Origin: Escherichia coli
GTDB taxonomy: Bacteria; Pseudomonadota; Gammaproteobacteria; Enterobacterales; Enterobacteriaceae
Assembly: GCF_003334355.1 (NCBI RefSeq)
Contig: NZ_QOWP01000014.1
Direction: 5' to 3' (one strand)
Length of the DNA stretch: 64,000 nucleotides
Shown here: positions 1 through 64,000 of the stretch, piece by piece
Numbering within the stretch: position 1 is the stretch's first letter
How the letters are laid out: the number at the start of each line of letters is the position of its first letter
Notes under the pieces: model-generated
What the model saw: the letters and a program-made list of their open reading frames with translations, nothing else
Told to the model about the DNA's origin: nothing
Databases searched by the model: none
Position numbers and translations under genes: made by a program

Positions 1-1
1 C

Positions 2-223
2 TACCACGGTTTTTATGGTCGTACGGCCTTATTTGAAGTTCTGCCCATAACGCCGGTCATTCGTCAGCTTATTTCCGCTAATACCGACGTTGAATCGCTG
101 GAAACGCACGCACGACAGGCGGGTATGCGTACGCTTTTTGAAAACGGCTGCCTGGCCGTAGAGCAAGGCTTAACCACCTTTGAAGAGTTAATCCGCGTAC
201 TGGGGATGCCGCATGGCGAGTAA
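2..223 (+). CDS. hofB: Type IV pilus / T2SS-family assembly ATPase HofB (GspE-like), 3' end only
   Basis: Open frame from window edge ending at TAA 221-223; translation ...YHGFYGRTALFEVLPITPVIRQLISANTDVESLETHARQAGMRTLFENGCLAVEQGLTTFEELIRVLGMPHGE matches GspE-type C-terminus; overlaps hofC start by 11 nt. Confidence 0.85.
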   Translation, partial: YHGFYGRTALFEVLPITPVIRQLISANTDVESLETHARQAGMRTLFENGCLAVEQGLTTFEELIRVLGMPHGE

Positions 224-1415
224 GCAACTCTGGCGCTGGCATGGCATAACCGGCGACGGCAATGCGCAAGATGGGATGCTATGGGCAGAGAGCCGTACTT
301 TACTGCTTATGGCACTACAGCAACAGATGGTTACCCCACTAAGCCTGAAGCGAATCGCCATCAATTCTGCGCAGTGGCGAGGAGATAAAAGCGCGGAAGT
401 CATTCATCAACTGGCGACGCTACTCAAAGCAGGGTTAACGCTTTCTGAAGGGCTGGCTCTGCTGGCGGAACAGCATCCCAGTAAGCAATGGCAAGCGTTG
501 CTGCAATCGCTGGCGCACGATCTCGAACAGGGCATTGCTTTTTCCAATGCCTTATTACCCTGGTCAGAGGTATTTCCGCCGCTCTATCAGGCGATGATCC
601 GCACGGGTGAACTGACCGGTAAGCTGGATGAATGCTGCTTTGAACTGGCGCGTCAGCAAAAAGCCCAGCGTCAGTTGACCGACAAAGTGAAATCAGCGTT
701 ACGTTATCCCATCATCATTTTAGCGATGGCAATCATGGTGGTTGTGGCAATGCTGCATTTTGTTCTGCCGGAGTTTGCCGCTATCTATAAGACCTTCAAC
801 ACCCCACTACCGGCACTAACGCAGGGGATCATGACGCTGGCAGACTTTAGTGGCGAATGGAGCTGGCTGCTGGTGTTGTTCGGCTTTCTGCTGGCGATAG
901 CCAATAAGTTGCTGATGCGCCGACCGACCTGGCTTATAGTGCGGCAGAAATTGCTGTTACGCATCCCGATTATGGGTTCACTGATGCGGGGACAAAAACT
1001 CACGCAGATCTTTACGATTCTGGCGCTGACACAAAGTGCAGGCATTATTTTTTTACAGGGCGTAGAGAGCGTCAGAGAAACAATGCGCTGCCCGTACTGG
1101 GTGCAACTTCTGACACAAATCCAGCACGATATCAGTAACGGTCAACCCATCTGGCTGGCGCTAAAAAATACCGGTGAGTTTAGCCCGCTCTGTTTGCAAT
1201 TAGTGAGAACAGGAGAGGCATCCGGCTCTCTGGATCTCATGTTAGACAACCTCGCCCATCATCATCGGGAAAACACAATGGCGCTGGCGGATAACCTCGC
1301 AGCCTTACTGGAACCGGCGTTGCTGATCATAACGGGAGGAATTATTGGTACGCTGGTGGTGGCAATGTATCTGCCAATTTTCCATTTAGGCGATGCGATG
1401 AGTGGGATGGGATAA
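213..1415 (+). CDS. hofC: Type IV pilus / T2SS-family inner-membrane platform protein HofC (GspF-like)
   Basis: 400-aa ORF; GspF/PilC-like polytopic membrane protein; immediately follows hofB with overlapping start. Confidence 0.92.
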   Translation: MASKQLWRWHGITGDGNAQDGMLWAESRTLLLMALQQQMVTPLSLKRIAINSAQWRGDKSAEVIHQLATLLKAGLTLSEGLALLAEQHPSKQWQALLQSLAHDLEQGIAFSNALLPWSEVFPPLYQAMIRTGELTGKLDECCFELARQQKAQRQLTDKVKSALRYPIIILAMAIMVVVAMLHFVLPEFAAIYKTFNTPLPALTQGIMTLADFSGEWSWLLVLFGFLLAIANKLLMRRPTWLIVRQKLLLRIPIMGSLMRGQKLTQIFTILALTQSAGIIFLQGVESVRETMRCPYWVQLLTQIQHDISNGQPIWLALKNTGEFSPLCLQLVRTGEASGSLDLMLDNLAHHHRENTMALADNLAALLEPALLIITGGIIGTLVVAMYLPIFHLGDAMSGMG

Positions 1416-1442
1416 CGCTGGCGTGTTGCTCCACGCCAGCGT
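1414..1442. terminator. Perfect inverted repeat (acgctggcgtg / cacgccagcgt) between convergent hofC and guaC; probable bidirectional terminator
   Basis: 11-bp perfect stem with about 7-nt loop directly after hofC stop and 8 nt before guaC stop; no strong U-tract on either side. Confidence 0.5.
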
Positions 1443-1449
1443 TGGGAGA

Positions 1450-2493
1450 TTACAGGTTGTTGAAGATGCGGTTTTCTTGTTCCTGCACACGAATAAACGT
1501 GGTGCGCTTGGTCAGCTCTTTCAGGCGTGAAGCCCCAACGTATGTACAAGCTGAACGCAGGCCGCCCAAAATATCTCGCGCGGTATTTTCAACCGGGCCT
1601 CGCAGCGGCAGCTTAACGGTTTTACCTTCTGCTGCGCGATATTCCGCAACGCCGCCAACGTGACGTTTCATCGCAGACTCGGAGCTCATGCCGTAGAACA
1701 GCATAAATTTCTCGCCGTTCTCCTCAACGATGCGACCGCCGCTCTCTTCGTGGCCCGCCAGCATGCCGCCAAGCATGACGAAATCGGCACCGCCGCCAAA
1801 GGCTTTCGCCACATCGCCCGGCGTGGTGCAGCCACCATCGCTGACGATCATTCCGCCCAGACCGTGCGCAGCATCGGCACATTCGATTACCGCAGAAAGT
1901 TGCGGATAACCGACGCCTGTTTTGACGCGAGTTGTACAAACAGAACCTGGGCCAATGCCAACTTTAACGATATCAGCACCGGAGAGGATAAGCTCCTCAC
2001 ACATTTCACCAGTCACTACGTTACCAGCACAAATGGTTTTGGTCGGCCACGCTTCACGCGCTTTCGCAACGAACTGCACGAAGTGTTCGGAATAACCATT
2101 CGCCACGTCAATACAAACGAAGTTTAATGCCGGGTTCAGGTCGAGAATCTGTTTAGTTTTTTCGAAATCCGCATCAGACGTACCGGTAGAAACCATCACA
2201 TGTTTCAGCACATCAGCGGAAGAATTGTTGATAAACGCTTGCCACTCTTCGACAGAATAGTGTTTATGCACAGCAGTCAAAATATCAAAAGAAGCCAGCG
2301 CAGAGGCCATAGAAAATGTGCCTACGGTGTCCATATTTGCGGCGATAATCGGCACGCCGGACCAGCTCTGACCTGAATGTTTGAAGGTGAATTGACGTTC
2401 CAGTTCAACATCGGAACGGCTTTTAAGAGTGGAGCGTTTAGGGCGGATGAGAACGTCTTTAAAACCTAACTTCAGATCTTCTTCAATACGCAT
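1450..2493 (-). CDS. guaC: GMP reductase
   Basis: 347-aa ORF, full length for GuaC; IMPDH/GMPR fold motifs ([11 protein letters not shown], active-site Cys region). Confidence 0.96.
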
Positions 2494-2717
2494 GTGCGGA
2501 TTCCTGGGGTTAATGGCTATAAGGGTAAGAGCGCAACTCCAGTGACGCTATCATACGCACTAATCAATGCGGCGCAAGACTGCGAAATTGTCTTTTTTTA
2601 CGCTACAATCCCATAAATTTACCTGGTAAATAGTGAGCGAACGTTTCATCAATTTCGCTTTCGTGCACTCATTTTTAACGTTTTGATAATCATGATGAAT
2701 TCCCGGGAATATAAATT

Positions 2718-3338
2718 ATGAGGTATATAGTTGCCTTAACGGGAGGCATTGGCAGTGGCAAGAGTACCGTTGCCAATGCGTTTGCTGATCTCGGAATTAA
2801 CGTCATTGATGCCGATATTATTGCGCGTCAGGTGGTTGAACCAGGTGCACCTGCGCTACATGCCATTGCTGATCACTTTGGCGCTAACATGATTGCTGCT
2901 GATGGAACATTGCAGCGCCGGGCCTTGCGCGAGCGGATCTTCGCCAACCCGGAAGAGAAAAACTGGCTTAACGCCCTGCTGCATCCGCTGATTCAGCAAG
3001 AGACGCAACACCAGATCCAGCAAGCTACTTCCCCCTATGTACTGTGGGTTGTGCCATTGCTGGTAGAAAACTCACTGTATAAAAAAGCGAATCGAGTGCT
3101 GGTGGTGGATGTCAGCCCAGAAACGCAACTTAAGCGCACCATGCAGCGCGATGATGTAACTCGCGAGCATGTCGAACAAATCCTTGCTGCTCAGGCAACG
3201 CGCGAAGCCCGCCTTGCCGTGGCAGATGACGTCATTGATAATAACGGCGCACCGGATGCTATCGCATCGGATGTTGCCCGCCTGCACGCACACTATTTGC
3301 AGCTTGCGTCGCAGTTTGTCTCACAGGAAAAACCGTAA
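2718..3338 (+). CDS. coaE: Dephospho-CoA kinase
   Basis: 206-aa ORF; N-terminal P-loop [11 protein letters not shown]; stop overlaps zapD start (TAATG). Confidence 0.96.
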
Positions 3339-4081
3339 TGCAGACCCAGGTCCTTTTTGAACATCCACTAAATGAAAAAATGCGTACATGGCTGCGCATT
3401 GAGTTTTTGATTCAGCAACTCACCGTTAATTTACCCATCGTTGACCACGCTGGCGCGCTGCATTTCTTCCATAATGTCAGTGAATTACTGGATGTTTTCG
3501 AGCGCGGCGAAGTCCGCACTGAGCTGTTGAAAGAACTTGACCGGCAGCAACGTAAACTCCAGACCTGGATTGGCGTGCCTGGCGTGGACCAGAGCCGTAT
3601 TGAAGCATTAATTCAGCAGTTAAAAGCGGCGGGGAGCGTATTAATTTCCGCGCCGCGTATCGGGCAATTTCTGCGTGAAGATCGTTTGATTGCTCTGGTG
3701 CGTCAGCGACTGAGCATCCCAGGCGGCTGTTGCAGCTTTGATTTACCTACATTGCACATTTGGCTGCATCTACCCCAGGCGCAGCGCGACAGCCAGGTAG
3801 AAACCTGGATTGCCAGCCTGAACCCGCTCACCCAGGCACTTACCATGGTGCTGGATTTAATTCGCCAGTCGGCCCCCTTCCGTAAACAAACCAGCCTGAA
3901 TGGTTTTTATCAGGATAACGGTGGCGATGCCGACTTGCTGCGCCTGAATCTGTCGCTCGATTCACAGCTTTATCCGCAAATTTCCGGACATAAGAGCCGT
4001 TTTGCCATTCGTTTTATGCCGCTGGACACTGAAAACGGACAGGTACCGGAACGTCTGGATTTCGAACTGGCCTGTTGCTAA
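3338..4081 (+). CDS. zapD: Cell division factor ZapD (YacF)
   Basis: 247-aa ORF; position between coaE and yacG; length matches ZapD. Confidence 0.93.
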
Positions 4082-4090
4082 GGAGTAAAA

Positions 4091-4288
4091 ATGTCAGAAA
4101 CTATTACGGTGAATTGCCCAACCTGCGGGAAAACGGTGGTGTGGGGTGAAATCAGCCCGTTTCGGCCATTTTGCTCCAAACGTTGTCAGCTGATCGACCT
4201 CGGAGAATGGGCTGCTGAAGAAAAACGAATCCCCAGCAGTGGCGATCTTTCCGAAAGCGATGACTGGAGCGAAGAGCCAAAGCAGTGA
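4091..4288 (+). CDS. yacG: DNA gyrase inhibitor YacG (zinc-finger protein)
   Basis: 65-aa ORF with CPTCGK...CSKRC zinc-ribbon cysteines; RBS ggag 9 nt after zapD stop. Confidence 0.93.
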
Positions 4289-4295
4289 CATTTGT

Positions 4296-4512
4296 CTGAT
4301 GCCGCACGTAGGCCTGATAAGACGCGGGCAGCGTCGCATCAGGCATCTTGTGCAAATGTCGGATGCGGCGTGAACGCCTTATCTGACCTACAAAAACAAA
4401 TTTATCAATGAGTTATAAATCCCTGTAGGCCTGATAAGACGCGCCAGCGTCGCATCAGGCATCGTGTGCGAATGTCAGATGCGGCGAAAACGCCTTATCT
4501 GACATACACACG
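4296..4512. repeat. REP/BIME cluster (two REP-pair units) between convergent yacG and mutT
   Basis: Two copies of the motif ggcctgataagacgcg..cagcgtcgcatcaggc and two copies of gatgcggcg..aacgccttatctgac in inverted arrangement; classic enterobacterial REP palindromes. Confidence 0.9.
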
Positions 4513-4893
4513 CTTAAGCTTCGCAATTACCTGTTCATTGGCTGGCGGAAACTCATCGGCATTAAGACCGACCAGCGACATCCACTCACCGGGTTGCCCT
4601 TCTTTACCCCACGGCTCCCCTTCCCAGCGTTCGACCAGCCAAAACCACAGTGTTATATGCCTGTCCGGGAATTCATATTCCAGTTTTTCAAATAGCGAAA
4701 AATGTTGGGGGGTAATCCCGACTTCTTCCTGAAGTTCACGCACCACCGCCTGTTCCGGCGTTTCACCCATTTCAATTTTACCGCCGGGAAACTCCAGTTT
4801 ATTCGCCATGTGCGCATCTGCTGCGCGACGCGTTATAAAGATTTCATTGTTCTCGTTGCGAATAATACCTACCGCAATTTGCAGCTTTTTCAT
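4495..4893 (-). CDS. mutT: 8-oxo-dGTP diphosphatase (Nudix hydrolase) MutT
   Basis: 132-aa ORF; Nudix box GGKIEMGETPEQAVVRELQEEVGI; stop codon lies inside the distal REP unit. Confidence 0.95.
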   Translation of the reverse strand: MKKLQIAVGIIRNENNEIFITRRAADAHMANKLEFPGGKIEMGETPEQAVVRELQEEVGITPQHFSLFEKLEYEFPDRHITLWFWLVERWEGEPWGKEGQPGEWMSLVGLNADEFPPANEQVIAKLKRVYVR

Positions 4894-4904
4894 TGTCTTA
4901 AACC

Positions 4905-4935
4905 TATAAAAAAGGCGCAGAATCCTGCGCCTTTT
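4905..4935 (-). terminator. Hairpin with flanking A/T tracts between secA stop and mutT start (attenuator/terminator-like)
   Basis: ggcgcag-aatc-ctgcgcc stem-loop flanked by A-run on one side and T-run on the other; sits in the 59-bp secA-mutT spacer. Confidence 0.5.
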
Positions 4936-4952
4936 ACTTTAACAGTTAGCTT

Positions 4953-7658
4953 TTATTGCAGGCGGCCATGGCACTGCTTGTATTTTTTACCAGAACCGCA
5001 CGGGCAAGGATCGTTACGTCCTACTTTGCGCTCTCCAGTTTGCGCCGCCAGTGCAGCTGCGGCTGCAGAGTCGTCATCCTGATGGCTAAGCTGCTGCATT
5101 TGCGCTAAACGCTCGGCTTCCATACGACGCTGTTGTTCCAGCTCCTCAACCTCTTCAGGCATACGTACCTGGACTTTGCTCAACGTGCTGATAACTTCAT
5201 ATTTTAACGACTCCAGCATCGCTGCAAACATGGAGAACGATTCACGTTTGTATTCCTGCTTCGGATCTTTCTGTGCGTAGCCACGCAGGTGGATACCCTG
5301 ACGCAGATAGTCCATCGCTGCCAGGTGCTCTTTCCACAGGGAGTCAAGCGTTTGCAGCATGACGCCTTTCTCGAAGTGACGCATCATCTCAGCACCAACC
5401 ACTTCTTCTTTACGCTGATACACTTCGATGGACTGCGCCAGAATTCGCTCACGCAGCGTCTCTTCATGCAGTTCTGGTTCTTTATCCAGCCACTCGGCAA
5501 TTGGCAAATCGAGGTCGAAATCGTTCTTCAGACGTTCCTGCAGCCCCGGAATATCCCACATTTCTTCCAGCGACTGTGGTGGAATGTAGGCATCAATGGT
5601 CGCTTTGAACACATCTTCACGAATGCTGTTAATGGTTTCGCTCACATCGCTGACATCCAACAGTTCGTTACGCTGGGAGTAAATGGCGCGACGCTGATCG
5701 TTAGCCACGTCATCATATTCCAGCAGTTGCTTACGAATGTCGAAGTTACGGCTTTCAACTTTACGCTGGGCGTTGGCAATCGCTTTAGTCACCCACGGGT
5801 GTTCAATGGCTTCGCCTGGCTTCATACCCAGTTTACGCATCATGCCGGATACTCGGTCGGAAGCAAAAATACGCATCAGCGCATCTTCCATCGACAGGTA
5901 GAAACGGGAAGAACCAGCATCCCCCTGACGACCAGAACGACCGCGCAACTGGTTATCGATACGACGGGATTCGTGACGCTCGGTACCGATGATATGCAGG
6001 CCACCTGCTTCCAGTACCGCATCGTGACGTACCTGCCAGTCGGCTTTAATTTTTTCAATTTGCTCTGCGGTCGGATTTTCCAGCGCGGCAACTTCTGCCT
6101 GCCAGCTACCACCGAGCACAATATCTGTACCACGACCCGCCATATTGGTCGCGATAGTCACCGCAGCCGGATAACCTGCCTGAGCAACAATCGCCGCTTC
6201 GTTGGCGTGGAATTTGGCGTTCAGGACGTTGTGCTTAATACCGGCTTTGGTCAGTTCGTTTGACACCAGCTCCGATTTTTCGATGGAGATAGTACCCACC
6301 AGCACCGGCTGGCCTTTCGCAGTACGTTCTTTGATATCTTCAATGATCGCCTGAATTTTTTCCGCTTCAGTCATGTAGACCAGGTCCGGCAGATCTTTAC
6401 GAATCATTGGACGGTTGGTCGGAACAACGACGGTATCCAGCTTGTAGATTGAGCTAAATTCGAAAGCTTCGGTATCAGCAGTACCGGTCATCCCCGCCAG
6501 TTTTTCATACAGACGGAAGTAGTTCTGGAAGGTGATCGAAGCCAGCGTTTGGTTTTCGTTCTGGATCTGCACACCTTCTTTCGCTTCCACAGCCTGGTGC
6601 AGACCATCGGACCAGCGACGGCCCTGCATGGTACGACCGGTGTGTTCGTCAACGATGATAACTTCACCATCTTTAACGATGTAGTCGACGTCACGGGTAA
6701 ACAGCGCATGAGCGCGCAGCGCCGCCGTTACGTGGTGCATCAGCATGATGTTGGCCGGAGAGTACAGAGACTCCCCTTCATCCATGATGCCCTCTTTCAC
6801 CAGCAGTTCTTCAATCAGCACCAGACCACGTTCGGTCAGGTTCACCTGGCGAGATTTTTCGTCCACCGAGAAGTGGCCTTCGCCCTGGAAGGTTTCGGAG
6901 TCTTCTTTTTCCTGACGGATCAGGTGCGGAATAATTTTATTCACGCGTTTATACATTTCCGAGCTGTCTTCTGCCGGGCCGGAAATGATCAGCGGTGTAC
7001 GCGCTTCATCGATCAGGATGGAGTCCACTTCGTCCACCAGCGCATAGTGCAGTTTACGCTGTACACGTTCTTCAGGGCTGAACGCCATGTTGTCGCGCAG
7101 GTAGTCAAAGCCGTATTCGTTGTTCGTACCGTAAGTGATGTCAGCTGCGTAAGCTTCGCGCTTTGCCGGTGCTGGCATGCCCGGCAGGTTGATACCGACA
7201 GTCAGGCCAAGGAATTCAAACAGCGGACGGTTGTTTTCGGCGTCACGTTGCGCCAGGTAGTCGTTGACGGTAACTACGTGCACGCCTTTACCGGTTAGTG
7301 CGTTCAGGTAAGCAGGCAGCGTTGCGGTCAGGGTTTTACCTTCACCGGTACGCATTTCGGCGATGCAGCGTTCGTTAAGAACCATACCGCCGAGTAACTG
7401 AACGTCGAAGTGACGCATACCAAAGACGCGCTTACTTGCCTCACGTACCACGGCGAAAGCTTCCGGGATCAGATTTTCCAGCACTTCGCCTTTTTCCAGA
7501 CGTGCACGAAACTCTGCGGTTTTCCCTTTCAGTTCTTCGTCGGAGAGTTTTTCCATCTCCGGTTCCATGGCATTGATGATGTTGACCACTTTGCGCATCC
7601 GGCGCAGGGTGCGATCGTTACGACTACCGAAAACTTTAGTTAATAATTTGATTAGCAT
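4953..7658 (-). CDS. secA: Preprotein translocase ATPase SecA
   Basis: 901-aa ORF; DEAD-like motor motifs and C-terminal zinc-binding tail [14 protein letters not shown]. Confidence 0.98.
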
Positions 7659-7719
7659 AATAAAATCTCAAACGCCCCGCGTTGCGGAGTTAATAAAATG
7701 AAGTAAAGGTTTATTGTTG

Positions 7720-8436
<717 letters not shown>

Positions 8437-8462
8437 AATTTTATACGACAGTATAAATGTCG

Positions 8463-9401
<939 letters not shown>

Positions 9402-9480
9402 CTATCCAACCGAAGTGTACTATACATTCGGCGGGCCAGTTTAGCACAAAGAGCCTCGAAACCCAAATTCCAGTCAATTC

Positions 9481-10632
9481 TTAATCAGCTTGCTTACGCA
9501 GGAATGCTGGAATATCCAGATAATCCGGCTCTTTCGCAGTTTGCGGCGCATTGTCATTCACGACTTTAGCAATCGGCTTCTGCTCCTGGGTCAGCGGAGC
9601 CATCCCGTGCTGCTGGTAGCGATCCATCACTGGCTGCTGAACCTGCTTATTGGTCACCAGAGTGATTTCAGGACGTTTGTCCATGCCGATACCTGTCGCA
9701 ACAACAGTTACGCGCAGCTCGTCATTCATATCCGGGTCAAGAGAAGTACCGATAACCACGGTCGCGTTGTCGGAAGCAAATGCACGGATGGTGTTACCTA
9801 CCGTTTCGAACTCATCCAGACGCAGGTCGAAGCCCGCTGTGATGTTAACCAGCACGCCGCGTGCGCCAGACAGGTCGATATCTTCCAGCAGCGGAGAAGA
9901 GATAGCCATTTCAGCAGCTTCTTCCGCACGGTCTTCACCGCTCGCCACGCCAGAACCCATCATTGCGTAGCCCATTTCAGACATTACGGTGCGTACGTCT
10001 GCAAAGTCCACGTTCATCAAACCCGGACGAGTAATCAGTTCAGCGATACCTTGCACAGCGCCTTTCAGTACATCGTTCGCTGCGCCAAACGCATCCAGCA
10101 GGGAGATACCGCGGCCCAGAACTTTCAGCAGTTTGTCGTTCGGGATAGTGATCAGAGAGTCCACATGCTTGGACAGTTCAGTGATCCCCTGCTCCGCGAA
10201 TGCCATACGCTTCTTGCCTTCAAAGTTGAAAGGCTTAGTGACGACAGCAACGGTCAGGATACCCAAATCTTTTGCCACTTCAGCGACGACTGGTGCTGCA
10301 CCTGTACCGGTACCACCACCCATACCCGCAGCAATAAAGACCATGTCTGCACCTTCCAGCGCAGCACGCAATGCATCGCGATCCTCATCAGCCGCATTGC
10401 GGCCAACTTCTGGATTAGCGCCAGCGCCCAGTCCTTTGGTGATACCGCTACCGATTTGAATCGTCTGTCCAACCGCTGTTTTACGCAGCGCTTGTGCATC
10501 GGTATTTACCGCGAAGAATTCAACACCTTCAATGCGCTCACGCACCATGTGTTCAACAGCATTACCGCCGCCGCCGCCGACGCCGATGACTTTAATCACC
10601 GCGTCATTGGTAAGTTCCATTGGTTCAAACAT
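9481..10632 (-). CDS. ftsZ: Cell division GTPase FtsZ
   Basis: 383-aa ORF; tubulin signature GGGTGTG. Confidence 0.98.
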
Positions 10633-10692
10633 AGTTTCTCTCCGATTTGTGCCTGTCGCCTGAGGCCGTAATCATCGTCGGCCTCATAAAAA

Positions 10693-11955
10693 TTAAAACT
10701 CTTTTCGCAGCCAACTATTGAGTCGCTTGATCCACGAGCCAACTGATGCTGTAACACGTTTTTCTACTTCAGCTTCACCGTTAAGATGTGACTCTTTCCC
10801 ATAGTGAAGCAATCCCACCGCCGTCGAATAATACGGCTCCTGAGCATAATCCGTTAAACCGGTAATGTTCAGCGGCGCGCCGATACGCACTTGCGTATGA
10901 AACACGCGCTGAGCACAGGCTGCAAGACCTTCGATCTGCGCTGCGCCACCGGTTAATACAATGCCTGCCGCCAGGTGATGTTTAACCCCTTGTTGGCGAA
11001 GCTTTTCCTGCAACTGCAATATCTCTTCGTTGACCAGGTTGAGCAGCTCGGTATAGCGCGGCTCGATCACCTCTGCCAGGGTCTGACGTTGCAGACTCCG
11101 CGGCGGACGACCACCTACGCTCGGCACTTCCACGCTCTCATCTTTTCCAACGATGGAACCCAGCGCACAACCGTGGCGAACTTTAATCGCTTCGGCGTCG
11201 CTTGGCGGCGTGCCAAAGGCGTAAGCGATATCACTGGTCACGACATTGCCAGCATAAGGAATTACCTTAGTGTGGCGCAATGCCCCACCGGTATAAACGG
11301 CGATATCCATTGTACCACCACCGATATCGACGACGCAGACACCCAGTTCACGTTCATCTTCCGTCAATACCGAATAACTTGATGCCAGTCCGGCAAATAT
11401 CAGTTGGTCAACTTTCAGCCCACAACGTTCAACCGCTTTGACGATGTTTTTCGCCATATCGTTGTGACATGTGATCAGGTGCACTTTTGCCTGCATCCGC
11501 ACGCCCGAAAGTCCTACCGGATTCTTGATCCCTTCCTGATAGTCAATCGCATACTCTTGCGGGATCACATGCAGCACACGATGCTCATCGCGCACACGCA
11601 CCGATTTCGCGGTGTGGACGACGTTTTCCACATCTTCTTGCGTTACTTCTTCTTCAGAAATAGGCACCATACCAATTTCATTCTGGCAGCTGATGTGCTT
11701 ACCAGAAAGCGCCAGATATACCGAAGAGATCTGACAATCTGCCATCAATTCTGCCTGGTCAATGGCGCGTTGTACGCACTTGACCACGGATTCGAGGTCG
11801 TTCACCCCGCCTTTATCCATACCACGCGACGGGCAGCTGCCCACGCCAATGATATTGACCATACCGTCGGGCAGAACTTCCCCTACTAAAGCGGCAACCT
11901 TCGCGGTACCAATCTCCAGTCCTACTACCAGTTTTCTGTCCGTCGCCTTGATCAT
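10693..11955 (-). CDS. ftsA: Cell division protein FtsA (actin-like ATPase)
   Basis: 420-aa ORF; actin/Hsp70 fold motifs; 4-nt overlap with ftsQ. Confidence 0.98.
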
Positions 11956-12782
11956 TGTTGTTCTGCCTGTGCCTGATTTTGTTGCTGAGTAGATTCCTCT
12001 GGCGGCAAGGGCGCCCAGCCTACTGCCGCTCCAGAGTCATAACGCAAATCAACGTAGCTAATCCGTTTGCCATCGGTTTGCGCCTGCTGCTGTAAAACCG
12101 GATAAAGTTCTACAAAGCGAGCCAAACGTTTCATCGTATCGCCCCGGCCAAGATTGAGCTTAATATCGTTATTCAGCGTCAACTGCCAGGAACGCCGCGC
12201 GGTCATCGCCGCTTCCTTCAGAGTAAATCTGTCCTTTGCCAGCATCTGCCCCATTTCGCGATAGCCCTGCAACACTTCATTGGCGCTGCCTTCCGGGCCA
12301 TACAGCATTGGAAGCACCTGCTTGCTGGTGCGTTCTGGCGGCACGCTGAAGGTATTTCCTTCCGCGTCTACCATATGTTGATCATTCCACCGCGCAATCG
12401 GCACATATTCAACCAGATGAATCTTCAATTCATCAGGCCACTGCTTTCTGACGCTCACCTGCTTAATCCACGGCAGGCGTTGTTCTATTTGCGTCTGGAT
12501 GATGTTGACATCCTGGGTCATAAAGGTACCCGGCTCACCCAATGCCAGGATCGACTGCCGGATATCGTCATTACGTGTGTAATGGCGTTCACCGGTCAAC
12601 ACCAGCTTTGAGAGCGGCAGGCGTTGCGCATCTTCCATCCAGCCCAACACGACCCAGCCGCTCACCAACACTGTCGTTAAAACGGTCAGCAGGAAAAGGA
12701 TCCCCGCCAGACGCGTTCCATTATTGCGGCGAGAAGAAACCTCTTCTTCGCTGTTTCGCGTGTTCAGAGCAGCCTGCGACAT
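11952..12782 (-). CDS. ftsQ: Cell division protein FtsQ
   Basis: 276-aa ORF; single TM segment then POTRA-like periplasmic domain; dcw position. Confidence 0.96.
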
Positions 12783-12783
12783 A

Positions 12784-15172
<2,389 letters not shown>

Positions 15173-15225
15173 TCTTTACGCCATTAACTTCTTAAATTCA
15201 TACGATGCAAAAGGCATCGCTACAA

Positions 15226-16293
15226 TTACGCCCGGGCAACCCGGCTCACTTCATTTGCCACTCGCTCGGTGGCATCCGGAATGGATGCAGCGCGGGCGCG
15301 TTCTGCCATGGTTAATAAGGTTTCTCGCGACCACCCGGCCAGGGTGTTGGCGACAGCATCCACGCTAAGCTGTGGCTGCTCGATAATTTTGGCTGCGCCC
15401 GCTTTTTCCAGCGGTAGCGCATTCCAGTATTGCTGGCGGTCTTTATGTTGAAACGGCACAAACAACGCCGGTAGTCCTGCCGCGGCGATTTCACTCACCG
15501 TTAACGCACCGGAGCGGCAAACGACGACATCCGCCCACGCATACGCCGCCGCCATATCATCAATAAATTCCGTCACTTTATGCTGCGGTTGCCCCGCTTC
15601 GGCATACGCCTGTTCAACGGATTGTTGCGAACCTTTGCCGCTCTGATGCCAGATAGTGACTGAATCACCCAGTTTCGCAGCAACCTGCGGCATTGTCTGG
15701 TTAAGAATGCGTGCGCCCTGAGAACCACCCACTACCAGCACACGAACCGGACCTTCACGTCCAGCCAAACGTTGCTGCGGCAACGGCAGCGCCAACACAT
15801 CGGTACGCACCGGGTTACCCACTACTTCCGCATTAGGGAAAGCACCTGGAAACGCCTGCATCACTTTGGTGGCAATCTTCGCCAGCCATTTATTGGTTAA
15901 GCCCGCAATACCGTTTTGTTCATGAAGTACAACCGGAATGCCTAACGACCACGCGGCCAGACCACCTGGACCTGACACGTAGCCTCCCATACCGAGCACC
16001 ACGTCAGGTTTGTACGCTTTCATAATCGCCCGCGCCTGACGCCAGGCGTTGAAGATACGCAGCGGGGCAGCTATCAGTGCTTTTATACCTTTTCCACGCA
16101 GACCAGAGATACGAATGAAATCAATTTCGATGCCATGTTTTGGCACTAAGTCCGCTTCCATACGGTCGGCAGTCCCCAGCCAGCGAACTTGCCAACCCTG
16201 AGCCATTAGATGGTGCGCAACCGCCAGTCCCGGGAATACATGTCCACCGGTTCCGCCTGCCATCACCATTAATCGCTTTCCTTGACCACTCAT
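15226..16293 (-). CDS. murG: UDP-GlcNAc:lipid I N-acetylglucosaminyltransferase MurG
   Basis: 355-aa ORF; GT28 family. Confidence 0.97.
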
Positions 16294-17534
16294 CGTGAAC
16301 CTCGTACAAACGCCTGCGCTTTCTCCAGACGCGTTTCATAATCAATACGCAACAGCATCATGATGGCTGTCGACATAATCAGTAAGCTCGAACCACCGTA
16401 ACTGATCAGCGGCAATGTCAGACCTTTGGTCGGTAACATCCCCGCCGCCGCGCCTACGTTAACCAGCGCCTGGAAGCTAAACCAGATGCCAATAGAACAG
16501 GCGAGAAAACCGGAAAAACGGTGGTCAATTTCTAATGCTTTACGGCCAATCGACATCGCGCGAAAAGCGACGAAGAATACCATTAAAAGTGCCAGCACCA
16601 CACCGACATACCCCAGTTCTTCGCCGATAATGGCGAAAATAAAGTCAGTGTGCGCTTCCGGCAGATACTCCAGTTTTTGTACCGAGTTACCTAAACCTTG
16701 CCCCCAAAGTTCGCCGCGACCAAACGCCATCAGCGATTGCGTTAACTGATAGCCGCTGCCAAAGGGATCTTCCCACGGGTTCCAGAATGCGGTAACACGG
16801 CGGATACGGTACGGTTCGGCGAGTATCAGCAACACAACCGCTGAAATGCCCATACCGATAATGGCAATGAACTGCCACAATTTCGCTCCCGCCAGGAACA
16901 ACATCGCCAGCGTAGTCACAAACAACACCACCACCGTACCAAGGTCTGGCTGTGCCAGCAGTAACACTGCCAACACCAGAATCACGCCCATCGGTTTCAG
17001 GAAGCCGCGCAGGTTATTACGTACTTCGTCGCCTTTACGCACCAGATAGTTGGCGATATAGCAAAACAGCGACAGTTTTGTCAGCTCCGCAGGCTGGATA
17101 CGCAGCAAACCGAGATCGATCCAACGCGATGCCCCTTTAACCGAGCTACCCACTACCAGGACGATCATCAGCAGGATGATAGATCCGAGCAGCATCGTGG
17201 CACTGTAGCGTTGCCAGAACTCCATCGGCAGACGCAGCGTAATGATCGCCAGAATAAACGCCAAAATCAGATAGACACCATCACGCTTCGCGAAGAAGAA
17301 CGGATCGTTGGTTAAGCGTTGCCCTATGGGCATTGACGCCGAGGTCACCATGATAAAGCCAATCGCCGCGAGGCCGAAGGTCAGCCACAGTAAGGTGCGA
17401 TCGTACATGATCAGGCTGTCGGTATCTTTTTCCCGCGAGCCCATCACCCAGCCCTTTAGCGCCGTGGAGATCCAGACCAGGATACTGAATCCTGGCAGGC
17501 GCGGCATTTTCAGGCGAGGGAGAGATAAACGCAT
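16290..17534 (-). CDS. ftsW: Peptidoglycan glycosyltransferase FtsW (SEDS family)
   Basis: 414 aa from second Met (ORF track gives 415 aa from 17537); polytopic membrane protein; overlaps murG stop and murD stop. Confidence 0.93.
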
Positions 17535-18850
17535 CAACCTAACTCCTTCGCCAGACGGGCAAACTCATTGCCTCGTTGTTCAAAGTTCTTGAACTGATCA
17601 AGGCTGGCACAGGCTGGGGAGAGCAGAACCATATCGCCCGGCTGAACACGCGGAGCCAGCAAGCGCATCGCCTGTTCCATAGTTTCGGTTTGTTCTGCCA
17701 CTTCCGGGCGTAGCGCCGCCAGCTGCGCGCCGTCACGACCGAAACAATACAGACGTACGTTATCGCCATTCAGGTAACGCGCCAGTGGGCTAAAGTCCGC
17801 CGATTTACCATCGCCACCCAGCAACAAATGCAGTGTGCCGTCTACGTGCAGGCCATTCAGCGCCGCTTCCGTACTGCCGACGTTGGTCGCTTTCGAATCG
17901 TTAATCCAACGTACGCCGTTATGCTCCAGCACAACTTCAAAGCGATGCGGCAGACCAGTGAATGTGGTTAACGCTTTCAGGCTGCTGGCACGCGGTAACC
18001 CTGCAGCATCTGCCAGCGCCAGCGCCGCCAGCGCATTGGTGTAGTTATGCTGCCCGGAAAGTTTCATCTCTTTCACATTCAGCACTTTCTCGCCTTTAAC
18101 CCGCAGCCAGGTTTCGCCCTGCTGATGATTCAGGTGATAGTCACCCATGTTGACGCCAAAGCTGACGCAGCGTTCATCCGCACCGCGAATCGGCATTGTT
18201 AAGGCATCATCAGCATTAACCACGCAAACTTTCGCGTTTTCGTAAATGCGCAGTTTTGCTGCACGATACTGTTGTAAACCAAACGGATAGCGATCCATAT
18301 GATCTTCAGTCACGTTCAGAATGGTCGCTGCTACCGCCTGTAAGCTGGAGGTGGTTTCCAGCTGGAAGCTCGACAGTTCCAGCACGTACAGTTCACACTC
18401 ATCATCCAGTAGCATCAACGCAGGCAGGCCAATATTGCCACCCACACCAACGTTAACCCCCGCCGCTTTCGCCATTTCACCCACTAGCGTGGTGACCGTG
18501 CTTTTGCCGTTAGAACCGGTAATCGCCACAATCGGTGCTTGTGCTTCGCGACAGAACAGCTCGATATCGCCAACGATTTCGATTCCGGCATCAGCGGCAG
18601 CGCTTAAGGATGGATGCGCCAGTGCAATACCGGGACTGGCGACAATCAGATCTGCCGCCATCAGCCATTCATCATTCAGACTGCCCGTGTGGCGTTCTAC
18701 GGCTTCGGGTAATTTATCCAGGCCTGGCGGTGTCATACGCGTATCCATAACGCGCGGCGTCACACCGCGAGCGAGGAAAAAGTCCACGCAGGAAAGCCCG
18801 GTGAGGCCCAGGCCGATAATGACGACATTTTTACCCTGATAATCAGCCAT
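17534..18850 (-). CDS. murD: UDP-N-acetylmuramoyl-L-alanine--D-glutamate ligase
   Basis: 438-aa ORF; Mur ligase motif GSNGKSTV. Confidence 0.97.
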
Positions 18851-18852
18851 GA

Positions 18853-19935
18853 TTAACGTACCTTCAGCGTTGCCAGACCAATCAGAACCAGCATCAGCGA
18901 AATAATCCAGAAACGCACAATGACGCGCGGTTCCGGCCAGCCTTTCAGTTCATAGTGGTGATGAATCGGTGCCATGCGGAAAATACGTTGTCCGCGCAGT
19001 TTAAAGGAGCCGACCTGCAGGATGACAGAAAGTGTTTCTACCACGAACACGCCCCCCATAATCACCAGCAGGAATTCCTGACGTAGCAGTACGGCGATAA
19101 TGCCTAACGCACCACCTAACGCCAGCGAACCTACATCGCCCATAAAGACCTGCGCCGGATAGGTGTTAAACCACAGGAAGCCCAGTCCTGCCCCGACTAT
19201 CGCGGTACAGACAATAACCAGTTCCCCGGCGTGTCGCAGATACGGTATATGCAAGTAGCTGGCAAAGTTCATATTGCCGGTCGCCCACGCCACCAGCGCA
19301 AAACCACCGGCGACAAATACGGTCGGCATAATTGCCAGGCCGTCGAGACCATCGGTCAGGTTTACCGCGTTGCCAGTACCCACAATGACGAAGTAAGCCA
19401 GCAGAATGTAGAACAGCCCCAGCTGCGGCATCACATCTTTAAAGAATGGGACCACCAGCTGCGTTGCGGGCGTGTCTTTGCCGGCAAGGTACAGGGCGAA
19501 GGCGACACCCAGCGCAATGACCGACATCCAGAAATACTTCCAACGAGCGATCAACCCTTTGGTGTCTTTACGCACCACTTTGCGATAATCATCAACAAAG
19601 CCAATAACACCGTAACCTACCAGCACCACCAACACGCACCAGACGTACGGATTGGACGGGTAAGCCCACAGCAGTACGGAGATCACAATCGCCGTCAGGA
19701 TCATAATCCCGCCCATGGTCGGCGTACCGCGCTTGCTGAAGTGTGATTCAGGACCGTCGTTACGCACCACCTGACCAAAGGAAAGTTTTTGCAAATGAGC
19801 AATCATACGCGGGCCCATCCACAATGAGATGAACAGCGCGGTCAGCAGGCTGACGATGGCGCGAAACGTCAGATAGGAAAAGACGTTAAAGCCGGAATAA
19901 TATTTGACCAAATGTTCGGCCAGCCAAACTAACAT
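18853..19935 (-). CDS. mraY: Phospho-N-acetylmuramoyl-pentapeptide transferase
   Basis: 360-aa ORF; polytopic membrane protein. Confidence 0.97.
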
Positions 19936-21287
19936 GTCCCATTCTCCTGTAAAGCGCGTACTACCTCTTCCATGGCGGCACTACGTGAACCCTTAACTAA
20001 AATCGTAATTACCTGTTGCTCAGCAATCAGTGATTTAAGACGCGTAATTAACGCAGTTTTATCAGCAAAATGTTCGCCAACGCCGCTGGCGGTGCTGATA
20101 GCATGGCTTTGTTTACCCACGCTTAACACGCGGTCAATACCAGCAGCTTTTGCCGCCTCGCCCACCTGTACATGGCAGGCTTCGCTTTCAGCGCCCAGTT
20201 CCGCCATATCGCCCACCACCAGCACGCGGTAGCCCGGCATTTCAGCCAGTACCTGGACTGCTGCAGTCATTGAACCGACATTGGCGTTGTAGGAGTCGTC
20301 GAGCAGCAACTGGTTTTCTGCCAGTTGGATGGGGAACAGACGGCCTGGAACAGCTTTCAGATTTGCCAGCCCCGCTTTGATAGCATCAAGCGTTGCGCCC
20401 ACGGACATGGAGAGCGCAGCGGCTGCCAGCGCATTCGCAATATTGTGACGCCCCGGCAACGGCAGCAGAACATCGACGCTACCGGTTGGGGTTTGTAGGG
20501 TAAATTCCGTACCGTGCGAGGTCACATGGATATTGGTGGCGGTGAAATCGCTGTTGGCGGCATTGGGTGAGAAACGCCACACTTTGCGTGAGCCAATTAC
20601 GCTCTGCCAGTTCAGCCAGTCGTTGTTGTCGGCGTTCATAATGGCGATACCGTTTTCCGGCAGGCCGCTAAAGATTTCACCTTTCGCTTTCGCGACACCC
20701 GCAAGCGAGCCAAAACCTTCCAGATGCGCCGCTGCCAGGTTGTTGACCAGCGCAGCTTCCGGGCGAGTCAGACTCACAGTCCAGGCTATTTCGCCCTGAT
20801 GGTTCGCGCCAAGTTCAATAACTGCGTAATCGTATTCCGGCGTTAAGCGCAACAGCGTCATCGGTACACCGATGTCGTTGTTGAGATTGCCTGCCGTATA
20901 AAGCGTGTTGCCGCACTGGCTTAAAATCGCCGCCGTCATCTCTTTAACGGAGGTTTTGCCGGAGGACCCCGTCAGAGCAACCACGCGCGCCGGAACTTGC
21001 TGGCGAACCCATGCAGCCAGTTCACCAAACGCCAGACGCGTATCCTTGACGATTAACTGCGGCAGGTCGATGTCCAGCGGACGGCTAACCAGTAGTGCGC
21101 CTGCGCCGCCAGCTTTCGCCTGGTCGGCAAAATCGTGGGCATCAAAACGTTCGCCTTTCAGGGCAACAAACAGGCAGCCCGGCGTCAGTTTTCGGGTATC
21201 AGTGGTTACAGCATCAAGGGTGATATCTGCACCTTGCAGTTCACCGTTGAGAATGTCGGTAAGTTGGCTAAGGGTTACGCTAATCAT
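19929..21287 (-). CDS. murF: UDP-MurNAc-tripeptide--D-alanyl-D-alanine ligase
   Basis: 452-aa ORF; Mur ligase motif GSSGKTS. Confidence 0.97.
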
Positions 21288-22771
21288 GCAATCACCCCCA
21301 GCAGACGCGCCACCGTGACGCGATCGGAGTAGTCCAGACGCTGATTGCCAACAATCTGGTAATCTTCATGGCCTTTGCCCGCGACCAGTACCACATCATT
21401 CTCTTTAGCCTGCATAACGGCGCAAGTCACCGCTTCAGCACGGCCTTCCATCACTTTGGCATGTCCGGCATCTAACATTCCCGCCAGAATATCGTTGATG
21501 ATGGCACGCGGTTCTTCGGTACGCGGGTTATCGTCCGTCACCACCGCCACGTCAGCAAACTCTTCGGCAATTGCGCCCATCAGTGGACGCTTACCTTTAT
21601 CGCGATCGCCACCACAGCCAAAGACACACCACAGCTTGCCCGCACAGTGCAGACGCGCCGCCTGTAAGGCTTTTTCCAGTGCATCCGGCGTATGCGCGTA
21701 ATCCACCACCACCGTCGGTTTGCCTGGCGCAGTGAACACTTCCATACGTCCGCAAACCGGTTGCAGACGCGCGGCGGTTTTCAGCAGATCAGCCAGTGGA
21801 TAGCCGAGTGCCAACAGTGTCGCCAGCGCGAGCAGCAGGTTGCTGACGTTAAAAGCGCCCATCAGATGGCTTTCAATTTCGCCATCGCCCCAACTTGAGC
21901 TAAAGCGAATCGTCGCACCGCTGTCGTGATAGTTCACTTCGGTCGCTTTCAACCAGCGTCCGTGACAGTTCGGATTAATATGATCTTCCATTGATACCGC
22001 AACCGCGTCCGGCAGTTTTGCCAGCCAGCGGCGGCCCACTTCATCGTCGGCGTTAATAATCGCCTGACCGCAATGATGCTCAGAATAAAGCAGCCATTTC
22101 GCGGCTTCGTAGTGTTCCATATCACCATGATAATCAAGGTGATCGCGGCTTAAGTTGGTAAAGACCGACGCCGCAAATTTCAATGCCGCCACACGGTGCT
22201 GTACCAGCCCGTGGGAGGAAACTTCCATTGCGCAAAACGTCGCGCCCTGATCCACCAGCCCCGCCAGCTCATGCTGAACATCGACTGCCGAACCGGTTGT
22301 ATTTTCTGTCGGGATCACTTTCCCCAGCAGGCCGTTACCAACGGTGCCCATTACCGCGCTGGTTTCGCCAAGCAGTTGGCTCCACTGCGCCAACAGCTGG
22401 GTAGTCGTGGTTTTGCCGTTGGTGCCCGTTACGCCCACGAGACGTAAATTGTCAGAGGGTTCATGGTAAAAGCGGCCCGCCAGTGCAGATAAACGCTCGT
22501 TGAGCTGGCTGAGATAGATGACCGGTACGCCGTGCATTTCACGGATTTCACCATCGGTCGCCTCATCTTTCGCCTCTGCAATAATGGCAGCCACACCTTG
22601 CGCTATCGCCTGCGGGATATATCGACGCCCGTCCGCCTGATGACCTACTACAGCTACAAAGAGATCGCCCGCCGCAGCCACACGGCTGTCGAGTGTCATC
22701 TCTCGCAGTGCTCGCGAAGGTGCGTCTGGCACCCACGGAGCAAGAAGGTCGCGCAAATTACGATCTGCCAC
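21284..22771 (-). CDS. murE: UDP-MurNAc-L-Ala-D-Glu--meso-diaminopimelate ligase
   Basis: 495-aa ORF; Mur ligase motif GTNGKTTT. Confidence 0.97.
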
Positions 22772-24524
22772 CTGTCCCCTCGCCTTGATTAATCACAAAT
22801 TCATTTTTATCGCCCGTTGTCAGCGCATCCGGCTCGATGTTCATGGTACGCAATACGCCGCCCATGATGGCACCAAAGACCGGCGCGGAAACGGCGCCGC
22901 CGTAGTATTTACCCGCCTGCGGATCGTTGATAACAACAACCAGCGCGAAGCGCGGCTGACTCGCAGGCGCAACGCCTGCGGTATAAGCAATATATTTATT
23001 GATGTAGCGACCGTCCGGCCCGACCTTTTTCGCGGTACCGGTTTTAATGGCGATACGATAGCCTTTAATCGCCGCCTTCACGCCGCCGCCGCCTGGTAGC
23101 GCCACGCTTTCCATCATATGCACCACAGTGCGGACAATGGATTCCGGGAAGACACGTTCACCGGGAACCGGGGGGTCAACTTTGGTAATCGACAGTGGGC
23201 GATAAATGCCGTAGCTGCCGATAGTTGCGTAGACTCGCGCTAACTGTAACGGTGTTACCATTAGCCCGTAGCCGAAAGAGAAGGTGGCCCTCTCTATGTC
23301 AGACCACCGTTGTTTTTGAGGATATAAGCCACTGCGTTCTCCGACCAACCCCAAATTGGTCGCTTTTCCCAGTCCAAAACGTGAGTAAGTATCTACTAAC
23401 GCTGAGGACGGCATCGCTAACGCCAGCTTGGAAACACCGACGTTACTCGACTTCTGTAATACCCCGGTCAGGGTTAATTCGCTGTAGCGTGCCACGTCTT
23501 TGATTTCGTGGCCGTTAATTCGATAAGGAATGGTATTGAGTACCGAGTTTTCCCGCACCACGCCACGTTGCAACGCGGTCATTACCACCATCGGTTTAAC
23601 CGTTGAGCCCGGTTCAAACACGTCGGTGATGGTACGGTTACGCATCGCCTCTTTCGGCGTGCCGCTCAGATTGTTAGGGTTGTATGACGGGCTGTTAGCC
23701 ATCGCCAGCACTTCACCGGTGTTGACATCCACCAGCACGGCGCTACCAGATTCAGCCTTGTTAAAGGCCACCGCGTTGTTCAGTTCGCGATAAACCAGCG
23801 CCTGCAGGCGTTCATCAATACTCAGCGCCAGGTTGTGCGCTGCCTGGCTGTCAGTAGAAGAAATATCTTCAATTACGCGACCATAGCGGTCTTTACGCAC
23901 AATGCGCTCACCCGGCTGCCCGGTAAGCCATTTATCGAAACTCTTCTCAACGCCCTCAATCCCTTGACTATCGACGTTAGTAAAGCCGATGAGGTGAGCA
24001 GTCACTTCGCCGGACGGATAGTAACGGCGAGACTCTTCACGCAGATGAATCCCCGGCAGTTTCAGTTTTTTGATGTAGTCCGCCATGTCAGGGTTCACCT
24101 GACGCGCCAGATAAATAAAGCGCCCTTTCGGGTTGGCGTTAATGCGGGCTGAAAGCTGATCCAGCGGAATATTGAGCGCGTTAGCCAGCGCCTTCCAGCG
24201 GTCACCGACGCTGATACCGCCAGCGTCATGCACTTCTTTCGGGTCAGCCCAAATCGCTTTTACCGGCACGCTCACCGCTAACGGGCGACCAGAACGGTCA
24301 GTAATCATGCCGCGGGAGGTGGAAACTTGCTGAACGCGAAGAGAACGCATGTCGCCCTCTTTCACCAGCATATCCGGGGAGATAACTTGTAACCACGCTA
24401 CGCGTCCGAGCAGAAAAGCCAGCGCCAGGAGAATACAGCCGCATAACAACGCAAAACGCCAACTGATAAAGTTGGCATGTTCTTCCTGACGTTTTGGTTT
24501 CTGCGTTTTCGCCGCTGCTTTCAT
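22758..24524 (-). CDS. ftsI: Peptidoglycan D,D-transpeptidase FtsI (PBP3)
   Basis: 588-aa ORF; penicillin-binding motifs STVK, SSN, KTG. Confidence 0.97.
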
Positions 24525-24539
24525 GCGTCGCGTTTATCC

Positions 24540-24905
24540 TTATTTTTGCACTACGATATTTTCTTGTGACGGATCAACATGCTGCATTTGCAGCTTTTCC
24601 GTGGCGATCCTTTCCACCCGGCTATGGTCGCCGAGCGCATTCTCTTCAAGGATCAGGTTGCGCCATTCAATGTCTAAAGCATCTCGCTCCAGCACCAGTT
24701 GTTCGCGCTGAGCGGTCAGTAAACGGGTATGGTGCGCCGTGGTTACCACAGTCACCGCCGTCAAAATAATGCAAATGAACAGGCAGAGTGGCAGCTTCCC
24801 AAATCGCAAAAGATCGTCACCGATAACACCAGGCAATGCATGGCGCTCGTGGCTTCCCATCGATCCTTTAACTTTGCTTAGAGCTTCTGTCACTCTGCTG
24901 ATCAT
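24540..24905 (-). CDS. ftsL: Cell division protein FtsL
   Basis: 121-aa ORF; small bitopic coiled-coil protein; between rsmH and ftsI. Confidence 0.94.
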
Positions 24906-25843
24906 GCATTCGTCCTCTCTGCAATACGCAGAACTGAACTACGGGCACGAGGGTTCTCAGCCACCTCTTCTTCGCCCGGCATTAACTTGCCTAGTGCTCG
25001 CAGCTGACGGCCACCCAGTTTTTTGAGCTGCTCTTCAGTCATCGGTAACCCTGCCGGAACTTGCGGACCGCGGCTGTTTTCACGCATAAAACGTTTCACA
25101 ATACGGTCTTCCAGCGAGTGGAAGCTGATGATCGAAAGCCGCCCACCCGGGGCCAGCACGTTGAGCGAGCTTTTTAGCGCCTGCTCTATCTCCTCCAGTT
25201 CACTGTTTACCCAAATGCGCACCGCCTGGAAGGTACGGGTCGCGGGATGTTTAAACTTATCTTTCACCGGCGTTGCAGCAGCCACGACTTCCGCCAGTTC
25301 TTTGGTGCGGGTCATCGGCTGTTCGCGGTTACGCTCGACAATGGCGCGGGCAATGCGTTTGGCAAAACGCTCTTCACCATAGGTTTTCAATACCCAGGCG
25401 ATATCGGCTTCTTCTGCGGTTTGTAGCCATTCAGCGGCTGACTGCCCACGGGTTGGGTCCATACGCATGTCCAGCGGACCATCGCGCATAAAGGAAAAGC
25501 CGCGCTCAGCATCATCAAGTTGCGGTGAAGAGACGCCAAGATCGAGGAGAATGCCGTCGATCTTGCCGATAAGATCGCGCTCGGCAACGTATTCGCCCAG
25601 CGCGGAAAAAGGTCCGTGGATGATGGAGAAGCGCGGATCATCAATAGTCTTCGCAACGGCGATAGCCTGCGGGTCGCGATCGATCGCCAGCAAACGCCCC
25701 TCTTCGCCAAGCTGCGAGAGGATCAGACGTGAGTGACCACCGCGACCAAAAGTCCCATCAATGTAGATGCCATCAGGACGGATATTGAGGCCATTAACGG
25801 CTTCATCCAACAGCACCGTAGTATGTTTATAGTTTTCCATCAT
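24902..25843 (-). CDS. rsmH: 16S rRNA m4C1402 methyltransferase RsmH (MraW)
   Basis: 313 aa from internal ATG ([12 protein letters not shown]...); the 356-aa track ORF is an upstream in-frame extension through mraZ 3' region; SAM-MTase motifs. Confidence 0.93.
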
Positions 25844-25844
25844 T

Positions 25845-26303
25845 TTATAGAGACAAGTCCTGCAGTCGCTCCGATAAGTCTCCGGTAGCCAACTGCTCTG
25901 CGTCGATATCTTCCTTGACCTGTTGATGCCAGGTTGTTTCATCCCACAGCTCAAACTTGTTGAACTGTCCAACCAGCATCACTTCTTTTGTCAGCCCGGC
26001 ATGTTGCCGCAGTACTGGCGCGATTAACAATCGACCTGCGCCATCCATCTGACATTCGCTGGCATGACCTAACAGTAGGCGCTGCACACGGCGCTCAACC
26101 GGGTTCATGCTCGACAGACGCGATAATTTTTGCTCGATAATTTCCCATTCAGGCAGGGGGTAAAGCAGCAGGCACGGGTGATAAATGTCAATGGTGCAAA
26201 CCATTTGACCGGCAGCGTTCTCAAGCAGCTGTTCCCGATAACGGGTAGGCACTGATAAGCGCCCTTTGCTGTCGAGATTGACTAACGTTGCTCCCCGGAA
26301 CAT
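25845..26303 (-). CDS. mraZ: Transcriptional regulator MraZ
   Basis: 152 aa from internal ATG ([19 protein letters not shown]...); first gene of dcw cluster. Confidence 0.94.
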
Positions 26304-26320
26304 GCCAGCCTCACCCCTTA

Positions 26321-26347
26321 TTCCCACTTTGCCCCACAATTTCCCAC
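26321..26347 (-). promoter_or_regulatory. Three direct repeats (GTGGGAA / GTGGGGC / GTGGGAA on the coding strand, 10-bp period) in mraZ 5' leader: MraZ operator repeats / Pmra region
   Basis: Top strand ttcccac-ttt-gccccac-aat-ttcccac at 26321-26347, 18 nt upstream of mraZ ATG; MraZ is known to bind direct TGGGN repeats in its own promoter region. Confidence 0.75.
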
Positions 26348-26858
26348 TGAAAGGAGTTTACGGAGCTGAGGAAAAGCTTGTCAAGCCAGTCACAAGGCAT
26401 ACCGAGGTAAAAAACCCGATGTTTACGGCTAATATCAGCGTTGTTTATTTTACGTCCAACGTGCGAAGCAAATTAACGTTATGAATAGCTGTAAGAAAAA
26501 ATCCCTCATCGTCATCACTGTTTTAAAATGACTCACTATTTTCCACAGCAAATATAAAGTGTCAGTTTGCGACGCGAGCGGCATTTTAGGACATATCTTC
26601 CCCGGTTAACAGTCCTTGTTACGTCTGTGTGGCGCTTGATGCCAGCGGGTTTGCGCAAAAGCAAAGAAAAGTGTTTGTTAAATCGGCAATTCATCGCCGC
26701 ATGTAACAAAATAATGCAAAAACGCGCTGTCGATATCACTTAATTATTGTGAATTTCAGCTGGTGAGTTAATTAACGGGCGGGTTTAAAAGCATTTATCA
26801 ATAATAGTCAGGAATAGTCTTATTTACTTTAAGCATATTGATGTCCAGTCCCGTACTC

Positions 26859-26895
26859 TACGCGCCAGAGGGAAATTCACCTGGCGCGTATTTTT
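26859..26895 (+). terminator. Terminator-like hairpin with T-tract oriented on the top strand, 10 nt from cra stop
   Basis: 10-bp stem tacgcgccag / ctggcgcgta with 12-nt loop followed by ttttt on the + strand; no U-tract in the cra (reverse) orientation. Confidence 0.4.
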
Positions 26896-26904
26896 GTTCG
26901 CGGC

Positions 26905-27909
26905 TTAGCTACGGCTGAGCACGCCGCGGCGATAGAGATTACGTTTAATGCGCGTTAAACCAGGTTTTGGCTTACGCGGTTCGTCCAGGCTTGCCAGGAC
27001 AATCTCCAGCACACGCTCTGCGACATCGCGGTGACGTTGAGCCACTGCCAGCACCGGACACTGTAAGAAGTCGAGCAGTTCGTTATCGCCAAAGGTGGCA
27101 ATTGCCAGGTCAGAAGGCAGTTTGCCGTCGCGACGCAGCGTGACATCCATCACTCCTTGCAACAACGCAAACGACGTTGTGAACAGCGCCTGCGGCATCG
27201 GATGCATTTCCAGCCATTTTTCGAATAACTGGGCAGCCGCCTCCCGCTCATAGCTGTTGGCATACAGGAAATGCACTTCGCGCGGATCATCTTTCCAGGC
27301 AGTACGGAAACCTTGTTCACGCAGGAAGCTGACAGAAAGCTCCGGTAGCGCACCAAGATAAAGCACCGTCTCGGCGGGAAACTTACGTAACTCTTCCGCC
27401 AGCATTTCGGCATCATCCTGATCGGCACCAACCACGCTGGTGAAGTGTTCACGATCGAGGGCGCGGTCCAGCGCGACAATCGGGAACGGGTCGTTAGCCC
27501 AGCGTTGATAAAAAGGATGCTCAGGAGGCAACGACGTCGAAACAATAATGGCATCAACCTGACGCTGTAAAAGGTGCTCAATGCACCGCATTTCGTTGTC
27601 TGGCTGATCTTCTGAGCAGGCAATCAGCAGTTGATAACCCCGTTGCCGCGCCTGGCGTTCAAGATAGTTAGCGATGCGGGTATAGCTGGTGTTCTCCAGA
27701 TCGGGGATCACAAGACCAATAGAACGTGTGCGTCCAGCACGAAGCCCAGCTGCCACGGCGTTCGGGTGGTAATTGTGCTCACGCACCACAGCCATGACTT
27801 TTTCAACGGTTTTGTCGCTCACACGGTATTGCTTCGCTTTGCCGTTAATAACATAGCTTGCAGTGGTCCGCGACACTCCCGCCAGCCGAGCGATTTCATC
27901 CAGTTTCAC
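26905..27909 (-). CDS. cra: Catabolite repressor/activator Cra (FruR), LacI family
   Basis: 334-aa ORF; N-terminal [24 protein letters not shown]; LacI/GalR periplasmic-binding-like core. Confidence 0.97.
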
Positions 27910-28088
27910 AATTGCCCCTTGCGTAAAATGTAAAAACCATAGCCATTGTACTGGTATGGGTTAAATTCATTAACATCTAAGCGCAGAAAATTAACTGCGG
28001 CAACTGCTTTTATTCCAGGTTCCCACTGATTTCGCAAAAAAAGCCCAACGTGACATGTTGGGCTGTAAATTGCGCATTGAGATCATTC

Positions 28089-28580
28089 TCAACGCATTAT
28101 TTTATCGCCGCGCGAAAGTCCGACCACACCAGAGCGAGCAACCTCCACAATTTTCGCCACATCGCGAATCGATGCTAAAAATGCATCAAGCTTACCGCTG
28201 GTGCCTGCTAATTGAACGGTATAAAGCGAGGGTGTGACATCGATAATTTGCCCACGGAATATTTCCGTATTACGTTTCACTTCGTCACGCCCGTAACCGC
28301 TGGCCTGAATTTTCACCAGCATGATTTCCCGCTCAACATGCGCGCCCTGCCCCAACTCACTCACGCGCAAGACATCGACCAGCTTGTGTAATTGCTTTTC
28401 GATCTGCTCAAGTACTTTTTCATCGCCCACGGTCTGGATGGTCATACGCGATAATGTCGGATCGTCGGTTGGCGCAACGGTCAGGCTTTCAATGTTGTAG
28501 CCACGCTGGGAAAAAAGGCCAATCACGCGGGATAACGCGCCTGATTCATTTTCGAGTAAGACTGATAATATCCGGCGCAT
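28089..28580 (-). CDS. ilvH: Acetolactate synthase III small (regulatory) subunit
   Basis: 163 aa from internal ATG ([19 protein letters not shown]...); ACT domain; follows ilvI with 2-nt gap. Confidence 0.94.
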
Positions 28581-28582
28581 AA

Positions 28583-30307
28583 TCAGGTTCTCTCCGTTTT
28601 GCTTAACCACATTTCATCCATTCCGCCCCCGCGAATCTGCATCGGGTAGACGTGCTCGCTGCCATCGACGGTAACATCAACAAACACCAGGCGATTATTG
28701 CGCACCTGTTCCAGCGCCTCGCTAAGTTTGCTTTCCAGCTCATGCGGATGAGAAATCTGGATCCCGACATGCCCATAGGCTTCCGCCAGACGGACGAAAT
28801 CGGGTAGCGATTGCATATAAGATTGTGAATGACGGCCGGAATAGATCATGTCTTGCCACTGCTTCACCATCCCCAGATAGCGGTTATTGAGATTCACCAC
28901 CAGTACGGGCAACTCGTATTGCAACGCGGTAGACAGTTCCTGGATGTTCATCTGAATACTGCCGTCGCCAGTGACGCAAACCACGGTTTCTTCTGGCAAC
29001 GCCATTTTGACGCCCAGTGCCGCAGGTAAACCAAAACCCATCGTGCCGAGGCCACCGGAATTGATCCAGCGACGCGGTTTGTCGAATGGATAATAAAGTG
29101 CAGCAAACATCTGGTGCTGCCCGACATCGGACGTCACGTAAGCGTCTCCCTTCGTCAACCGCCAAAGAGTCTCGATCACCGCCTGCGGTTTAATCTTTTC
29201 ACTGTGAGTGTCATATTTCAGGCACTGACGAGCGCGCCACTGTTCAATTTGCTGCCACCAGTCGCGGATCTCATCCAGCGGTTGATGGGCGGATTCTTGC
29301 GACAAGAGTTCAAGCATTTGTTCGAGGACCTGGCGAGCATCCCCCACAATCGGGATATCCGCAGTCACGGTTTTAGAAATGGAAGTAGGATCAATATCGA
29401 TATGCAGAACAGTGGCATTTGGGCAGTACTTTGCCAGATTGTTCGTCGTTCGGTCATCAAATCGTACCCCGACGGCGAAAATCACATCCGCGTTATGCAT
29501 CGTCATATTGGCTTCGTAGGTACCGTGCATTCCCAGCATGCCCAGTGCCTGACGATGCGTTGCCGGAAACGCCCCCAGCCCCATCAATGAGCAAACAACG
29601 GGCAGATTCAACGCCTCCACCGTTTCTTTCAACTGCTGATGGCAGCCCGCCGTGATTGCCCCACCGCCTACGTAGACAACCGGTTTTTTTGCCGCTACCA
29701 GCGTTTGCAGAGCACGCTTAATTTGCCCTTTATGTCCGGTAGTAGTGGGATTGTAAGAACGCATACTGACCGACTCCGGCCAGACATAGGGTAATTTGTT
29801 CGCCGGATTAAGAATATCTTTCGGTAAATCAACGACTACTGGTCCTGGGCGACCACTTGCCGCCAGCCAGAAAGCCTTTTTCAGCACCTGCGGAATGTCT
29901 TCCGTTTGCTTAACCAGAAAACTGTGTTTAACCACCGGTCGCGAAATCCCCACCATGTCGCACTCCTGAAAGGCATCGTAACCTATCAACGAGGTCGCTA
30001 CCTGCCCGGAAAGGACAACTAATGGAATGGAATCCATATAAGCGGTGGCGATGCCAGTAATCGCATTGGTCGCCCCTGGACCCGACGTTACCAGCACGAC
30101 GCCGACTTCCCCGGTCGCGCGCGCCAGGCCATCGGCCATATGCACCGCCGCCTGCTCATGACGAACTAATACATGATCAATACCACCCACGGTATGCAAT
30201 GCATCATAAATATCAAGGACTGCGCCTCCGGGATAACCGAATACTTGTTTAACGCCCTGATCGATAAGCGATCGGACGACCATCTCGGCTCCAGACAACA
30301 TCTCCAT
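28583..30307 (-). CDS. ilvI: Acetolactate synthase III large subunit
   Basis: 574 aa from internal ATG ([14 protein letters not shown]...); ThDP-binding motifs. Confidence 0.95.
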
Positions 30308-30624
30308 GGCCTGCCTCACTGTTTGACGGAAAAAATGTGTAAAACACATTAACCGTCCGATCTTGCTTAAGCAATTGGCAGCCAGAGACATAAACACGGG
30401 GTAATAAGAATAAACAGGAGGAAAGGTGAAAAGAAACGATAAAATCCTCCATTACAGAGGATTAAATTGATAATAAATCGGCTGAATCCCACAACTTACA
30501 GCAATTTCTCTATTTTTTTAATTAATCCTAAAATAGAGAGCCCACACATTCAGAATAAAATTCTACATTCAATAAAAAATGCAGAATAAACCAGACATTC
30601 ATGTCTGACCTATTCTGCAATCAG
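30308..30624 (-). promoter_or_regulatory. ilvIH promoter region with multiple AT-rich Lrp-type sites
   Basis: AT-rich 317-bp spacer with repeated cagaataaa-like motifs resembling Lrp consensus; ilvIH is an established Lrp-activated operon. Confidence 0.55.
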
Positions 30625-31569
30625 TTAGCGTTTGCAAATTGAGACTAATTGCTCTTCCATCCACTGATGGCCTTTATCGCGCCCGGCAGCTTCATGCCAG
30701 GAGAGATAACAGGTTCTGCTGTTTTGTTTTAACGGCAGCGGTAATACCTGTAATTCTAAGGATTCAGCGAACTCTTCAGCCAGCCAACGCGGCGCAATAG
30801 CGACCAAATGCGTTTGCGACACCACGCTAAGTACGCTCATCATTGCCATGCCCTGATACGCGATACTGGCTTGCTTATCTACCGTGTCATACCAAGGTTG
30901 ACTAAATGACGCGAAACGATCGAGCGAAACCGCCGCATGTTGTTCGTTATAAACATCATGTTTCAGTAACGGGCCCTTAATTGTTGGATGATTTTTGCTG
31001 GCTACCAGCACCATTTCATCTTTAAATAATGGTACGCTGGTAAATTCAGGACGATGGAAGTCTTCATAACTAATCACAAACTCCGTTTCCTGATAACGCA
31101 GCTGATGTTCAGTGTTCTGATTTAATGAAGACTTGAACATAACATGTATATTTGGCGCAATCTGCTCAATGTGATTATAAATCTGCGAGGTCAGAATGCT
31201 GTCTAACGGGCTGCAAACACAAAGATGAAATACACGTTCACTGCTCGCGGGTTCAAAACCTGAACCAGGCAATTCATTTTGTACTAGTTGCAATGCCTGA
31301 CGAACTGAACCAAAAAGTTGAAATGCGCGAGCAGTCGGTTGAATACCACGGCCATAACGAACAAAAAGCTCGTCATTAAACATCACCTTCAGGCGTGCAA
31401 CAGCGTTACTGACCGCAGGTTGCGACATTCCCAGAACATGAGCGGCACGAGTAATGTTTTGCTCCTGCATCACGGCATCGAAAACGGTTAATAAGTTGAG
31501 ATCGACCATGCGTAGCTGTGGCTTGCTTAACTCCGCCGTCTCTGGATGATCTGTTTGTACCTCTGGCAT
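30625..31569 (-). CDS. leuO: LysR-type transcriptional regulator LeuO
   Basis: 314 aa from internal ATG ([30 protein letters not shown]...); LysR HTH; divergent from leuLABCD. Confidence 0.94.
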
Positions 31570-31624
31570 ACTTAACTCCACTGTCACACTTAACTCCCTT
31601 TCCCTTATTGGAATGCAGAGAAAT

Positions 31625-32060
31625 AATCCTCGAGAATATGATTTATCATGCATATAAAATAAGAAAAAGGAAAATGAGTAAAATTAGGAAAACATAAAGA
31701 TACGGGTTCTGATAAAAACAGAATCCATTGCCGTGGAATGAGTCATTTACCACAGCATAATAATCCATAATGTTTTTGTTGCGAAAACAATCTAATCATA
31801 ACTACCGCGAATACTCAATCATCTACAAAATGGATTAAATGTGCTTATTTAATAATTAATTTATATATTTAATGCATTAATTCTTAACATTAATTGATCA
31901 ATAATATTCACCAAATCAATATCAAAAAAAATCGCAAAACATATAATTCAATACAAATCATCAGGATAGGTTTTGCAACGCGTGCATTTTGTCCCCTTTT
32001 TCCTCGTTGATTAGATGCAAAAATTTATGCTGAAATATGTCAACCGATGAAAAGCGTCGG
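31625..32060. promoter_or_regulatory. Strongly AT-rich leuO-leuL intergenic island (H-NS-type silencing / promoter-relay region)
   Basis: About 430 bp of very AT-rich sequence with A/T tracts (aataattaatttatatatttaatgcattaattcttaacattaattgatcaataatatt); lies between divergent leuO and leuL. Confidence 0.6.
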
Positions 32061-32228
32061 TAGTTAAGCAGAAATTAATATCGCTTACTTTAACCACCGC
32101 AGCACAATTAGCTAATTTTACGGATGCAGAACTCACGCTGGCGGGACGTTTTTATTGCGTCAGGGTTGACATCCGTTTTTGTATCCAGTAACTCTAAAAG
32201 CATATCGCATTCATCTGGAGCTGATTTA

Positions 32229-32315
32229 ATGACTCACATCGTTCGCTTTATCGGTCTACTACTACTAAACGCATCTTCTTTGCGCGGTAGACGAGTGAGC
32301 GGCATCCAGCATTAA
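32229..32315 (+). CDS. leuL: leu operon leader peptide
   Basis: 28-codon [31 protein letters not shown] with four consecutive CUA Leu codons; followed by attenuator hairpin. Confidence 0.9.
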
Positions 32316-32338
32316 GCCAGCACGCAGTCAAACAAAAA

Positions 32339-32365
32339 ACCCGCGCCATTGCGCGGGTTTTTTTA
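32339..32365 (+). terminator. leu attenuator (intrinsic terminator)
   Basis: acccgcgc-catt-gcgcgggt stem-loop followed by 7 T, 24 nt after leuL stop and 43 nt before leuA. Confidence 0.9.
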
Positions 32366-32407
32366 TGCCCGAAGCGAGGCGCTCTAAAAGAGACAAGGAC
32401 CCAAACC

Positions 32408-35070
<2,663 letters not shown>

Positions 35071-35072
35071 TC

Positions 35073-37089
<2,017 letters not shown>

Positions 37090-37096
37090 TCCCCTT

Positions 37097-37119
37097 GCCC
37101 GGTCAAATGACCGGGCTTT
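37097..37119 (+). terminator. leu operon terminator hairpin, shared with convergent setA
   Basis: gcccggtc-aaat-gaccgggc followed by ttt, 8 nt after leuD stop. Confidence 0.7.
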
Positions 37120-37137
37120 CCGCTATCGTCCACGTCA

Positions 37138-38316
37138 TCAAATGTCTTTAACCTTTGCGGTTAAAAATAATGCGACAACAGAAATAACCGCAATTATCCA
37201 GTAGACAGCAAAGTGCCCCCAACTTTGTGCAATTGCTCCCTGAATAACGCCAGCCAGAATTACCCCGGTAGAAATACTGTTAGTAAATAAGGTGGTAGCT
37301 GCCCCCGCTCTTCCAGGCATTAAATCCTGAAACCATAGCATCCCAATACCCGCAACAATGCCGATAAATACAGCGTTAAAAAGTTGCAGCGTCATCAACG
37401 CCAGACGGCTATGAAATAAAATCAATCCGGTGTAAAACAGTACTCCTGCCGCCACTGCTATGACCATCATTCGCCGCTTACCATAACGTTTGACATAGTA
37501 GCCAGCCAGAATCATTGCTGGTATTTCCAGTCCAGCTGCCGTCCCCATCAGGAAACCCGCCAGTTTGTCTGGCAATCCTAACTCGCTACTGATCCACAAC
37601 GGCATATCAATAATGTACATGGTGTTGCAGGTCCACATTAACGTCGAGGCGACAAATAACATCCGTACGTTACTATCCTGCCAGCCACCTTGCATTGATA
37701 AAGCATTTTCCGACGGCAGTTCTACCCGCGCCACAGACGGAAGCATAAATGCAATCAATACCAGACTGAGTGTGAATATCCCGGCGGCAATCGAAAACAT
37801 CACCGTAAAGCCGTAATTCAACGCCAGCATAAAGGCCAACGGTGGACCGATAACCCATGCCAGAGAAAGCTGCGCACGCATCACCGAGCTAAACATCACC
37901 ACTTCTCGCGCCGAGTTATCCGCATATTCCCGCGCCAGAGCAAATAACTGTGGCATTGCCGTATTGGCCAGAGATGCCAGAAGCACACCACAGGTGATAA
38001 GCGTCAGATAATGACGATTAAATGCAAACAATAGCGCATTGCCGATAGCCATCAAACAGCAAAATATAATCAGTTTTCGCCGATCGCCCTGACTGTCAGA
38101 ACGTTTTGCCAACCAGAGGCTTACGCCGATCCCAGCAATAGCATTCACCGTATAAAAGAGTCCGATCCAGAAAGGTTGCGCGCCAACCTCACGACTCAGA
38201 AATAAGCTCAATGTAGGAGCCTGTAGCGCCCCGGCCACCCCCATCATAAAAGCGACCAGCATAAATGCCGCGTAAACACCGTTCATACGGCGAGCCATCG
38301 TCATTATCCAGATCAT
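37138..38316 (-). CDS. setA: Sugar efflux transporter SetA (MFS)
   Basis: 392-aa ORF; 12-TM MFS-like hydrophobic profile; position between leuD and sgrS. Confidence 0.93.
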   Translation of the reverse strand: MIWIMTMARRMNGVYAAFMLVAFMMGVAGALQAPTLSLFLSREVGAQPFWIGLFYTVNAIAGIGVSLWLAKRSDSQGDRRKLIIFCCLMAIGNALLFAFNRHYLTLITCGVLLASLANTAMPQLFALAREYADNSAREVVMFSSVMRAQLSLAWVIGPPLAFMLALNYGFTVMFSIAAGIFTLSLVLIAFMLPSVARVELPSENALSMQGGWQDSNVRMLFVASTLMWTCNTMYIIDMPLWISSELGLPDKLAGFLMGTAAGLEIPAMILAGYYVKRYGKRRMMVIAVAAGVLFYTGLILFHSRLALMTLQLFNAVFIGIVAGIGMLWFQDLMPGRAGAATTLFTNSISTGVILAGVIQGAIAQSWGHFAVYWIIAVISVVALFLTAKVKDI

Positions 38317-38343
38317 ACGTTCCCTTTTTAGCGCGGCGAGAAT

Positions 38344-38570
38344 AAAAAAAACCAGCAGGTATAATCTGCTGGCGGGTGATTTTACACCAATACTCAGTCA
38401 CACATGATGCAGGCAAGTCAACTTTCAGAATTGCGGTCATCCCACTGCATCAGTCCTTCAAGCATGGTTAATCGTTGTGGGACGCTTAACCAACGCAACC
38501 AGCACAACTTCGCTGTCGCGGTAAAATAGTGCTGATAAAACTGACGCATGGGGCACCTCCTTGCTTCATC
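38344..38570 (-). ncRNA. sgrS: Dual-function small RNA SgrS (glucose-phosphate stress)
   Basis: Reverse strand shows the SgrS 3' region ...gcatcatgtgtgactgagtattggtgtaaaatcacccgccagcagattatacctgctggtttttttt (ptsG-pairing segment plus terminator); contains sgrT ORF; divergent from sgrR; 5' end approximate. Confidence 0.88.
38418..38549 (-). CDS. sgrT: Small protein SgrT (glucose transport inhibitor) encoded within SgrS
   Basis: 43-codon ORF MRQFYQHYFTATAKLCWLRWLSVPQRLTMLEGLMQWDDRNSES inside the sgrS transcript. Confidence 0.85.
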   Translation of the reverse strand: MRQFYQHYFTATAKLCWLRWLSVPQRLTMLEGLMQWDDRNSES

Positions 38571-38637
38571 GTTAGGAATTATTGACTTAATATAGGGAAA
38601 ATAAAATTGCTGTCTTTTGCGCAGGAGTTCCCCTTTT

Positions 38638-40293
38638 ATGCCATCTGCTCGTCTGCAACAACAGTTCATCCGCCTGTGGCAATGCTGCGAGGGTAAATCG
38701 CAGGACACAACGCTCAACGAACTGGCAGCGTTATTGAGCTGCTCGCGTCGTCATATGCGTACCCTGCTCAACACCATGCAGGATCGCGGCTGGCTGACGT
38801 GGGAAGCGGAAGTCGGGCGCGGTAAACGCTCGCGTCTGACATTCCTCTATACCGGGCTGGCGCTTCAGCAACAGCGGGCGGAAGACCTGCTGGAGCAGGA
38901 TCGTATCGACCAACTAGTACAGTTGGTTGGCGACAAAGCGACTGTGCGGCAAATGCTGGTTTCTCATCTGGGCCGCAGCTTCCGCCAGGGGCGGCACATC
39001 CTGCGCGTGCTCTACTATCGTCCGTTGCGTAATCTGCTACCTGGCAGCGCATTGCGCCGTTCCGAAACCCATATTGCCCGGCAAATCTTCAGTTCGCTAA
39101 CGCGCATAAATGAGGAAAATGGGGAACTGGAAGCAGACATCGCCCACCACTGGCAGCAAATATCACCGCTTCACTGGCGTTTCTTTTTGCGTCCAGGAGT
39201 CCATTTTCATCATGGTCGTGAACTGGAAATGGACGACGTGATCGCCTCTTTAAAACGAATCAATACGCTGCCGCTCTATTCGCATATTGCTGACATTGTG
39301 TCGCCGACGCCCTGGACGCTGGATATCCATCTCACGCAACCGGACCGCTGGTTACCGTTATTGCTGGGGCAAGTTCCGGCGATGATCCTGCCGCGCGAAT
39401 GGGAAACCCTCAGTAACTTTGCCAGCCATCCCATCGGCACCGGTCCGTATGCGGTGATCCGCAACAGCACCAATCAACTGAAAATTCAGGCATTCGATGA
39501 CTTCTTCGGTTACCGGGCATTAATCGACGAAGTTAACGTCTGGGTTCTGCCGGAAATTGCCGACGAGCCAGCCGGAGGTCTGATGCTAAAAGGTCCACAG
39601 GGCGAGGAAAAAGAGATTGAAAGCCGCCTGGAGGAAGGTTGCTACTATTTACTATTCGACAGCCGCACCCATCGCGGGGCGAATCAGCAAGTCAGGGACT
39701 GGGTAAGCTATGTGCTTTCTCCAACTAATCTGGTCTATTTCGCTGAGGAACAGTACCAGCAACTGTGGTTCCCGGCTTATGGACTGCTCCCCCGTTGGCA
39801 CCATGCCCGCACCATAAAGAGCGAAAAACCGGCTGGTCTGGAAAGCCTCACCCTAACCTTTTATCAGGATCACAGTGAGCATCGGGTGATTGCCGGGATC
39901 ATGCAGCAGATTCTGGCAAGTCACCAGGTCACGCTGGAAATCAAAGAGATCGACTACGATCAGTGGCATACAGGAGAGATCGAAAGTGATATCTGGCTAA
40001 ACAGCGCCAACTTTACCCTGCCGCTGGACTTCTCTGTTTTCGCACATTTATGCGAAGTGCCACTGCTACAACATTGCATTCCCATTGACTGGCAAGCCGA
40101 CGCTGCTCGCTGGCGCAATGGCGAGATGAATCTGGCGAACTGGTGCCAGCAACTGGTCGCCAGCAAAGCGATGGTGCCATTATTGCACCACTGGCTGATC
40201 ATTCAGGGGCAACGCAGTATGCGCGGCCTGCGCATGAACACCCTCGGCTGGTTCGATTTTAAATCAGCGTGGTTTGCGCCACCGGATCCATGA
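38638..40293 (+). CDS. sgrR: Transcriptional regulator SgrR (HTH + solute-binding-protein-like domain)
   Basis: 551 aa from internal ATG ([15 protein letters not shown]...); track ORF has 7 extra N-terminal codons. Confidence 0.94.
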
Positions 40294-40321
40294 TTGCTGG
40301 TTGATAACAAAATCACTACAC

Positions 40322-40420
40322 TAACGCCGTTCTCAACGGGGTGCCACGCAAACGCGTGCGCTGAGAAAATACCCGTCGAACCTGATCCGGATAACGCCGG
40401 CGAAGGGATTTGAGGCTCCT
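40322..40420 (+). promoter_or_regulatory. sroA: TPP riboswitch (THI element; sroA) in thiBPQ leader
   Basis: Conserved THI-box core ggggtgcc...gctgagaaaatacccgtcgaacctgatccggataacgccggcgaagggatttg about 40 nt upstream of thiB start. Confidence 0.88.
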
Positions 40421-40456
40421 TCTCAAGTCCTTTGCCACTCTTTTTTGAGGTGCAAA

Positions 40457-41440
40457 GTGTTAAAAAAATGTCTGCCCCTGCTGTTGCTGTGCACAGCGCC
40501 CGTTTTCGCTAAACCCGTTCTGACTGTTTATACCTACGATTCCTTCGCCGCCGACTGGGGGCCTGGTCCGGTGGTTAAAAAAGCCTTTGAAGCCGACTGT
40601 AATTGCGAACTGAAACTGGTGGCGCTGGAAGATGGCGTTTCGCTTCTCAACCGTCTACGGATGGAAGGCAAAAACAGCAAAGCCGATGTAGTTCTGGGGC
40701 TGGATAACAACCTGTTAGACGCCGCCAGTAAAACCGGACTGTTTGCCAAAAGCGGCGTGGCAGCGGATGCCATTAACGTTCCCGGCGGCTGGAATAATGA
40801 CACTTTCGTACCGTTTGATTACGGCTACTTCGCCTTCGTCTACGACAAGAACAAACTGAAAAACCCGCCCCAAAGCCTGAAAGAGCTGGTTGAGAGCGAT
40901 CAAAACTGGCGAGTGATTTATCAGGATCCGCGCACCAGTACGCCGGGGCTGGGTCTGCTGTTGTGGATGCAAAAAGTCTATGGCGATGACACCCCGCAGG
41001 CCTGGCAGAAACTGGCGAAGAAAACTGTCACCGTCACCAAAGGCTGGAGCGAAGCCTACGGCCTGTTTTTAAAAGGTGAAAGCGATCTGGTACTGAGTTA
41101 CACCACCTCTCCGGCTTATCACATTCTCGAAGAGAAAAAAGATAACTACGCCGCCGCGAACTTTAGCGAAGGTCACTATCTGCAGGTGGAAGTCGCCGCC
41201 CGCACCGCTGCCAGCAAGCAGCCGGAGCTGGCGCAAAAATTTCTCCAGTTTATGGTTTCTCCGGCTTTCCAGAATGCGATCCCAACCGGCAACTGGATGT
41301 ATCCGGTGGCAAATGTCACGCTGCCTGCCGGGTTTGAACAATTGACCAAACCAGCAACCACGCTGGAGTTCACGCCAGCCGAAGTGGCGGCACAACGTCA
41401 GGCATGGATTAGCGAATGGCAACGCGCCGTCAGCCGTTAA
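40457..41440 (+). CDS. thiB: Thiamine ABC transporter periplasmic binding protein
   Basis: 327 aa from GTG (MLKKCLPLLLLCTAPVFA signal peptide); track ORF starts 4 codons earlier at TTG; exact start uncertain. Confidence 0.92.
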   Translation: MLKKCLPLLLLCTAPVFAKPVLTVYTYDSFAADWGPGPVVKKAFEADCNCELKLVALEDGVSLLNRLRMEGKNSKADVVLGLDNNLLDAASKTGLFAKSGVAADAINVPGGWNNDTFVPFDYGYFAFVYDKNKLKNPPQSLKELVESDQNWRVIYQDPRTSTPGLGLLLWMQKVYGDDTPQAWQKLAKKTVTVTKGWSEAYGLFLKGESDLVLSYTTSPAYHILEEKKDNYAAANFSEGHYLQVEVAARTAASKQPELAQKFLQFMVSPAFQNAIPTGNWMYPVANVTLPAGFEQLTKPATTLEFTPAEVAAQRQAWISEWQRAVSR

Positions 41441-43026
41441 TTCCCGGCTGGTTAATTCCAGGTGTAAGCGCCGCCACGCTGGTGGTAGCGGTTGCGCTCG
41501 CGGCGTTTCTCGCCCTGTGGTGGAACGCGCCGCAGGGTAACTGGGTGGCAATCTGGCAGGACAGCTACCTGTGGCATGTGGTGCGCTTCTCCTTCTGGCA
41601 GGCGTTTCTCTCGGCGCTGCTCTCTGTCGTACCCGCGATATTCCTCGCCCGCGCACTCTATCGCAGGCGCTTTCCGGGTCGGCTGGCGCTGTTGCGTCTG
41701 TGCGCAATGACCTTGATCCTCCCGGTGCTGGTTGCTGTTTTCGGCATTCTTAGCGTCTATGGTCGTCAGGGCTGGCTGGCATCGCTCTGCCAATCGCTCG
41801 GTCTGGAGTGGACCTTTTCGCCCTACGGCCTGCAAGGTATTTTGCTGGCGCACGTATTTTTTAATCTACCGATGGCGAGCCGCTTATTACTCCAGGCACT
41901 GGAAAACATTCCCGGCGAGCAACGTCAGCTTGCCGCCCAGCTTGGGATGCGCGGCTGGCATTTTTTCCGCTTCATCGAATGGCCGTGGCTACGGCGACAA
42001 ATCCCGCCGGTTGCCGCGCTTATCTTTATGCTCTGTTTCGCCAGCTTCGCCACCGTGCTGTCGCTGGGCGGCGGTCCGCAGGCAACCACTATCGAGCTGG
42101 CAATCTATCAGGCGCTGAGTTACGACTACGATCCTGCCCGCGCGGCGATGCTGGCGCTGATCCAGATGGTGTGTTGCCTCGGGTTGGTGCTGCTGAGTCA
42201 GCGATTGAGTAAGGCCATTGCGCCAGGCACCACGCTGCTGCAAGGCTGGCGCGACCCGGACGATCGTCTGCATAGCCGCATTTGCGACACGGTGTTAATT
42301 GTGCTGGCGCTGCTGCTGTTGCTGCCACCGTTGCTGGCGGTGATCGTCGATGGGCTAAATCGCCAGTTGCCGGAAGTGCTGGCACAACCGGTGCTGTGGC
42401 AGGCGCTGTGGACCTCGTTGCGTATTGCGCTGGCGGCAGGTGTATTGTGCGTAGTGCTGACCATGATGCTGCTATGGAGCAGTCGCGAACTTCGGGCGCG
42501 GCAGAAAATGCTGGCGGGTCAGGCGCTGGAGATGAGCGGCATGTTGATTCTCGCCATGCCGGGGATTGTGCTGGCTACCGGCTTCTTTTTACTGCTCAAC
42601 AACACCATTGGCCTGCCGCAATCTGCTGACGGCATTGTGATTTTCACCAATGCGTTAATGGCGATCCCTTATGCGCTGAAAGTACTGGAAAACCCGATGC
42701 GCGATATCACCGCCCGCTACAGTATGTTGTGTCAGTCGCTGGGCATTGAAGGCTGGTCGCGCTTAAAAGTGGTCGAGCTGCGCGCCCTGAAACGTCCACT
42801 GGCGCAGGCGCTGGCTTTTGCCTGCGTGCTGTCGATTGGTGATTTTGGCGTAGTGGCGTTGTTCGGTAACGATGATTTCCGTACCCTGCCGTTTTATCTC
42901 TACCAGCAAATTGGCTCCTATCGCAGCCAGGACGGTGCGGTCACCGCGTTAATTCTGCTACTACTCTGTTTTCTGCTGTTTACCGTGATTGAAAAACTAC
43001 CGGGGCGAAATGTTAAAACTGACTGA
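41416..43026 (+). CDS. thiP: Thiamine ABC transporter permease
   Basis: 536-aa ORF; duplicated ABC permease domains; 25-nt overlap with thiB. Confidence 0.95.
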
Positions 43027-43708
43027 TATCACCTGGCTTTATCACCATTTGCCGATGCGTTTTAGCTTAACGGTAGAACGCGGCGAGCAGGTGGCAATCC
43101 TCGGGCCAAGCGGCGCGGGTAAAAGTACCCTGCTGAATTTGATCGCCGGTTTTCTGACGCCAGCCAGCGGTTCGCTGACTATCGACGGCGTTGATCACAC
43201 CACGACGCCGCCGTCACGCCGTCCGGTGTCGATGCTGTTTCAGGAAAACAACCTGTTCAGTCACCTGACGGTCGCGCAGAACATCGGGCTGGGGCTAAAT
43301 CCGGGATTGAAACTGAACGCGGCACAGCAGGAGAAAATGCACGCTATCGCCCGCCAGATGGGGATTGATAATTTAATGGCGCGGTTACCTGGCGAGCTTT
43401 CCGGCGGTCAGCGACAGCGAGTGGCGTTAGCACGTTGTCTGGTACGCGAACAGCCGATTTTATTGCTCGATGAACCGTTCTCTGCGCTCGATCCGGCACT
43501 ACGCCAGGAGATGTTGACGCTGGTGAGCACGAGCTGCCAGCAGCAAAAAATGACGTTATTGATGGTGTCACACAGTGTGGAAGATGCCGCGCGGATCGCC
43601 ACGCGCTCGGTGGTGGTCGCCGACGGGCGCATCGCCTGGCAGGGTAAGACCAATGAGTTGTTGAGCGGTAAGGCGAGTGCTTCAGCACTATTGGGGATTA
43701 CGGGTTAG
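43010..43708 (+). CDS. thiQ: Thiamine ABC transporter ATP-binding protein
   Basis: 232 aa from internal ATG ([13 protein letters not shown]...); Walker [13 protein letters not shown] signature LSGGQRQR, Walker B LLLDEP. Confidence 0.95.
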
Positions 43709-43714
43709 TATGCA

Positions 43715-43802
<88 letters not shown>

Positions 43803-43821
43803 ACCCGCACAAGACAATCCC

Positions 43822-44586
43822 CTAAACCCCAACCACTTTACGCAAAATATCGATATACACCGGCATCAACGGGTGGCGAATTAACACCACCAGCGCCACC
43901 ACGCCGATGGCAGAAATCAACGGCGTCAGCCACAACAAACGGCCGCGCGACAAATAATGACTTAAACGATCGGTTGCTTTACCGCTGCGCCATAACCGCC
44001 AGCACAGCCAGCCACCAACCCACAAAAATACCGCCGTCGCCAGCAGCAACCATTTAAACTCGCCGCTCTGCATTCCGGCTGGAATATCGATCGCCGCGCC
44101 CGCCAGAATCCCAGGCAGGAAGTAAAACGGTGGCCACAGCAGGCAGCCGATAATATTCGGCGTAATGAATTTTGCCACCGGCAGATCCAGCATTCCCGCC
44201 ACCATTGGCACCAGCGGACGCGTCGGGCCAACAAAGCGACCGACCAGAATGGTGAACATGCTGTGTTGATGCAACGCATGTTCAGTTTTATCGAGTAATG
44301 CTTTGTTTTTCTTCAGAAATGACCAGCGATGCAACGGCTTTTTAAAACGCCAGCCCAGCCAGAAGGAGATCCAGTCGCCCAGCAGACAACCGACAATCCC
44401 TGCCAGCCAGGCGTGCCAGAAACTTAACTCGCCGCTGCCAATCAGCGCTCCCAGCCCCGCCATCAGCACCGTACCGGGTAGAATCAAACCGACCAGCGCC
44501 AGCGACTCCAGAAAGGCCACCAACACCACCGCCATCAATGAATACACGGTAGATTGGGTAATAAAGTGTTCCAGCAATGCTTGCAT
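43822..44586 (-). CDS. yabI: DedA-family inner membrane protein YabI
   Basis: 254-aa ORF; multi-TM DedA/SNARE-associated family; downstream of araC. Confidence 0.92.
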   Translation of the reverse strand: MQALLEHFITQSTVYSLMAVVLVAFLESLALVGLILPGTVLMAGLGALIGSGELSFWHAWLAGIVGCLLGDWISFWLGWRFKKPLHRWSFLKKNKALLDKTEHALHQHSMFTILVGRFVGPTRPLVPMVAGMLDLPVAKFITPNIIGCLLWPPFYFLPGILAGAAIDIPAGMQSGEFKWLLLATAVFLWVGGWLCWRLWRSGKATDRLSHYLSRGRLLWLTPLISAIGVVALVVLIRHPLMPVYIDILRKVVGV

Positions 44587-44671
44587 AATGTGCCTGTCAA
44601 ATGGACGAAGCAGGGATTCTGCAAACCCTATGCTACTCCGTCAAGCCGTCAATTGTCTGATTCGTTACCAA

Positions 44672-45550
44672 TTATGACAACTTGACGGCTACATCATTCA
44701 CTTTTTCTTCACAACCGGCACGGAACTCGCTCGGGCTGGCCCCGGTGCATTTTTTAAATACCCGCGAGAAATAGAGTTGATCGTCAAAACCAACATTGCG
44801 ACCGACGGTGGCGATAGGCATCCGGGTGGTGCTCAAAAGCAGCTTCGCCTGGCTGATACGTTGGTCCTCGCGCCAGCTTAAGACGCTAATCCCTAACTGC
44901 TGGCGGAAAAGATGTGACAGACGCGACGGCGACAAGCAAACATGCTGTGCGACGCTGGCGATATCAAAATTGCTGTCTGCCAGGTGATCGCTGATGTACT
45001 GACAAGCCTCGCGTACCCGATTATCCATCGGTGGATGGAGCGACTCGTTAATCGCTTCCATGCGCCGCAGTAACAATTGCTCAAGCAGATTTATCGCCAG
45101 CAGCTCCGAATAGCGCCCTTCCCCTTGCCCGGCGTTAATGATTTGCCCAAACAGGTCGCTGAAATGCGGCTGGTGCGCTTCATCCGGGCGAAAGAACCCC
45201 GTATTGGCAAATATTGACGGCCAGTTAAGCCATTCATGCCAGTAGGCGCGCGGACGAAAGTAAACCCACTGGTGATACCATTCGCGAGCCTCCGGATGAC
45301 GACCGTAGTGATGAATCTCTCCTGGCGGGAACAGCAAAATATCACCCGGTCGGCAAACAAATTCTCGTCCCTGATTTTTCACCACCCCCTGACCGCGAAT
45401 GGTGAGATTGAGAATATAACCTTTCATTCCCAGCGGTCGGTCGATAAAAAAATCGAGATAACCGTTGGCCTCAATCGGCGTTAAACCCGCCACCAGATGG
45501 GCATTAAACGAGTATCCCGGCAGCAGGGGATCATTTTGCGCTTCAGCCAT
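44672..45550 (-). CDS. araC: Arabinose operon regulator AraC
   Basis: 292 aa from internal ATG ([35 protein letters not shown]...); AraC/XylS C-terminal HTH; track ORF has 17-codon upstream extension. Confidence 0.97.
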
Positions 45551-47589
<2,039 letters not shown>

Positions 47590-47599
47590 GGACACGATA

Positions 47600-49102
47600 A
47601 TGACGATTTTTGATAATTATGAAGTGTGGTTTGTCATTGGCAGCCAGCATCTGTATGGCCCGGAAACCCTGCGTCAGGTCACCCAACATGCCGAGCACGT
47701 TGTTAATGCGCTGAATACGGAAGCGAAACTGCCCTGCAAACTGGTGTTGAAACCGCTGGGCACCACGCCGGATGAAATCACCGCTATTTGCCGCGACGCG
47801 AATTACGACGATCGTTGCGCTGGTCTGGTGGTGTGGCTGCACACCTTCTCCCCGGCCAAAATGTGGATCAACGGCCTGACCATGCTCAACAAACCGTTGC
47901 TGCAATTCCACACCCAGTTCAACGCGGCGCTGCCGTGGGACAGTATCGATATGGACTTTATGAACCTGAACCAGACTGCACATGGCGGTCGCGAGTTCGG
48001 CTTCATTGGCGCGCGTATGCGTCAGCAACATGCCGTCGTTACCGGTCACTGGCAGGATAAACAAGCCCATGAGCGTATCGGCTCCTGGATGCGTCAGGCG
48101 GTTTCTAAACAGGATACCCGTCATCTGAAAGTCTGCCGTTTTGGCGATAACATGCGTGAAGTGGCGGTCACCGATGGTGATAAAGTTGCCGCACAGATCA
48201 AGTTCGGTTTCTCCGTCAATACCTGGGCGGTTGGCGATCTGGTGCAGGTGGTGAACTCCATCAGCGACGGCGATGTTAACGCGCTGGTCGATGAGTACGA
48301 AAGCTGCTACACCATGACGCCTGCAACACAAATCCACGGCGAAAAACGACAGAACGTGCTGGAAGCGGCGCGTATTGAGCTGGGGATGAAGCGTTTCCTG
48401 GAACAAGGTGGCTTCCACGCGTTCACCACCACCTTTGAAGATTTGCACGGTCTGAAACAGCTTCCAGGTCTGGCCGTACAGCGTCTGATGCAGCAGGGTT
48501 ACGGCTTTGCGGGCGAAGGCGACTGGAAAACCGCCGCCCTGCTTCGCATCATGAAGGTGATGTCAACCGGTCTGCAGGGCGGCACCTCCTTTATGGAGGA
48601 CTACACCTATCACTTCGAGAAAGGTAATGACCTGGTGCTCGGCTCCCATATGCTGGAAGTCTGCCCGTCGATTGCCGTAGAAGAGAAACCGATCCTCGAC
48701 GTTCAGCATCTCGGTATTGGTGGTAAGGACGATCCTGCCCGACTGATCTTCAATACCCAAACCGGTCCAGCGATTGTCGCCAGCCTGATTGATCTCGGCG
48801 ATCGTTACCGTCTGCTGGTTAACTGTATCGACACGGTGAAAACACCGCACTCCCTGCCGAAACTGCCGGTGGCGAATGCGCTGTGGAAAGCGCAACCGGA
48901 TCTGCCAACTGCTTCCGAAGCGTGGATCCTCGCTGGTGGCGCGCACCATACCGTCTTCAGCCATGCGCTGAACCTCAACGATATGCGCCAGTTCGCCGAG
49001 ATGCACGACATTGAAATCACGGTGATTGATAACGACACCCGCCTGCCAGCGTTTAAAGACGCACTGCGCTGGAACGAAGTGTATTACGGATTTCGTCGCT
49101 AA
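47600..49102 (+). CDS. araA: L-arabinose isomerase
   Basis: 500 aa from internal ATG ([20 protein letters not shown]...). Confidence 0.97.
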
Positions 49103-49105
49103 GTA

Positions 49106-49375
49106 GCCGCATCAGGTATGTAACGCCTGATGCGATGCTGGCGCGTCTTATCAGGCCTACACGTTGCGATTTTGTAGGCCGGATAAGCAAACCGCATCCG
49201 GCATTCAACGCCTGATGCGACGCTGGCGCGTCTTATCAGGCCTACGCGTTCCGATTTTGTAGGCCGGATAAGCAAAGCGCATCCGGCATTCAACGCCTGA
49301 TGCGACGCTGGCGCGTCTTATCAGGCCTACACGCTGCGATTTTGTAGGCCGGATAAGCAAAGCGCATCCGGCACG
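49106..49375. repeat. Tandem BIME array: three copies of an about 85-bp REP-containing unit between araA and araD
   Basis: Unit cgcctgatgcgacgctggcgcgtcttatcaggcctac..cgattttgtaggccggataagcaaagcgcatccggcattcaa repeats with 85-bp period (motif gcgcgtctta at 49141, 49226, 49311). Confidence 0.92.
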
Positions 49376-49386
49376 AAGGAGTCAAC

Positions 49387-50082
49387 ATGTTAGAAGATCT
49401 CAAACGCCAGGTATTAGAAGCCAACCTGGCGCTGCCAAAACACAACCTGGTCACGCTCACATGGGGCAACGTCAGCGCCGTTGATCGCGAGCGCGGCGTC
49501 TTTGTGATCAAACCTTCCGGCGTCGATTACAGCGTCATGACCGCTGACGATATGGTCGTGGTTAGCATCGAAACCGGTGAAGTGGTTGAAGGTACGAAAA
49601 AGCCCTCCTCCGACACGCCAACTCACCGGCTGCTCTATCAGGCATTCCCCTCCATTGGCGGCATTGTGCATACGCACTCGCGCCACGCCACCATCTGGGC
49701 GCAGGCGGGTCAGTCGATTCCAGCAACCGGCACCACCCACGCCGACTATTTCTACGGCACCATTCCCTGCACCCGCAAAATGACCGACGCAGAAATCAAC
49801 GGCGAATATGAGTGGGAAACCGGTAACGTCATCGTAGAAACCTTTGAAAAACAGGGTATCGATGCAGCGCAAATGCCCGGCGTTCTGGTCCATTCCCACG
49901 GCCCGTTTGCATGGGGCAAAAATGCCGAAGATGCGGTGCATAACGCCATCGTGCTGGAAGAGGTCGCTTATATGGGGATATTCTGCCGTCAGTTAGCGCC
50001 GCAGTTACCGGATATGCAGCAAACGCTGCTGGATAAACACTATCTGCGTAAGCATGGCGCGAAGGCATATTACGGGCAGTAA
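49387..50082 (+). CDS. araD: L-ribulose-5-phosphate 4-epimerase
   Basis: 231-aa ORF; class II aldolase/adducin fold; RBS aggag just upstream. Confidence 0.97.
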
Positions 50083-50085
50083 TGA

Positions 50086-50101
50086 CTGTATAAAACCACA
50101 G
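50086..50101 (+). promoter_or_regulatory. LexA (SOS) box upstream of polB
   Basis: ctgtataaaaccacag fits CTGT-N8-ACAG LexA consensus; 55 nt upstream of polB GTG start. Confidence 0.85.
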
Positions 50102-50112
50102 CCAATCAAACG

Positions 50113-50143
50113 AAACCAGGCTATACTCAAGCCTGGTTTTTGA
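50113..50143 (+). terminator. araBAD intrinsic terminator hairpin (overlaps putative polB -10)
   Basis: aaaccaggc-tatactcaa-gcctggttt followed by tt; 30 nt after araD stop. Confidence 0.7.
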
Positions 50144-50155
50144 TGGATTTTCAGC

Positions 50156-52507
50156 GTGGCGCAGGCAGGTTTTATCTTAACCCGACACTGGCGGGACACC
50201 CCGCAAGGGACAGAAGTCTCCTTCTGGCTGGCGACGGACAACGGGCCGTTGCAGGTTACGCTTGCACCGCAAGAGTCCGTGGCGTTTATTCCCGCCGATC
50301 AGGTTCCCCGCGCTCAGCATATTTTGCAGGGTGAACAAGGCTTTCGCCTGACACCGCTGGCGTTAAAGGATTTTCACCGCCAGCCGGTGTATGGCCTTTA
50401 CTGTCGCGCCCATCGCCAATTGATGAATTACGAAAAGCGCCTGCGTGAAGGTGGCGTTACCGTCTACGAGGCCGATGTGCGTCCGCCAGAACGCTATCTG
50501 ATGGAGCGGTTTATCACCTCACCGGTGTGGGTCGAGGGTGATATGCACAATGGCACTATCGTTAATGCCCGTCTGAAACCGCATCCCGACTATCGTCCGC
50601 CGCTCAAGTGGGTTTCTATAGATATTGAAACCACCCGCCACGGTGAGCTGTACTGCATCGGCCTGGAAGGCTGCGGGCAGCGCATCGTTTATATGCTGGG
50701 GCCGGAGAATGGCGACGCCTCCTCGCTTGATTTCGAACTGGAATACGTCGCCAGCCGCCCGCAGTTGCTGGAAAAACTCAACGCCTGGTTTGCCAACTAC
50801 GATCCTGATGTGATCATCGGTTGGAACGTGGTGCAGTTCGATCTGCGAATGCTGCAAAAACATGCCGAGCGTTACCGTCTTCCGCTGCGTCTTGGGCGCG
50901 ATAATAGCGAGCTGGAGTGGCGCGAGCACGGCTTTAAAAACGGCGTCTTTTTTGCCCAGGCTAAAGGTCGGCTAATTATCGACGGTATCGAGGCGCTGAA
51001 ATCCGCGTTCTGGAATTTCTCTTCATTCTCGCTGGAAACTGTCGCTCAGGAGCTATTAGGCGAAGGAAAATCTATCGATAACCCGTGGGATCGAATGGAC
51101 GAAATTGACCGCCGTTTCGCCGAAGATAAACCTGCGCTGGCAACTTATAACCTGAAAGATTGCGAGCTGGTGACGCAGATCTTCCACAAAACTGAAATCA
51201 TGCCATTTTTACTCGAACGGGCAACGGTGAACGGCCTGCCGGTGGACCGACACGGCGGTTCGGTGGCGGCATTTGGTCATCTCTATTTTCCGCGAATGCA
51301 TCGCGCTGGTTATGTCGCGCCTAATCTCGGCGAAGTGCCGCCGCACGCCAGCCCTGGCGGCTACGTGATGGATTCACGGCCAGGGCTTTATGATTCAGTG
51401 CTGGTGCTGGACTATAAAAGCCTGTACCCGTCGATCATCCGCACCTTTCTGATTGATCCCGTCGGGCTGGTGGAAGGCATGGCGCAGCCTGATCCAGAGC
51501 ACAGTACCGAAGGTTTTCTCGATGCCTGGTTCTCGCGAGAAAAACATTGCCTGCCGGAGATTGTGACTAACATCTGGCACGGGCGCGATGAAGCCAAACG
51601 CCAGGATAACAAACCGCTGTCGCAGGCGCTGAAAATCATCATGAATGCCTTTTATGGCGTGCTCGGCACCACCGCCTGCCGCTTCTTCGATCCGCGGCTG
51701 GCATCGTCGATCACCATGCGTGGTCATCAGATCATGCGGCAAACCAAAGCGTTGATTGAAGCACAGGGCTACGACGTTATCTACGGCGATACCGACTCAA
51801 CGTTTGTCTGGCTGAAAGGCGCACATTCGGAAGAAGAAGCGGCGAAAATCGGTCGTGCACTGGTGCAGCACGTTAACGCCTGGTGGGCGGAAACGCTGCA
51901 AAAACAACGGCTGACCAGCGCATTAGAACTGGAGTATGAAACCCATTTCTGCCGTTTTCTGATGCCAACCATTCGCGGAGCCGATACCGGCAGTAAAAAG
52001 CGTTATGCCGGACTGATTCAGGAGGGCGACAAGCAGCGGATGGTGTTTAAAGGGCTGGAAACCGTGCGCACCGACTGGACGCCGCTGGCCCAGCAGTTTC
52101 AGCAGGAGCTATACCTGCGCATCTTCCGCAACGAGCCATATCAGGAATATGTACGCGAAACCATCGACAAACTGATGGCGGGTGAACTGGATGCGCGACT
52201 GGTTTACCGTAAACGCCTTCGCCGTCCGCTGAGCCAGTATCAGCGTAATGTGCCGCCTCATGTACGCGCCGCTCGCCTTGCCGATGAAGAAAACCAAAAG
52301 CGTGGTCGCCCCTTGCAATATCAGAATCGCGGCACCATTAAGTACGTATGGACCACCAACGGCCCGGAGCCGCTGGACTACCAACGTTCACCACTGGATT
52401 ACGAACACTATCTGACCCGCCAGCTACAACCCGTGGCGGAGGGAATACTCCCTTTTATTGAGGATAATTTTGCTACACTTATGACCGGGCAACTTGGGCT
52501 ATTTTGA
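50156..52507 (+). CDS. polB: DNA polymerase II (B-family)
   Basis: 783-aa ORF from GTG; exonuclease motif DIETT and polymerase motif YGDTDS. Confidence 0.97.
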
Positions 52508-52671
52508 GCAAAAAAAAGAGTTCGCCAGATACCATTTTGATGCGTGACGAATGCTTTGCCATCCAGTACCATAGCGCCCTTTCCATTCCTGGACCTGAAT
52601 AACACCACTACCTCATAAGCACGGTAGCGGGTGGTTATTGCCTGCAATTAAAGATATAGAGCCGAACACAT

Positions 52672-55578
52672 ATGCCTTTTACACTTGGTCAACGCTGGAT
52701 CAGCGATACAGAAAGCGAATTGGGACTTGGAACCGTTGTCGCGGTGGATGCGCGAACTGTCACTTTACTTTTCCCATCTACTGGTGAAAACCGTCTGTAC
52801 GCACGCAGTGATTCCCCCGTGACCCGCGTGATGTTCAACCCTGGTGATACCATTACCAGCCATGACGGCTGGCAGATGCAAGTCGAAGAAGTAAAAGAAG
52901 AAAATGGCTTGCTGACCTATATCGGTACTCGCCTGGATACTGAAGAGTCCGGCGTAGCCCTGCGTGAAGTTTTCCTTGATAGCAAACTGGTGTTCAGCAA
53001 ACCGCAGGACCGTCTGTTTGCCGGGCAGATTGACCGTATGGACCGCTTTGCGCTGCGTTATCGCGCGCGTAAATATTCCAGCGAACAGTTCCGTATGCCG
53101 TACAGCGGCCTGCGCGGTCAGCGTACCAGCCTGATCCCGCATCAGCTCAACATCGCTCATGATGTTGGTCGCCGCCACGCGCCGCGCGTCCTGCTGGCTG
53201 ACGAAGTGGGTTTAGGGAAAACCATTGAAGCCGGGATGATCCTGCATCAGCAACTGCTCTCTGGCGCTGCTGAACGTGTGCTAATTATCGTCCCGGAAAC
53301 CTTACAGCATCAGTGGCTGGTAGAAATGCTGCGCCGTTTCAACCTGCGCTTTGCGCTATTTGATGATGAGCGTTATGCCGAAGCTCAGCACGATGCTTAC
53401 AACCCGTTTGACACCGAACAGCTGGTGATTTGCTCGCTGGATTTTGCCCGTCGTAGCAAACAGCGCCTGGAACATCTCTGTGAAGCCGAATGGGACCTGC
53501 TGGTGGTCGATGAAGCGCATCACCTGGTGTGGAGCGAAGATGCGCCAAGCCGTGAATATCAGGCCATTGAACAACTGGCAGAGCACGTGCCGGGCGTTCT
53601 GCTGCTGACCGCGACCCCGGAACAGCTGGGGATGGAAAGCCACTTCGCCCGTCTGCGTCTGCTGGACCCGAACCGTTTCCACGATTTTGCGCAGTTCGTT
53701 GAAGAGCAGAAAAATTATCGTCCGGTTGCGGACGCCGTTGCCATGCTGCTGGCAGGTAACAAACTGAGCAATGACGAACTGAACATGCTCGGCGAGATGA
53801 TCGGCGAGCAGGATATCGAGCCGCTGTTGCAAGCAGCAAACAGCGACAGCGAAGATGCCCAGAGCGCCCGTCAGGAACTGGTTTCGATGCTGATGGATCG
53901 CCACGGCACCAGCCGCGTGCTGTTCCGTAACACCCGTAACGGTGTGAAAGGATTCCCGAAACGCGAGCTGCACACCATTAAGCTGCCGCTACCGACGCAG
54001 TATCAGACGGCTATTAAAGTCTCCGGCATTATGGGCGCACGTAAAAGTGCGGAAGATCGTGCTCGCGATATGCTCTACCCGGAGCGTATTTATCAGGAAT
54101 TTGAAGGTGATAACGCCACCTGGTGGAACTTCGATCCGCGCGTTGAGTGGCTGATGGGCTACCTGACCAGCCATCGCTCTCAGAAAGTGCTGGTGATCTG
54201 CGCTAAAGCTGCCACTGCGCTGCAACTGGAGCAAGTACTGCGCGAACGTGAAGGTATCCGCGCTGCTGTGTTCCACGAAGGCATGTCGATTATTGAGCGT
54301 GACCGCGCTGCCGCCTGGTTTGCTGAAGAAGACACCGGCGCACAGGTACTGCTGTGCTCGGAAATCGGTTCTGAAGGACGTAACTTCCAGTTCGCCAGCC
54401 ACATGGTGATGTTTGACCTGCCATTCAACCCGGATCTACTGGAGCAGCGTATTGGTCGTCTGGATCGTATCGGCCAGGCGCACGATATTCAGATCCATGT
54501 GCCTTATCTGGAGAAAACCGCTCAGTCGGTGCTGGTGCGCTGGTATCACGAAGGTCTGGATGCATTTGAGCACACCTGCCCGACCGGACGCACTATTTAC
54601 GATAGCGTATACAACGATCTGATTAACTATCTGGCTTCACCGGATCAAACCGAAGGCTTTGACGATCTGATCAAAAACTGCCGCGAGCAACATGAAGCGC
54701 TGAAAGCACAGCTGGAACAGGGTCGTGACCGCCTGCTGGAAATCCACTCCAACGGTGGCGAAAAAGCCCAGGCACTGGCAGAAAGCATTGAAGAGCAGGA
54801 TGACGATACCAACCTGATCGCCTTCGCCATGAACCTGTTCGATATTATCGGTATCAATCAGGACGATCGCGGCGACAACATGATCGTGCTGACGCCGTCC
54901 GATCATATGCTGGTGCCGGACTTCCCTGGCCTGTCGGAAGATGGCATCACCATCACCTTTGATCGTGAAGTGGCGCTGGCGCGTGAAGATGCACAGTTTA
55001 TTACCTGGGAGCATCCGCTGATCCGCAACGGTCTGGATCTGATCCTTTCTGGCGATACCGGTAGCAGCACGATTTCACTGTTAAAAAACAAAGCGTTGCC
55101 GGTAGGTACGCTGTTGGTGGAACTGATTTATGTGGTTGAAGCCCAGGCTCCGAAGCAGTTGCAGCTCAACCGCTTCCTGCCACCGACGCCGGTACGTATG
55201 CTGCTGGATAAAAACGGCAACAACCTGGCGGCGCAGGTAGAGTTTGAAACCTTTAACCGCCAGCTTAACGCGGTTAACCGTCACACCGGCAGCAAACTGG
55301 TTAACGCCGTGCAGCAGGATGTTCACGCTATCCTTCAACTGGGTGAAGCGCAGATCGAGAAATCTGCCCGTGCATTGATTGATGCAGCGCGTAACGAAGC
55401 CGACGAAAAACTGTCTGCCGAGCTGTCTCGTCTGGAAGCTCTGCGTGCAGTGAACCCGAACATTCGTGACGACGAACTGACCGCCATTGAGAGCAACCGT
55501 CAGCAGGTAATGGAAAGCCTGGATCAGGCAGGTTGGCGTCTGGATGCCCTGCGTTTGATCGTTGTAACGCATCAGTAA
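52672..55578 (+). CDS. rapA: RNA polymerase-associated SWI2/SNF2 ATPase RapA (HepA)
   Basis: 968-aa ORF; helicase motifs DEVGLGKT and DEAHH. Confidence 0.97.
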
Positions 55579-55589
55579 CGGAGCCGAAA

Positions 55590-56249
55590 ATGGGGATGGA
55601 AAACTACAATCCACCGCAGGAACCCTGGTTGGTTATCCTGTATCAGGATGACCATATTATGGTGGTCAACAAGCCGAGCGGTTTGTTGTCAGTGCCGGGT
55701 CGTCTGGAAGAGCACAAAGACAGCGTGATGACGCGCATTCAGCGTGATTATCCGCAGGCAGAATCGGTGCATCGTCTGGATATGGCTACCAGCGGCGTGA
55801 TTGTAGTGGCGCTGACCAAAGCCGCGGAGCGGGAGTTAAAACGCCAGTTCCGCGAGCGCGAGCCGAAAAAGCAGTATGTGGCCCGCGTCTGGGGGCATCC
55901 ATCCCCCGCAGAAGGTCTGGTGGATCTGCCGCTGATTTGCGACTGGCCAAACCGCCCGAAACAGAAAGTCTGTTACGAAACGGGTAAACCTGCGCAGACG
56001 GAATATGAAGTGGTGGAGTATGCGGCGGATAACACGGCAAGAGTGGTGTTAAAACCGATTACCGGGCGTTCGCATCAATTGCGTGTGCATATGCTGGCGC
56101 TGGGGCATCCGATTCTCGGCGATCGTTTTTATGCATCACCAGAAGCGAGAGCGATGGCACCGCGTTTGTTGCTACATGCAGAGATGTTGACGATTACCCA
56201 TCCGGCGTATGGCAATAGTATGACGTTTAAAGCGCCAGCGGATTTTTAA
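55590..56249 (+). CDS. rluA: 23S rRNA/tRNA pseudouridine synthase RluA
   Basis: 219 aa from internal ATG (MGMENYNPPQEPWLVILYQDDHIMVVNKPSGLLSVPG...); RluA-family catalytic motif HRLDMATSGV. Confidence 0.95.
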   Translation: MGMENYNPPQEPWLVILYQDDHIMVVNKPSGLLSVPGRLEEHKDSVMTRIQRDYPQAESVHRLDMATSGVIVVALTKAAERELKRQFREREPKKQYVARVWGHPSPAEGLVDLPLICDWPNRPKQKVCYETGKPAQTEYEVVEYAADNTARVVLKPITGRSHQLRVHMLALGHPILGDRFYASPEARAMAPRLLLHAEMLTITHPAYGNSMTFKAPADF

Positions 56250-56261
56250 TCGTCACGCTGG

Positions 56262-56356
56262 CGCAGTTCGGTAGGCGGATAAGGCGTTCACGCCGCATCC
56301 GGCAATTGTGCGCCGATTGCCTGATGCGACGCGGCCGCGTCTTATCAGGCCTACAG
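56262..56356. repeat. REP pair between convergent rluA and djlA
   Basis: gcggataaggcgttcacgccgcatccggca and gcctgatgcgacgcggccgcgtcttatcaggcctac REP motifs. Confidence 0.88.
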
Positions 56357-56364
56357 TTTAAAAC

Positions 56365-57180
56365 TTATTTAAACCCTTTCTGCTGCTTTATCAGCTCATA
56401 TGCCTGCTGAATTTCCTGCGCTTTCTGCTTCGCCATCTCCATCATCTCAGGCGGCAAACCTTTCGCCACCAGCTTATCGGGATGGTGTTCACTCATCAGC
56501 TTACGGTAGGCACGTTTGATGGTGGTCGCATCATCCGTCGGCTTCACGCCCAGCACATTACAGGCATCTTCCAGCGTCGGGCCACGCTGCGCTTGCTGCC
56601 AGTTACCACCGCCAGATTGCTGCTGATAACCGCCGCCAAACTGTGCACCGCCCTGCATCATGCGCAAAAACTGGTCAAACTGGGCGCGGGAGATCCCTAA
56701 TTCTTCAGCAATGACATACAGCACCGCCCGTTCATTCGGGTGCAGTGAACCATCAGCAAACGCCGCCTGAATCTGGATCTCCAGAAACATACGAATTAAG
56801 TCAAAACGACCAAAGCAGACACTGCGAAACTGGCGCATCTTTTCGCGCAGCGGGTAATTGTCTGATTTTCCCACCCGGAACGCATTTTGCGCCGCAGTAC
56901 GGGAAGCGCCATGAAGATTCATTCGGTCCATCAACTGGCTGGCGATATGAATATCAGCCTCCGTGACGCGACCTTTGGATTTGGTTAAATGCCCCATCAC
57001 TTCAAAAGTGGTGGCAAAAAACAGCGCCTGACGCTCACGCTGGTTGGCGAACCACGCCATTTTACGGCTACGGGCTTTATCAAACATATGGCCAATTAAC
57101 AGGCCTAACACTACGCCCCAAAAGCCGCCGCCCATCAGTAAGGCCACGGCCACGCCAATGATTTTTCCCCAATACTGCAT
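56365..57180 (-). CDS. djlA: Membrane-anchored DnaJ-like co-chaperone DjlA
   Basis: 271 aa from internal ATG ([19 protein letters not shown]...); C-terminal J-domain with HPD motif ([13 protein letters not shown]). Confidence 0.95.
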
Positions 57181-57434
57181 ATATTCCCCAAATCGACACA
57201 CGGATATCAGGGCTATCTCCCACAATATAAAGGTGCTTTTACCGTTTTCCGGCTGCGGTCAATTGTGGGACATCGCCTATAATTTGCATTATCATACCTG
57301 TCATTCAATGCCGTGCCTAACACCACTGACGCTATTCGGACAGGATTAACACTAGCGTAGAGATGACGAGTACGTTAGTCTCTGACCGTTTGTCACGCGC
57401 AACGTTACCGATGATGGAACAATAAAATCAACGT

Positions 57435-59789
57435 ATGAAAAAACGTATCCCCACTCTCCTGGCCACCATGATTGCCACCGCCCTTTATAGTCAACAGGGA
57501 CTGGCAGCCGACCTCGCCTCACAGTGCATGTTGGGCGTGCCAAGCTATGACCGTCCTCTGGTACAGGGCGATACCAATGACTTACCCGTGACTATCAATG
57601 CTGACCACGCGAAAGGGGACTACCCGGATGACGCCGTGTTTACTGGCAGCGTGGATATCATGCAGGGTAACAGCCGTCTGCAGGCCGACGAAGTGCAGCT
57701 CCATCAAAAAGAGGCACCAGGACAACCGGAGCCGGTACGAACCGTTGATGCGCTCGGTAATGTCCATTACGACGATAACCAGGTGATCCTCAAAGGGCCG
57801 AAAGGCTGGGCGAATCTGAACACCAAAGATACCAACGTCTGGGAAGGTGATTACCAGATGGTGGGTCGCCAGGGTCGCGGTAAAGCGGACCTGATGAAAC
57901 AACGTGGCGAAAACCGCTATACCATTCTGGATAACGGTAGCTTTACCTCCTGTCTGCCGGGTTCTGACACCTGGAGCGTGGTAGGTAGCGAAATTATTCA
58001 TGACCGCGAAGAACAAGTTGCGGAGATCTGGAACGCCCGCTTTAAGGTGGGTCCGGTACCGATCTTTTATAGCCCCTATTTGCAGTTGCCGGTGGGTGAC
58101 AAACGTCGCTCTGGTTTCTTGATCCCGAACGCCAAGTACACCACCACCAACTACTTTGAGTTCTACCTGCCATATTACTGGAACATCGCGCCAAATATGG
58201 ATGCCACCATCACGCCGCATTATATGCATCGTCGTGGCAACATCATGTGGGAGAACGAATTCCGCTACCTCTCCCAGGCGGGCGCTGGCTTGATGGAACT
58301 GGACTATCTGCCTTCAGATAAAGTCTATGAAGATGAACACCCGAACGATGACAGTTCACGTCGTTGGTTATTCTACTGGAACCACTCCGGGGTCATGGAT
58401 CAGGTGTGGCGTTTCAACGTCGACTACACCAAGGTCAGCGATCCTAGCTACTTCAATGATTTCGATAACAAGTACGGTTCCAGTACTGACGGCTACGCAA
58501 CGCAAAAATTCAGCGTTGGCTATGCGGTGCAAAACTTCAATGCCACCGTTTCAACCAAGCAGTTCCAGGTTTTCAGCGAACAGAACACCAGTAGCTACTC
58601 GGCAGAGCCGCAGTTAGACGTTAATTACTACCAGAATGATGTTGGTCCGTTTGATACGCGTATTTACGGCCAGGCAGTGCACTTTGTTAACACCAGAGAC
58701 GACATGCCTGAAGCAACCCGTGTTCACCTGGAACCGACCATCAATTTGCCGCTCTCTAATAACTGGGGCAGCATCAATACCGAAGCGAAGTTGCTGGCAA
58801 CCCATTATCAGCAAACCAATCTTGACTGGTATAACTCCAGAAACACGACCAAGCTGGACGAATCCGTTAACCGCGTAATGCCGCAATTCAAAGTTGACGG
58901 CAAAATGGTCTTTGAACGCGATATGGAAATGCTGGCTCCGGGTTATACCCAAACGCTGGAACCGCGCGCGCAGTATTTGTACGTGCCGTATCGCGATCAG
59001 AGCGACATCTATAACTACGACTCGTCTCTGCTGCAATCTGACTACTCTGGCCTGTTCCGGGACCGGACTTACGGCGGTCTTGACCGTATTGCCTCCGCTA
59101 ACCAGGTGACGACCGGTGTCACATCTCGCATATATGATGATGCTGCCGTTGAACGTTTTAATATTTCCGTTGGTCAAATCTACTATTTCACGGAGTCTCG
59201 CACTGGCGATGACAACATAACATGGGAGAATGACGACAAAACGGGTTCACTGGTGTGGGCAGGCGATACTTACTGGCGTATCTCCGAGCGTTGGGGATTG
59301 CGTGGCGGGATTCAGTACGATACACGTCTGGATAACGTAGCGACCAGTAACTCCAGCATTGAATACCGTCGGGATGAAGACCGTCTGGTACAGCTGAATT
59401 ACCGTTACGCCAGCCCGGAATATATTCAGGCTACGCTGCCTAAGTACTATTCCACTGCTGAGCAATATAAGAATGGTATTTCGCAGGTAGGTGCTGTCGC
59501 CAGCTGGCCAATTGCCGATCGTTGGTCCATTGTTGGGGCCTACTACTACGACACCAATGCGAACAAGCAAGCCGACTCTATGTTAGGTGTGCAATACAGC
59601 TCCTGCTGCTATGCAATTCGCGTCGGTTACGAGCGGAAGCTGAACGGTTGGGATAACGATAAACAACATGCGGTATATGACAACGCAATCGGCTTTAACA
59701 TCGAACTTCGCGGCCTGAGCTCCAACTACGGTCTGGGTACGCAAGAGATGCTGCGTTCGAACATTCTGCCGTATCAAAACACTTTGTGA
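57435..59789 (+). CDS. lptD: LPS-assembly outer membrane protein LptD (Imp/OstA)
   Basis: 784-aa ORF; signal peptide [24 protein letters not shown]; beta-barrel-rich C-terminus. Confidence 0.97.
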
Positions 59790-59841
59790 TTTGTTGATTT
59801 ACCACGTAATCCGCAGTGCGGTTAATTGAAATGGAAAAAGT

Positions 59842-62935
<3,094 letters not shown>

Positions 62936-62937
62936 CG

Positions 62938-63315
62938 ATGATCAATTCGCCCCGAGTGTGTATTCAGGTTCAAAGCGTCTACATTGAGGCACAATCTTCA
63001 CCTGATAATGAACGTTACGTTTTTGCTTATACCGTAACCATACGCAATCTGGGGCGAGCGCCAGTGCAGTTGTTGGGGCGTTACTGGCTGATCACCAATG
63101 GCAATGGCCGTGAAACCGAAGTCCAGGGCGAAGGAGTGGTTGGCGTCCAGCCACTTATCGCGCCTGGCGAAGAGTACCAGTACACCAGCGGTGCAATCAT
63201 TGAAACCCCGCTGGGCACCATGCAGGGTCACTACGAAATGATCGATGAAAATGGCGTCCCTTTCAGCATCGACATTCCCGTATTCCGACTCGCCGTTCCC
63301 ACACTCATTCATTAA
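62938..63315 (+). CDS. apaG: ApaG (DUF525) protein
   Basis: 125 aa from internal ATG ([21 protein letters not shown]...); track ORF extends 18 codons upstream into rsmA. Confidence 0.93.
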
Positions 63316-63320
63316 AAGAA

Positions 63321-64000
63321 TATGGCGACATACCTTATTGGCGACGTTCATGGTTGTTACGATGAACTGATCGCATTGCTGCATAAAGTAGAATTTACCC
63401 CTGGGAAAGATACCCTCTGGCTAACGGGCGATCTGGTCGCGCGCGGCCCGGGTTCGCTGGATGTTCTGCGCTATGTGAAATCCTTAGGCGACAGCGTACG
63501 TCTGGTGCTGGGCAATCACGATCTGCATCTGCTGGCGGTATTTGCCGGGATCAGCCGCAATAAACCGAAAGATCGCCTGACACCGCTGCTGGAAGCGCCG
63601 GATGCCGACGAGCTGCTTAACTGGCTGCGTCGCCAGCCTTTGCTGCAAATCGACGAAGAGAAAAAGTTGGTGATGGCCCACGCAGGGATCACGCCGCAGT
63701 GGGATCTACAGACCGCCAAAGAGTGCGCGCGCGATGTAGAAGCGGTGCTATCGAGTGACTCCTATCCCTTCTTTCTCGACGCTATGTACGGCGATATGCC
63801 AAATAACTGGTCACCGGAATTGCGGGGGCTGGGAAGACTGCGTTTTATCACCAACGCTTTTACCCGTATGCGTTTTTGCTTCCCGAACGGTCAACTGGAT
63901 ATGTACAGCAAAGAATCGCCGGAAGAGGCCCCTGCCCCACTGAAACCGTGGTTTGCGATTCCTGGCCCTGTCGCTGAAGAATACAGCATCGCCTTTGGTC
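63321..64000 (+). CDS. apaH: Bis(5'-nucleosyl)-tetraphosphatase (symmetrical) ApaH, 5' portion only
   Basis: Own translation from ATG 63321: [45 protein letters not shown]...; metallophosphatase motifs GDVHG and GNHD; runs off the window so absent from ORF track. Confidence 0.9.

Follow-up and report, generated by a model that had tools for sequence, protein, structure and literature searches.

Long out-of-frame overlaps in the thiBPQ operon of Escherichia coli and their bearing on translational coupling

Described overlaps and the thiBPQ junctions

Short overlaps within operons, of the ATGA (−4) or TAATG/TGATG (−1) type, with coupling by termination and re-initiation, are represented in E. 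coli by hyfHI, astDB and menDH, among others. The thiBPQ junctions resemble these pairs in that the genes lie out of frame on the same strand of one operon, with the second start codon placed inside the last part of the first gene, a Shine-Dalgarno (SD) element in the upstream coding sequence and products that belong to one complex. They differ in length, since the hyfHI, astDB and menDH type overlaps by 1–8 nt whereas the thiBPQ overlaps of 25 and 17 nt fall in the range of strongly reduced re-initiation. Coupling peaks at distances of −4 to +3 nt and is eroded faster by overlap than by spacing (review PMC12548453), and in reporters re-initiation drops with growing overlap, 11.6-fold at 25 nt, with overlaps of at least 25 nt being advised by the authors for avoiding coupling (Tian & Salis 2015, PMC4538824). 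Distances of −8 to +10 nt have been treated as predictive of re-initiation (Huber et al. 2023), and the thiBPQ distances of −25 and −17 lie outside this efficient range.

Three other systems bear comparison. The 32-nt overlap of lptC and lptA in the same genome is likewise long, joins adjacent genes of one transport machine and is conserved across taxa (for the LptC > LptA pair the median distance is −14 and q1 is −23; Huber et al. 2023 Table S4), though other proteins are encoded there. The orthologous operon of Erwiniaceae (Pantoea, Tatumella, Rosenbergiella) agrees in its ThiB tail and in where thiB stops, but its thiB/thiP junction differs by offering a start with a 1-nt overlap (TAATG or TGATG); three of these loci have lost the start at −25, which reads CTG, and four carry both. 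In the RNA phage MS2 the coat and lysis genes (−50 nt) also place the downstream start far ahead of the upstream stop, with access depending on the behavior of terminating ribosomes (PMC12548453). MS2 differs in being a phage system with experimental evidence, the lysis start being silent without coat translation.

The window analysed here is a stretch of 64,000 nt that is 100% identical to E. coli ATCC 8739 (NZ_CP022959.1), whose PGAP/RefSeq annotation supplies the gene coordinates (Table 1). A B-P-Q gene order on a single strand and a TPP riboswitch ahead of thiB, which scores 66.1 bits where the gathering threshold is 54.3, are those of a ThiBPQ importer operon, and the RefSeq and NCBIfam annotation predicts a thiamine/TPP ABC importer as its product. 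Each protein matches its equivalog profile well above the cutoff: ThiB with 644.7 bits (TIGR01276, cutoff 317), ThiP with 1195 bits (NF006953, cutoff 970, residues 1–536 of a 536-position profile) and ThiQ with 451 bits (NF008039, cutoff 298, residues 1–231).

Table 1. Positions of the thiBPQ genes and of the elements at their junctions (numbering of the window)
Feature	Position	Strand	Remarks
TPP riboswitch (THI element), thiB leader	40327–40426	+	Rfam RF00059; also a RefSeq riboswitch
thiB, periplasmic thiamine-binding protein	40457–41440	+	PGAP; GTG start, 327 aa, TAA stop at 41438–41440
GGA, sole SD-like element before the thiP start	41406–41408	+	Inside the conserved thiB Trp-Ile codons
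Predicted hairpin around SD and ATG of thiP	41406–41443	+	RNAfold, E. coli; thiB stop in the 3' arm
thiB/thiP overlap	41416–41440	+	ThiB E-W-Q-R-A-V-S-R-stop; ThiP M-A-T-R-R-Q-P-L-(I)
thiP, fused double-domain ABC permease	41416–43026	+	PGAP; 536 aa, TGA stop at 43024–43026
GGGG, SD-like element of thiQ	43002–43005	+	Within ThiP Pro-Gly-Arg codons; 4-nt spacer to ATG
thiP/thiQ overlap	43010–43026	+	ThiP tail (R)-N-V-K-T-D-stop; ThiQ M-L-K-L-T-D
thiQ, ABC ATPase	43010–43708	+	PGAP; 232 aa

The first-pass annotation of this DNA had given the overlaps as 25 and 17 nt, and both lengths hold: from the thiP ATG (41416–41418) to the end of the thiB stop codon there are 25 nt, and from the thiQ ATG (43010–43012) to that of the thiP stop codon 17 nt, counted inclusively. 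At each junction the neighbours share a strand, are read in different frames and have the downstream start before the upstream stop, which is the geometry of a genuine overlap; the frame offsets differ (25 mod 3 = 1 for thiB/thiP, 17 mod 3 = 2 for thiP/thiQ). The same distances, −17 and −25, are already tabulated for K-12 (Huber et al. 2023 Table S2).

The overlaps had also been called unusually long, and long they are, the two longest among the 15 annotated same-strand overlaps in the window. The accompanying view that 1–4 nt is typical elsewhere is roughly right, with four pairs overlapping by 1 nt and five by 4 nt, but passes over single overlaps of 7, 8, 11 and 14 nt. A tally by eye of 214 kb of this genome's annotation, which is a sample, gave 40 same-strand overlaps, of which 22 are of 4 nt, ten of 1 nt and two of 11 nt, with the remainder occurring once each, at 7, 8, 14, 17, 25 and, for lptC/lptA, 32 nt. 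For ThiP-type permease > ThiQ, published distances have their median at −14 and their quartiles at −17 and −8 (n = 184; Huber et al. 2023 Table S4), joint eighth most negative in the sorted list of 2,972 COG pairs (Huber et al. 2023), and for the TbpA > permease pair the published q1 is −25 (n = 318). The 25- and 17-nt overlaps look genuine and correctly annotated, and they are evolutionarily old and out of frame. They were already known and are an ordinary, well-explained feature, neither a discovery nor an annotation error.

Start codons of thiP and thiQ

The thiP ATG consists of the final base of a thiB GAA codon and the TG of the Trp codon at 41417–41419, which is invariant. From comparison, the thiP start appears to be built on this Trp codon, eight codons ahead of the thiB stop, so that any locus using this start has an overlap of 25 nt, no more and no less. 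Of 70 Enterobacterales loci in which both genes could be placed, 69 have exactly this length, and it is found again in four distant homologs (35–46% identity, genomes of 26–57% GC). Of 5,426 complete E. coli genomes, 5,275 match the 50 nt around the overlap without a single difference. The compared sequences are kin, and independent events are fewer than these locus counts would indicate.

The overlap carries the mark of constraint in two frames. Third-position entropy for thiB falls from 1.58 bits upstream to 0.76 in the overlap, and for thiP it is 0.47 in the overlap as opposed to 1.44 downstream, so it is lowered in both frames. The N-terminal MAxRxQ motif of ThiP recurs in distant homologs. 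We discounted the conservation of ThiP residues 1–8 as proof of translation because the same bases encode the ThiB tail, whose pattern W-Q-x-A-(V/L)-(S/T) is kept in Vibrionaceae too, where the overlap is absent, and relied instead on the start codon and on four-fold-degenerate sites.

Among 70 aligned sequences, the codon at the annotated thiP start is ATG in 59, GTG in seven, TTG in one and CTG in three, hence ATG, GTG or TTG in 67. The base that opens this codon is the third base of the thiB codon before Trp, an otherwise free position, and eight different thiB codons that end in A occur there. Where that codon is four-fold degenerate, its third base is A in 35 cases, G in five, C in three and T in none, as compared with a background of 19% for A; A or G thus makes up 40 of 43 against a background of 42%. 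Taken together, the comparison makes a strong case for ATG 41416 as the real thiP start.

An alternative start farther downstream, which the first-pass annotation had offered as the alternative to coupling, would make the overlaps artefacts of annotation that are absent at the protein level. We regard this as very unlikely, and the evidence on thiP is instructive in both directions. In its favor, INRI-seq (in-vitro initiation profiling) gives zero signal at the thiP ATG; the template there was scarce (20 CPM), and the assay missed about 30% of all annotated starts, thiB among them. In-vivo Ribo-RET (retapamulin ribosome profiling), within the comparison given in the INRI-seq tables, holds nothing for the thiBPQ operon, and we suspect that the operon was simply unexpressed under the conditions used. 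None of thiB, thiP and thiQ appears in the TRAINSPOTTER N-terminomics supplement or in that on Salmonella riboproteogenomics, and the literature searched yielded no experiment that maps the thiP start directly.

Some Erwiniaceae, moreover, clearly start at codon 9 of thiP (41440–41442, + strand). That codon is ATC in 28 of 70 sequences, ATT in 27, ATG in seven, ATA in four and something else in four; all seven ATG codons belong to Erwiniaceae, where they form TAATG or TGATG with the thiB stop and so overlap it by 1 nt, and the three loci whose −25 codon is CTG all carry one. To judge by these loci, ThiP may be able to do without its eight N-terminal residues, and the operon therefore without the 25-nt overlap. 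In E. coli, by contrast, codon 9 is ATT rather than ATG, and the next canonical in-frame start after the annotated one is GTG 41482, which would truncate the first hydrophobic, predicted transmembrane segment of ThiP. Neither ATT 41440 nor GTG 41482 is preceded by an SD element, the annotated start codons are kept across loci in the face of synonymous drift, and the equivalog profiles match from residue 1. A downstream thiP start in E. coli is accordingly unsupported.

The thiQ start is more directly documented. The homologous codon is ATG in 78 of 79 loci, the CCGGGN motif at its SD is conserved across Enterobacteriaceae, and the annotated K-12 start gives an in-vitro initiation peak in 5/5 INRI-seq replicates; ATG 43010 is really used as a start, as both experiment and conservation attest. 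A weak INRI-seq signal at a CTG at +9 (6.4 CPM, 2 replicates) would speak for an artefact in thiQ, but a start there would still leave an overlap of 8 nt. The next canonical in-frame start, ATG 43055, has no SD and would truncate the N-terminal part of ThiQ, ahead of the residues that align with solved ABC ATPase domains (in the PDB, from residue 17 on), and so a downstream thiQ start fares no better than one in thiP. The description of ATG 43010 as internal is correct only mechanically, since the ORF opens at TTG 42989; we rejected that TTG as the start because it has no SD (duplex ΔG of +0.6 kcal/mol) and no INRI-seq peak listed.

In contrast to the fixed 25 nt of the first junction, the thiP/thiQ overlap varies: across 79 loci it is 17 nt in 52, 14 in eleven, 8 in six, 4 in five and 29 in two, with single junctions of 7 nt, 23 nt and a 12-nt gap. 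Comparison points to a thiQ ATG that stays fixed while the poorly conserved ThiP tail continues in the thiP frame until a stop is reached, and the overlap length would drift by lineage (4, 8, 14 or 17 nt). We also considered programmed frameshifting to ThiP-ThiQ or ThiB-ThiP fusions and rejected it, as inspection of the overlaps revealed no slippery motif and the fusions in databases stem from deletions of 1 nt or more.

Initiation at the overlaps and the question of coupling

The three starts of the operon differ in the strength of their SD duplexes with the 3' end of 16S rRNA. The GAGG before thiB GTG 40457 reaches −6.9 kcal/mol and the GGGG of thiQ −5.0 kcal/mol, while the GGA of thiP gives −3.5 kcal/mol in E. 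coli and −3.4 on average over 69 orthologous loci, its G being invariant at alignment columns 36–37. Accessibility shows the same order for thiP and thiQ: the median opening energy is 10.5 kcal/mol at thiP, 7.2 at thiQ and 11.1 at random internal sites, and in 52 of 69 loci the value for thiP lies above that for thiQ. The region around the thiP start is therefore weak, with an accessibility no better than that of random coding sequence.

Folding of the 75 nt around the thiP start with RNAfold gives −28 kcal/mol (z = −1.74) and the predicted hairpin of Table 1, a candidate for coupling through RNA unfolding, which would require a conserved structure with compensatory changes. In a gap-free alignment of 70 sequences, pairing is retained in 81.6% of cells compared with 80.9% in shuffles, 26 cells changed on both sides compared with 28.4 expected, so there is no excess covariation, and the RNAalifold consensus (−3 kcal/mol) lacks the stem. 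We therefore do not build on the hairpin.

The first-pass annotation took the length of the overlaps to imply tight translational coupling, that is, a hand-over of ribosomes from thiB to thiP to thiQ by termination and re-initiation that would fix the subunit ratio. Several features would fit: the subunits form one complex, as the products of overlapping pairs do more often than expected; the thiP start has a weak SD and gave no sign in vitro of initiating by itself; and the operon contains no promoter-like site. Indeed, internal promoters that might uncouple the cistrons were rejected, with no sigma-70-like match within the operon and fewer terminator-like matches than shuffles would predict. 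Tight coupling does not, however, follow from long overlaps because re-initiation falls with overlap length in reporters; an 11.6-fold loss at 25 nt and a best range of −4 to +3 nt run counter to it, as does the advice to use overlaps of this length where coupling is unwanted. The thiQ peak, furthermore, was obtained on an isolated fragment beginning 30 nt upstream of its ATG, which means that independent initiation is possible when upstream translation is absent. An importer of this kind is expected to have its binding protein in excess, with one ThiP and two ThiQ, which speaks against a 1:1 hand-over between thiB and thiP. We consider tight coupling unlikely.

At the other extreme, the overlaps may be neutral leftovers without effect on expression, thiP and thiQ being translated only by free 30S subunits. 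The drift of the thiP/thiQ overlap around a constant thiQ start seems compatible with this, as do simulations in which stop and start codon replacement reproduces the observed length distributions (PMC3887535) and the failure of the hairpin to show covariation. This reading has difficulty with thiP, whose initiation region is weak and structured like random coding sequence and whose start would fall in the expected footprint range of terminating thiB ribosomes, so that some interaction, positive or negative, seems unavoidable. The persistence of exactly 25 nt in very divergent lineages also counts against it, but conservation of the Trp codon could be enough to explain that persistence. We find neutrality at both junctions distinctly improbable.

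Between these extremes lies the reading that we prefer, in which old overlaps are combined with a thiQ translated from its own SD and a weak, thiB-limited initiation of thiP; as a whole, we consider this combination likely. Initiation of thiQ would occur de novo at the GGGG element within thiP. Judging from footprint size, the thiP start would sit just behind the ribosome terminating on thiB, and this position, together with the weak SD and poor accessibility, would make thiP translation inefficient. ThiP may then be made when gaps open between thiB ribosomes, or by a minority of ribosomes that backtrack 22 nt after termination, and some dependence of thiP on thiB translation is plausible. Weak thiP and independent thiQ initiation would fit the expected subunit ratio. 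The long overlaps would on this basis be a frozen historical arrangement that loosens rather than tightens re-initiation coupling.

Meaning of the overlaps for the operon

A stronger proposal is that the exact 25-nt overlap is a conserved device for setting an expression ratio, with the thiP start held some 22 nt behind the thiB stop on a Trp codon that cannot change, so that thiB traffic throttles thiP and keeps the permease low relative to the binding protein. We hold this to be rather doubtful. If it were true, Pantoea and Tatumella, in which the start has moved to TAATG, would have re-tuned the ratio.

For annotation, the thiP and thiQ starts in RefSeq and K-12 look sound, and the long overlaps should not be "corrected" by shifting starts downstream; beyond correct annotation, the matter is of little consequence. 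The thiBPQ operon does illustrate neatly that long overlaps can originate in two different ways, and if the setting of a ratio by thiB traffic were true, it would be a natural case of the engineering rule that overlaps of at least 25 nt decouple re-initiation.

Overlap lengths and operon layout

All three proteins score above the cutoffs of the NCBIfam equivalog models for ThiB, ThiP and ThiQ, with the alignment beginning at residue 1 for ThiP and ThiQ. Over 3.7 kb the region shows 100% identity to E. coli ATCC 8739 (NZ_CP022959.1), and every one of the 5,426 complete E. coli genomes that were searched contains homologous sequence. The two long overlaps described in the first-pass annotation are exact in coordinates and length, both by sequence and by RefSeq/PGAP: thiB and thiP share 25 nt, the thiP ATG (41416-41418) lying ahead of the thiB TAA (41438-41440), and thiP and thiQ share 17 nt, the thiQ ATG (43010-43012) lying ahead of the thiP TGA (43024-43026).

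Features of the thiBPQ region and the remaining same-strand overlaps longer than 4 nt (window coordinates)
Feature	Position	Strand	Length	Source
TPP riboswitch	40327-40426	+		Rfam RF00059
thiB	40457-41440	+		RefSeq/PGAP
thiP	41416-43026	+		RefSeq/PGAP
thiQ	43010-43708	+		RefSeq/PGAP
gspE/hofC overlap	213-223	same strand	11 nt	annotation
ddlB/murC overlap	13697-13704	same strand	8 nt	annotation
mraY/murF overlap	19929-19935	same strand	7 nt	annotation
murE/ftsI overlap	22758-22771	same strand	14 nt	annotation

Among the 15 same-strand overlaps annotated across the whole window, four are of 1 nt, five are of 4 nt and the thi pairs are the two longest. The claim that they are unusually long thus stands, while its companion, that overlaps elsewhere measure 1-4 nt, is only approximate, with 7, 8, 11 and 14 nt also present. 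In a wider sample that adds three 50-kb stretches of the same genome (214 kb in total, counted by eye), the 40 overlaps comprise 22 of 4 nt, ten of 1 nt, two of 11 nt and single cases of 7, 8, 14, 17, 25 and 32 nt. The longest of these belongs to lptC/lptA (locus L088:45722-45753; NZ_CP022959.1 545722-545753), a pair whose cross-species median distance is, like that of the ThiP-type permease and ThiQ, among the most negative (median −14, lower quartile −23; Huber et al. 2023). The K-12 distances of −17 (thiP to thiQ) and −25 (thiB to thiP) are tabulated in the same survey (Huber et al. 2023, Table S2, PMC10666635). In its cross-species table the ThiP-type permease to ThiQ pair (n = 184) shares eighth place among the most negative medians, at the head of the sorted list, with a median of −14 and quartiles of −17 and −8; the survey counts 2,972 COG (orthologous gene family) pairs. 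For TbpA to permease (n = 318) the median is −1 and the lower quartile falls at exactly −25. Having been annotated and tabulated before, the overlaps were already known; they are a real feature, and their lengths fall in the upper tail of the distribution.

No sigma-70-like promoter match was found inside the operon, whose reported control is by the TPP riboswitch and is Rho-dependent (PMC12360218). The sgrR gene lies 5' of thiBPQ at 38617-40293, and the database transcription unit sgrR-sroA-thiBPQ is a computational inference only; the rise of sgrR by 6.5-fold under nitrogen depletion, with thiQ not up, argues against co-transcription (gSELEX/RT-qPCR study, PMC8743547). At the 3' end, the thiQ-yabI spacer (43715-43805) holds palindromic REP-like repeats, e.g., GCCTGATAAGACGCG...CGCATCAGGC, and the 3.7-kb query has a median of 4 match sites per E. 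coli genome, with a separate 34-nt match at 43769-43802, which would fit a dispersed repeat.

The thiP start

INRI-seq (Hör et al. 2022, PMC9825163), which applies retapamulin profiling in vitro to synthetic fragments that open 30 nt ahead of each start, gives zero signal at the thiP start, whose template is scarce in the pool, and misses thiB and about 30% of annotated starts as well; in vivo retapamulin profiling (Ribo-RET) gives no signal across the operon (comparison in PMC9825163). For thiB, the mechanical opening of the frame is TTG 40445, and the annotated GTG 40457, the start undetected by INRI-seq, is preceded by GAGG (duplex ΔG of −6.9 kcal/mol vs. −0.1 kcal/mol for the TTG).

The comparative case for the annotated thiP start is strong. 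Of the 70 Enterobacterales loci in which both genes can be placed, 69 have an overlap of exactly 25 nt, and in a gap-free alignment (n = 70) the codon at the start position is ATG in 59, GTG in 7, TTG in 1 and CTG in 3. The thiB gene ends ...GAA TGG CAA CGC GCC GTC AGC CGT TAA, and the thiP ATG takes its A from the final position of a thiB codon and its TG from an invariant Trp codon, an arrangement that supplies a mechanistic reason, new here, for an overlap fixed at exactly 25 nt. Where the codon ahead of Trp is four-fold degenerate (n = 43), A occupies the third position in 35 sequences, G in 5, C in 3 and T in none, compared with a background of 19% A at four-fold sites in the 14 thiB codons further upstream, and eight different codons there all end in A. 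Third-position entropy is lowered within the overlap in both frames (thiB, 0.76 bits vs. 1.58 upstream; thiP, 0.47 vs. 1.44 downstream), and 5,275 of 5,426 E. coli genomes agree exactly over 50 nt across the junction. Also new is the conservation of the 25-nt overlap in four distant homologs of 35-46% identity (gene calls); the ATG lies on the Trp codon in the three whose DNA could be retrieved, from genomes or contigs of widely differing GC (26%, 35% and 57%).

We set aside the conservation of ThiP residues 1-8 as proof of translation. The ThiB tail motif W-Q-x-A-L-T is also present in Vibrionaceae, where the two genes do not overlap, so the Trp is conserved for ThiB itself and the ThiB tail explains the same bases.

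The first canonical in-frame thiP start past the thiB stop is GTG 41482 (codon 23), which has no Shine-Dalgarno (SD) sequence and would sit within the first hydrophobic, predicted transmembrane segment of ThiP. Directly 5' of the thiP ATG and in its frame is a two-codon mini-ORF (ATG GAT TAG, 41404-41412) that arises from the ThiB Ala-Trp-Ile-Ser codons; its TAG is missing in some genera, where gene callers lengthen thiP 5' (e.g., protein P0058, MDSLVATRRQ...). The thiP 5' end also carries a direct 9-nt repeat, GTTAATTCC, at 41436-41444 and 41451-41459, coding for a repeated LIPG-W-LIPG, and GGATTAGCG at 41406-41414 is a potential pairing partner of either copy.

Some Erwiniaceae differ from E. 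coli at the thiB/thiP junction. All three loci with CTG at the −25 start (Pantoea, Tatumella) have ATG at thiP codon 9, forming a canonical TAATG or TGATG with a 1-nt overlap with the thiB stop, whereas codon 9 in E. coli is ATT; four further Erwiniaceae loci have both candidate starts. The codon-9 ATG is seen in Pantoea, Tatumella and Rosenbergiella (loci L046, L055 and L072, also L052, L057, L070 and L071, about 2501-2530 in each). The thiP start has thus apparently moved between the −25 and the 1-nt-overlap positions within one bacterial family, a shift that is new here.

The thiP/thiQ junction

The annotated K-12 thiQ start gives an INRI-seq peak in 5 of 5 replicates (13.5-23 CPM; Hör et al. 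2022, PMC9825163), and the only other start in the list (PMC9825163), a weak CTG at +9, would if used leave an 8-nt overlap. Among 79 loci from other genomes with a mappable start, 78 have ATG in the homologous position and the remaining one GTG, and the overlap is 17 nt in 52, 14 in 11, 8 in 6, 4 in 5, 29 in 2, and 7, 23 and a 12-nt gap in one each, a spread that agrees with the published quartiles (Huber et al. 2023). The variable element is the end point of the ThiP tail, which past the conserved IEKLPGR motif reads, e.g., NVKTD, HAKTD, HADTE or HDRSR, and is simply the N-terminal codons of thiQ read in the other frame up to the first stop. This origin of the overlap, a fixed start and a drifting tail, is new here.

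The thiQ SD is a GGGG run (43002-43005) with a moderate duplex of −5.0 kcal/mol, and duplex calculation finds none at the upstream TTG 42989 or the downstream ATG 43055. Solved ABC ATPase domains align from ThiQ residue 17, and a start at 43055 would lose an N-terminal stretch ahead of the aligned region. With both starts conserved, a thiQ peak in INRI-seq, and GTG 41482 and ATG 43055 both lacking an SD, the alternative downstream start that had been proposed for thiP or thiQ is unsupported in E. coli.

Natural ThiP-ThiQ fusions of 763 aa are present in E. coli assemblies. In one class the GGGG run, the thiQ SD inside thiP, has lost 1 nt, which puts thiQ in frame with thiP; NCBI assembly GCA_047156945.1 has this deletion, and SRA run SRR13494210 shows it independently (loci L083:3066-3140 and L084). 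The junction of a second class, read from protein sequence alone and mostly from single sequences, fits an A5 run (42992-42996) shortened by one A, and sequencing error in the homopolymer could account for it.

Coupling and subunit ratio

The overlap lengths had also been taken to imply tight translational coupling, which they do not, and the literature on long overlaps points away from it. Coupling is optimal from −4 to +3 nt and declines more steeply as the overlap grows than as the spacing does (review PMC12548453), re-initiation shows a measured 11.6-fold drop at a 25-nt overlap and overlaps of at least 25 nt are advised for avoiding coupling (Tian and Salis 2015, PMC4538824), and only −8 to +10 nt is taken as predictive of re-initiation (Huber et al. 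2023, PMC10666635). The thiQ gene demonstrably initiates in vitro without upstream translation.

For thiP, the SD is weak (−3.5 kcal/mol; mean of −3.4 over 69 loci) and the median opening energy of the initiation region is 10.5 kcal/mol, on a par with random internal coding sites (11.1) and above thiQ (7.2), exceeding that of thiQ in 52 of 69 loci. A predicted hairpin encloses the thiP SD and ATG and holds the thiB stop in its 3' arm, which would be in line with coupling by RNA unfolding; covariation gave no support for this hairpin, and we do not rely on it as an explanation.

Judging by the size of a ribosome footprint, a ribosome terminating at 41438-41440 would cover approximately 41420-41452 and collide with an initiation complex on 41416, so that heavy thiB traffic should limit, rather than promote, thiP initiation, with the exception of the few post-termination ribosomes that might move back. 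A binding-protein-dependent ABC importer is expected to have ThiB in excess with one ThiP and two ThiQ, and limited thiP initiation would fit this subunit ratio.

Follow-up and report, generated by a model that had tools for sequence, protein, structure and literature searches.

Within the 64,000-nt stretch of Escherichia coli DNA analyzed here (the window), the genes araB, araA and araD precede the gene for DNA polymerase II, and each of them was assigned by an NCBIfam equivalog match (Table 1). The spacer between the araA stop codon and the araD start codon (49103-49386) is 284 bp long, equal in length to that of K-12 MG1655 (66551-66834), and is occupied by a wholly extragenic tandem array. 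Tandem Repeats Finder (TRF) reported it as the sole array, with 93% matches, no indels and a score of 464, and an independent repeat search recovered three in-register copies, 85 bp apart and 92-93% identical. Both searches thus bear out the first-pass annotation, which had described three near-identical 85-bp REP units in this spacer. Compared with one another, the units agree at 81/85, 77/85 and 77/85 positions, the two lower values reflecting the third unit, at whose end the araD leader stands in place of a linker. The three full units are preceded, directly after the araA stop codon, by a remnant of a fourth, which is conserved in all aligned E. coli alleles. At the other end the last REP lies 14 nt from the araD ATG, and its distance to the Shine-Dalgarno sequence, earlier put at about 10 nt, is in fact 3 nt.

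Rfam matches at gathering level elsewhere in the window are consistent with its being colinear with the reverse complement of the 52-116 kb region of K-12, namely SgrS (38344-38570, minus strand), the leucine operon leader (32215-32364, plus), the TPP riboswitch (40327-40426, plus), PssrA (10624-10713, minus) and STnc40 (4908-4977, minus).

Table 1. Genes and repeat elements at the araA-araD junction (positions in the window)
Feature	Position	Strand	Remarks
araB (ribulokinase)	45889-47589		NCBIfam equivalog match, far above cut-off
araA (L-arabinose isomerase)	47600-49102	+	NCBIfam NF002795 equivalog, 897.8 bits vs cut-off 622; stop TAA 49100-49102
Remnant of fourth unit, ~20 nt	49103-49124		Partial inverted REP head GCCGCATCAGGT (49106-49117) and 7-nt linker ATGTAAC
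Whole BIME-2 array	49107-49373		3.1 units of 85 bp; TRF, repeat search, linker sequences
z2 REP no. 1	49125-49160	+	GCCTGATGCGATGCTGGCGCGTCTTATCAGGCCTAC; one mismatch to the Durrant 2024 long REP; IS621 target 11-mer at 49150
y REP no. 1	49174-49202	-	Reads GCCGGATGCGGTTTGCTTATCCGGCCTAC on the minus strand
z2 REP no. 2	49210-49245	+	Identical to the published long REP sequence
y REP no. 2	49259-49287	-	
z2 REP no. 3	49295-49330	+	
y REP no. 3	49344-49372	-	Ends 3 nt short of the araD Shine-Dalgarno
araD Shine-Dalgarno AAGGAG	49376-49381	+	Sequence; unpaired in the MFE fold of 49085-49400
araD (L-ribulose-5-phosphate 4-epimerase)	49387-50082	+	NCBIfam TIGR00760 equivalog, 449 bits vs cut-off 389.1
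DNA polymerase II gene	50156-52507		NCBIfam equivalog match, far above cut-off

Anatomy and class of the repeat unit

Each 85-bp unit is composed of a 36-nt z2 REP on the plus strand (GCCTGATGCGACGCTGGCGCGTCTTATCAGGCCTAC), a 13-nt tail-to-tail linker, a 29-nt y REP on the minus strand (GCCGGATGCGCTTTGCTTATCCGGCCTAC) and a 7-nt head-to-head linker, and in total the array holds six REP palindromes in alternating orientation, three of them long (z2) and three short (y). The tail-to-tail linkers are ACGYTGCGATTTT-like, the head-to-head linkers are ATTCAAC, and the three y-type REPs read GCCGGATGCG..CTTATCCGGCCTAC. Two of the z2 36-mers are identical to GCCTGATGCGACGCTGGCGCGTCTTATCAGGCCTAC and the other, z2 no. 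1, is 1 nt away. The 36-mer of units 2 and 3 is the long REP query sequence quoted by Durrant (2024), and the 36-nt long REP carries the name z2 in three earlier studies (Ton-Hoang et al., 2012; Qian et al., 2015; Sutormin et al., 2019).

Two classes of BIME were considered. In BIME-2 elements, z2 and y REPs are joined by a short S linker and flanked by s, l or r motifs, and the elements occur in tandem with a copy number that varies among strains; a BIME-1 is a single pair of z1 and y REPs separated by a long L linker, in which an IHF site is often found (Ton-Hoang et al., 2012). The array resembles BIME-1, and the IHF-binding RIB-RIP elements, in having a y REP and an inverted z-type REP; it differs from them in that they are single-copy, with z1 and a long L linker with an IHF site, none of which is present here. 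It combines y and z2 REPs, an alternating orientation with short linkers, tandem copies of variable number, an extragenic position and a catalogued K-12 orthologue. On sequence grounds the array is a BIME-2, having every sequence feature of that class and none of those that set BIME-1 apart. Identity as a BIME-1 or RIB-RIP element was rejected on three counts, the missing WATCAANNNNTTR match, the 13-nt linkers and the long z2-type z REPs. The recognition of a BIME/REP tandem array in the first-pass annotation is therefore confirmed by both its architecture and its K-12 catalogue entry; the accompanying suggestion of IHF binding found no support, as the linkers are 13 nt long, no long L linker is present and no match to WATCAANNNNTTR occurs in 49103-49386.

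Other REPs are present in the window. A z2-y-z2-y cluster at 4308-4513 has a 33-nt tail-to-tail linker with an exact IHF consensus, TATCAATGAGTTA (4403-4415), and it is this kind of BIME that a claim of IHF binding would fit. There are also a REP pair at 56273-56351 and single REP heads at 7594, 22824 and 43792.

Predicted RNA structure and signals

Folded singly, the z2 REP RNA reaches -19.6 kcal/mol and the y REPs -11.8 to -14.3 kcal/mol, with -11.8 for y REP no. 1. The RNA of the whole spacer has a predicted energy of -143.4 kcal/mol (z = -6.2 against shuffles), with the araD Shine-Dalgarno and start codon unpaired, and a fold of 49344-49400 gives the same picture, in that the hairpin of y REP no. 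3 forms and both signals stay unpaired. Sequestration of the Shine-Dalgarno sequence by the last REP is accordingly not predicted, as that sequence and the ATG are free in both folds. At the upstream end, a 10-bp hairpin is predicted between the partial REP head of the remnant and the head of the first z2 (fold of 49103-49140, -19.1 kcal/mol, z -4.8).

On the plus strand from 48600 to 50300 no terminator-like site, that is, a hairpin with a U-tract, was found, and the REP hairpins have no T-runs behind them; neither was a sigma-70-like promoter found in the array. With a C/G ratio of 0.99 and heavily structured RNA, the array would suit Rho poorly and does not appear to be a typical Rho loading site. 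REPs have been reported to stall terminating ribosomes when they lie less than 16 nt from a stop codon (Liang, Rudd and Deutscher, 2015). The first full REP starts 22 nt from the araA TAA, and the 10-bp hairpin, which is not a canonical REP, begins 6 nt past the stop codon and so lies within that distance, where it might act in this way.

Gyrase cleavage and TnpA_REP activity at the K-12 orthologue

The orthologous array of K-12 MG1655 is listed as 'BIMEs2 66566-66813', 247 bp, araD-araA, in table DS3 of Sutormin et al. (2019), and a BIME at araD-A in MG1655 is mentioned by Ton-Hoang et al. (2012). Locus, 284-bp spacer, six-REP layout and linkers are all shared with the window, and identity is about 98% over a 701-nt region; the two differ by point changes only, such as ATCAGG in unit 1 of the window against ATCTGG in K-12 and T-for-C changes in two tail-to-tail linkers of the window array.

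The first-pass annotation had also proposed gyrase binding, which is correct for the K-12 orthologue, the source of the data. Three gyrase cleavage sites were mapped in vivo with ciprofloxacin and three with rifampicin plus ciprofloxacin, so that cleavage persists when transcription is blocked, and the same table carries the annotation 'Espeli, Boccard 1997: 2 cuts' (Sutormin et al., 2019). In the raw data, sites 66663 and 66748 are separated by 85 bp; projected onto the window they become 49274, within the loop of y REP no. 2, and 49189, within that of y REP no. 1. This mapping relies on the equal spacer length and assumes that the reference coordinates of that study are those of MG1655 used here, which the BIME interval supports. 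The positions agree with the preference of gyrase for y REPs and for loops stated by Sutormin et al. (2019).

The locus has also served as a substrate of the REP-associated transposase TnpA_REP. In vitro, this enzyme cuts the araD-A oligonucleotides B315 and B316 at sites in the iREP and the linker, and their recombination yields products with extra REPs (Ton-Hoang et al., 2012). The action of the transposase would be one route by which units are gained or lost, besides unequal recombination or slippage between the direct repeats. The element itself, its class, its cleavage by gyrase and its use as a TnpA_REP substrate are thus all already known from publications on the araA-araD locus.

Variation in unit number among E. 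coli genomes

A comparison of copy number across E. coli had been set as a check on the first-pass annotation, with identical copy number in all strains, together with uniform araBAD coverage, counting against a regulatory role. With a 701-nt query across the junction, matches were obtained in all 5,426 complete E. coli genomes, with spans of 701, 616, 585 and 531 bp in an evenly spaced sample of the ranking; both flanks are present in 5,326 genomes. A second query, in which 250 nt of the araA 3' end were joined to 250 nt of the araD 5' end, gave in another evenly spaced sample spacers of 284, 199 (once 198), 168 and 114 bp, and of 369 bp in one genome. Alignment of representatives identified the spacers of 114, 199, 284 and 369 bp as one, two, three and four whole units, and the 168-bp spacer as one unit followed by a different element, BoxC. 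Copy number is accordingly not identical and ranges from one to four units.

The census rests on the two pooled samples (n=118), as BLAST coverage cannot tell copy numbers apart across the 5,426 genomes, and individual counts are to be read with the caveat that assembly errors in tandem repeats can occur in 'complete' genomes as well. Three units were present in 45/118 genomes (38%), one unit with BoxC in 36/118 (31%), two units in 19/118 (16%) and a single unit in 16/118 (14%); four units and an insertion of IS621 were each met once (1/118, about 1%). A direct count with a junction-specific query found the BoxC allele in 1,566 of the 5,426 genomes (29%), and its agreement with the 31% of the sample suggests that the sampling is representative.

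In the BoxC allele, represented by E. coli MFDS1006657 (L004, 593-671), a BoxC or 'TMECO' triplex-motif element replaces units 2 and 3 and the araD leader upstream of the Shine-Dalgarno sequence, at a site equivalent to 49203-49386 of the window. Its 36-nt core, CCCTCGCCCCTTTGGGGAGAGGGCCGGGGTGAGGGG, has the same sequence as BoxC/'TMECO' no. 3 of Holder et al. (2015, Table 1). The alleles mostly follow the haplotype of the flanks. Nevertheless, both the 168-bp and the 284-bp allele occur among genomes whose flanks are 100% identical to those of the window over 500 nt, and a spacer of 284 bp is found with several classes of flank identity, which together imply turnover, recombination or both.

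In the four-unit allele of K-12 substr. GM4792 (L006, 351-719; 369-bp spacer) the additional unit is an exact copy of unit 2, and it reflects either recent expansion or faulty assembly. That four units also occur naturally is shown by a diverged array in E. coli SCPM-O-B-8794 (L008), a wild strain and the GTDB representative of E. coli. In E. coli 2011C-4315 (L005, about 2845-4117) the spacer is interrupted by IS621, inserted within a z2 REP tail at ATCAGGCCT^AC. IS621 is an IS110-family element with a bridge-RNA recombinase, and the insertion point is its published natural target 11-mer, which occurs three times in the window array, once per z2 REP (49150, 49235 and 49320).

The araA-araD junction in other species

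A scan based on AraD, with one genome per species, returned 80 loci, 78 of them with a measurable araA-araD spacer. Outside Escherichia the spacers measure 11-184 bp. A length of 44-57 bp was found in 28 of the 78, each with a single GC-rich hairpin that in several (e.g., Leclercia, Silvania) has a T-run behind it; many others, about 86-105 bp long, hold one inverted REP pair (Citrobacter, Salmonella, Enterobacter, Kluyvera), whose y-like REP adjoins the Shine-Dalgarno sequence as it does in E. coli. BoxC-like elements (CCCTCTCCC/GGGAGAGGG) were seen in Klebsiella, Pseudocitrobacter, Kluyvera and others. In 77 of the 78 measurable spacers across the Enterobacteriaceae there is some form of stable, GC-rich palindrome, and Citrobacter sp. 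MGH106 (L024), with an 11-bp spacer (GGGTGATAAAC), is the only species among the 78 that has none. Arrays of three or four units were confined, among these 78 spacers, to E. coli and Escherichia sp. MOD1-EC7003, and E. albertii has one unit. The araA-araD junction is an old and recurrent site of palindromic elements, and their tandem expansion is specific to Escherichia.

Two side observations came from the same scan. In the 51-bp spacers of four Leclercia and Silvania loci (L015, L034, L052 and L057), a single GC-rich hairpin leads into TTTTTT, behind which comes the araD Shine-Dalgarno sequence; such an arrangement resembles an intrinsic terminator or attenuator within the operon. A contig labelled Chryseobacterium sp. 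18061 (L046) carries an enterobacterial araA-araD junction with an AraD 95% identical and an E. coli-type REP pair, and is probably contamination or a mislabelled assembly.

Possible effects on araBAD expression

The intercistronic REPs of malE-malF and hisJ-hisQ are classic, experimentally tested mRNA stabilizers. The araA-araD array is like them in placing REP hairpins in the intercistronic gap of a sugar or amino-acid operon, where protection of the upstream mRNA is expected, and differs in that the effect there rests on experiment and here on analogy. By analogy with REP325 (below), the six hairpins of the array (about -12 to -20 kcal/mol each) would, when araBAD is transcribed, shield the upstream araBA mRNA from 3'-to-5' exonucleases, and they would also mildly attenuate read-through into araD.

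A closer parallel is the REP325 array, in which six y/z2 units separate yjdM from yjdN; its deletion lowers yjdM mRNA and raises yjdN mRNA, and it gives rise to a ladder of hairpin-terminated transcripts (2026 preprint). Attenuation by REP325 was sensitive to bicyclomycin, that is, Rho-dependent, and was observed with the full array only and not with fragments of 2-4 hairpins; the effects of REPs are described there as strongly context-dependent, and tandem gene pairs separated by REPs showed a biased upstream/downstream expression genome-wide (2026 preprint). The ara array shares with REP325 the tandem y/z2 REP pairs in an operon gap and homologous units, as seen in a match to Rfam RF02564. 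It differs in size and spacing, with three units and a 7-nt head-to-head linker against the six units (12 hairpins) and the longer 'l' linker of REP325, and a dual function as stabilizer and attenuator has been demonstrated for REP325 only. If the parallel holds, the AraA:AraD ratio could depend on the number of units, in the way described for REP325 with its 12 hairpins, and the mRNA stabilization, transcriptional pausing and tuning of araA:araD by copy number put forward in the first-pass annotation would be plausible. Our literature search found no transcript or protein measurement of araBA versus araD for any allele of the array.

Several observations speak against a strong effect. The array has no U-tract and would suit Rho poorly, and one-unit, BoxC and 11-bp (Citrobacter sp. 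MGH106) spacers are found in lineages with intact araA and araD frames; the presence of short or BoxC spacers beside intact genes implies that no particular copy number is required. Cells deficient in araD are arabinose-sensitive and accumulate L-ribulose-5-phosphate. Because this intermediate is toxic without enough AraD, strong polarity on araD should be selected against and attenuation must be modest. Taking the evidence together, we contend that the element is very probably the known araA-araD BIME-2 of E. coli, with any attenuation of araD being modest.

Alternative explanations

The alternative that survives best is that the array is near-neutral selfish or recombinogenic DNA, and that the araA-araD gap is simply a permissive site which collects REPs, BoxC and IS621 with no meaningful effect on ara expression. 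Much of the variation described above is consistent with this: five spacer-length classes and an IS621 insertion within a single species, the 168-bp BoxC or 284-bp allele between 100% identical 500-nt flanks, element types that vary by genus, down to a Citrobacter with just 11 bp, and the in vitro activity of TnpA_REP on the araD-A BIME (Ton-Hoang et al., 2012). Against it stand the palindromes in 77 of 78 spacers, which hint at a selected role for a hairpin or else at a very strong insertion preference, and the genome-wide expression bias of REP-separated tandem gene pairs (2026 preprint). We regard neutrality as somewhat improbable.

A second alternative, which we consider unlikely, places the role of the array first at the level of DNA, as a strong, transcription-independent gyrase site or a topological insulator that would keep supercoiling domains apart near the strongly inducible araBAD promoter, with any effects on RNA being incidental. 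The three K-12 gyrase sites that persist with rifampicin speak for this, as does the genome-wide enrichment of BIME-2 elements for cleavage (Sutormin et al., 2019), and the literature reports a preferred location of BIME-2 elements at the edges of supercoiling regions as well as activity as supercoil barriers. However, most BIME-2 elements in table DS3 of Sutormin et al. (2019) have zero cleavage sites, so gyrase targeting is not a general property of the class, and alleles with one unit or with BoxC are common at this junction.

It is highly improbable that the units encode naRNA4-like nucleoid-associated small RNAs that condense DNA with HU. The idea is raised by RF02564, which matches 49262-49327 (60.2 bits against a gathering score of 59.5; 66 nt of the 77-position model) and 49177-49242 (58.4 bits), and by naRNA4 itself being one y-linker-z2 unit of REP325 (Qian et al., 2015). 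The model nevertheless matches every other head-to-head REP pair of the window with a higher score (56273-56351, the best at 79 bits, 4428-4504 and 4311-4388), and a 2026 study by groups including the original authors observed no nucleoid compaction by REP325 or naRNA4. The matches give no specific support for identity with naRNA4, as RF02564 detects head-to-head REP pairs generically and its matches reflect REP homology. The REP cluster at 4308-4513 has two RF02564 matches above the gathering score.

Small proteins from the minus-strand ORFs 49099-49293 and 49290-49511, open for 64 and 73 codons and both with TTG starts, deserve practically no credence, since they have no family matches, are unannotated in every RefSeq record examined, have repeat-derived translations that fuse, split or change length in the one-unit, two-unit and BoxC alleles (because 85 bp is not a multiple of three) and in one case overlap the araD start on the opposite strand, so the first-pass annotation was right to call them repeat artefacts.

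Implications

With the array read as the known araA-araD BIME-2, it can be speculated that the natural allele series, of one to four units or one unit with BoxC, may form a heritable rheostat that sets the level of AraD against those of AraB and AraA, through length-dependent attenuation combined with protection of the upstream mRNA. Such a rheostat could be under selection, because too little AraD leads to toxic L-ribulose-5-phosphate on arabinose. We think this extension decidedly unlikely, and possible selection on the series is part of that same speculation.

A useful product of the present analysis is the allele spectrum itself, with one to four units, BoxC in 29% of genomes and one IS621 insertion. 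Its practical value is that of a natural experiment, as thousands of sequenced E. coli carry one to four units or BoxC at a near-identical and easily inducible junction, and araA-araD would allow a direct test of the proposal that REP arrays set gene expression as 'tunable dials'.

Follow-up and report, generated by a model that had tools for sequence, protein, structure and literature searches.

The 73-bp spacer between araD and polB very probably holds three ordinary and already characterised elements, namely a LexA operator, the polB promoter and the araBAD terminator, which are packed into it and each do their usual job. The window, i.e. the whole 64,000-nucleotide stretch of DNA that was analysed, is Escherichia coli chromosome from a non-K-12 strain and shows 99.3% identity to MG1655 across 56 kb. 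A query consisting of araD and the polB 5' end found matches in 5401 of 5426 complete E. coli genomes, and the araD and polB annotated there bear out the gene assignment that the initial annotation had made from the sequence:

49387 to 50082, plus strand: araD (L-ribulose-5-phosphate 4-epimerase), last gene of araBAD, from the list of open reading frames and the RefSeq annotation of matching genomes
50156 to 52507, plus strand: polB (DNA polymerase II) with a GTG start, from the list of open reading frames and annotation

The stop codon of araD (TAA) occupies 50080-50082, and GTG is found at the polB start of related loci in the alignment as well. From 50040 to 50200 the sequence is that of MG1655 but for one T, as the T-run at 50137-50141 comprises five residues (T5) in the window and six (T6) in MG1655 and every matching complete genome; the 70-nt stretch has matches in 4711 complete E. 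coli genomes, and T5 is absent from all of them. This difference, the sole indel against MG1655 in 56 kb (next to 397 substitutions), reflects a mutation private to this strain or else a sequencing error in the homopolymer, and it leaves the terminator U-run and the polB 5' UTR each one base shorter. The substitutions are concentrated in the araA-araD intergenic region (49107-49373), where 3.1 tandem copies of an 85-nt REP/BIME-like unit were found with 93% matches. Since the window sequence is that of the K-12 locus, start-site maps and SOS literature for K-12 apply directly.

The first of the three elements directly follows araD:

50086 to 50101, no strand assigned: LexA (SOS) operator CTGTATAAAACCACAG, from sequence, conservation and the listing of polB as a LexA target

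The box had been placed 4 nt past the araD stop, which is correct insofar as it starts at the fourth base, while the gap itself amounts to three bases (tga). Relative to the mapped polB start it spans -48 to -33 and overlaps the -35 position. CTGTATAAAACCACAG conforms to the CTG-N10-CAG (CTGT-N8-ACAG) palindrome with an AT-rich core, and the earlier identification of this 16-mer as the polB LexA box was confirmed by a published list of LexA targets, in which polB appears with a heterology index of about 13 and an induction on replication inhibition of 4.7- and 3.1-fold (3-5 fold) (PMC11228462). Bare motif patterns could by themselves be due to chance: the window contains two copies of CTGT-N8-ACAG where 0.73 are expected, and 17 of 100 shuffles had at least as many. 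The features of the spacer stand above chance because of the mapped transcription start and the conservation in 79 related loci. The other CTGT-N8-ACAG match (40481-40496) lies within thiB according to coordinate conversion. The looser CTG-N10-CAG pattern occurs 32 times against 14.4 expected, a number that none of 100 shuffles reached, and CTGTATAAAACCACAG is the sole match among these that is both intergenic and AT-rich. Nearly all of the 32 are GC-rich and located in coding sequence, and the surplus looks like a general palindrome excess rather than LexA sites.

Downstream of the operator, and partly within it, lie the elements of the polB promoter:

50099 to 50104, plus strand: CAGCCA at the expected -35 position (17-nt spacer), three of six matches to TTGACA, overlapping the right half of the LexA box
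50122 to 50127, plus strand: polB -10 hexamer TATACT (-12 to -7), with the mapped start 7 nt downstream and 97.5% column identity
50134, plus strand: polB transcription start (T), equivalent to MG1655 65803 on the minus strand, from two published maps and coordinate conversion

Comparison with published start-site maps shows that polB initiates at 50134. Kim et al. 2012 (PMC3415461, Table S1) put the polB start at minus-strand position 65803 of MG1655, with a 5' UTR of 23 nt and the upstream sequence GACTGTATAAAACCACAGCCAATCAAACGAAACCAGGCTATACTCAAGCCT; this call rests on 2 reads. The SMRT-Cappable-seq data of Yan et al. 2018 (Supplementary Data 2, PMC6131387) place the start of b0060 at 65803 too, in agreement with the known operon. 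Conversion through the MG1655 alignment locates this base at 50134 of the window, the T of GCC-T-GG in the 3' arm of the hairpin described below, with a 5' UTR of 22 nt. In Klebsiella pneumoniae, the published polB start follows a perfect TATAAT and is shifted downstream by one base relative to the orthologous position. The proposal that TATACT is the polB -10 is thus substantiated by a K-12 start 7 nt downstream in two independent datasets and by a Klebsiella start within 1 nt. A polB start elsewhere, which the initial annotation had named as the finding to look for against this proposal, was looked up in the published maps and did not emerge from them. In the dataset of Kim et al. 2012 (PMC3415461), a 21-read start of hepA/rapA at MG1655 63588, or about 52348 in the window, falls within the 3' end of polB, so the promoter of that next gene, too, lies inside its upstream neighbour.

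TATACT agrees with TATAAT at five of six positions and is separated from the GTG by 28 nt, as had been stated; other E. coli have 29 nt at this place owing to T6 instead of T5. The hexamer is preceded by a C at -13, which is also a base of the hairpin stem. At the -35 position only CAG, which is part of the LexA box, is conserved in the alignment, and CAGCCA is a poor -35. A scan of 49700-50500 for consensus sigma-70 promoters called 0 sites; the polB promoter falls below the threshold of a simple promoter scan. Many real promoters, and sigma-S-dependent ones in particular, have a weak -35 element, and a C at -13 together with TATACT and a degenerate -35 is the form preferred by sigma-S. The C(-13)TATACT and the poor -35 would fit the RpoS dependence of polB reported in the literature, according to which RpoS is required for full polB expression. 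The sigma-S-like CTATACT was observed in E. coli and E. whittamii, and a perfect TATAAT in E. albertii and most other genera; replacement of the -13 C by T was found mainly in lineages without the hairpin. As another candidate -10, we considered TATAAA within the LexA box (50089-50094), which was rejected, as the resulting start would precede the terminator and disagrees with the mapped one.

The third element is a hairpin followed by a T-run, both of which share their bases with the polB promoter and the first transcribed nucleotides:

50112 to 50122, plus strand: 5' arm of the hairpin, GAAACCAGGCT, also the -22 to -12 spacer of the polB promoter, from folding; 92% column identity
50130 to 50140, plus strand: 3' arm of the hairpin, AGCCTGGTTTT, from folding; 98% identity where araD is adjacent and 67-69% where a gene intervenes
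50137 to 50141, plus strand: T-run of the terminator, also +4 to +8 of the polB mRNA, from sequence; T5 here, T6 in other E. coli

The core arms AAACCAGGC (50113-50121) and GCCTGGTTT (50131-50139) enclose a 9-nt loop, TATACTCAA, and the minimum-energy fold adds the pairs G50112-U50140 and U50122-A50130, resulting in 11 pairs (6 of them G-C) and a 7-nt loop. The 46-nt hairpin segment folds with -17.7 kcal/mol (z = -5.6), a value that none of 200 shuffles equalled. T5 is partly paired with the upstream A-tract and is followed by GATGGATTTT; from the T-run to the GTG the sequence reads GATGGATTTTCAGC. The hairpin begins 30 nt past the araD stop and does not follow the LexA box immediately, as had been described, but is set apart from it by 10-11 nt, CCAATCAAAC(G). 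The location of TATACT in the loop was correctly recognised: the hexamer lies at the 5' edge, with its first T as the closing base of the stem and the remainder in the loop. Likewise, operator, promoter and terminator do occupy a common stretch of about 60 bp (50086-50141, about 56-60 bp), so that the earlier reconstruction from the raw sequence is right as regards both the architecture and the -10.

The hairpin combines a GC-rich stem-loop, a U-run and a position downstream of a co-directional transcription unit, as is typical for intrinsic terminators. A terminator/promoter scan called it on the minus strand only, which is due to the loop and tail rules of that scan. The 3'-end tables of Adams 2021 list no araD or intergenic 3' end, an absence that is expected from cells grown without arabinose, and no Rfam family matched 49700-50500 at E <= 1. 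An analysis of covariation in the hairpin found 3 double changes, no better than shuffles, and is uninformative because the arms are conserved by sequence and not by compensation; compensated arm changes were seen in a few sequences, for example AGACC/GGTCT in locus L080 and CCAGC/GCTGG in L082. Both arms also contain a Dcm site (CCAGG at 50116-50120 and CCTGG at 50132-50136), with the start T50134 in the centre of the second.

A scan with one genome per species yielded 80 Enterobacteriaceae polB loci, 79 of which contain the module, while one is cut by a contig end; the 79 loci and the window were combined into an alignment of 80 rows. CTGTA and CAG of the box do not vary in any row, nor do TATA.T and the G located two bases ahead of the hexamer. 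The -10 hexamer has the highest column identity (0.975), followed by the 5' arm (0.92), the 3' arm (0.90) and the box (0.89), and the bases separating box and arm reach only 0.44. The hexamer reads TATAAT in 68 of the 79 loci; the other 11, among them E. coli and E. whittamii, have TATACT. The distance from box to hexamer is 20 nt in 76/79 loci, 21 nt in two and 10 nt in Siccibacter. A fixed operator spacing is something that a promoter needs and a terminator does not. The Siccibacter turicensis locus (L082, 2427-2500), in which the box has moved one helical turn closer to the -10 and both arms are altered (the CCAGC/GCTGG change), carries a 372-aa gene without NCBIfam match between araD and polB. 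In five further loci (L032-L034, L037 and L077), short GC-rich palindromic repeats such as CCCCTCTCCCCTGGGGAGAGGGCCGGGGTGAGGGG are present between the araD stop and the LexA box; box, hairpin and -10 are intact despite these insertions.

To relate the hairpin to the transcription that reaches it, loci were grouped by upstream context. The araD-adjacent group was defined by a spacer of <= 352 nt without intervening ORF, and a strong hairpin by a dG of <= -12 kcal/mol. Hairpins were scored by dG and by arm pairing in the canonical register, as counting the pairs that enclose the -10 misclassified Salmonella loci. The identity columns refer to the 80-row alignment, in which the araD-adjacent group has 59 rows through the addition of the window and three loci at contig ends:

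araD directly upstream, 55 loci: strong hairpin in 52; 3'-arm identity 0.98; -10 identity 0.98
Same-strand gene inserted, 13 loci: strong hairpin in 6; 3'-arm identity 0.69; -10 identity 0.96
Opposite-strand neighbour (Salmonella, Citrobacter freundii group, C. sedlakii), 8 loci: strong hairpin in 0; 3'-arm identity 0.67; -10 identity 0.98

The 5'-arm identity in these three groups amounts to 0.92, 0.88 and 0.96, respectively, and a T-rich tail (at least 5 T in 8 nt) is present in 55/55 araD-adjacent loci. The Salmonella segment, with -4.4 kcal/mol and z = +1.4, folds no better than its shuffles. The difference in hairpin strength between araD-adjacent loci and those with an opposite-strand neighbour gave p = 7e-6 (Mann-Whitney), and the comparison of araD-adjacent loci with the other two groups p = 1e-8 (Fisher), both values being uncorrected for phylogeny and overstating the evidence, because the losses fall in about six lineages and are not 15 independent events. 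Exceptions were noted in the Pluralibacter gergoviae locus (L075), which is devoid of canonical arms although araD is adjacent, and in L081, in which the hairpin is weakened.

On the reading we favour, operator and -10 would form a constant core that polB always needs, and the 3' arm with the U-run would be a terminator for incoming transcription that decays when nothing strong enters. The retention pattern across loci appears to indicate that 3' arm and T-run are selected only where co-directional upstream transcription arrives, above all the very strong araBAD transcription. That the 5' arm is kept where the 3' arm is lost can be attributed only to an unspecified constraint on the promoter spacer. 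As to the genes that separate araD from polB, an opposite-strand ORF of ~130-160 aa without NCBIfam match was found in Salmonella and Citrobacter (L010, L015, L007, L008, L011, L013, L021, L024). Genes are inserted between araD and polB in L019, L022, L028, L040, L044, L047, L067 and others as well. In several other genera, a same-strand protein of ~210 aa shows distant ElyC/DUF218 similarity with E = 2.5e-8, well below the curated cut-off.

Taken together, the locus probably works as follows. Transcripts of araBAD initiated at PBAD would cross the araD stop and the LexA box and form the 11-bp hairpin at 50112-50140, whereupon the U-run would release RNA polymerase a few bases past the hairpin by intrinsic termination; the structure and the evolutionary retention pattern point to araBAD termination just after the U-run. 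A separate RNA polymerase holoenzyme uses TATACT with its poor -35 and starts at 50134, as the published start-site maps show. A LexA dimer bound to 50086-50101 would block the upstream half of this promoter until SOS induction, as we infer from the position of the box and the literature, and because the box is weak, repression of polB would be modest. As the start lies inside the 3' arm, the 5' arm is missing from the polB mRNA, which is thus unable to fold into the hairpin and escapes termination; its first 67 nt contain no stable structure (z = +1.5, worse than shuffles). The terminator is therefore one-way, stopping incoming transcripts and sparing those born within it.

The close overlap raises the question of whether it is itself regulatory, which we consider unlikely. 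In the presence of arabinose, a train of polymerases from PBAD running over 50086-50145 would then occlude the polB promoter, displace LexA or read through; occlusion would lower polB expression, and LexA displacement or read-through would raise it. In the reverse direction, bound LexA would be a roadblock just ahead of the terminator. Every araBAD polymerase crosses the whole polB promoter and operator before its release, the LexA box with its heterology index of about 13 is weak, and the araD-adjacent arrangement is widespread (55/79 loci), all of which speaks for such cross-talk. However, polB control does not require the overlap, since lineages that have araD at a distance of 0.7-1.5 kb and lack the hairpin conserve the promoter-operator module to the same degree, and compactness alone accounts for the overlap. 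Literature searches on araBAD/polB read-through, the terminator and the intergenic region returned nothing relevant and yielded no expression data tying arabinose to polB; the 3'-end and 5'-end datasets examined were made without arabinose. The suggestion that hairpin formation hampers the polB promoter had to be abandoned. What folds is the RNA of the araBAD transcript arriving from upstream, and as RNA on a different transcript the hairpin cannot itself impede a DNA promoter. The INTERFERENCE idea is plausible only as RNA polymerase traffic from PBAD, for which promoter occlusion or LexA displacement is possible. A coupling of carbon source to DNA-damage tolerance through the overlap, in which arabinose-driven transcription from PBAD would alter Pol II levels, down or up, appears rather improbable; if true, such arabinose-dependent interference would link sugar metabolism to Pol II levels. 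On this reading, the T-run, which doubles as +4 to +9 of the polB mRNA and differs in length in this strain (T5 versus T6), could in addition tune initiation.

We give very little credence to the view that the inverted repeat AAACCAGGC-N9-GCCTGGTTT primarily serves not as a terminator but as a DNA operator, at which a dimeric regulator would clamp the polB -10. The palindrome is indeed centred on the -10 and start region, and its arms are conserved by sequence and not by compensation, as such a site might be. Against this, Salmonella, Citrobacter sedlakii, Pseudocitrobacter and Phytobacter have retained polB, box and -10 despite a decayed 3' arm, the loss of the arm goes along with which gene lies upstream and how that gene is oriented, and the T-run that follows the repeat in all araD-adjacent loci is the signature of an intrinsic terminator. 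Equally remote is an incidental TATACT with polB transcribed from further upstream, either from a start in araD at 49991 or by araBAD read-through: the poor -35 of the proposed promoter and a second 2-read start at MG1655 65946, i.e. window 49991 inside araD (Kim et al. 2012, PMC3415461), would agree with it, but upstream transcripts must pass the hairpin and the U-run, the polB transcription unit in the SMRT-Cappable-seq data starts at 65803 (PMC6131387), the Klebsiella start is concordant, no other block of the spacer is as conserved as the hexamer, and the sequence upstream is unrelated in loci with inserted genes. The start at 49991 lies 166 nt upstream of the polB start codon and has a GATATT a few bases upstream, and any transcript from it would meet the terminator.

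For E. coli, the LexA box, the polB start and the araBAD terminator, the three elements of this spacer, are each already established. Terminator, LexA box and GTG start were reportedly covered by Lee et al. 1986 in work on araBAD organisation and by Iwasaki et al. 1990/1991 and Chen et al. 1990 in work on the polB sequence; a polB promoter is listed in RegulonDB/EcoCyc. The modest value added here is comparative and lies in the constancy, over 79 loci, of a -10 in the loop and an operator at a fixed 20 nt from it. The decay of the 3' arm once araD no longer abuts polB offers a natural illustration of how two functions that share bases can come under separable selection.

With respect to known systems, the closest counterpart is the K-12 polB (dinA) promoter and LexA operator with the araBAD terminator, which is the identical locus and from which nothing of substance differs but T5 versus T6. 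With the canonical SOS promoters (recA, uvrA, sulA, dinB, umuDC) the polB promoter has in common the CTG-N10-CAG operator with its AT-rich core, the overlap of the operator with the RNA polymerase binding region, and derepression after LexA cleavage. In contrast to these, in which the box lies over the -10 or the start, the polB box is positioned upstream over the -35 region (-48 to -33) and, at a heterology index of about 13, is among the weakest accepted LexA boxes. The promoter itself is nearly devoid of a -35, and its -10 in E. coli is CTATACT, which includes the C at -13. The classic case of promoter occlusion, lambda pL over the gal promoters, was reportedly described by Adhya and Gottesman in 1982. 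It resembles araD-polB in that polymerases arriving from upstream run over a downstream promoter; at polB, unlike there, occlusion is just a possibility. Finally, the hairpin shares with intrinsic (Rho-independent) terminators of the A-tract/U-tract kind a GC-rich stem and a U-run after the last gene of an operon. Unlike the usual examples, it has the -10 of the next gene as its loop and the start of that gene in its 3' arm, and for this reason it acts only on incoming transcripts.
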